Source: a virus
Lineage: Duplodnaviria; Heunggongvirae; Uroviricota; Caudoviricetes
Reading direction: 5' to 3' (one strand)
IMG/VR virus record: IMGVR_UViG_2541047846_000002
Span: 1 to 36,057 of that record
DNA length: 36,057 nt
Shown here: positions 1 to 36,057 of the stretch, piece by piece
Position numbering within the stretch: position 1 is the first letter of the stretch
Layout of the letters: every line of letters starts with the position of its first letter
Program-made: the position numbers and the translations under genes
Notes under the pieces: model-generated
What the model was told of the DNA's origin: nothing
Databases searched by the model: none
Seen by the model: the letters and a program-made list of their open reading frames with translations, nothing else

Positions 1-1053
1 TTACGGGGTAATGCCAACCGCTGCCGCCACTTTGTCGCCACTTGGCAGCGTTGCCAGAGGATTGAAACGGAGCGCCGTTTCCAGATGATCCGGTGCCAGA
101 TGTGCGTAACGCATAGTCATTTTTATATCGTGGTGTCCGAGAATTTTTTGTAAGGCCAGAATGTTTCCACCCGACATCATGAAGTGCGCCGCAAACGTAT
201 GGCGCAGAACGTGTGTGAGTTGACCGCGAGGGAGCACGATAGACGTTTTTTCCATTACGGATAAAAATTGAAAATAGCAGTCTGTGAAGAAATTGAACCC
301 ATCAAGCGCCATGATCTCTTCGTAAAGCTCTTTACTGATAGGGATGCTTCTGTTTTTCTTCCCCTTCGTTCTGACAAAGGTAATTCGGTATTTGGTCACC
401 TGTGAGCGGGTAAGATTTACGGCTTCACGCCAGCGTGCGCCTGTGCTTAAGCATATCTTAACTATCAGTGCCAGAATTGGGTCCTGACGTTTGCAATCAG
501 CCAGCAATTCAACAATCTGCTCATGGGTAAGCCATGCCATCTCTTTTTCTGCGATGGTGAATTTTCGCATGTTCTCCAGTGGGTTCGGATACGACCATTC
601 GCCCAGACGGGATAGTTCGCTAAAAACACTACTTAGATAGCTTTGCTCCAGGTTAATGGTGACCGGGCTTGCTCCTTTCTTCCATTTCTCGCTGAAGTAG
701 ATCTCTCCTGTCAGGCGTTTATCTCGATAGTGGGCAAACATTTTAGAGGTGAGATCTGTTGCAAGGGGATTGCCCAGAGCGTCAACCATCAACAGCAATT
801 TGTCATAGACATGCTGTCCAGCGGTTAGAGATTTACCATGTAGTTTGAACCATAGCTCAACCACGTCTTTCAGTGTTCGACGATCCACTGATTCACCAAG
901 CCAGGGCTTTGCTTCGGTTTCTTCCATCGTGTGGCGCTCAAAAGCCAGAGCTTCGCCTTTGGTGGCGAATTGTTTACGCACACGACGCCCACTTCGTCCG
1001 GCGGGGTAACATTCGCAAAGCCATTTCCCTGTGGTGAGTTTTCGTACTGCCAT
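1..1053 (-). CDS. int: Phage tyrosine integrase (P2/186-type)
   Basis: 350-aa ORF; C-terminal catalytic region with H-x-x-R and conserved Tyr (LRHTFAAHF...HHDIKMTMRYAHL); position at prophage end next to repressor as in P2/186. Confidence 0.9.
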   Translation of the reverse strand: MAVRKLTTGKWLCECYPAGRSGRRVRKQFATKGEALAFERHTMEETEAKPWLGESVDRRTLKDVVELWFKLHGKSLTAGQHVYDKLLLMVDALGNPLATDLTSKMFAHYRDKRLTGEIYFSEKWKKGASPVTINLEQSYLSSVFSELSRLGEWSYPNPLENMRKFTIAEKEMAWLTHEQIVELLADCKRQDPILALIVKICLSTGARWREAVNLTRSQVTKYRITFVRTKGKKNRSIPISKELYEEIMALDGFNFFTDCYFQFLSVMEKTSIVLPRGQLTHVLRHTFAAHFMMSGGNILALQKILGHHDIKMTMRYAHLAPDHLETALRFNPLATLPSGDKVAAAVGITP

Positions 1054-1078
1054 AAAAAAGCCCTCATGTCAGAGGGCT
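1054..1078 (-). terminator. Hairpin (AGCCCTC-N6-GAGGGCT) followed by T-run on minus strand, ending at the int start codon; may terminate the upstream cargo operon and/or occlude the int RBS
   Basis: Inverted repeat 1059-1065/1072-1078 with A-run 1054-1058 on plus strand (T-run on minus strand). Confidence 0.4.
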
Positions 1079-1133
1079 AAATTTAACTGTATGTTTGACC
1101 AGTGGTCAATGTATGGTTTGTGAAATCCATACA

Positions 1134-1664
1134 TTACCTTAATTTATCAAGCTCTCGTTTATTTCTTTTATCATGTATATCATTAAGAAATAATATATTA
1201 CTAGCAATGATACTAAATAACGCTATTATTTGTAGATATACTAATAACGCGGTGATAAAAAATCCAAACTTGCAGAACACGTGCTTATGCAAGGAAATGA
1301 AATCCAGATTTGAAAATATAGGTTTCGTTAAATTTATTATAACAATAGAAAATATTACAATAGCTGAAATTATAATGGTTTTCACTATCAGCGTAATTCG
1401 CTCAATATCTTTTTCTGTTTCCTTATGATAGTTTATACTAGTTATTGTTGATGGCTTTACAATTGAACTTACAGCTGCAGGGTAAATATATGCAAGCCAA
1501 ATACCTGCAATAGTGAAGATCATTGCAGAAATGTTTTGCAAGGTAGATAAAATATCTTTTATATCTGCATACGTATATTTGTCTCCGAACAAATAAGCAA
1601 TAGCTATAATTGTTAGGAGAAAACATATGTGCAAAATTTTAGGTTTTATAATCATACTATGCAC
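1134..1664 (-). CDS. Small integral membrane protein, about four predicted transmembrane helices (cargo gene 2)
   Basis: 176-aa ORF with four long hydrophobic segments; start overlaps stop of upstream gene by 8 nt; visibly AT-rich. Confidence 0.6.
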   Translation of the reverse strand: MHSMIIKPKILHICFLLTIIAIAYLFGDKYTYADIKDILSTLQNISAMIFTIAGIWLAYIYPAAVSSIVKPSTITSINYHKETEKDIERITLIVKTIIISAIVIFSIVIINLTKPIFSNLDFISLHKHVFCKFGFFITALLVYLQIIALFSIIASNILFLNDIHDKRNKRELDKLR

Positions 1665-2859
1665 CTATTTTATGAATCTGCACTGCTGTATCATTATCAG
1701 CTTCTGGTTGTTCTATTATATCTTCATTTTTAAAACAATTCACCAAATCATTTCTATGAGCTTTTACTACACTCATTAAATATGAAGAAGAGTAATGTTT
1801 GTTTCTGTTAGAAAGGTCAACGTGAATTTCATGGCGATAAACATATTCATCTAACCAAGTAGTTGAACCATTTTTCCCATTTATTTTGAATCCGATGCGT
1901 GCGTGATCATTCCCTACATTCTCATTGTTGTTTTCTGTATCTTCTGAAATAGGATTGTGGTTTTCTATATATTCATCGATGAGTTTAGTGAACTCTTCAG
2001 GCGTAGGCGTTCCTTCGACTAATAATTCAACGCGATGTTTTTTTGATAAAATAGGAGAGCTTCTTGAGAAAACATCTCCAACTGCATCAAATAACTTCTG
2101 CCATTTTTCCCGTGTATCAGGTATGTTTGTTTCTATTACGTCATGGTAAACAATGTGAGTGATTTTTTTACACAGTTCTTCTATGTTTGCTCCACTCGTG
2201 ATCATCCTTGTTTGTTTAGTCTGTACTTTAAAAACTAAACTTTCATCATCACCTTGAGAAAAAAGAACACGTTTGTAATGAACGTCTTCAGGTGAGTCAT
2301 TACGAGGACGAGTCATATCTATGACTTTTTTATTAGGATGCTCCATCCTAAAGTCAACGTATGCTTTAATATAATGACAGAAAAGATCTGTATCCGTATT
2401 AGAACTTGGGAATCGTATGGATGCAATTTTGTTATATTCTGGAATTACCCAATAGTAGCAAGGTACGCCCCAGATATATTTACCGCCACCTTGAGTATCA
2501 GAGGCGGATACAACATTATCTGAAGTGCCGTCAATCTTACTTTCAGCATCTATACCTTGAATATTTCCAGAGTTATCACCAAGCGTTTTCCAGATAACAA
2601 ATAGATAATCTCCTGTCGTACTGTCATATGAAATATTTTTACAGTATGCTTTTGTTCTTCTATTATTATCCTTTCCCCATGGAACAGATTGTTCAACTGT
2701 TCTTGAACAGATCCAGCTATGTAAGTTACACAGAACATGGGATAAGTTCTTTTCGACTAATTCCGGCGATTTGCCTTGTCGTATTTTATAAAGGCCAAAC
2801 ATTTCTAAATCAAAAAATGTTATAATGCCGCGTTCAGTTTTAAAGTTGGTTTTACTCAT
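1657..2859 (-). CDS. Hypothetical soluble protein, 400 aa (cargo gene 1), co-directional with and immediately downstream of cI
   Basis: Long ORF in AT-rich DNA; AG-rich RBS-like sequence upstream of ATG at 2859; no motif I recognise. Confidence 0.6.
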   Translation of the reverse strand: MSKTNFKTERGIITFFDLEMFGLYKIRQGKSPELVEKNLSHVLCNLHSWICSRTVEQSVPWGKDNNRRTKAYCKNISYDSTTGDYLFVIWKTLGDNSGNIQGIDAESKIDGTSDNVVSASDTQGGGKYIWGVPCYYWVIPEYNKIASIRFPSSNTDTDLFCHYIKAYVDFRMEHPNKKVIDMTRPRNDSPEDVHYKRVLFSQGDDESLVFKVQTKQTRMITSGANIEELCKKITHIVYHDVIETNIPDTREKWQKLFDAVGDVFSRSSPILSKKHRVELLVEGTPTPEEFTKLIDEYIENHNPISEDTENNNENVGNDHARIGFKINGKNGSTTWLDEYVYRHEIHVDLSNRNKHYSSSYLMSVVKAHRNDLVNCFKNEDIIEQPEADNDTAVQIHKIGA

Positions 2860-2939
2860 TGTTATTGCTTCTCTTCACCTTTTAAATCTTTCGCTTAATA
2901 TAATCACTTCTATTAGAATGACATTTGTTGAATGTCACT

Positions 2940-3821
2940 TTAATTCGAAATGATTGTGCTTCTTATGCATGCAACTACCTCGATATCAGAAAATGCACAT
3001 TCAAAGTAAGTTTCTTTACTTCTGATATTTATCATACCTTTAGGTAGCCTAGTAATTTGTCTGACGGAATAGGTTCCATCAATATTAATTAACCAGTATC
3101 CATCTAATACATCAGAAAATTTCTGATCACAGATGTATGCCACTAAACCATCCTGAACGACAATTGGTGCTGAAAGATTAGCGGGTAAAAATGACGAATC
3201 GAAAATATATGAGCCACTCTCAACCATTTTGCCTGCATTGAGATGAAATTTAGGCAGTTCTTTTACCGATGTTGTGAGAGCATTGTGCTCGCTGCCTTGT
3301 CCAGTGGCTAGCCATAAAAGAGAATTTCCTGTTTCCAACGAACATTTTATGATCCAATCAGCCGGGAATGTGTCTCGCAAATATCTATTTGCCATAGTGC
3401 TTTTAGATACATTCAGATGGTCGGCAAGTTCTTGTCTTGTTTTAAAGCCATACGCTTTCATTAGCCTGTCTATTGCATCACGTCCGCCTGAGTCCAAATT
3501 CAGATCGTTCCCAATTGGGGACTTCAGGGTGGTGGCTTGGGAAACGTGCTGAACCTTTGATGCAGTTGCCTTTGACATGACCGGAGCCTCAGTACTCTGA
3601 GGGAATGGTACGCCTTTTCCGAATGAGAGCCACTCGATAGATGCACCCGTTTCAATTGCACACTGAATTACCCAGTCAGCAGGAAATACGTCACGCATCC
3701 AGCGCGTGCCCATAGTGCTTGCAGATACGTTGAACTGTTCGCACAGAGCTTGCCTTGTCTTGAATCCATACGCTTCAAGCATGCGCGTTATGACTGCTTG
3801 TCCTCCGTTTTTGAAATTCAT
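2940..3821 (-). CDS. cI: CI-type immunity repressor (186 CI family) with tandemly duplicated N-terminal HTH domain
   Basis: Two consecutive ~60-aa repeats (MLEAYGFKTRQALCEQFNVSASTMGTRWMRDVFPADWVIQCAIETGASIEWL / LMKAYGFKTRQELADHLNVSKSTMANRYLRDTFPADWIIKCSLETGNSLLWL) followed by a C-terminal domain; divergent from apl/cox. Confidence 0.8.
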   Translation of the reverse strand: MNFKNGGQAVITRMLEAYGFKTRQALCEQFNVSASTMGTRWMRDVFPADWVIQCAIETGASIEWLSFGKGVPFPQSTEAPVMSKATASKVQHVSQATTLKSPIGNDLNLDSGGRDAIDRLMKAYGFKTRQELADHLNVSKSTMANRYLRDTFPADWIIKCSLETGNSLLWLATGQGSEHNALTTSVKELPKFHLNAGKMVESGSYIFDSSFLPANLSAPIVVQDGLVAYICDQKFSDVLDGYWLINIDGTYSVRQITRLPKGMINIRSKETYFECAFSDIEVVACIRSTIISN

Positions 3822-3847
3822 TTATTACGCCTTTGAGTAATTTTTGG

Positions 3848-3876
3848 TTGACACTTCTCAAATGAAGAATTAGTGT
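3848..3876 (+). promoter_or_regulatory. Candidate sigma70 early (lytic) promoter in the cI/apl switch region: TTGACA-N17-TAGTGT
   Basis: TTGACA at 3848-3853, 17-nt spacer, TAGTGT at 3871-3876, upstream of apl/cox start. Confidence 0.35.
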
Positions 3877-3946
3877 GTGCGAAAGTGAACTGAACAGGAT
3901 TAATCACCAGTTACCACACATCTTGTTAAACGAGGAATCTTGCATC

Positions 3947-4168
3947 ATGGCTCCACATATTTCAATCACCTTAGCTGTCCCATCTGTTTCTATTGAGAAA
4001 TACAGTGAACTGACTGGGTTATCTATCGATACTATCAATGACATGCTGGCTGATGGACGCCTTATTCGCCATCGTCTCCGTAAAGATAAAAAGCGAGAAA
4101 AGGTAATGATCAATATCGCAGCAATGACCGTTGATGCGCTCTCTGAATGCAATTTGAGTATTAACTAG
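3947..4168 (+). CDS. apl: Apl/Cox-type excisionase / transcriptional regulator
   Basis: 73-aa ORF from internal ATG with RBS (GAGGAA) 9 nt upstream; first gene of the rightward early operon, divergent from cI as in P2/186. ORF-track start at 3875 probably too far upstream. Confidence 0.6.
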   Translation: MAPHISITLAVPSVSIEKYSELTGLSIDTINDMLADGRLIRHRLRKDKKREKVMINIAAMTVDALSECNLSIN

Positions 4169-4200
4169 TTCCATTTTGGGATACATCAGGGGTGTCGACT

Positions 4201-4710
4201 ATGTTTGATTACCAAGTTTCCAAACATCCACATTTTGATGAAGCCTGTCGAGTATTCGCACTGCGCCACAACCTGGTGCAACTGGCAGAACGTGCAGGCA
4301 TGAATGTGCAGATTCTGCGGAACAAGCTGAACCCAGCTCAACCTCATTTATTAACCGCACCAGATATCTGGCTACTTACCGATCTGACTGAAGATTCAAC
4401 GCTGGTAGACGGTTTTCTGGCACAGATTCATTGTCTGCCATGTGTACCGATTAATGAGGTGGCAAAAGAGAAACTGCCACATTACGTCATGAGTGCAACC
4501 GCAGAGATCGGGCGTGTTGCTGCAGGTGCGGTATCTGGCGATGTAAAAACCAGTGCAGGCCGTCGTGAAGCTATCAGCAGCATTAACTCTGTAACACGAC
4601 TGATGGCGTTGGCCGCTGTTTCATTGCAGGCCCGTTTACAGGCTAACCCTGCGATGGCGAGTGCAGTTGATACCGTGACTGGCCTCGGTGCTTCATTCGG
4701 TTTGCTGTGA
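4201..4710 (+). CDS. cII: Phage regulatory protein CII (186 CII / CP76 family)
   Basis: 169-aa product from ATG 4201, the size of 186 CII; sequence recalled as closely similar ([17 protein letters not shown]...[27 protein letters not shown]). Confidence 0.8.
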
Positions 4711-4717
4711 GGTGCTT

Positions 4718-4918
4718 ATGCTGACGAAAGAACCATCATTTGCATCGCTGCTGGTAAAACAAAGTCCGGCAATGCACTACGGTCACGGCTGGATCATGGG
4801 TGAGGATGGTAAACGCTGGCATCCGTGCCGTTCACAAGATGAATTGCTGGCAGAACTATCAACGAATAAACGGGGGAACAAATGGCTATTGAAGGCGCTG
4901 CGGCGACTGTTCCATTAA
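4718..4918 (+). CDS. Small early-region protein (hypothetical; Fil-position)
   Basis: ORF with in-frame ATG at 4718 preceded by GAGGTG; synteny with 186 early operon. Confidence 0.4.
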   Translation: MLTKEPSFASLLVKQSPAMHYGHGWIMGEDGKRWHPCRSQDELLAELSTNKRGNKWLLKALRRLFH

Positions 4919-5223
4919 GCCCCGGTGAACGCCTGAATGGACTTAATCACATTGCGGAATTAAGAGCGAAAGTTTTTGGTCTTAATATTGAGTCAGAGCT
5001 TGAGCGGTTTATTAAAGATATGCGTGATCCACGGGATATTAATAGCGAACAAAATAAACGGGCACTGGCTGCCATATTCTTTATGGCAAAAATTCCAGCT
5101 GAACGTCATAGCATCAGCATTAATGAGCTGACCACTGACGAAAAGCGGGAGTTGATTAAAGCAATGAATCATTTTCGTGCAGTGGTGAGCTTATTTCCCA
5201 GACGGCTAACCATGCCGAATTAA
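4882..5223 (+). CDS. Hypothetical early-region protein, 113 aa
   Basis: ORF with GGGGGA RBS upstream of ATG 4882; overlaps previous ORF by 37 nt. Confidence 0.45.
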   Translation: MAIEGAAATVPLSPGERLNGLNHIAELRAKVFGLNIESELERFIKDMRDPRDINSEQNKRALAAIFFMAKIPAERHSISINELTTDEKRELIKAMNHFRAVVSLFPRRLTMPN

Positions 5224-5284
5224 GCAACTAATGAAATTAATGGCGTAAACCCGCCGGGCATCCCTTTATCTAAATTCAGGAGAA

Positions 5285-5524
5285 TTGATTATGCGTAATA
5301 TTGAAACCCTCACGACTAAAACCGGACCGGATGATGCAGGGCTTAATATTTTACTGACAGAGGCTCGTCTGGAAGAACGCCGGGCAAGGGCTGAAGCAAT
5401 GGCAGCTCGCCTTGATAGCCTGGCGTGTCATATCACATCCCGCCAGCTAAACCACGTCGAAGCGGCAGAACTGCTGCGTGTGACTGCTGAAGCAATCCAG
5501 AACGAAGCGCAGGAGATCCACTAA
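5285..5524 (+). CDS. Hypothetical early-region protein, 79 aa
   Basis: ORF with AGGAG RBS; stop overlaps next start (TAATG). Confidence 0.5.
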   Translation: MIMRNIETLTTKTGPDDAGLNILLTEARLEERRARAEAMAARLDSLACHITSRQLNHVEAAELLRVTAEAIQNEAQEIH

Positions 5525-5751
5525 TGGCAGATGCAATGGATCTCGTACAGCAGCGCGTTGAAGAAGAACGCCAGCGCTATATCCGTGCTGCCCGTGCCAA
5601 AACACCGGGCGTGTCTCGTGTGCTTTGTATTGAATGTGAAGCGCCAATTCCGCCAGCACGACGCCGCGCCATTCCTGGAGCGCAGCTTTGCATTACCTGT
5701 CAGGAAATCGCAGAGCTGAAAGGCAAACATTACAACGGAGGTGTTGTATGA
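5524..5751 (+). CDS. TraR/DksA-family C4 zinc-finger protein
   Basis: 75 aa with CxxC...CxxC (CIECEAP...CITCQ); common in P2-like early operons. Confidence 0.7.
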   Translation: MADAMDLVQQRVEEERQRYIRAARAKTPGVSRVLCIECEAPIPPARRRAIPGAQLCITCQEIAELKGKHYNGGVV

Positions 5752-6605
5752 GCACCATCCTGAAATGGGCGGGAAATAAAACCGCCATTATGTCCGAACT
5801 GAAAAAACATCTTCCTGCTGGCCCGCGACTGGTTGAACCTTTCGCGGGTTCCTGTGCTGTGATGATGGAGACGGATTACCCCAGCTATCTTGTTGCGGAT
5901 ATTAATCCTGATTTAATCAACCTCTATAAAAAGGTTGCTGCTGATTGCGAGGCGTTTATATCTCGTGCCAGAGCTTTATTTGAGGAAGCAAACAGGGAGG
6001 TGGCTTATTACAACATAAGGCAGGAGTTTAATTACTCCACTGAAATTACTGATTTCATGAAAGCGGTATATTTCCTGTATCTCAATCGTCACGGTTACCG
6101 TGGTTTATGTCGCTATAACAAGAGCGGGCATTTCAACATTCCCTACGGTAATTATAAAAATCCGTATTTCCCTGAAAAAGAACTTCGCACATTTGCAGAA
6201 AAAGCCCAGCGAGCAACGTTTATCTGCGCCAGATTTGATGAAACGCTGGCGATGTTGAAGGCGGGAGATGTGGTGTATTGCGATCCGCCGTATGACGGTA
6301 CGTTTTCCGGCTATCACACTGATGGTTTCACTGAAGATGACCAGTATCACCTGGCATCCGTTCTTGAACATCGGTCATCAGAAGGACATCCGATCATTGT
6401 TTCTAACAGTGACACATCCCTGATCCGTTCGCTGTATCGCAATTTTACTCACCACTATATCAAGGTAAAACGCAGCATCGGTGTGGCAGCTGGCGAGGGT
6501 AAATCAGCAACAGAAATCATTGCTGTTTCCGGGCCGCGCTGCTGGATGGGATTTGATTATTCGCGTGGCGTGGATAGTTCTGCCGTGTACGGAGTACGTG
6601 CATGA
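5748..6605 (+). CDS. dam: DNA adenine (N6) methyltransferase, Dam-like
   Basis: Motifs FAGSCAV (AdoMet binding) and DPPY (catalytic); start ATG 5748 overlaps upstream stop (ATGA) and GGAGG RBS; ORF-track start at 5688 is upstream of the likely true start. Confidence 0.85.
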
Positions 6606-9016
6606 GTCATGCCGATATAAACAACTGCTGCGGCTTTAACGAGGCTGCCGCAGCGTTCTCATGGAACAGCCCGAAAAAGGCCATTAACCCTTATCTGGAC
6701 CCGGCGGAAGTTGCGCCGGTTTCTACGCTTTCAAACCTGATCACTCTGTACGCTGCCGATAACGAGCAGGAACAGTTGCGCCGCGAGGCACTGAGTGATC
6801 AGGTCTGGGAGCGTTATTTCTTTAATGAATCCCGTGATCCTGTCCAGCGCGAAACGGAGCAGGATAAGCTCATTAGCCGGGCAAAGCTGGCGCATGAGCA
6901 GCAGCGTTTTAATCCGGATATGGTCATTCTGGCGGACGTCAACGCCCAGCCTTCCCATATCAGCAAGCCGCTGATACAACGTATTGAATACTTCAGCAGC
7001 CTGGACAGGCCAAAGGCTTATTCCCGCTATTTACGTGAGACGATTAAGCCATGTCTGGAACGACTGGAGCATGTACGCGACAGTCAGCTATCTGCATCTT
7101 TTCGCTTTATGGCAAGCCAAGAAGGGCTGGACGGCCTGCTGATCCTGCCTGAAATGAGTCAGGATCAGGTGAAACGCCTGTCCACCCTGGTAGCTGCGCA
7201 TATGAGTATGTGCCTTGATGCAGCTTGTGGTGATTTGTATGCCACCGATGACGTTAAGCCAGAAGAAATCCGCAAGACATGGGAAAAGGTGGCAGCGGAA
7301 ACCCTGCGTCTGGATGTCATCCCGCCTGCGTTTGAGCAACTCCGCCGGAAAAGAAACCGCCGTAAACCCGTGCCCTATGAACTCATTCCTGGTTCGCTGG
7401 CGCGTATGTTGTGCGCCGACTGGTGGTATCGGAAATTATGGAAGATGCGTTGCGAATGGCGGGAAGAGCAGTTGCGTGCTGTCTGCCTTGTCAGCAAAAA
7501 AGCATCTCCCTATGTCAGCTATGAAGCCGTGATGCATAAACGTGAGCAGCGCCGTAAGTCGCTGGAGTTTTTCCGTTCTCATGAACTAGTGAACGAAGAC
7601 GGCGACACGCTGGACATGGAGGATGTGGTAAACGCCAGCAGCAGCAACCCTGCGCATCGCCGCAATGAGATGATGGCCTGTGTTAAAGGTCTGGAGCTTA
7701 TCGCGGAAATGCGTGGCGACTGCGCCGTTTTCTACACCATCACCTGTCCGTCACGTTTCCATTCCACGCTAAATAACGGCAGGCCCAACCCGACCTGGAC
7801 AAATGCGACGGTAAGACAAAGCAGTGATTATCTGGTCGGCATGTTTGCTGCATTTCGTAAGGCGATGCACAAAGCCGGATTGCGCTGGTATGGCGTGCGA
7901 GTGGCTGAGCCGCATCATGACGGCACAGTTCACTGGCACCTGTTGTGTTTTATGCGCAAAAAAGACCGCCGCGCCATTACTGCTTTGTTGCGTAAGTTTG
8001 CCATTCGTGAAGACCGCGAGGAGCTGGGTAATAACACGGGGCCACGCTTTAAGTCTGAGCTGATAAACCCGCGCAAAGGAACGCCGACAAGCTACATCGC
8101 GAAATATATCAGCAAGAACATTGACGGGCGTGGTCTGGCTGGCGAGATCAGCAAGGAAACGGGTAAATCTCTGCGTGATAACGCTGAATACGTGAATGCC
8201 TGGGCGTCTTTGCATCGTGTTCAGCAATTCCGCTTCTTTGGTATTCCGGGACGTCAGGCTTACCGTGAACTTCGCTTGCTGGCTGGTCAGGCGGCAAGGC
8301 AACAGGGTGACAAAAAAGCAGGTGCGCCGGTACTGGATAACCCGCGTCTTGATGCCATTCTGGCTGCTGCTGATGCAGGTTGTTTTGCCACCTACATCAT
8401 GAAGCAGGGCGGCGTACTGGTTCCCCGTAAATATCACCTCATCAGAACCGCTTATGAAATCAACGAAGAGCCGACCGCCTATGGCGATCACGGTATTCGT
8501 ATTTATGGCATCTGGTCACCCATTGCAGAGGGCAAGATCTGCACTCATGCAGTGAAGTGGAAAATGGTTCGTAAAGCCGTTGACGTTCAGGAGGCGGCAG
8601 CCGACCAGGGCGCTTGCGCCCCTTGGACTCGTGGCAATAACTGTCCCCTTGCTGAAAATTTGAACCAACAAGGGAAAGACAAATCAGCTGATGGGGATAC
8701 CAGAACGGATATCACCCGCATGGATGACAAGGAGTTGCACGATTACCTGCACAGTATGAGCAAAAAAGAGCGCCGGGAACTGGCAGCAAAATTACGCATG
8801 GTTAAACCGAAACGGCGTAAAGACTACAAACAGCGAATTACAGAGTATCAGCGTCAGCAGCTCGTCTATGAACTGAAGTCCAGAGGATTTGATGGCAGCG
8901 AGAAAGAGGTCAATTTGCTCCTTCGCGGCGGCAGTATTCCGTCAGGAGCAGGCCTGCGTATCTTCTATCGGCACCAGCGTTTGCAGGAAGATGATAAGTG
9001 GCGAAACCTGTATTAA
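6602..9016 (+). CDS. A: Rolling-circle replication initiator, P2 gpA family
   Basis: 804-aa ORF; contains YIAKYISK-type active-site tyrosine motif; position after early genes; ATGA overlap with dam. Confidence 0.85.
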
Positions 9017-9108
9017 TTACGCGGGTTAACAATTCGTGCTCTTAATAATACCAGTCATATCAGGCTGATGAGCGTAAAAAAACGTTTTACATCAGTAAGA
9101 TTATTATA

Positions 9109-9128
9109 TACTGTAAATATAAACAGTG
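9109..9128 (+). promoter_or_regulatory. LexA (SOS) box TACTGTAAATATAAACAGTG
   Basis: CTGT-N8-ACAG at 9111-9126 with flanking TA/TG, about 40 bp upstream of the 9169 start; matches consensus TACTGTATATATATACAGTA at most positions. Confidence 0.6.
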
Positions 9129-9168
9129 GTTATGTATACAGTATTGCTTTGGTGTCATAGGAGGAAAG

Positions 9169-9357
9169 ATGCAGGACTATTTTTTGGAGTCTTTGAAGCT
9201 CCAGCGCATTGATTTTTTTCTTAAGCTTGTAGCGGCTAGTGAGTGTAGTGATGAAGAGAAGGGGCTGGCCCTGCAGTGGGTTTCTGAACTGACAGATGAA
9301 CTCATGGCAAAAATCAGAACCCACGAATACAACCGCTCAATGGATGTCATCAGCTGA
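9169..9357 (+). CDS. Small SOS-controlled protein, possible Tum-like antirepressor N-terminal module
   Basis: 62-aa ORF with strong RBS (AGGAGG) directly downstream of the LexA box; position equals tum in 186. Confidence 0.5.
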   Translation: MQDYFLESLKLQRIDFFLKLVAASECSDEEKGLALQWVSELTDELMAKIRTHEYNRSMDVIS

Positions 9358-9367
9358 GGTGACTTTT

Positions 9368-9601
9368 ATGCGCATTGAAATAATGATCGATAAAGAGCAG
9401 AAGATTAGCCAGTCTACCCTGGACGCCCTTGAATCCGAGCTTTACCGCAATCTGCGCCCCCTATATCCAAAAACGGTAATTCGCATCCGCAAAGGTAGCT
9501 CTAACGGTGTGGAACTGACCGGACTGCAACTGGACGAAGAAAGGAAGCAAGTGATGAAAATTATGCAGAAAGTGTGGGAAGACGACAGCTGGCTGCATTA
9601 A
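9368..9601 (+). CDS. DinI-family protein
   Basis: 77 aa, MRIEIMIDKEQ...ESELYRNL...KVWEDDSWL resembles E. coli DinI (MRIEVTIAK...ETWESADDW); GAGGTG RBS; ORF-track start at 9296 is upstream. Confidence 0.75.
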   Translation: MRIEIMIDKEQKISQSTLDALESELYRNLRPLYPKTVIRIRKGSSNGVELTGLQLDEERKQVMKIMQKVWEDDSWLH

Positions 9602-9736
9602 GAAACGTTGCTGGCGTCTGAACTTGCTTCTGGCGTCAGCAAGGTTGAACTACGAGCCCTTGCGAGGCGTTAGCTCTGTAGTGCATGTCTATGTCGCATG
9701 AGATCGCATGATCGTTTGAGGATCGTTTTTGCTAAG

Positions 9737-9762
9737 GCCCGCCAGAACTGGCGGGCTTTTGC
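9737..9762 (+). terminator. Rho-independent terminator (GCCCGCCAG-AA-CTGGCGGGC-TTTT)
   Basis: Perfect 9-bp stem followed by T-run downstream of the DinI-like gene. Confidence 0.55.
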
Positions 9763-9805
9763 GTAGATCATGCAGGTGCATGAAAACCACTACATAAAGC
9801 GGGCA

Positions 9806-9824
9806 GGCGTGGCGGGGATACGAG
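9806..9824. other. Candidate cos (cohesive end) site
   Basis: GGCGTGGCGGGGATACGAG resembles the recalled P2/186 19-nt cohesive end (GGCGAGGCGGGGAAAGCAC for P2); lies at the expected map position between early/tum region and portal gene. Confidence 0.35.
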
Positions 9825-9976
9825 CGCGCGCTAAGTCATATAAGAGTTATATATTGATTTGATTGCTGGACATGCATACAGTATCGCTCTATCATCTAAT
9901 AAATCTTAGAGTATTTGGCAATGTTTGGATAAAATGGAACCTAACTTATTCATAATCCGCTAAACAGGGATGTCAG

Positions 9977-10891
9977 ATGCCATACCAATTGGTAGAGCTT
10001 AGCCCCGTAGCTAACGATCTTGAACAGTTAGGAACCAAAGAGAAGTTTTGGTTCTATTTCTCCGATGACACTGTAAATTTGCAGTTGTTTAAGTACTCTA
10101 GGCCAGGTACTGGCGAGCATTGGTCTGAAAAGTGTGCTGCTGAGTTATGTCATTTGCTTAACATTCCACATGCTAGCTATGATTTGGCGCGATACAATGG
10201 TCGATTCGGTGTGGTGACTCAGAATATCATTCCATCTGGTTTCCGGATGGTAATGGGAAATGAAGTGCTTCACAGTTCGACATTCGATTATCCTGGGCCT
10301 TTACAAGCCGGGGAAAAGCCGGTAAGGGTCAGAGAACACACTGTCACAAGGGTATTGGGTTGTTTGGATAGGGAATCTATCAAGCCTCCTCCGAGTGTAT
10401 ATGATCTAACCGGGCTAAATGCAGCAGATGTATTTTGTGGATATTTGATGCTCGATGCACTTGTGAGTAATCAAGATCGCCATCATGAAAATTGGGCGAT
10501 CATGCTTAACAATGAAACTGGTGAGCAGTTTTTGTGTCCAACATACGATCATGCCGCTAGTTTAGGAAGGGAGATGTTAGATGATGAGCGTAACGAACGG
10601 CTTAATACTAAAGATAAAAATCGACAAATCCCATGTTTTGTAAGAAAAGCTCGCTCTGAGCTATTCAAAGCAAAAACTGATAAAAAGCCCTTGCTGACCG
10701 TTGAAGCATTTCAACATGCAGTTGAAGGGAGAGTTGCCGCTCGCGACCATTGGTTAGGTAAGTTGAGCGTTTTAACAGAAGATTCCATTACAGATGTGTT
10801 TAACCAAGTGCCTTCATCGTGTATATCCGACAGTGCACGTAGATTTGCAACGTTAATGGTAATGGAAAATCGCAGAAGGTTACTAGAATGA
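9977..10891 (+). CDS. HipA/HipT-like (PI3/4-kinase-fold) Ser/Thr kinase core domain protein
   Basis: 304 aa; P-loop-like GTKEKF (aa 19-24) and catalytic loop SNQDRHHEN (N-x-D-x-H-x-x-N, aa 165-172) separated by ~145 aa as in HipA; lacks the HipA N-terminal subdomain; stop overlaps downstream start (ATGA). Confidence 0.6.
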   Translation: MPYQLVELSPVANDLEQLGTKEKFWFYFSDDTVNLQLFKYSRPGTGEHWSEKCAAELCHLLNIPHASYDLARYNGRFGVVTQNIIPSGFRMVMGNEVLHSSTFDYPGPLQAGEKPVRVREHTVTRVLGCLDRESIKPPPSVYDLTGLNAADVFCGYLMLDALVSNQDRHHENWAIMLNNETGEQFLCPTYDHAASLGREMLDDERNERLNTKDKNRQIPCFVRKARSELFKAKTDKKPLLTVEAFQHAVEGRVAARDHWLGKLSVLTEDSITDVFNQVPSSCISDSARRFATLMVMENRRRLLE

Positions 10892-11628
10892 CTAATACAA
10901 ACTCCGTTTACGTCGCATGGCAGGCACCAGATACCAGAGACTGGCATGTTGTTGGTAACTTGCAAGAGCGCAAATCGGGGTATGTTTTCAGGTATACCAA
11001 AGGTGCTCTTAAATCTACTAAATTTACAAAGTTTAGCGGCATGAGTGATGTTCGTGAAACTTATGTTTCGGAAGAATTGTTTCCTCTTTTTAAAAATCGC
11101 CTTTTATCACCGAGACGTCCAGAGTATCCGAGTTTCATTAAATGGCTTGGATTTGAAGAAGATAAGGTAAATCCTATCGATATTCTTGCTCGCTCGGGAG
11201 GCTTACGAAGCACTGATCAGCTGCAGATTTTCAAAAAAATTGATGTTGATTCTGATGGTAACTTTGAGCATTTTTTCTTCTTACATGGACTTGGTTACTT
11301 AAATAGCTTAGCTAATGCTCGTGTATCTGAATTGAAACCGGGGCAAATTTTGCGTCTTTGCTTGGATCTTCAAAATGAATACGATGGGGATGCTGTTGTC
11401 GTTCGTGCAGATAAACCAGCTGAAATCGTTGGTTACTGCCCTAGGTATTTAAGTAATGATATCAAGAAGATGTTATTGGATGATCCAAAATCAATCACTT
11501 TAACGGTCGAAAAGATTAGCGATGATGCTCCTCATAACTATCGGTTATTATGTAAATTATCAGGAGTACTAAGCCAAGCCTGTCAATCGACGCTGATTCC
11601 TCAGGATGAGTTTGAACCTATTGAGTAA
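10888..11628 (+). CDS. Two-domain protein: N-terminal region tentatively resembling the HipA N-terminal (HipS-like) domain, C-terminal HIRAN-like domain
   Basis: 246 aa; C-terminal LRLCLDLQNEYDGDAVVVRADKPAEIVGYCPRYLSNDI matches the HIRAN pattern (L.REP.N.YD.NAI.V...GY.pr); N-terminal GYVFRY...ELFPLFKNRLLSPRR loosely resembles HipA N-domain motifs. Confidence 0.55.
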   Translation: MTNTNSVYVAWQAPDTRDWHVVGNLQERKSGYVFRYTKGALKSTKFTKFSGMSDVRETYVSEELFPLFKNRLLSPRRPEYPSFIKWLGFEEDKVNPIDILARSGGLRSTDQLQIFKKIDVDSDGNFEHFFFLHGLGYLNSLANARVSELKPGQILRLCLDLQNEYDGDAVVVRADKPAEIVGYCPRYLSNDIKKMLLDDPKSITLTVEKISDDAPHNYRLLCKLSGVLSQACQSTLIPQDEFEPIE

Positions 11629-11634
11629 ATGAAG

Positions 11635-11658
11635 AAAAGCCACCAAACGGTGGCTTTT
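11635..11658. terminator. Bidirectional hairpin terminator between convergent genes (AAAAGCCACC-AAAC-GGTGGCTTTT)
   Basis: 10-bp stem flanked by A-run and T-run between the 11628 stop (+) and 11663 stop (-). Confidence 0.5.
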
Positions 11659-11662
11659 CTTA

Positions 11663-12703
11663 TTATGGGACTATATCTAGCGAGTAGGTATTAAACTGTA
11701 TCGCCTCCTTGCCAAGCCAATCATTCATCTCCTGTAATCGCTTTTGTAGTGGCATTAGCTCATTTCGGACGAATACACGGCTTGCCTTTTCCACATCCCC
11801 AAACCCCCCAACATTATTCGGCATAATCCCCATCATTTGCGGCGGCACGCGGTGCGCTGCCATCATGTCATCCCGACTCACGTTCTTGATGTTAAGAAAT
11901 TCATCCTTCGCCGCGACTTCTGACAATGGGATGATCTGAAGCCCGTCTTTTTTGCCGTTAGGTGAGTACATAAACAGGTTGCGGAAGTTGCCTGGACCTT
12001 TGGCGCTTTTCATCGCGTTGCGGAGGTTGTTCACATCCTCCTGATTCTGCGCGGCATCGGTCATGTACATGATGAAGCCTGCATGGCTGCCGTTAATGTA
12101 ATACTTACGGCGGAACAACGTGGCGGACTCGTTGAGCAGGGCTGACGGAATGGCAGAAAGATAACCGGGCAGGCCGTAGATCTCCTGGTTGATATCCGGT
12201 TCCATCAGATGAAAGATGCTGCCTTTCGTGAACTGATACGGCTGCGTAGTCATGCCGTATTGCACAAACCAGTAGGTATCCAGGTCTAACCCGCGTCGGG
12301 TGTATTTTGCCAGAGCAGGCTCAAGGGCGATAACTTCACCGAAGCGGTTCGTGCGTTTCTCCAGGTAGGCGTTACCAAATACCAGATAGTCCTGCACAAA
12401 ACGTGAAAAAGCCTGCTGGCTGAGCAGCGGGTGGGGGATGTAGGTACTGGTCAGAATGTTGCATTTCACCGCAATTGGTGAACTGTGATGCACGGCGGCG
12501 CGGAAGGTGCGCGCCAGTCCGTCAAAGCTTACTGGCGGCTCATACCAGCGATCTGTCTGTACGCATTCCACATAGTCCAGTAGTTCGCGGCGGTCCAGAA
12601 CAGGAACGGGATCACCGAAGCTGAATGCTTCGGCTGTAGTTTGACTTTTATGCTGGATCTGGTTCGTCGACGCAGCGCGGTTCTTCTTACTCTTTCCCAT
12701 CAA
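11663..12703 (-). CDS. Q: Portal protein (P2 gpQ-like)
   Basis: 346 aa, size and position (adjacent to and overlapping terminase large subunit, divergent from scaffold/capsid operon) as P2 Q. Confidence 0.75.
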   Translation of the reverse strand: MMGKSKKNRAASTNQIQHKSQTTAEAFSFGDPVPVLDRRELLDYVECVQTDRWYEPPVSFDGLARTFRAAVHHSSPIAVKCNILTSTYIPHPLLSQQAFSRFVQDYLVFGNAYLEKRTNRFGEVIALEPALAKYTRRGLDLDTYWFVQYGMTTQPYQFTKGSIFHLMEPDINQEIYGLPGYLSAIPSALLNESATLFRRKYYINGSHAGFIMYMTDAAQNQEDVNNLRNAMKSAKGPGNFRNLFMYSPNGKKDGLQIIPLSEVAAKDEFLNIKNVSRDDMMAAHRVPPQMMGIMPNNVGGFGDVEKASRVFVRNELMPLQKRLQEMNDWLGKEAIQFNTYSLDIVP

Positions 12704-14466
12704 AAAATCTCCACAATATTACTGGTATTGGCGGACTCGCCCTGCAGTGGTTCGTTAAACAGTGCGTGCATTGTTGCCCAGGCCAGATCGGCGTGGCTGG
12801 CTTCTTCGCTGCGGCTGGCTTCATAGGTTGGGCGGTTGCCACTGGCGGTGGTTGCGCGACGGATTGCCATGAATGACTGCGCAATGTCGGTGTGCCCGGC
12901 GTCAAACTCCAGACGGCGGTGGCTGATAATGTCGTAGGCCTTGAGTACCAGGGCGTTTTTAACGTTGGGGTTGTAGACAAACTCCCGGACGGCAGGAAAG
13001 AACGCTTTCACGTTCTCGTAAACCCCGTGACCAACGCCGGTTGAGTCGATACCGATATAAGTCACGTTGTACTGTTCGGTAAGTTTTTTGATGGCGTCAG
13101 CCTGGGCGCGGAAGTCCATCCCGCGCCACTGGTGACGCTCAAGAATGCGGAACTTACCACCCGGCACGGCTGGCGGTGCCACCACCACGCATCCAGCGCT
13201 GTCGCCGTTTTGCGTACCTTTTGCCGGGTCATAACCGATCCACACTTCGCGCCAGCCAAACGGGCGCAGCGCCAGTGCATGAAAGTCGGTCCAGACTTCC
13301 CAACTGTCCACCATGCACGCCTGCAGCTCGCTGAGCGGAAACACGGACGCGAGATCGTCCACAAACTCGCACATCAGCAGGTTCTGGTATTCGTCTGGGC
13401 TGTACTCCATGCGTAGCTGGTCGAGGTCGAACAGGTTACAGCCGCCGCGCACCGCATCTTCCACGGTGACTATCTGGCGGTATTGCCCGTCTGCGCACAG
13501 CAGGCCGGGGGCCAGATTGCTGTGGGACAGGTCGATGTCCACCTTATCGGCTTTGTTGCGCCCACGGTTGAACAGCGCACCGGACCAGAACGGATAAGCA
13601 CTGTGTGTCAGACTGGATGGCGTGGAAAAATAGGTTTGTCGCCATTTTTTGTGAATAGCCATACCGGAAGCCACTTTGCGCAGCTCCTGGAATTTCGGTA
13701 TCCAGAAATATTCATCCAGATACAGGTTGCCGTGGTAACTCTGGGCCGTGCGGGCATTGGTGCCGAGGAAGTAAAGCGTGGCCCCGTTAGGAAGCACCAT
13801 CGGATCGCCTTTCAGCTCCACCTCCACTTCTTTGGCAAAGTCGATGATGTACTGTTTAAAGACGTGGGCCTGAGCCTTGCTGGCAGAAAGGAAAATCTGG
13901 TTACGCCCGGTCAGCAGGGCGTCAATCAGGGCTTCACGGGCAAAGTAAAAGGTCGCGCCGATCTGGCGTGACTTCAGCAGGTTGCGGATGCGGTTGGTTT
14001 TTCCGGCTTCCCACCAGTGGCGCTGGTAGTTGAACATAGAGGAATGGAAGATTTCTTCCAGTTTCTCAATCTGTTCATCGGTGAAAACATTCTTTTCCGG
14101 CTGACGACGTGGGCCTTTGTTGCGGTTGGCAACGTTAGGGTTTAAGTCGGCTTCGTTGCCGCCATTGTTAAACTTGCCGATCCGCGCGTGGCGCTCAGAC
14201 TGGCGTGCCAGCAGGTCAATTTCTTTGAAATCTTTCCCTTCTTTGTGCTCCTTCATAATGAGCTGGCAGTAGCGTGCGGCGGTGGTGAGCTGCATCTGAT
14301 CCAGCGGCCCATAGTCACCCCACTTGTCGCGTTTTTTCCAGCTGTGAACGGTTGCAACTTTCTCGCCCAGCATTTCAGCAATGCGGGCTACGCGGTATCC
14401 CTGAAAGTACAGCAGCATGGCCTGCCGACGGGGATCGAGATCTGCGGGTGTCAGTGTGGTGTTCAT
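12700..14466 (-). CDS. P: Terminase large (ATPase) subunit (P2 gpP-like)
   Basis: 588 aa (P2 P is ~590); synteny Q-P divergent from O-N-M-L. Confidence 0.8.
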   Translation of the reverse strand: MNTTLTPADLDPRRQAMLLYFQGYRVARIAEMLGEKVATVHSWKKRDKWGDYGPLDQMQLTTAARYCQLIMKEHKEGKDFKEIDLLARQSERHARIGKFNNGGNEADLNPNVANRNKGPRRQPEKNVFTDEQIEKLEEIFHSSMFNYQRHWWEAGKTNRIRNLLKSRQIGATFYFAREALIDALLTGRNQIFLSASKAQAHVFKQYIIDFAKEVEVELKGDPMVLPNGATLYFLGTNARTAQSYHGNLYLDEYFWIPKFQELRKVASGMAIHKKWRQTYFSTPSSLTHSAYPFWSGALFNRGRNKADKVDIDLSHSNLAPGLLCADGQYRQIVTVEDAVRGGCNLFDLDQLRMEYSPDEYQNLLMCEFVDDLASVFPLSELQACMVDSWEVWTDFHALALRPFGWREVWIGYDPAKGTQNGDSAGCVVVAPPAVPGGKFRILERHQWRGMDFRAQADAIKKLTEQYNVTYIGIDSTGVGHGVYENVKAFFPAVREFVYNPNVKNALVLKAYDIISHRRLEFDAGHTDIAQSFMAIRRATTASGNRPTYEASRSEEASHADLAWATMHALFNEPLQGESANTSNIVEIF

Positions 14467-14512
14467 GGCACAAACCTACAGCCTTGAATGAAGGCTTTCC
14501 CCGCCTGCGGTT

Positions 14513-14530
14513 TGTGTGGTTGTCGGTACA
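14513..14530. promoter_or_regulatory. Late-promoter activator dyad TGT-N12-ACA (Ogr/B-type site) in the divergent P/O intergenic region
   Basis: TGTGTGGTTGTCGGTACA; P2-family late promoters carry a TGT-N12-ACA element. Confidence 0.5.
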
Positions 14531-14608
14531 AATACCGCGCATTGTTTCACTGCCCCTATCACCGCAACCATAAGGCTCCAGTAAGTTTTTTCTAACGGAG
14601 CACGGCTC

Positions 14609-15442
14609 ATGACAGTGAAAGCAAAGCGTTTTCGCATCGGGGTGGAAGGTGCCACCACCGACGGACGCGAAATCCAGCGTGAATGGCTGGAACAGATGGC
14701 AGCCAGCTATAACCCGGCGGTGTATACCGCGCTGATTAACCTTGAGCACATCAAGTCTTATCTGCCGGACAGCACCTTTAACCGCTACGGCAAGGTGACG
14801 GCGCTGTTTGCTGAAGAAATCACGGAAGGTCCGCTGGCAGGCAAGATGGCGCTGTATGCTGACGTTGAGCCAACGGAGTCCCTGGTGGAACTGGTGAAAA
14901 AAGGCCAGAAATTATTCACCTCTATGGAAGTCAGCCCGAAGTTCGCTGATACGGGCAAAGCCTACCTGGTCGGCCTGGCTGCCACTGATGACCCTGCCAG
15001 TCTGGGTACGGAAATGCTGACATTCAGCGCCAGTGCAGCCCATAACCCGCTGGCAAACCGCAAGCAGAATCCTGCCAATCTCTTTACCGCTGCAGAGGAA
15101 ACGGTGATCGAACTGGAAGAAATCCAGGACGACAAACCGTCCCTGTTTGCCCGCGTCACGGCGCTGTTTACCAAAAAAGAGCAGTCCGATGACGCCCGGT
15201 TCTCTGATGTGCATAAGGCCGTGGAGCTGGTCGCCACTGAGCAGCAAAATCTGAGCGCACGCACCGAAAAATCCCTGTCTGAGCAGGAAGAACGCCTGTC
15301 TGAGCTGGAGACTGCCCTGCAGGCACAGCAGACCGCCTTTAACGAACTGGTGAATAAGCTGAGTCATGAAGACAGCCGCCAGGACTACCGCCAGCGTGCA
15401 ACAGGCGGTAACGCCCCCGCTGACACTCTGACCAATTGCTGA
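14609..15442 (+). CDS. O: Capsid scaffolding protein (P2 gpO-like)
   Basis: 277 aa; N-terminus RFRIGVEGATTDGREI...INLEHI recalled as similar to P2 gpO. Confidence 0.8.
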   Translation: MTVKAKRFRIGVEGATTDGREIQREWLEQMAASYNPAVYTALINLEHIKSYLPDSTFNRYGKVTALFAEEITEGPLAGKMALYADVEPTESLVELVKKGQKLFTSMEVSPKFADTGKAYLVGLAATDDPASLGTEMLTFSASAAHNPLANRKQNPANLFTAAEETVIELEEIQDDKPSLFARVTALFTKKEQSDDARFSDVHKAVELVATEQQNLSARTEKSLSEQEERLSELETALQAQQTAFNELVNKLSHEDSRQDYRQRATGGNAPADTLTNC

Positions 15443-15458
15443 TGGAGCACAAAACCTG

Positions 15459-16517
15459 ATGAAGAAGAATACCCGCTTTGCTTTTAACGCTTACCTGCAG
15501 CAGCTGGCGCGTCTGAACGGTGTGGCAGTTGAAGAACTGTCCAGCAAGTTCACTGTGGAGCCGTCTGTGCAGCAGACGCTGGAAGACCAGATCCAGCAGT
15601 CCGCCGCTTTCCTGACGCTGATTAATGTCACCCCAGTGACTGAGCAGTCCGGTCAGCTGCTGGGGCTGGGTGTTGGCAGCACCATTGCCGGAACCACTGA
15701 CACCACCGCGAAAGAGCGTGAACCTGTCGATCCGACGCTGATGGTCGATGTGGAATATAAATGCGAGCAGACCAACTTTGACACGGTGCTGACCTACGCG
15801 AAGCTGGACCTGTGGGCGAAGTTTCAGGATTTCCAGGTGCGTATCCGTAACGCCATCGTGAAACGTCAGGCACTGGACCGCATCATGATCGGCTTTAACG
15901 GCGTGAAGCGTGCGAAAAACTCCAACCGCAGCGAAAACCCGCTGCTGCAGGATGTTAACAAAGGCTGGTTGCAGAAAATCCGTGAAGATGCACCGGATCA
16001 CGTCATGGGCAGCACCACCACGGGCGGCGAAACCACTCCGGGTGCGGTGAAAGTCGGGAAAGGTGGCGAATATGCCAACCTGGACGCTGTGGTGATGGAT
16101 GCCGTCAATGAGCTTATCGACGTGGTTTACCAGGACGATGACGATCTGGTGGTGATTTGCGGTCGTGAACTGCTGTCTGACAAGTATTTCCCGCTGGTCA
16201 ACAAAGAGCAGGAGAACAGTGAAAAACTGGCTGCAGATATGATCATCAGCCAGAAACGCATGGGTGGCCTGCAGGCCGTGCGTGCGCCGTTCTTCCCGCC
16301 GAATGCGCTGCTGATCACCCGTCTGGATAACCTGTCCATCTACTGGCAGGAAGACACCCGCCGCCGTTCAGTTATCGACAACCCGAAACGTGACCGGATT
16401 GAAAACTTTGAATCCGTTAACGAAGCCTATGTGGTTGAGGACTACCGCTGCGCCGCACTGGTGGAAAACATCCAGATTGGCGATTTCAGCACCGCTGCAG
16501 CAGAAGCCGGAGCGTAA
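15459..16517 (+). CDS. N: Major capsid protein (P2 gpN-like)
   Basis: 352 aa, immediately after scaffold gene; size matches P2 N. Confidence 0.8.
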   Translation: MKKNTRFAFNAYLQQLARLNGVAVEELSSKFTVEPSVQQTLEDQIQQSAAFLTLINVTPVTEQSGQLLGLGVGSTIAGTTDTTAKEREPVDPTLMVDVEYKCEQTNFDTVLTYAKLDLWAKFQDFQVRIRNAIVKRQALDRIMIGFNGVKRAKNSNRSENPLLQDVNKGWLQKIREDAPDHVMGSTTTGGETTPGAVKVGKGGEYANLDAVVMDAVNELIDVVYQDDDDLVVICGRELLSDKYFPLVNKEQENSEKLAADMIISQKRMGGLQAVRAPFFPPNALLITRLDNLSIYWQEDTRRRSVIDNPKRDRIENFESVNEAYVVEDYRCAALVENIQIGDFSTAAAEAGA

Positions 16518-16520
16518 TTC

Positions 16521-17171
16521 ATGAGCCTGAGTCCCGCACGGCAGCATCGCCTGCGCGTTCAGGCTGAACAGGCCGCTCGCGAGGGTGGCAGTGTTCGCCA
16601 CGCGTCGGGCTATGACCTGATGCTGCTGCAACTGGCGGAAGACCGCCGCCGTCTCAAGGGCGTTCAGTCCACGGTCAAAAAAGCGGAAATCAAGGTGGAG
16701 CTGCTGCCGAAATATGCCGCCTGGGCGGAGGGCGTTCTGGCTGCCGGAGGCGCTCAACAGGATGACGTGCTGATGTACGTGATGCTGTGGCGCATTGATG
16801 CCGGAGATTATGCCGGGGCGCTGGAGATCGGGCGTCATGCCCTGCGTCATGGCTGGGTGATGCCGCTGGGTAACCGCAACGTGCAGACCGTGCTGGCAGA
16901 GGAAATGGCAGACGCGGCGCAGAGCGCAATGCTTGCCGCCACCGGCTTTGATGCCGATCTGTTGCTGCATACGCTGGAGCTGACAGACGGTCTGGATATG
17001 CCGGACCAGTCACGGGCGCGTCTGCATAAAGCGATTGGCGCTGTCCTGAGTGAAAGTAACCCGGCTTCCGCCCTTAATCATCTCAACCATGCATTACAGC
17101 TCGATCCCCGCTGTGGCGTGAAAAAAGACAAACAGCAGCTGGAGCGCAGACTGCGCAATGACAGCCGCTGA
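16521..17171 (+). CDS. M: Terminase small/endonuclease subunit (P2 gpM-like)
   Basis: 216 aa following capsid gene, synteny with P2 M. Confidence 0.7.
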   Translation: MSLSPARQHRLRVQAEQAAREGGSVRHASGYDLMLLQLAEDRRRLKGVQSTVKKAEIKVELLPKYAAWAEGVLAAGGAQQDDVLMYVMLWRIDAGDYAGALEIGRHALRHGWVMPLGNRNVQTVLAEEMADAAQSAMLAATGFDADLLLHTLELTDGLDMPDQSRARLHKAIGAVLSESNPASALNHLNHALQLDPRCGVKKDKQQLERRLRNDSR

Positions 17172-17266
17172 CAGAACGTGCCCCCGCGCACGGGCGGCAC
17201 GGGGTGGCGAAAGGCACTACCACATCAAAACCCCGTCCACCGCCCTTTATTTCAGGAGAAAGCAGC

Positions 17267-17731
17267 ATGAAGTTTGTTGCGCCAGAACAGGCACCGGAAC
17301 AGGCGGAAATCATCAGGAATACGCCGTTCTGGCCTGATGTGGACTTGTCGGAGTTTCGCAGTGTCATGCGCACTGACGGCACGGTGACGCAGCCGCGTTT
17401 AAAGCAGGTTGCGCTGTCGGCAATTTCGGAGGTCAACGCAGAGCTGTATGAGTTTCGCAGACGCCAGCAGATGCTGGGATATGCCTCGCTGGCAGAGGTT
17501 CCGGCGGAGCAGCTGGACGGCAAAAGTGAGCGCATTCAGCACTATTTCAACGCGGTTTACTGCTGGGCACGCGCCATGCTCAACGAACGATACCAGGACT
17601 ATGACGCCACGGCATCCGGTGTGAAGCGGGGCGAAGAACTGGCAGAAGCCAGCGGTGATTTGTGGCGTGACGCCCGCTGGGCCATCAGCCGGGTGCAGGA
17701 TGCGCCGCACTGCACAGTGGAGCTTATCTGA
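17267..17731 (+). CDS. L: Head completion/stabilisation protein (P2 gpL-like)
   Basis: ATG 17267 preceded by AGGAG; synteny; ORF-track start at 17204 is probably upstream of the true start. Confidence 0.7.
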   Translation: MKFVAPEQAPEQAEIIRNTPFWPDVDLSEFRSVMRTDGTVTQPRLKQVALSAISEVNAELYEFRRRQQMLGYASLAEVPAEQLDGKSERIQHYFNAVYCWARAMLNERYQDYDATASGVKRGEELAEASGDLWRDARWAISRVQDAPHCTVELI

Positions 17732-17934
17732 TGAAAGTGCGTGCGCATCAGTATGACACGGTGGACGCGCTTTGCTGGCGTCATTACGGGCGCACGCAGG
17801 GTGTCACGGAGCAGGTACTGAAGGCAAATCCGGGGCTTGCCGAATACGGCCCCTTTTTACCTCACGGGCTGCAGGTGGAGCTGCCGGACATTCCGACCAC
17901 CACCACCGTGCAGACCGTCCAGCTATGGGACTGA
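17731..17934 (+). CDS. X: Tail protein X (LysM-like small tail component)
   Basis: 67 aa, same size as P2 gpX. Confidence 0.7.
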   Translation: MKVRAHQYDTVDALCWRHYGRTQGVTEQVLKANPGLAEYGPFLPHGLQVELPDIPTTTTVQTVQLWD

Positions 17935-17937
17935 ATT

Positions 17938-18153
17938 ATGACGCTTGAGCGAATCAGCGCCTTTATCACGTATTGCATCGCCGTCGTGCTGGCCTGGCTG
18001 GGCGATTTGTCCATCAAGGATGCCTCAACGCTGGGCGGCCTGATGATTGGTGTGCTGATGCTGGCTATCAACTGGTACTACAAACACAAAGCCTACCAGC
18101 TTCTGCGCGACGGGCAGATCTCGCGGGAGGACTATGAATCCATCAATCGTTAA
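17938..18153 (+). CDS. Holin
   Basis: 71 aa, hydrophobic helices then charged C-terminus, immediately upstream of endolysin. Confidence 0.6.
   Translation: MTLERISAFITYCIAVVLAWLGDLSIKDASTLGGLMIGVLMLAINWYYKHKAYQLLRDGQISREDYESINR

Positions 18154-36057: not shown

Follow-up and report, generated by a model that had tools for sequence, protein, structure and literature searches.

A two-headed 186-type CI repressor in a P2/186-like Escherichia coli prophage

The CI repressor of phage 186 governs one of the few phage switches known both structurally and quantitatively: its subunits form a 14-mer wheel, which wraps the pR DNA and mediates looping between pR and the distal sites FL and FR (PMC3675496), and structures are available for the protein (PDB 2FJR, 2FKD; Pinkett et al., 2006). 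All characterised 186-type CIs carry one DNA-binding head per subunit, a rule from which the CI examined here departs by carrying two. Its gene lies in a 36,057-nt stretch of DNA, referred to here as the window, and the element that bears it is a P2/186-like E. coli prophage. A two-headed CI raises the question of whether separate head sets of one wheel can serve proximal and distal sites, whether a lysogen can thereby be immune to two phage groups at once, and how the capture of a domain, rather than point mutation, can create new immunity types.

Architecture and distribution of the two-headed CI

The gene order around the switch is int, two cargo genes, cI, apl, cII and fil, with cI running leftward toward int, opposite to apl-cII, and the predicted pR and pL facing each other (Table 1). 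The preliminary description of this locus had read the 293-aa product as two related HTH modules followed by a single C-terminal domain, and Pfam bears this out, matching Phage_CI_repr (PF07022) twice (whole-protein E 4.6e-59, in two stretches) and Phage_CI_C (PF16452) once (E 1.2e-25), in the order head 1, linker, head 2, C-terminal domain; the limits of the heads were set with a custom HMM. The internal repeat noticed earlier in both protein and DNA was likewise recovered. Compared by BLASTP, the N-terminal 106 aa and the rest of the protein share 38 of 70 residues (54%, E 1e-31), and an ungapped comparison of the head-coding segments (offset 318 nt) shows 61% identity where shuffles give 25% +/- 3%, blastn giving 68% over 130 nt (E 4e-11). 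In agreement with the contrast drawn at that time with a one-headed 186 CI, the alignment of 2FJR covers only aa 114-284, that is, the second head and the C-terminal domain.

Table 1. Features of the switch region and of the putative SOS operon, in window positions.
Feature	Position	Strand	Basis and remarks
cI gene, 293 aa	2940..3821	-	ORF; Pfam 2x PF07022 + PF16452; RefSeq 'phage repressor protein CI'
C-terminal oligomerisation domain (aa 189-285)	2967..3257	-	PF16452; Foldseek to 2FKD
Head 2 (NTD2, aa 112-177)	3291..3488	-	P0090/813R9-type; recognition helix STMANRYLRD
Linker between heads (aa 72-111)	3489..3608	-	Predicted disordered; pLDDT; dN/dS; alignment to P0090/P0098-type loci
Head-2-type operator palindrome GTTCCCAATTGGGGAC (predicted)	3507..3522	.	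Inside cI, codons for SPIGN; PWM, homology
Relic TTGACAT	3572..3578	.	Ancestral pR -35 (3572-3577) overlapping ancestral cI start codon (3576-3578)
Head 1 (NTD1, aa 6-71)	3609..3806	-	P0113-type; recognition helix STMGTRWMRD
pR lytic promoter	3848..3876	+	-35 TTGACA 3848-3853, 17-nt spacer, -10 TAGTGT 3871-3876; read from sequence
Head-1-type operator ACTTCTCAAATGAAGAAT (predicted; CTTC-N6-GAAG)	3853..3870	.	In pR spacer; PWM
Putative pL lysogenic promoter	3937..3965	-	Faces pR; -10 CAAGAT 3937-3942, -35 TTGAAA 3960-3965; inferred
apl/cox-like gene, first of lytic operon	3947..4168	+	ORF; homologous CDS annotated Cox in 813R9
cII	4192..4710	+	RefSeq 'phage regulatory CII family protein'; 71% DNA identity to 186 cII
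Putative SOS operon	9111..9601	+	LexA box 9111-9126; 62-aa ORF 9169-9357; DinI-like ORF 9296-9601

The AlphaFold2 monomer model contains two confident five-helix bundles corresponding to heads 1 and 2 (pLDDT about 90), a linker disordered over residues 75-105 (pLDDT 23-27) and a C-terminal domain, rich in beta structure and likewise confident, that Foldseek superposes on the 186 C-terminal domain (2FKD) with a TM of 0.93 and an rmsd of 1.2 A. LexA C-terminal domains resemble this fold distantly (Foldseek E 5e-6, 8-15% identity), and a Pfam search of CI for Peptidase_S24 found no match at E <= 1. Purifying selection is strong on head 1 (dN/dS 0.02, at dS about 0.3) and on head 2 (0.00-0.16, with 0.00 at dS about 0.3), and relaxed in the linker (0.4-0.5).

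Two-headed CIs are common in enterobacterial prophages. Twelve complete E. coli genomes carry the ORF of the window as a single annotated CDS, with at least 99% identity, and IMG/VR contigs contain it as well; because it recurs in this form across genomes and contigs, it is not the frameshift artefact or separate small ORF that had been named as a possible refutation. Among 5,426 complete E. coli genomes, about 4.5% (215 + 31) encode a tandem-head CI, the window type being a separate and rarer lineage (31 genomes) than type c (215), and diverged homologues of the same architecture are found in many genera. Species-representative genome contigs gave mostly single-head CIs (only 2 of the 75 analysed loci were tandem), and tandem loci were therefore taken from IMG/VR. 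A literature search found no description of tandem-head 186-type CIs, and the comparison of 18 CIs by Nilsson and Haggard-Ljungquist (2011) reports none. The tandem-head genes of E. coli, of inducible Klebsiella prophages and of other genera carry the plain label 'phage repressor protein CI', and tandem heads matter both for annotation and for the prediction of immunity groups.

Origin of the two heads

The repeat had been interpreted as a tandem duplication, which holds insofar as two related heads stand in tandem, but is not supported as an event that took place within one gene. Heads 1 and 2 are 54-56% identical to each other and are not each other's closest relatives, since single-head CIs of two different lineages are nearer to them: the single heads of the P0113/P0099/P0100 CIs are 88% identical to head 1, and those of the P0098/P0088/P0090 CIs are 80% identical to head 2. 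The recognition helices of the two heads are also unlike. The DNA displays the same division, with 3613-4276 (head 1 and the pR/pL region) 71% identical to a P0113-type prophage (L007) and 2940-3457 (head 2 and the C-terminal domain) 75% identical to the cI of 813R9 and KP12, while 3933-4884 matches the backbone of 813R9, KP12 and 4LV2017.

The linker retains elements of a former promoter region. In single-head relatives TTGACA overlaps the ATG of cI, and the relic TTGACAT preserves this overlap, the ancestral start codon being the present internal Met82. The linker peptide from this residue, MS[KAT]ASK[VQHVSQATTLK]SPIGN, corresponds to MSTSKYPIGD in P0090/P0098, with two in-frame insertions (bracketed). 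Initiation at Met82 as the source of the main product was set aside, as this residue is absent from the P0003-type homologue. The DNA mosaic and the presence in the linker of a relic start codon, -35 hexamer and operator lead us to infer that heads from two immunity groups were fused. Recombination between heteroimmune 186-like phages would have moved a P0113-type 5' module, comprising pL/pR with its operator, head 1 and the opening residues of its linker, and placed it in frame ahead of a complete P0090/813R9-type cI, at the promoter-proximal end, so that the old pR region and start codon would now be read as a flexible linker some 40 residues long. A promoter and start codon kept as a protein linker make a clear case of regulatory DNA turned coding. 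This origin may not hold for all tandem CIs, because the type c head 1 lacks a close single-head relative (it is only 62-73% identical to any single head); head 2 of the other tandem CIs is always close to single-head CIs.

Operators and proposed working of the switch

A generic promoter and terminator scan called neither pR nor pL, and the promoters were therefore placed by homology. The pR of the window aligns with the pR of P0113-type phages and with the annotated pR of 186, and the hexamers of the putative pL lie 10 and 33 nt from the apl ATG, as those of the annotated 186 pL do. Operators were sought with two position weight matrices trained on single-head phages only, that of head 1 on the P0113 family only, and each gives one outlier in the 36-kb window, the head-1 type at pR and the head-2 type at 3507-3522. 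The operator in the pR spacer is the top match of the head-1 matrix (19.8 bits, against a shuffle maximum of 17.7) and the only CTTC-N6-GAAG of the window; ACTTTCCAAATGGAAAGT occupies the homologous position in P0113-type phages, as ATCTCTCAATTGGGAGAT does in 186, and the operator of the window is invariant in three related loci (L090, L091 and L094). The two operator classes are mutually exclusive among single-head phages, and the head-1 matrix picks the cI-apl spacer of ESSI2_ev129, a phage outside the training set.

The palindrome at 3507-3522 reaches 24.3 bits with the head-2 matrix, a score attained by none of 300 shuffles, with the next best site at 9.5, and it alone, in 36 kb, comes within three mismatches of the 813R9 operator (0.10 such matches expected). 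It lies about 340 bp to the left of pR, where 186 has FL, and its positional homologue in P0090-type phages is the operator GTCCCCAATTGGGTAC, just upstream of the pR -35. The closest relatives conserve it by half (14.8 bits in L091 and L006/L094, against 24.3 here), and, lying as it does in coding DNA, it could be a relic in decay. Elsewhere among tandem CIs the linker has the head-2-type element as a half palindrome only (8-15 bits) or not at all, many of these CIs keeping a GTNCCCAA half-site in linker DNA; the element is the top match in 14 of 29 tandem loci, which do not count as independent evidence because the positions are homologous.

An extra head had been expected to alter either immunity specificity, which is plausible, or operator half-site spacing, of which the pR region gives no sign. 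The matching repeated half-sites anticipated in 3822-3946 were not found, the spacer holding a head-1-type operator only. This operator consists of two head-1-type arms rather than of adjacent half-sites, one per head. No head-2-type site scores above 1.3 bits between 3700 and 4400, and no head-2-type half-site of at least 9.5 bits occurs near pR, the only such sites being the two halves of 3507-3522. Homology and matrix scans are the basis on which each head is provisionally assigned to its site. A point against this assignment is that pR would travel with the adjacent head 1 by linkage alone. A repeat search around the switch returned only short two-copy families, among which the GTGAACTGA repeat (3884 and 4004) and the ATAC..TGAACTG repeat (3725 and 4000) could not be tied to either head. 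The FR-like sequence GTTCCATTTTGGGATA (4168-4183), which falls between apl and cII, was dropped at 1.3 bits with the head-2 matrix, and a candidate half-site 22 bp from the palindrome (TTGGGAAAC), picked out by eye only, was not used as evidence.

Downstream in the window, a perfect CTGT-N8-ACAG LexA box precedes a 62-aa ORF and a DinI-like ORF (Pfam DinI, E 1.3e-22) that is 41% identical to the C-terminal half of 186 Tum (aa 71-145). A homologue of the N-terminal half of Tum was looked for here and none was found, the 62-aa ORF sitting in its stead. Judged from its sequence, this putative operon is a candidate antirepressor module that would inactivate CI. The 62-aa ORF matches its KP12 and 4LV2017 counterparts at 100% identity, and that of ESSI2_ev129, a head-1-type phage, at only 49%; its identity with phages that share only the head-2 type or the backbone fits a role of head 2 as the key regulatory head. 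In the lytic operon, the L007 counterpart of the apl/cox-like gene gives a weak Phage_Cox match.

We favor, at a probability of roughly 0.6, the reading that CI is a functional 186-type immunity repressor of fusion origin whose outer heads act at pR and whose inner heads act at the relic site. By homology with 186 CI, the C-terminal domain should assemble dimers into a 14-mer wheel. Pairs of the outer head 1 would bind CTTC-N6-GAAG between the -35 and -10 of pR, shutting off the lytic operon and so relieving pL, which faces pR. Head 2, which as the inner head would adjoin the wheel just as the 186 head does, would keep the ancestral specificity (GTNCCCAWTTGGGNAC) and bind the relic operator within cI, which could serve as an FL-like distal anchor or loop without drawing on the heads that pR uses. 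Superinfecting phages of the ancestral P0090/813R9 type should likewise be repressed in a lysogen, and may be excluded, because head 2 still matches their pR-flanking operators, while the lysogen's own pR would no longer be under the repressor of those phages. Induction would be expected through the SOS-controlled antirepressor and not through self-cleavage.

The chance that sequencing, assembly or annotation has joined two ORFs is practically nil: one frameshifted copy in a metagenome assembly (P0123) is set against an intact ORF that recurs, unchanged or almost unchanged, in 12 complete genomes of varied host and country and in IMG/VR contigs, a window-type junction in 31 of 5,426 genomes and divergent homologues that share the architecture. 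Duplication of the HTH in place, after which both heads would read the same half-site and double the valency or change the half-site spacing at pR, accords with two related heads in tandem and with a DNA similarity of 61-68%, and is nevertheless very improbable, given that the heads are nearer to different single-head lineages than to each other, that their recognition helices differ, that mosaic breakpoints and linker relics point to fusion, and that 3822-3946 holds no repeated or paired extra half-sites.

It is conceivable, if unlikely, that head 2 still runs the switch of the phage itself, acting at sites that are weak or have escaped recognition, and that head 1 is an accessory conferring trans-immunity to P0113-type phages or acting as an antirepressor decoy or sensor. 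Head 2 and the C-terminal domain do form a complete 186-like CI, the affinities of the putative antirepressor ORF lie with KP12 and 4LV2017, and Met82, with a GAGG 8 nt upstream of its codon on the coding strand, could yield a single-head isoform. The pR and its spacer operator, however, are homologous to P0113-type switches and score with the head-1 matrix only, the region around pR offers head 2 no site above the 1.3 bits given earlier, purifying selection on head 1 is very strong and Met82 is lost in the P0003-type homologue. Rather improbable, too, is that one head does not bind DNA and acts as a spacer or protein-interaction module, for instance in dimerisation or wheel geometry. The 186 N-terminal domain reportedly dimerises weakly, and close relatives preserve the relic operator poorly, yet both heads are confidently folded, evolve at a dN/dS of 0.00-0.16 and retain intact HTH motifs whose recognition helices match those of working single-head repressors exactly or almost exactly.

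A broader extension of the favored reading, in which one 14-mer has two specificities, is tentative, and we regard it as possible rather than probable: head stacking would be a recurrent, asymmetric change of immunity by which a phage escapes its ancestor's CI while repressing both ancestor and donor. The phage would capture the head and promoter cassette of another group before its own complete cI; it would escape the ancestor's CI because pR no longer carries ancestral operators, the retained inner head would repress the ancestor and the new outer head the donor group, and one wheel would hold two DNA segments with separate head sets. Within this extension, the match between the putative antirepressor and the phage group of the inner head is a hint that induction may act through that head.

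Comparison with known systems

The CI of the window resembles 186 CI in its Pfam domains, in the leftward position of its gene next to apl-cII and upstream of int, with predicted facing pR and pL, in a predicted 18-bp palindromic operator in the pR spacer, in a predicted distal site inside cI some 300 bp from pR (about 290 bp for FL of 186) and in the lack of an S24 cleavage module; a putative LexA-controlled, Tum-like operon lies in the window. In 186, however, one head per subunit recognises two operator types, whereas here two heads of different lineages are joined by a 40-aa tether, so that a 14-mer would carry 28 heads, and the predicted proximal operator is of another sequence class than the distal one.

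Some other phage regulators also combine two DNA-binding modules in one protein, as seen in the C. difficile phiCDKH01_17 repressor, with two XRE HTH domains (PMC11172241), in the mycobacteriophage TipsytheTRex repressor, where an HTH and a second domain bind an asymmetric site (PMC9283540), and in Wmk of a Wolbachia prophage, with two HTH domains (PMC8555981). These belong to unrelated families without a wheel-forming C-terminal domain, and there is no evidence that their heads come from two immunity groups. That HTH modules can be moved from one protein to another, and that combining different heads creates new specificities, is known from engineered single-chain 434 repressors with covalently linked HTH heads (Simoncsits et al., 1997, as cited in PMC10096509) and from a lambda-186 hybrid repressor with swapped heads on the 186 C-terminal domain (PDB 7JVT). 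Those are laboratory constructs in which short linkers put two heads on one operator, whereas the linker here is long and the two operator classes lie 340 bp apart.

The architecture itself, 2x PF07022 + PF16452, is shared by the type c tandem CIs (for example those of Klebsiella phages 4LV2017 and ST437-OXA245phi4.2) and by CIs of Edwardsiella, Hafnia, Citrobacter and Shewanella; type c differs in its pR region and in a head 1 (ISQSTMANRYARD, with a 20-aa N-terminal extension) that forms its own clade. Lastly, the P0113-type single-head CIs (E. coli prophages and phage ESSI2_ev129) are homologous in head 1 and in pR/pL, the P0090/P0005-type single-head CIs (vB_EcoM-813R9, KP12) correspond in head 2, the C-terminal domain and the apl-cII-fil backbone, and the operator of each group matches. 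Phages of both groups have one head and one operator class each, whereas the window combines both.

Domain architecture and composite origin of the CI repressor

The window corresponds to an entire P2/186-like prophage, which adjoins rcdA in E. coli (Table), and its cI product, of 293 aa, matches Phage_CI_repr twice (head 1, aa 6–71; head 2, aa 112–177) and Phage_CI_C once (CTD) in Pfam. The two related HTH heads and single C-terminal domain noted in the preliminary description are thus confirmed by Pfam and by self-comparison, the heads sharing 54% identity over 70 residues of protein (E 1e-31) and 61% ungapped identity at the DNA level, against 25% for shuffles. The CI of phage 186 (2FJR) can be aligned to aa 114–284 only. 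AlphaFold2 yields two confident five-helix heads and a beta-rich C-terminal domain that superimposes on the 186 CTD (2FKD) with a TM of 0.93 and an rmsd of 1.2 A; linker residues 75–105 are modeled as disordered (pLDDT 23–27), and the overall pTM of 0.54 is compatible with heads on a flexible tether. Since 12 complete E. coli genomes carry the gene as a single annotated CDS (at least 99% identity; isolates from dog, deer, goat, human, and water) and it is also present in IMG/VR contigs, the repeat is not a separate small ORF or a frameshift artefact. This two-headed variant of a well-known repressor is real and well supported. A 114-aa metagenome protein (P0123) copies window head 1 and is frameshifted just past Met82-Ser-Lys, whether through misassembly or in a genuinely inactivated allele.

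Features of the window prophage
Feature	Positions	Strand	Remark
int	1-1053	-	
Cargo ORF	1134-1664	-	no Pfam match; PADLOC candidate defence pair, PDC-M18B (E 5e-24)
Cargo ORF	1657-2859	-	no Pfam match; same pair, PDC-M18A (E 2e-36)
cI	2940-3821	-	
Distal head-2-type site	3507-3522		GTTCCCAATTGGGGAC
TTGACAT	3572-3578		encodes Met82
Inverted repeat	3587-3602		CCTCAG-TACT-CTGAGG
Predicted head-1-type operator	3853-3870		ACTTCTCAAATGAAGAAT
apl	3947-4168	+	
cII	4192-4710	+	followed by fil and dam
Replication gene A	6602-9016		structural genes follow
LexA box	9111-9126		perfect, CTGTAAATATAAACAG; ahead of 62-aa and DinI-like ORFs (region 9111-9601)
HipA_C-like gene (weak)	9977-10891	+	PADLOC candidate PDC-M03A (E 2e-122)
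HIRAN-domain gene	10888-11628	+	PADLOC candidate PDC-M03B (E 3e-93)
Acyltransferase	24811-25842	-	Acyl_transf_3 family (E 2.7e-40)
Gene D-ogr spacer	32895-32935		weak head-1-type match
ogr	32951-33202		

The preliminary description had attributed the two heads to a tandem duplication. Comparison with all heads of 120 CI cluster representatives and about 200 loci argues against duplication in place, because each head is nearer to a different single-head CI lineage than to its neighbor (54–56% identity). Head 1 matches, at 88% identity, the single head found in a lineage of 206-aa CIs (P0113/P0099/P0100), with which it has the recognition helix STMGTRWMRD in common. Head 2 shares 80% identity with the single heads of P0098/P0088/P0090 and is also close to the 813R9/KP12 type, its recognition helix reading SKSTMANRYLRD where the latter has SKSTLANRYLRD. 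The surrounding DNA is likewise a mosaic. Positions 3613–4276 (head 1, the entire cI-apl spacer, and apl) are 71% identical to a P0113-type prophage (L007) occupying the same attachment site; positions 2940–3457 (head 2 from aa 122, and CTD) are 75% identical to the cI of vB_EcoM-813R9 and KP12; and positions 3933–4884 (apl, cII, and fil) are 88–91% identical to 813R9, KP12, and 4LV2017. Furthermore, the linker retains the junction. In P0005-/P0090-type single-head phages, the cI start codon shares bases with the pR -35 element TTGACA (combined sequence, TTGACAT), and the first 10–15 cI codons are taken up by operator sequences. The same TTGACAT is internal to the window cI, the peptide starting at Met82, MS[KAT]ASK[VQHVSQATTLK]SPIGN, corresponds to the ancestral N-terminus MSTSKYPIGD interrupted by two insertions, of 9 and 33 nt, that keep the frame, and the ancestral operator GTCCCCAATTGGGTAC persists at the distal site. 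Head identities, DNA mosaic, and preserved junction hence document, at the level of sequence, the in-frame fusion of a P0113-type cassette (pL/pR, operator, and head 1) to a complete P0090/813R9-type cI.

Two further features were seen in linker-coding DNA. By eye, and with little weight, the former -10 region CCTAGTATCTG resembles CCTCAGTACTCTG, now linker codons. A perfect 6-bp inverted repeat lies over the ancestral -10 region, conserved at 5/6 positions in L091 and more weakly in L094, two diverged homologues with the same architecture.

Distribution of tandem heads and selection upon them

Of 122 sequences examined, comprising the window CI, 186 CI, and the top 120 clusters at 90% identity, 47 are tandem-head CIs. 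When clustered at 50% identity, no fewer than 10 clusters show the architecture (10/10 tested), with named members in Edwardsiella, Hafnia, Enterobacter, Citrobacter, and Shewanella. The window-type junction is found in 31 of 5,426 complete E. coli genomes and a commoner tandem lineage, type c, in 215, as well as in Klebsiella phages 4LV2017 and ST437-OXA245phi4.2; among the GTDB species-representative loci analysed, only 2 of 75 are tandem. Within each tandem protein, head-to-head identity is 45–68%, and neither head has the other as its closest relative. Head 2 is always 76–95% identical to some single-head CI, and head 1 reaches 88% in the window type, 83–85% in the Edwardsiella type, and only 62–73% in type c. 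These identities suggest that heads have been captured repeatedly.

Type c (L005, L014, L113–L150; 4LV2017) is marked by a head-1 recognition helix, ISQSTMANRYARD, that hardly varies, by a 20-aa N-terminal extension, and by a head 1 without a close single-head relative. In this lineage the cI ATG and the pR -35 overlap, and around pR the CCCAATTGGG palindrome of single-head relatives gives way to conserved elements containing TGTGA.

Against L091 and L094, respectively, dN/dS for the window gene is 0.019 and 0.017 in head 1, 0.00 and 0.16 in head 2, 0.40 and 0.52 in the linker, and 0.32 and 0.36 in the CTD, with dS of about 0.3–0.4 in the heads. These ratios indicate that both heads are maintained by selection and that neither is a decaying remnant.

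Predicted operators and cargo genes

In the annotated 186 record, the pR spacer contains the palindrome ATCTCTCAATTGGGAGAT; FL and FR, the distal sites, lie about 300 bp away, FL within cI (186 record; PMC3675496). Single-head phages fall into two mutually exclusive operator classes: the pR spacer of P0113-family phages bears palindromes of the form ACTT(T)C..N..G(A)AAGT, and P0005/P0090-type phages have GTNCCCAWTTGGGNAC palindromes on both sides of pR. Weight matrices (PWMs) for head-1 and head-2 sites were trained without window sites, and in the 31-kb ESSI2_ev129 genome, outside the training set, the top head-1 match is the cI-apl spacer. Scanning the 36-kb window returned one outlier per matrix. 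The head-1-type site falls exactly between the pR -35 and -10 (19.8 bits; shuffle maximum, 17.7), and the head-2-type site scores 24.3 bits, a value reached by 0/300 shuffles, with a runner-up at 9.5. The scan gave no head-2-type site above 1.3 bits in 3700–4400, and the matching repeated half-sites suggested for the region near pR (3822–3946) were not found. With one outlier each and no head-2-type site above that score around pR, the predicted switch combines a head-1 operator in pR with a head-2 operator some 340 bp to the left, inside cI, in the position of 186 FL.

Caution is called for because the distal site is in coding DNA and, among its nearest relatives, is no more than half conserved (14.8 bits for L091 and for L006/L094). 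The element AAG-TNC-CCA-A (GTNCCCAA) recurs in tandem linker-coding DNA and at single-head cI 5' ends (e.g., the window distal site; L014, L125, and L003). In single-head and tandem genes alike its wobble bases are kept even where the residue encoded differs (Y/S/F/N), which suggests selection on the DNA itself for an operator half-site within coding sequence.

The fourth-best head-1 match, TCTTCGTAATAGAGAACT (11.9 bits, not significant alone), and a look-alike, TTTTCAAAATGGAA, about 23 bp from it, both lie just upstream of ogr; by analogy with pB in 186, CI may control this late activator. Elsewhere, the ORF pair between int and cI looks like cargo in a P2-type hotspot, the PDC-M03A/B-like genes separate the portal gene from the putative SOS operon, and the acyltransferase, on the opposite strand inside the tail-fibre region, may be a lysogenic-conversion gene, e.g., for O-antigen acetylation.

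Proposed working, induction, and known systems

In the proposed arrangement, the outer heads (head 1) would repress pR, and the inner heads (head 2), placed as in 186, would use the relic operator as a distal anchor. From the sequences compared, we infer this assignment of heads to sites, and also a dual immunity: the inner heads would still recognize operators of the kind that flank pR in P0090/813R9-type phages and that have been lost from pR of the window phage itself, making the lysogen immune to two groups. The disordered 40-residue tether has an estimated contour length of up to about 14 nm. The 186 wheel-DNA complex measures about 17.5 nm in diameter (PMC3675496), so by our own estimate head 1 could reach DNA on or off the wheel. 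In 186, one set of heads is shared among pR, FL, and FR (PMC3675496), whereas in the window CI separate heads would serve two site classes.

Induction presumably proceeds through an antirepressor; the Pfam search returned no S24 domain in the window CI. Of the two ORFs behind the LexA box, the DinI-like one matches 186 Tum in its C-terminal half only, at 41% identity, and the 62-aa ORF is a candidate antirepressor. The latter is 100% identical in Klebsiella phages KP12 (single head-2-type CI) and 4LV2017 (tandem type c) and only 49% identical to the LexA-controlled ORF of the head-1-type phage ESSI2_ev129, so that its allele tracks head-2 type or backbone, not head 1. These identities are the main hint against a purely head-1-centered model, and they may simply stem from a shared backbone.

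Tandem-head proteins are all annotated simply as CI; the literature searched yielded no description of a tandem-head 186-type CI, nor is one mentioned in a comparison of 18 P2-like CIs from 2011. The two-headed CI would be a surprise to phage-switch specialists and of interest to them, and it leaves the known mechanism standing. Its closest analogues are engineered single-chain 434 repressors, as cited in PMC10096509, and the lambda-186 hybrid 7JVT, together with two-module phage repressors unrelated to the window CI (PMC11172241, PMC9283540).

Follow-up and report, generated by a model that had tools for sequence, protein, structure and literature searches.

A probable SOS induction operon of the 'split tum' type in a Fels-2/PSP3-like prophage of the P2 group

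A LexA-like site, a small open reading frame and a DinI-like gene follow one another in a 186/Fels-2-like prophage of the P2 group (Peduoviridae), and this arrangement raises two questions: whether the locus is the SOS-controlled induction module of the prophage, and whether its two reading frames are genuine genes or the halves of a damaged tum. In phage 186, LexA represses the promoter p95 and the product of tum reversibly inactivates the CI repressor (PMC7708051). The prophages 186, PSP3, Fels-2 and SopEphi are UV-inducible because of tum (PMC2771037). We analysed the locus within a window of 36,057 nt, i.e. the whole stretch of DNA under study, whose host is most likely E. coli. A Tum-type, LexA-controlled induction module had been proposed from the letters alone, and this proposal is supported by the position of the locus, by the homologies of both ORFs and by the 186-type CI of the prophage. 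We consider it very probable that we are dealing with the SOS operon of a P2-like prophage of the Fels-2/PSP3 type, in its 'split tum' form. In 186 the two halves constitute a single polypeptide; here the first ends in a stop codon and the second begins 10 nt further on in the +1 frame, and since the halves are separated, not fused as in 186, the locus corresponds to the PSP3/Fels-2 variant.

The overall organization of the prophage is in line with this assignment (Table 1). After CI come a Cox/Apl-like gene, cII and, further on, the replication gene A. The tum locus lies directly after gene A and before variable cargo and the portal gene, in the same order as in 186, PSP3 and Fels-2. The best DNA matches are E. 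coli prophages, with 99.2% identity over 2.7 kb, as in the lysogen SCU-106, and some version of the region is found in 1281 of 5426 complete E. coli genomes (about a quarter). The split form of the locus is found in 67 phage records, which come from Klebsiella, Salmonella, Escherichia and Yersinia.

Table 1. Coordinates of the features discussed, as positions in the window.
Feature	Position	Strand	Remarks
int	1-1053	-	left end
Two-gene cargo	1134-2859		between int and cI
186-type CI repressor, 293 aa, predicted target	2940-3821	-	two tandem HTH domains and a CI C-terminal domain
Replication gene A (gpA)	6602-9016	same strand as the tum locus	Pfam Phage_GPA, 1.4e-127
Putative -35 hexamer TTTACA of the SOS promoter (counterpart of 186 p95)	9086-9091	+	from conservation and analogy with 186
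LexA box 1, TACTGTAAATATAAACAGTG	9109-9128		overlaps the -10 region
LexA box 2, CAGTGGTTATGTATACAGTA	9124-9143		shares 5 nt with box 1
tumA Shine-Dalgarno AGGAGG	9159-9164	+	4 nt before ATG 9169; invariant in 8 relatives
tumA-like gene, 62 aa, predicted CI antirepressor	9169-9357	+	homologous to the N-terminal domain of 186 Tum
tumB, DinI-like gene, 77 aa	9368-9601	+	own ribosome site GAGGTG at 9356-9361, overlapping the tumA stop codon
Predicted intrinsic terminator, GGCCCGCCAG-AACT-CTGGCGGGC then TTTT, closing the operon (counterpart of 186 t95a)	9734-9763	+	from fold energy

The near-consensus LexA box claimed upstream of the small ORF is present and unique. Box 1 is the sole occurrence of CTGT-N8-ACAG in the 36 kb window and the sole window site with at most three mismatches from the 20-nt consensus, for which shuffled sequences give an expectation of 0.01. 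Candidate sites were scored with a LexA PWM for which about 20 sites of E. coli served as the training set, the training sites themselves scoring 13-27 bits; as a null, the best score per shuffled 36 kb was taken (median 11.3 bits, 95th percentile 16.5 bits). With 24.1 bits, box 1 has the highest score in the window and lies in the upper range of real sites. It occupies the same position in all Fels-2-type relatives, and the LexA site of 186 is annotated at this position as well. Box 2 scores 15.9 bits here, which taken alone is slightly under the 95% null of the whole-window scan, and 11-19 bits (up to 19.4) in relatives, where the outer half-site, TACAG, does not vary. Boxes 1 and 2 combine into a single 36-nt near-palindrome (inverted repeat 9108-9125 / 9127-9144, 83% complementary). 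The CTG/CAG half-sites are unchanged across relatives with diverged flanks; indeed, in 8 diverged relatives both LexA boxes and the hexamer TTTACA are invariant, while the flanks vary.

The arrangement of the presumed promoter around these boxes was also compared. TTTACA lies 17 nt upstream of TACTGT, the hexamer annotated as -10 in 186 and overlapped here by box 1, or 15 nt upstream of TATACT; among the relatives, the 15-17 nt between TTTACA and the LexA box vary. A consensus promoter scan did not call the tumA promoter, no canonical sigma-70 site being found there. Thus, the reading of a tumA promoter from TTTACA is one that we infer from its conservation and from the analogy with 186. An Rfam scan of positions 8900-10100 gave no credible match.

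The double operator has a close counterpart outside phages. A plasmid search with the Fels-2 version of the operator returned over 1100 matches, with small mobilizable plasmids contributing many, and the two matches examined lie directly upstream of the colicin E1 gene cea and of a cloacin gene. The window/Fels-2 operator aligns with these col operators nearly base for base over both boxes: the latter likewise consist of two LexA boxes offset by 15 nt, with CAGTG common to both, and the window operator shows the same overlap of two boxes with common bases. The run CAGTGGTTATATGTACAGTAT is identical in Fels-2 and the col promoters, whereas the window differs from it at two positions. The likeness concerns regulatory DNA only, since the controlled genes are unrelated and the -35 regions and leaders differ; both kinds of operator nevertheless guard a function lethal to the cell. 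Colicin-type double operators reportedly bind two LexA dimers and allow no detectable basal expression (PMC2994835). Since 186 and PSP3 carry a single LexA box in place of the double overlapping operator of the window, Fels-2-type phages could keep induction under stricter control than 186 and would probably respond at a later stage of SOS; this is also what a colicin-type operator predicts here, if confirmed.

The strong ribosome-binding site and the 62-aa ORF noted downstream of the box are both confirmed in the sequence. ORF62 is 98.4% identical to STM2728 of Fels-2 and 100% identical to its counterparts in many Klebsiella and E. coli phages; in databases it is labelled 'hypothetical' (RefSeq and most phage records) or, oddly, 'levan regulatory protein'. 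It has no model in Pfam, NCBIfam or PADLOC. In pairwise BLASTP, ORF62 matched neither 186 Tum nor PSP3 TumA, and its homology to Tum therefore rests on profile methods, which were positive. ORF62 matches the PHROG families phrog_698 (3.6e-38), phrog_8554 (2.4e-8) and phrog_1993 (2e-3), and these three are also matched, in register with ORF62, by the first 61 residues of 186 Tum. When the Fels-2-type family was compared by hhalign with the 186/ENT90/YenM/PSP3 TumA group, a probability of 94.3% was obtained (E 1.1e-7), with residues 7-47 of ORF62 placed on Tum residues 7-48. Furthermore, Yersinia enterocolitica phage proteins annotated as 'tum protein' match weakly at the same place (E=4 for ORF62, E=8e-3 for the N-terminal half of Tum). 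On this profile evidence, ORF62 and the N-terminal half of 186 Tum are remotely homologous.

A profile search of PDB sequences returned no relative of ORF62, and its AlphaFold2 model is a two-helix hairpin (pLDDT 90.9) for which Foldseek against the PDB found generic helical hairpins only (E>0.6), a result that says nothing on function. Selection on the gene is strong: with synonymous sites close to saturation (dS about 1), dN/dS is 0.03-0.12 in all but one comparison, the exception being the window against Fels-2, where a value of 0.24 comes from two differences only. The first gene of the operon most likely encodes an anti-repressor, and the 62-aa gene could usefully be renamed tumA-like antirepressor.

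The separate DinI-family ORF is equally well borne out. The tumB product matches Pfam DinI (PF06183) over profile positions 1-63 of 63, with an E of 6.6e-23 and 81.3 bits against a cut-off of 24.2, and matches DinI of PDB entry 1ghh at 2.7e-6. With residues 71-145 of 186 Tum it shares 41% identity, in agreement with the DinI-like character ascribed to the C-terminal part of Tum. With respect to the split relatives, it is identical to the DinI-family protein of Fels-2 and 78% identical to TumB of PSP3. The longest DinI reading (9296-9601, 101 aa) is merely the longest open stretch; the start is most likely the ATG at 9368, since relatives annotate a 234-nt gene and this start has its own GAGGTG ribosome site. 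The tumB gene has dN/dS values of 0.02-0.10. Against NF007893, the NCBIfam equivalog of chromosomal DinI, tumB reaches 42.7 bits, far below the cut-off of 111, and, judged by this threshold, it is a phage-type member of the DinI family and not a host dinI. The predicted terminator, which is the inverted repeat I2, has a fold energy of -24.6 kcal/mol (z -4.25), and none of 200 shuffles folds as well; it lies inside the approximately 230 bp after dinI that are common to relatives, directly before the variable cargo. Non-polar deletions of dinI in Gifsy prophages had no significant effect on induction (PMC3121763), and the role of TumB is therefore uncertain.

Whether the two frames represent two genes or a frameshifted tum was decided by comparison with relatives. 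As claimed, the ORFs are in different frames (offset +1, 10 nt apart, tumA ending in TGA); the sequence-only reading had allowed both explanations, of which the two-gene arrangement stood and the frameshift did not, given the split in relatives, the varied frames and the purifying selection. If tum had been broken by a frameshift, a nonsense mutation or a sequencing error, the ORFs would be remnants and the prophage maybe not SOS-inducible; such a view could draw on the 146-aa polypeptide of 186, which spans both halves, and on the DinI frame, which is open for 25 codons upstream of its ATG, overlapping tumA. However, this upstream open stretch ranges from 1 to 25 codons among relatives, and the same split is found in Fels-2, SopEphi, PSP3 and Klebsiella and Yersinia phages; the phage records with the split and the E. 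coli genomes that match the region are counted above. Eight relatives have TGA, TAA or TAG as the stop codon, a gap of 3-13 nt and a frame offset of 0, 1 or 2, with both ORFs intact, so that the split survives deep divergence (dS about 1) with different stops, different spacers and all three offsets. Each ORF has its own ribosome site, and dN/dS is 0.02-0.12 in nearly all comparisons of the two. The TumA family comprises 85 clusters among 1.84 billion representative proteins, all but one of 22-133 aa, the longest under this limit being upstream over-calls; no DinI domain was found in any of the clusters, which, apart from that one, are short standalone proteins. The remaining representative, P0164 (1205 aa), was rejected as a family member, its match being a spurious one to a HEAT-repeat-like protein. 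In the literature, too, the split by a stop codon is the normal state of tum in Fels-2 and PSP3 (PMC3121763). The differing stop codons, gaps and frame offsets, together with dN/dS values mostly below 0.12 in both ORFs, argue for a genuine split; a broken tum, already refuted by these comparative data, retains a negligible probability. It is hardly more probable, and still very unlikely, that a fused TumA-TumB protein is made by programmed frameshifting or stop readthrough beside the separate products. The several nested Tum products of 186 would be a precedent, just 10 nt lie between the stop and the start that follows, and in the window, 813R9 and Fels-2 the DinI frame runs open through the tumA end. 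Yet the shift that would be needed differs between close relatives (none in PSP3 and MLG42, where only a stop intervenes, and one or two nt in others), there is no conserved slippery motif, and the open stretch upstream of the DinI start is just 1-4 codons in PSP3 and MLG42. Because the frame relationship varies in this way, a conserved recoding event is unlikely, and programmed recoding fusing TumA to TumB was rejected as a candidate.

With two separate genes as the preferred reading, it may still be asked whether both belong to the induction module. Conceivably, the DinI-like gene alone is functional, ORF62 being an unrelated small protein or leader peptide without a role in derepression, and induction occurs otherwise; the lack of Pfam, NCBIfam and PADLOC matches for ORF62, its uninformative database labels and the negative pairwise BLAST against Tum would agree with this. 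We regard it as improbable, though less so than the alternatives just discussed, in view of the in-register profile homology of ORF62 to the Tum N-terminal domain and the strong selection on it at the protein level. Moreover, tumA stands behind a LexA box without any dinI gene in ESSI2_ev040 and vB_YenM_06.16-2, and ENT90, also without dinI, has a LexA site at the annotated start of its tumA-like gene. Since these relatives keep a tumA-like gene and the box without dinI, tumA appears as the constant partner of the LexA box. Also, TumA types and CI HTH types change together, whereas TumB keeps 78% identity from one type to another. As for the box itself, the AT-richness of the region and the lack of a canonical sigma-70 site in the simple promoter scan might be expected if the site were a chance AT-rich palindrome and the operon were constitutive or read from the upstream gene A transcript. 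This is as implausible as a broken tum, considering the chance expectation and the top PWM score given above, the half-sites that stay invariant between diverged flanks, the annotated 186 site at the same position and the alignment with experimentally studied colicin operators (PMC2994835). A LexA-controlled operon of tumA and tumB thus remains by far the best account of the locus.

The presumed target of TumA was examined in the same way. CI had been considered non-autocleavable, and its domain content fits: Phage_CI_repr is found twice (4.6e-59) and Phage_CI_C once (1.2e-25), and no match to Peptidase_S24 was seen at E<=0.1. Since CI has 186-type domains and no S24 peptidase domain, it should not cleave itself. 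When the phages carrying this TumA type were compared, their CI proteins were found to be far more diverse than TumA. Where TumA is 84-100% identical to that of the window, the paired CI is only 40-73% identical overall to the window CI, and where TumA is 98-100% identical, the partner CI proteins are only 48-73% identical to each other. A specific antirepressor would not usually be near-identical beside such diverse CI proteins, unless it is assumed to bind the conserved HTH domain. Indeed, the second HTH domain of the window CI is 65-78% identical to the CI of every phage with this TumA type, against 38-46% outside the group, whereas the C-terminal domain shows 28-38% identity inside as well as outside the group, one case excepted. 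PSP3 illustrates the opposite behaviour of the two operon products, its TumB being conserved (see above) and its TumA only about 20% identical. The co-variation was assessed in 11 phages with common ancestry. As TumA identity tracks the HTH domain of CI and not the C-terminal domain, it is suggestive, though only suggestive, of a phage-specific TumA that contacts the CI HTH domain and a host-directed TumB. The conserved HTH domain of several CIs with different immunities may then be recognised by a single, nearly invariant TumA, in which case damage sensed by one prophage could induce co-resident relatives. If confirmed, the co-variation predicts a binding surface and possible cross-induction across immunities.

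By analogy with 186, PSP3 and Fels-2, from which we infer LexA binding, TumA-CI binding, the RecA effect of TumB and co-transcription, the locus would operate as follows. In the undamaged cell, LexA would sit on the double operator (9109-9143) over the -10 region and keep the two-gene transcript off. Upon DNA damage, RecA would become active, LexA would cleave itself and the operon would be transcribed, presumably as one transcript running through tumA and tumB to the terminator. TumA would then bind the uncleaved 186-type CI and take it off its operators, so that the lytic promoter would fire and the prophage would be induced. TumB could act on the host RecA filament and tune the SOS signal, and is not expected to be required for induction. 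The prophage should consequently be inducible by DNA damage, including quinolones or mitomycin C, and induction would go via the antirepressor, not via repressor cleavage.

Outside the tum operon, two further sites exceeded the range of the shuffles in the PWM scan. One of them (9864-9883, 19.7 bits) overlaps the -35 of TGGACA-17-TATCAT, a predicted promoter, and lies upstream of two genes, one HipA_C-like and one with a HIRAN domain, that match A and B of the PADLOC candidate system PDC-M03 (2e-122 and 3e-93). In loci of other species, a LexA box is found 79-94 nt upstream of PDC-M03A homologues in four out of nine, one of them with only 61% protein identity. The possibility that the PDC-M03 promoter is a diverged duplicate of the tumA promoter, raised by three short collinear repeats, was dropped since the two have little in common beyond the LexA box. 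The other site (1085-1104, 18.1 bits) takes up the spacer of TTGACC-17-TTAAAT, a promoter directly upstream of int; a hairpin comes next and reaches right up to the int ATG. The layout of box and hairpin recurs in 813R9, Klebsiella phage 4LV2017 and ESSI2_ev040, with stronger boxes and different hairpin sequences; in Fels-2 and 186, on the other hand, int abuts cI without such a LexA box. A literature search found no description of a LexA box upstream of int. The cargo genes between int and cI match PDC-M18 A and B, so that the prophage carries two candidate defence systems.

It is possible, although we give this slightly less than even weight, that a P2-like subgroup wires its own small LexA regulon, consisting of tumA-tumB, int and PDC-M03, and uses one TumA recognising several CIs. 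In such a regulon, a LexA-occluded promoter with a conserved leader hairpin would drive int, and the box at 9864-9883 would control the PDC-M03 cargo, i.e. a HipA-like kinase and a HIRAN protein. If confirmed, the boxes at int and PDC-M03 would place excision and a defence candidate under SOS control. Together with the double operator and the TumA/CI-HTH co-variation, the extra LexA boxes would constitute modest additions to a known module.

Comparison with known systems places the locus among several related arrangements. In the p95-tum unit of 186, too, a promoter located after gene A has its -10 covered by a LexA box, and the N-terminal antirepressor and C-terminal DinI-like domains of Tum are homologous to the two window ORFs. 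In addition, 186 has the same type of CI and likewise a terminator, a partial one, followed by cargo (orf97). The main difference is that in 186 both domains are fused in one protein with nested internal starts, whereas they are split in the window. According to Lemire et al. (2011), Tum resembles a fusion of an antirepressor with DinI (PMC3121763).

In PSP3, tumA and tumB show the same two-gene split behind one LexA box after gene A, and the record annotates tumA as "similar to 5' end 186 tum; UV induction of prophage" and tumB as DinI-like. Its CI (286 aa) has tandem HTH domains, as the window CI has, and is 32% identical to it. PSP3 differs from the window in the single LexA box, in a 3-nt gap and in having both genes in one frame, separated by an in-frame TAG. 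The upstream gene of PSP3 carries antirepressor activity, reported as a personal communication (PMC3121763); this is the only split TumA with reported activity, and it is the one that shares about 20% identity, below BLASTP detection, with ORF62.

The Gifsy-1/2/3 prophages present a more distant parallel: their dinI-gfoA/gftA loci combine a LexA-controlled small antirepressor with a DinI homologue, and their repressors are uncleaved (PMC3121763). The Gifsy antirepressors can act in trans on other prophages (PMC3121763). On the other hand, dinI comes first in these loci, and the phages are lambdoid, with another repressor family (PMC3121763).

The closest known system is Fels-2, described as 186-like, antirepressor-regulated and UV-inducible (PMC3121763, PMC2771037). 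Its STM2728 and STM2726.1 correspond to the two window genes, and the double LexA operator, the 10-nt gap, the frame offset and the position after gene A are as in the window. The Fels-2 CI differs, having 210 aa and a single HTH; it is 48% identical to the window CI overall, with 78% in the HTH domain and 31% in the C-terminal domain, and the downstream cargo differs as well. The mechanism being textbook for 186 and described for Fels-2/PSP3, its confirmation here would be annotation, not discovery: the module, as already described in Fels-2 and PSP3, is very common, real but ordinary.

Analysis of the region immediately 5' of int revealed a predicted promoter, TTGACC-17-TTAAAT, whose spacer is taken up by a LexA-like box, AACTGTATGTTTGACCAGTG (1085-1104). 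In a scan of the window with a weight matrix built from about 20 E. coli LexA sites, this box scored 18.1 bits. Downstream, a hairpin (AGCCCTC/GAGGGCT, -13.3 kcal/mol) followed by T6 adjoins the int ATG. The same arrangement of box and hairpin is observed in the related phages 813R9 and ESSI2_ev040, whose boxes score 23.2 and 22.9 bits, and in Klebsiella phage 4LV2017, though the hairpin sequences themselves are not alike. The int genes of the Fels-2/186 type lack it. This arrangement suggests that int expression is under SOS control in this subgroup of phages. A literature search turned up no account of it. The AT-rich cargo located between int and cI matches the PADLOC candidate defence system PDC-M18: one protein, of 400 aa, matches component A (2.1e-36) and the other, of 176 aa, component B (5.1e-24). 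In related phages, this position is occupied by other cargo, for instance a 'chromosome segregation ATPase' in 813R9.

The same scan detected a LexA-like box of 19.7 bits, TGCTGGACATGCATACAGTA (9864-9883), that overlaps the -35 element of a predicted promoter, TGGACA-17-TATCAT, upstream of two genes that match the PADLOC candidate defence system PDC-M03. Among nine PDC-M03A loci of other species, four (Pectobacterium, Buttiauxella and two MAGs) carry a LexA box 79-94 nt upstream of the gene, and none was found there in the Endozoicomonas-related, Shewanella, Microbulbifer and Providencia loci.

Features of the window and of related phage records
Feature	Record	Positions	Strand	Remark
int	window	1-1053		
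Upstream region of int	window	1054-1115	minus	
Two-gene cargo	window	1134-2859	minus	between int and cI
CI repressor gene	window	2940-3821	minus	293 aa
Box and predicted promoter	window	9864-9895		5' of the next two genes
HipA_C-like gene	window	9977-10891		matches PDC-M03 A, 2e-122
HIRAN-domain gene	window	10888-11628		matches PDC-M03 B, 3e-93
tumA-like gene	ESSI2_ev040	8953-9213		strong LexA box just upstream
tumA-like gene	vB_YenM_06.16-2	6950-7132		strong LexA box just upstream
tumA-like gene	ENT90	8959-9198		LexA site at annotated start
tumA copy	Escherichia phage 500465-1	4483-4671		

Some P2-like phages (ESSI2_ev040, vB_YenM_06.16-2 and ENT90) possess a gene similar to tumA, the predicted antirepressor gene, without any DinI-like gene. 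There are therefore three layouts in all: fused in 186, split in PSP3, Fels-2 and the window, and tumA alone. At the split junction of the window, a terminator scan also returned, as a pattern match only, a weak hairpin (GTCATC-AGCTGA-GGTGAC, 9346-9363); it covers the stop codon of tumA together with the DinI-like gene's ribosome site and could act as a translational coupler of the two genes. The tumA product of Escherichia phage 500465-1 differs from that of the window over a short stretch in its interior, reading EERGWLCSGVSEL where the window has EEKGLALQWVSEL; this looks like a compensating frameshift pair or a sequencing error. Gene A of the same record contains IS elements.

The CI repressor of the window, the predicted target of TumA, carries two tandem Phage_CI_repr HTH domains (residues ~1-70 and 109-178), 56% identical to one another, followed by the CI C-terminal domain. 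The same domain architecture is found in the CI of PSP3 (286 aa), at 32% identity. Fels-2, 186 and 813R9 each encode a CI with a single HTH domain.

Follow-up and report, generated by a model that had tools for sequence, protein, structure and literature searches.

A hipIN-type kinase and HIRAN-partner cassette beside cos in a P2/186-like prophage: a candidate defence module with a predicted LexA operator

The cassette and its genomic setting

What might a gene for a HipA-like kinase and a gene for a HIRAN-domain protein do beside the cos site of a prophage, and has such a pair been described before? We investigated these questions in a stretch of viral DNA of 36,057 nt (IMG/VR record IMGVR_UViG_2541047846_000002; in the following called the window), which holds a complete P2/186-like prophage with a CI repressor of the 186 type. 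[quoted passage not shown] As described in the initial annotation, both open reading frames are present and share the 4 nt ATGA at 10888–10891, and gene 2 is predicted to be translationally coupled to gene 1. The cassette is located between gpA (6602–9016) and the portal gene (11663..12703, minus strand), beside a cos core of the P2/186 type (GGCGTGGCGGGG, 9806..9817, plus strand) that occurs once in the window, with 0.02 chance matches expected. This GGCGTGGCGGGG block is invariant in six divergent P2-like loci, the alignment collapses just 3′ of it, and the variable cassette starts about 20 nt to the right of the cos core. The GC content of the cassette is 38–45%, compared to 52–58% in the flanks. 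The placement in an accessory hotspot of P2-like phages, proposed earlier for the pair, is borne out by this position between the cos core and the portal gene and by the fact that Rousset et al. list the same proteins for the P2 hotspot (see below).

The cassette had also been thought to possess its own terminators on both sides, and we observed strong folds at either end. On the plus strand an intrinsic-terminator hairpin followed by a U-run (9734..9762; −23.4 kcal/mol, z −5.0, equalled by 0 of 200 shuffles) is kept across the aligned P2-like loci; it terminates the preceding unit of LexA box, small ORF and DinI-like gene and insulates the cassette from it. At the other end a bidirectional terminator hairpin (11632..11661) folds with −21.0 kcal/mol (z −6.9) on the plus strand and −20.4 kcal/mol (z −7.4) on the minus strand, and is common to the cassette and the oppositely oriented portal gene. 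A consensus terminator scanner listed neither hairpin, and both are supported by RNA folding. Searching 9000–12000 against Rfam we found no credible RNA family (the sole match, near 11632..11661, reaches 32 bits against a gathering score of 114), and no tRNA genes were found in the window.

Gene 1 encodes a putative HipA-superfamily kinase core

Three motifs of the gene 1 protein, G19-T-K-E-K-F24, S164-N-Q-D167-R-H169-H-E-N172 and Y190-D191-H-A-A-S, are invariant in 35 homologues; the first two are those to which the initial annotation had drawn attention. The Gly-rich loop (LGTKEKF, residues 18–24) lies near the N terminus and is followed by NQDRHHEN (165–172) with the catalytic residue D167 and by YDHAAS (190–195) with the Mg-binding D191, both of which align with the catalytic and Mg-binding motifs of CtkA. 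Single-sequence searches of both cassette proteins against PDB sequences gave nothing significant and NCBIfam returned nothing for either protein, so that profile and fold searches were required. In Pfam the expected HipA_C match was found for gene 1, but it is weak (E 3.6e-4) and below the gathering score, and the match to PI3_PI4_kinase is weak too. The AlphaFold model (pLDDT 83.8) showed structural matches to CtkA (E 3e-9, TM 0.65–0.74), HipA and HipT; the fold covers the HipA core, and TM normalised to the targets of 415–440 aa is only about 0.4. The protein also matches phrog_8728, and 955 homologues were found. Motifs and predicted fold together support the earlier view that gene 1 encodes a HipA-superfamily Ser/Thr kinase core, which appears catalytically intact by its motifs and is without N-subdomain 1.

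Gene 2 joins a HipS-like domain to a HIRAN domain with a conserved pocket

For gene 2 a HIRAN and a Couple_hipA match had been expected. HIRAN (PF08797) is significant at residues 127–228 (E 1e-13; 51.3 bits compared to a cut-off of 24.7 bits), whereas Couple_hipA matches weakly at residues 20–72. Within the protein a HipS-like domain extends over residues ~1–110 and the HIRAN domain over ~120–230. Applying Foldseek to the model (pLDDT 87, pTM 0.82) we found the HIRAN domain of HLTF (E 3e-5, probability 1.00), also lp_0118, and HipS of HipBST (7ab3_E with E 1.6e-3 and TM 0.66; 7vkb_B as well). Profile searches with gene 2 matched lp_0118 (E 1.8e-5) and HLTF (E 0.02), and HipS was the sole PDB match of the profile of the N-terminal domain, at a non-significant E of ~1.2. 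The proposed partner of HipS-like and HIRAN domains is thus supported by a HIRAN match above the gathering score and by fold matches to both, the likeness of the N-terminal domain to HipS resting on the predicted fold and not being significant by sequence.

We looked more closely at the residues by which each domain would act. The motif N163-E-Y165-D166 of the HIRAN domain aligns with the N-P-Y-D of the HLTF pocket (N91, D94 and their neighbours; N91/Y93/D94 in the numbering of the HLTF structure papers). In an alignment of 121 sequences with a mean column identity of 29%, the pocket positions N163, D166, A169 and G182 are at least 90% conserved. The 3′-end pocket motif is conserved, and binding of DNA 3′ ends is predicted for this domain. 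The Trp65 wedge of HipS is not evidently conserved in gene 2. At the corresponding loop we found the invariant motif N70-R71...R77-P-E-Y instead, so that gene 2 could inhibit the kinase in another way than HipS does, or even act on it in the opposite direction. The gene 2 family comprises 315 clusters at 50% identity (E ≤ 1e-30) and ranges over phages and islands of Gammaproteobacteria, Firmicutes and Actinobacteria.

The pair is catalogued as hipIN and PDC-M03

The initial annotation did not recognise the combination as a described system, which was incorrect. Gerdes, Baerentsen and Brodersen (2021) named the hipIN architecture (HipI kinase plus HipN), proposed that HIRAN senses phage DNA ends and that the kinase leads to abortive infection, and gave 'None' under experimentally analysed modules for clade XI, which is hipIN (PMC8262856). 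The window pair has the gene order, sizes and domains of hipIN and shows no architectural difference from it: the kinase (304 aa, within the range of 279–321 aa) is short, without N-subdomain 1 and with its Gly-rich loop near the N terminus, the Gly-rich, catalytic and Mg2+-binding motifs of the Hip kinase core are present, and the partner combines a Pfam HIRAN match and a weak Couple_hipA match with fold matches to HLTF and HipS. PADLOC-DB v2 contains a two-gene phage defence candidate, PDC-M03, and its models fit the adjacent window genes: gene 1 matches PDC-M03A (PDLC04344; E 2.1e-122, residues 2–304 on profile positions 4–300 of 305) and gene 2 matches PDC-M03B (PDLC04347; E 3.4e-93, residues 1–244 on positions 1–241 of 245). 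These were the only PADLOC models matched by the window proteins; PDC-M66 was not among the matches. The exact proteins (WP_001146828 and WP_000185757) stand in Table S5 of Rousset et al. (2022) for the P2 hotspot, and a Vibrio relative is labelled 'HIRAN-kinase' in Table S6 of the same study (PMC9122126). The kinase of this Vibrio pair is 35% identical to the window kinase (E 5e-58). Table S2 of that study has no HIRAN entry, the pair being catalogued but not cloned there (PMC9122126). The gene 2 protein WP_000185757.1 is also a predicted defence gene according to DefensePredictor (2026). Millman et al. (2022) do not mention the pair. In the literature searched for PDC-M03, HipN/HipI and HIRAN-kinase we found no test of the pair for toxicity, neutralisation or phage resistance. 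Architecture, name and the abortive-infection hypothesis were thus already published in 2021–2022. The pair matches a system that is catalogued as a candidate (PDC-M03, hipIN) and not characterised, and the hypothesis of abortive infection is neither confirmed nor refuted here.

We also compared the cassette with related kinase systems. HipBST of E. coli O127:H6, Legionella and Haemophilus is likewise a split HipA in which the kinase core HipT is separate from HipS, and by fold the window proteins match HipT (7wcf, 7vkc, 8ezs) and HipS (7ab3_E, 7vkb_B). HipS binds HipT at the Gly-rich loop and thereby neutralises it; in structure HipS corresponds to a subdomain that is integral to active HipA (PMC10627512). 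The window operon differs in that the kinase gene comes first and a HipB (HTH) gene is lacking; no HTH ORF was observed in or beside the operon and the HipS module is fused to HIRAN instead of forming a stand-alone protein of ~100 aa, and we rejected membership in HipBST on these grounds. The autophosphorylation motif S57-I-S59 of HipT corresponds to E16-Q-L18 in the window kinase (by an inferred residue mapping), and the window kinase is nearer to CtkA than to HipT, both by sequence and by fold. In HipL (Gerdes 2021), which we compared by its description, the same three modules follow in the same order in a single chain, whereas the window has two overlapping genes; by the Rosetta-stone argument the two window proteins would therefore work as one unit. 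Among the longer HipN-like representatives checked we found no kinase-HipS-HIRAN fusion: one proved to be a chimera with a secretin, and the rest were extended at the C terminus. DS-6/HipAD (PDC-M66 in PADLOC) likewise pairs a HipA-family kinase with a non-HipB partner in two genes, and it is a validated anti-phage system that requires the catalytic residues of its kinase (DefensePredictor, Science 2026; PMC13092281). Its partner is a DUF3037/DUF1829 protein, in contrast to the HipS-like and HIRAN domains found here. As the only partner domains in the window are HIRAN and Couple_hipA and PDC-M66 was not matched, membership in HipAD was rejected as well.

The gene pair is conserved as a unit and rare

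All 53 IMG/VR loci with a partner gene have the kinase gene directly upstream on the same strand, overlapping or abutting, and the identities of kinase and partner move together from 100/100% down to 56/54%, a pattern which indicates that the pair is inherited as a unit. The same gene order was observed in a Vibrio Vinavirales element and in a C. difficile phage, both times adjoining an integrase. In 37 of the 53 viral loci the cassette occupies the same cos-proximal slot between gpA and the portal gene gpQ as in the window, and it does so also in P2-like phages whose portal is just 62–65% and whose gpA is just 30–37% identical. Other prophages carry it among methylase morons, and in O157:H7 it is found next to cdiBA and a KAP NTPase. 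The cassette is rare and patchy, occurring in 51 of 5,426 E. coli genomes. The gpA-gpQ hotspot of P2 houses old/tin plus several validated systems (PMC9122126); this cargo shares the genomic slot, a reservoir of superinfection-exclusion genes, and consists of proteins unrelated to those of the window. Relative to cos, the window cassette is found on the portal side; other cargo of the hotspot is in part located on the gpA/DinI side. Taken together, the genomic context points to defence.

A LexA-type operator is conserved upstream of the enterobacterial cassettes

Upstream of gene 1 we observed a LexA (SOS) box-like operator of the form CTG-N10-CAG (TGCTGGACATGCATACAGTA, 9864..9883, plus strand) that matches TACTGTATATATATACAGTA at 15 of 20 positions. 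It overlaps the −35 hexamer and the spacer of the cassette promoter, a sigma-70-like TGGACA-17-TATCAT (9867..9895, plus strand; 10 of 12 positions) and the only promoter-like site in 9000–12000. Boxes with at least 15 of 20 matches occur only twice in the 36-kb window (shuffle mean 0.02), the second (9109–9128) being located upstream of the DinI-like unit, so that the two boxes flank cos. Of 52 related loci, 43 have an equivalent box 109–136 nt before the ATG of the kinase gene, which is a 69-fold enrichment over the remainder of the same loci, and across 13 diverse loci the only invariant upstream columns are CTG and ACAG, the arms of the box. Relatives share the geometry of the promoter (for example TGTATA-17-TATAAT in locus L036). 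The box also precedes the O157:H7 allele, which is not in a prophage, and cassettes in loci outside P2. From this conservation within and outside P2 and prophages we infer that the operon is probably SOS-inducible through the predicted LexA operator. The site has the sequence properties of the LexA regulon, namely CTG-N10-CAG with an AT-rich spacer, a position over the promoter and conservation, LexA binding itself being a prediction. In the window the box has G instead of T at position 6 (CTGG), while those of relatives reach 17–18 of 20 matches, and for this reason it may be a weaker site.

A repeat search in the DNA upstream of gene 1 returned neither inverted nor direct repeats. The arms of the LexA box are too short for this search, and the box was recognised in the multi-locus alignment. 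The distant pairs of the Vibrio Vinavirales element and the C. difficile phage showed neither a LexA nor a Cheo box in their upstream DNA, and the box is absent from the eight IMG/VR loci with kinases of only 56–60% identity; the operator is thus a trait of the enterobacterial clade (kinase identity ~66–100%) and not of the whole family. Gerdes 2021, PADLOC PDC-M03 and Rousset 2022 make no mention of it, and the conserved LexA-type operator is new here.

What the cassette may do

We give an even chance to the reading that the cassette is a hipIN-type module (PDC-M03) carried as hotspot cargo, in which a DNA-damage-licensed, 3′-end-sensing kinase serves abortive infection or superinfection exclusion. 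By homology to HipT and HipS, the HipS-like domain would dock on the kinase at the position of N-subdomain 1 of HipA and hold it inactive. For the steps of expression, sensing and arrest we draw on the biochemistry of HIRAN domains, on the hotspot context and on the LexA box. In a resting lysogen LexA would keep the expression of the operon low; DNA damage, or an infecting phage that produces ssDNA and free 3′ ends, would derepress it; the HIRAN domain would capture free 3′ ends and thereby relieve the inhibition of the kinase; and the freed kinase would phosphorylate an essential host or phage protein, so that growth or phage development is arrested. The resulting abortive infection or superinfection exclusion would shield the lysogen population and the resident prophage. 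The kinase-dependent defence by HipAD and the neutralisation of HipT by HipS are precedents that argue by analogy in favour of this scheme. Against an inhibitory role of the partner stands HipA, where the homologous N-subdomain is an integral part of the active kinase. LexA control fits the rival readings equally well, since it is typical of damage-response genes and SOS toxins and not of classical Abi systems.

An SOS-induced toxin-antitoxin module for growth arrest or persistence, with host DNA damage and not phage as its main trigger, is an unlikely reading, and one that does not exclude defence. After induction by LexA cleavage, HIRAN would engage 3′ ends where there are gaps or stalled forks, and translation or growth would be halted for a time by the kinase, to the benefit of the host and hence of the prophage. 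LexA governs several E. coli toxin modules (tisB/istR, symER, dinJ-yafQ and yafNO), which likewise place a growth-inhibiting effector behind an SOS box and which, together with HipA persistence, such a module would resemble; the window differs from them in that the box is a predicted one, the effector is a protein kinase and the partner has a DNA-end-binding domain. The box over the promoter travels with the cassette even to a non-prophage island, and HipA is the archetypal persistence kinase; moreover, eukaryotic HIRAN domains act at damaged replication forks (PMC8262856). However, the rarity of the cassette and its location mostly in phage accessory hotspots and conflict islands fit defence cargo better, and both PADLOC and DefensePredictor score it as defence-like.

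Somewhat less probable still is a split kinase that is targeted to DNA ends and is no toxin-antitoxin system: the kinase would need the HipS-like domain to be complete, just as HipA has N-subdomain 1 built in, and the holoenzyme would be guided to 3′ ends by HIRAN. Its substrates there would be phage or host proteins bound to DNA (such as SSB, replication or recombination factors), and interference would be direct instead of by suicide. This is consistent with the equivalence of HipS to a subdomain of active HipA (PMC10627512), with single-chain HipL, in which a labile antitoxin is impossible (Gerdes et al.), with the absence of an evident Trp65 equivalent, and with the pTM of the partner model, which describes a rigid two-domain unit. 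Yet HipS acts as an inhibitor in HipBST of E. coli and Legionella, which are the only split systems characterised so far; translationally coupled genes led by the kinase gene are usual for toxin-antitoxin pairs of this clade; and the DNA-bound substrate is hypothetical.

A role in the lytic cycle of the phage itself is very unlikely. On induction of the 186-like prophage the cassette would be switched on along with the Tum/DinI-like SOS unit, and would act in host take-over, like the T7 kinase, or on recessed 3′ cos ends during replication or packaging. The two LexA-type boxes flanking cos and the 186-type CI repressor agree with this, as does the binding of HIRAN to recessed 3′ ends of the kind that 5′-overhanging cos termini would offer. 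But P2-like phages that are otherwise nearly identical can do without the cassette, which is sporadic among them, and non-P2 prophages and a non-phage island have it too, together with its LexA box, so that it is not tied to P2 cos or P2 induction. Least credible of all is a plain addiction module that stabilises the prophage or island by post-segregational killing, for although the gene organisation is toxin-antitoxin-like and HIRAN, as generic DNA-binding or autoregulatory domain, might replace the HTH domain of classical type II antitoxins, HIRAN recognises DNA ends and not operator sequences, the conserved 3′-OH pocket argues for end binding, no upstream repeats apart from the LexA box were observed, and integrated prophages would gain little from plasmid-style addiction.

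Wider significance

If the proposed 3′-end-sensing mechanism holds, the cassette would provide the first demonstrated case of a HIRAN domain reading DNA 3′ ends in bacterial immunity or stress sensing, and HipAD would be joined by another HipA-kinase defence family that works by a different mechanism. With 315 partner clusters the hipIN-type family is large, yet PADLOC and DefensePredictor list it only as a 'candidate'. Its conserved LexA operator offers a cheap and concrete experimental handle, and may account for negative results if the system was ever assayed without SOS induction. A bolder reading, which we put forward tentatively as possible but rather doubtful, is that of a two-key checkpoint kinase for DNA damage and DNA ends: LexA cleavage would license the system, and capture of a 3′ end by HIRAN would switch on the kinase of PI3K/HipA fold allosterically, for prophage immunity. 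Such a kinase would be a functional analogue of eukaryotic ATM/ATR/DNA-PK signalling. Its ligand might instead be very short DNA fragments that arise when phage or nucleases degrade DNA. Gram-positive HipA and HIRAN pairs often adjoin a deoxydinucleotide-specific nuclease (PMC11706625), which could clear such a short-DNA signal.

The cassette is a HipA-like kinase paired with a HIRAN protein in a cos-proximal slot

A complete P2/186-like prophage makes up the window, with an integrase gene at one end (1-1053, - strand) and a permease gene of the host at the other. It carries a 186-type CI repressor (2940-3821, -), a Dam-type (D12 class) adenine methylase (5688-6605, +; PADLOC orphan-methyltransferase models, E 1e-111) overlapping the start of the replication endonuclease gpA (6602-9016), a DinI-like gene (9296-9601), the cos core GGCGTGGCGGGG (9806-9817, its single occurrence in the window) and the portal (11663-12703, -) and terminase (12700-14466, -) genes. 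The gene pair is placed between the cos core and the portal gene, with the coordinates and the ATGA overlap that the initial annotation had given: gene 1 (9977-10891, +) encodes 304 aa and gene 2 (10888-11628, +) 246 aa. The cassette has a GC content of 38-45% compared to 52-58% in the flanks and lies between two strong hairpins, one on its left (9734-9762) and one on its right that is functional on both strands (11632-11661). The sole sigma-70-like promoter of the region, TGGACA-17-TATCAT (9867-9895), precedes gene 1. Elsewhere in the prophage, an Acyl_transf_3 family acyltransferase (24811-25842, -; E 3e-40) is encoded with tail-fibre genes on one side and the sheath gene on the other, where P2 has its Z/fun accessory locus. 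The enzyme probably acetylates the O-antigen or the cell surface, giving lysogenic conversion.

By its predicted motifs and fold, gene 1 encodes an intact kinase. The Pfam families HipA_C and PI3_PI4_kinase were both matched below threshold, while the family alignment revealed an invariant Gly-rich loop (G19-T-K-E-K-F), catalytic loop (N165-Q-D167-R-H-H-E-N172) and metal-binding motif (Y190-D191-H-A-A-S). A profile of 35 homologues matched CtkA, the HipA-like kinase of H. pylori (E 4e-4), with these motifs aligned, and CtkA was also a structure match of the AlphaFold model (pLDDT 83.8; E 3e-9, TM 0.65-0.74), as were HipA (E. coli and Shewanella), HipT (Legionella and E. coli) and, more remotely, VPS34, ATM and ATR. 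Because the Gly-rich loop starts at residue 18, the protein lacks the HipA N-subdomain 1, as had been read from the sequence initially.

For gene 2 the Pfam search returned HIRAN over the gathering threshold (E 1e-13, residues 127-228) and a weak Couple_hipA match (E 0.018, residues 20-72). In the structural model (pLDDT 87, pTM 0.82) the C-terminal half matched HIRAN of HLTF (E 3e-5) and lp_0118, a bacterial HIRAN protein. Both were also found with a deep profile built from 121 sequences with a mean column identity of 29% (lp_0118 E 1.8e-5, HLTF E 0.02). This profile aligns L-D-L-Q-N163-E-Y165-D166-G-D-A169 of gene 2 with R-D-P-N-N-P-Y-D-K-N-A of HLTF. Judging from the conservation of N163, D166, A169 and G182 (at least 90% each in the 121 sequences), the 3'-end pocket looks intact. 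The modelled N-terminal half resembles HipS of E. coli HipBST (7ab3_E, E 1.6e-3, HipS-normalised TM 0.66) and of Legionella (7vkb_B). This HipS-like assignment is mainly fold-based, since a profile of the N-domain found HipS as its single PDB match, collinear and non-significant (E 1.2). Trp65 is the HipS residue that inhibits HipT (PMC10627512). The equivalent loop of gene 2, F65-P-L-F-x-N70-R71-x-L-x-x-x-R77-P-E-Y, is the most conserved motif of the family, and matching the two loops residue by residue would be an extrapolation. The structural observation of the initial annotation, a split HipA-like kinase with a HIRAN partner, was confirmed in every detail.

The cassette is a catalogued candidate defence module

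The same annotation did not recognise the pair as a described system, and this claim of novelty fails, as the architecture has been in print since 2021 and is known as hipIN, PDC-M03 or 'HIRAN-kinase'. Gerdes, Baerentsen and Brodersen (mBio 2021) defined hipIN as a short HipI kinase followed by HipN, a HipS-like plus HIRAN protein, together with a fused form, HipL, and found DNA-binding motifs retained in most bacterial HIRAN domains (PMC8262856). From only 14 hipIN modules and no experiments they proposed that HIRAN reads phage DNA ends or replication intermediates and switches the kinase on, leading to abortive infection (PMC8262856). The abortive-infection reading of the initial annotation is therefore reasonable, but repeats their hypothesis almost verbatim. 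In PADLOC-DB v2 both proteins were end-to-end matches to a 'phage defence candidate' (PDC), PDC-M03A (E 2e-122) and PDC-M03B (E 3e-93). Rousset et al. (Cell Host Microbe 2022), who defined the gpA-gpQ cos-proximal hotspot, list WP_001146828 and WP_000185757 in their Table S5 (PMC9122126). E. coli SCU-115 encodes these two proteins in a copy of the cassette that is 100% identical. Table S6 of Rousset et al. names a Vibrio crassostreae pair 'HIRAN-kinase' (PMC9122126), whose kinase is 35% identical to that of the window (E 5e-58); the kinase-HIRAN pair is absent from the systems they cloned (PMC9122126). DefensePredictor (Science 2026) assigned WP_000185757.1 log-odds of 5.5 as a 'predicted novel defense gene'; the same study validated a different HipA-kinase system, DS-6/HipAD, which has DUF3037/DUF1829 in its partner and requires the catalytic kinase residue for defence (PMC13092281). 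About one third of the genes for Gram-positive deoxydinucleotide-specific DEDD nucleases adjoin HipA and HIRAN pairs (2025 NAR, PMC11706625). In the literature searched we found no experimental test of hipIN or PDC-M03. The cassette is a candidate defence module that has been catalogued but is uncharacterised, and its remaining value lies in a large family of candidates, a sister HipA-kinase system that is now validated and the conserved operator described below.

Kinase and partner are obligatorily paired across diverse elements

A word-indexed search yielded 535 partner homologues, the kinase has 955 homologues, and an exhaustive profile search (E<=1e-30) gave 315 partner clusters at 50% identity, nearly all of 235-270 aa and two-domain. 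In all 53 partner-encoding IMG/VR loci the kinase lies directly upstream on the same strand, with a junction that abuts or overlaps by 4 to 20 nt, and the identities of both proteins drop in parallel from 100/100% to 56/54%. The P2-type portal is convergent with the cassette in 37 of the 53, also in those with a portal of only 62-65% and a gpA of only 30-37% identity. Pairing is obligatory and the genes are translationally coupled; the cassette has a private promoter, operator and terminator and sits in phage accessory hotspots. The slot also takes other cargo, as the spacing between the DinI-like gene and the kinase ranges from about 0.4 to about 2.8 kb, and additional DNA was found on either side of cos. 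We observed, for instance, an 870-nt hypothetical gene in the gpA-gpQ slot of the SCU-115 locus (L001, 4424-5293), and one arrangement in Table S5 of Rousset et al. has the cassette sharing the slot with DarT and Macro (DarTG).

The remaining loci are other prophages, with DNA methylase, Mu-F-like, tail and DUF968 genes among the neighbours. In four of five non-P2 prophage contexts sampled, a gene for a DNA methyltransferase (N6_N4_Mtase or Eco57I-type; L042 6882-7979, L046 7126-8169, L047 3394-4524 and L049 7378-9042) is found no more than about 1.5 kb from the pair, which may simply reflect a common moron region. Distant copies in GenBank phages, again kinase then HIRAN protein with an adjoining integrase, occur in a C. 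difficile phage and in Vibrio Vinavirales elements. The latter, from Vibrio cyclitrophicus, are temperate, tectivirus-like and about 14 kb long (e.g. phage 10N.286.55.A12_PE001, L002, pair at 3039-4732), and their partner protein is 35% identical; viruses of very different realms thus carry the cassette. Among 5,426 complete E. coli genomes 51 carry the pair, chromosomal every time: 21 have the window allele and 30 an allele about 67% identical in nucleotides. In O157:H7 FRIK944 (L057, 6976-8635) the latter lies outside a prophage and adjoins a cdiBA contact-dependent inhibition locus, with a KAP P-loop NTPase and an ISL3 remnant as other neighbours.

A conserved LexA-type operator precedes the kinase gene

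By aligning the cos-to-kinase region over divergent loci we found a conserved CTG-N10-CAG element. In the window this LexA-type box, TGCTGGACATGCATACAGTA (9864-9883), matches the E. coli LexA consensus at 15 of 20 positions and overlaps the promoter -35 hexamer and spacer. Only one other box of that quality occurs in the 36 kb (shuffled windows, mean 0.02), namely TACTGTAAATATAAACAGTG (9109-9128, +; 17/20), before a small ORF (9169..9357) and the DinI-like gene, where an SOS-controlled unit is expected in a 186-like phage. It is kept in most P2-like loci examined. This second box and the 186-type CI repressor together suggest that the prophage is SOS-inducible and has a Tum-like unit, in which case two SOS-controlled units would flank cos. 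Of the 52 related viral loci for which DNA upstream of the kinase was available, 43 contain a box at 109-136 nt before the ATG with a score of 15-18/20, and the box density upstream of the kinase is 69 times that over the other 586 kb of these loci. Boxes nearer to consensus are found among the more divergent members, e.g. TACTGTATAAAGATACAGTA at 70% kinase identity, and in 13 diverse upstream regions (44% mean identity) CTG, ACAG and the start codon are the sole invariant columns. The box is kept in the non-prophage O157:H7 allele (AACTGGATATAATCACAGTA) and is missing from the Vibrio element, the C. difficile phage and the clade at 56-60% identity. Judged by these sequences, LexA very probably represses the enterobacterial form of the cassette. 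Neither LexA nor SOS is mentioned by Gerdes et al. (PMC8262856); the conserved LexA-type operator before the cassette is new here and provides a specific, easily testable regulatory hypothesis.

We give roughly even odds to a damage-licensed defence. By homology to HipS-HipT, the HipS-like domain would sit at the N-subdomain-1 position and keep the kinase inactive. Domain biochemistry and context suggest that HIRAN would bind free DNA 3' ends made by infecting phage or damage, that LexA cleavage would simultaneously raise cassette expression, and that the freed kinase would phosphorylate an essential target and halt growth or phage development. The LexA box speaks just as much for a module of SOS growth arrest or persistence, which we consider possible but rather unlikely. 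Somewhat more doubtful is a non-toxic split kinase recruited to DNA ends, with which the integral N-subdomain 1 of HipA and the existence of the fused HipL are consistent. Since the cassette is also found, with its operator, outside P2 and in non-prophage DNA, it is improbable that it serves induction of the prophage itself, and a plain addiction module is even less likely.

Two further elements were observed between the integrase and CI repressor genes. A weak LexA-like box, AACTGTATGTTTGACCAGTG (1085-1104, +), falls in the short gap that separates the integrase start from the end of the PDC-M18B gene and at 13/20 may be a chance match. That gene belongs to an overlapping ORF pair on the - strand (1657..2859, 400 aa, and 1134..1664, 176 aa), in which no Pfam domains were found and which gave matches to both parts of a PADLOC candidate system, PDC-M18A (E 2e-36) and PDC-M18B (E 5e-24). 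Counting this pair along with the kinase-HIRAN cassette, there are at least two candidate defence cassettes in the prophage that are uncharacterised.
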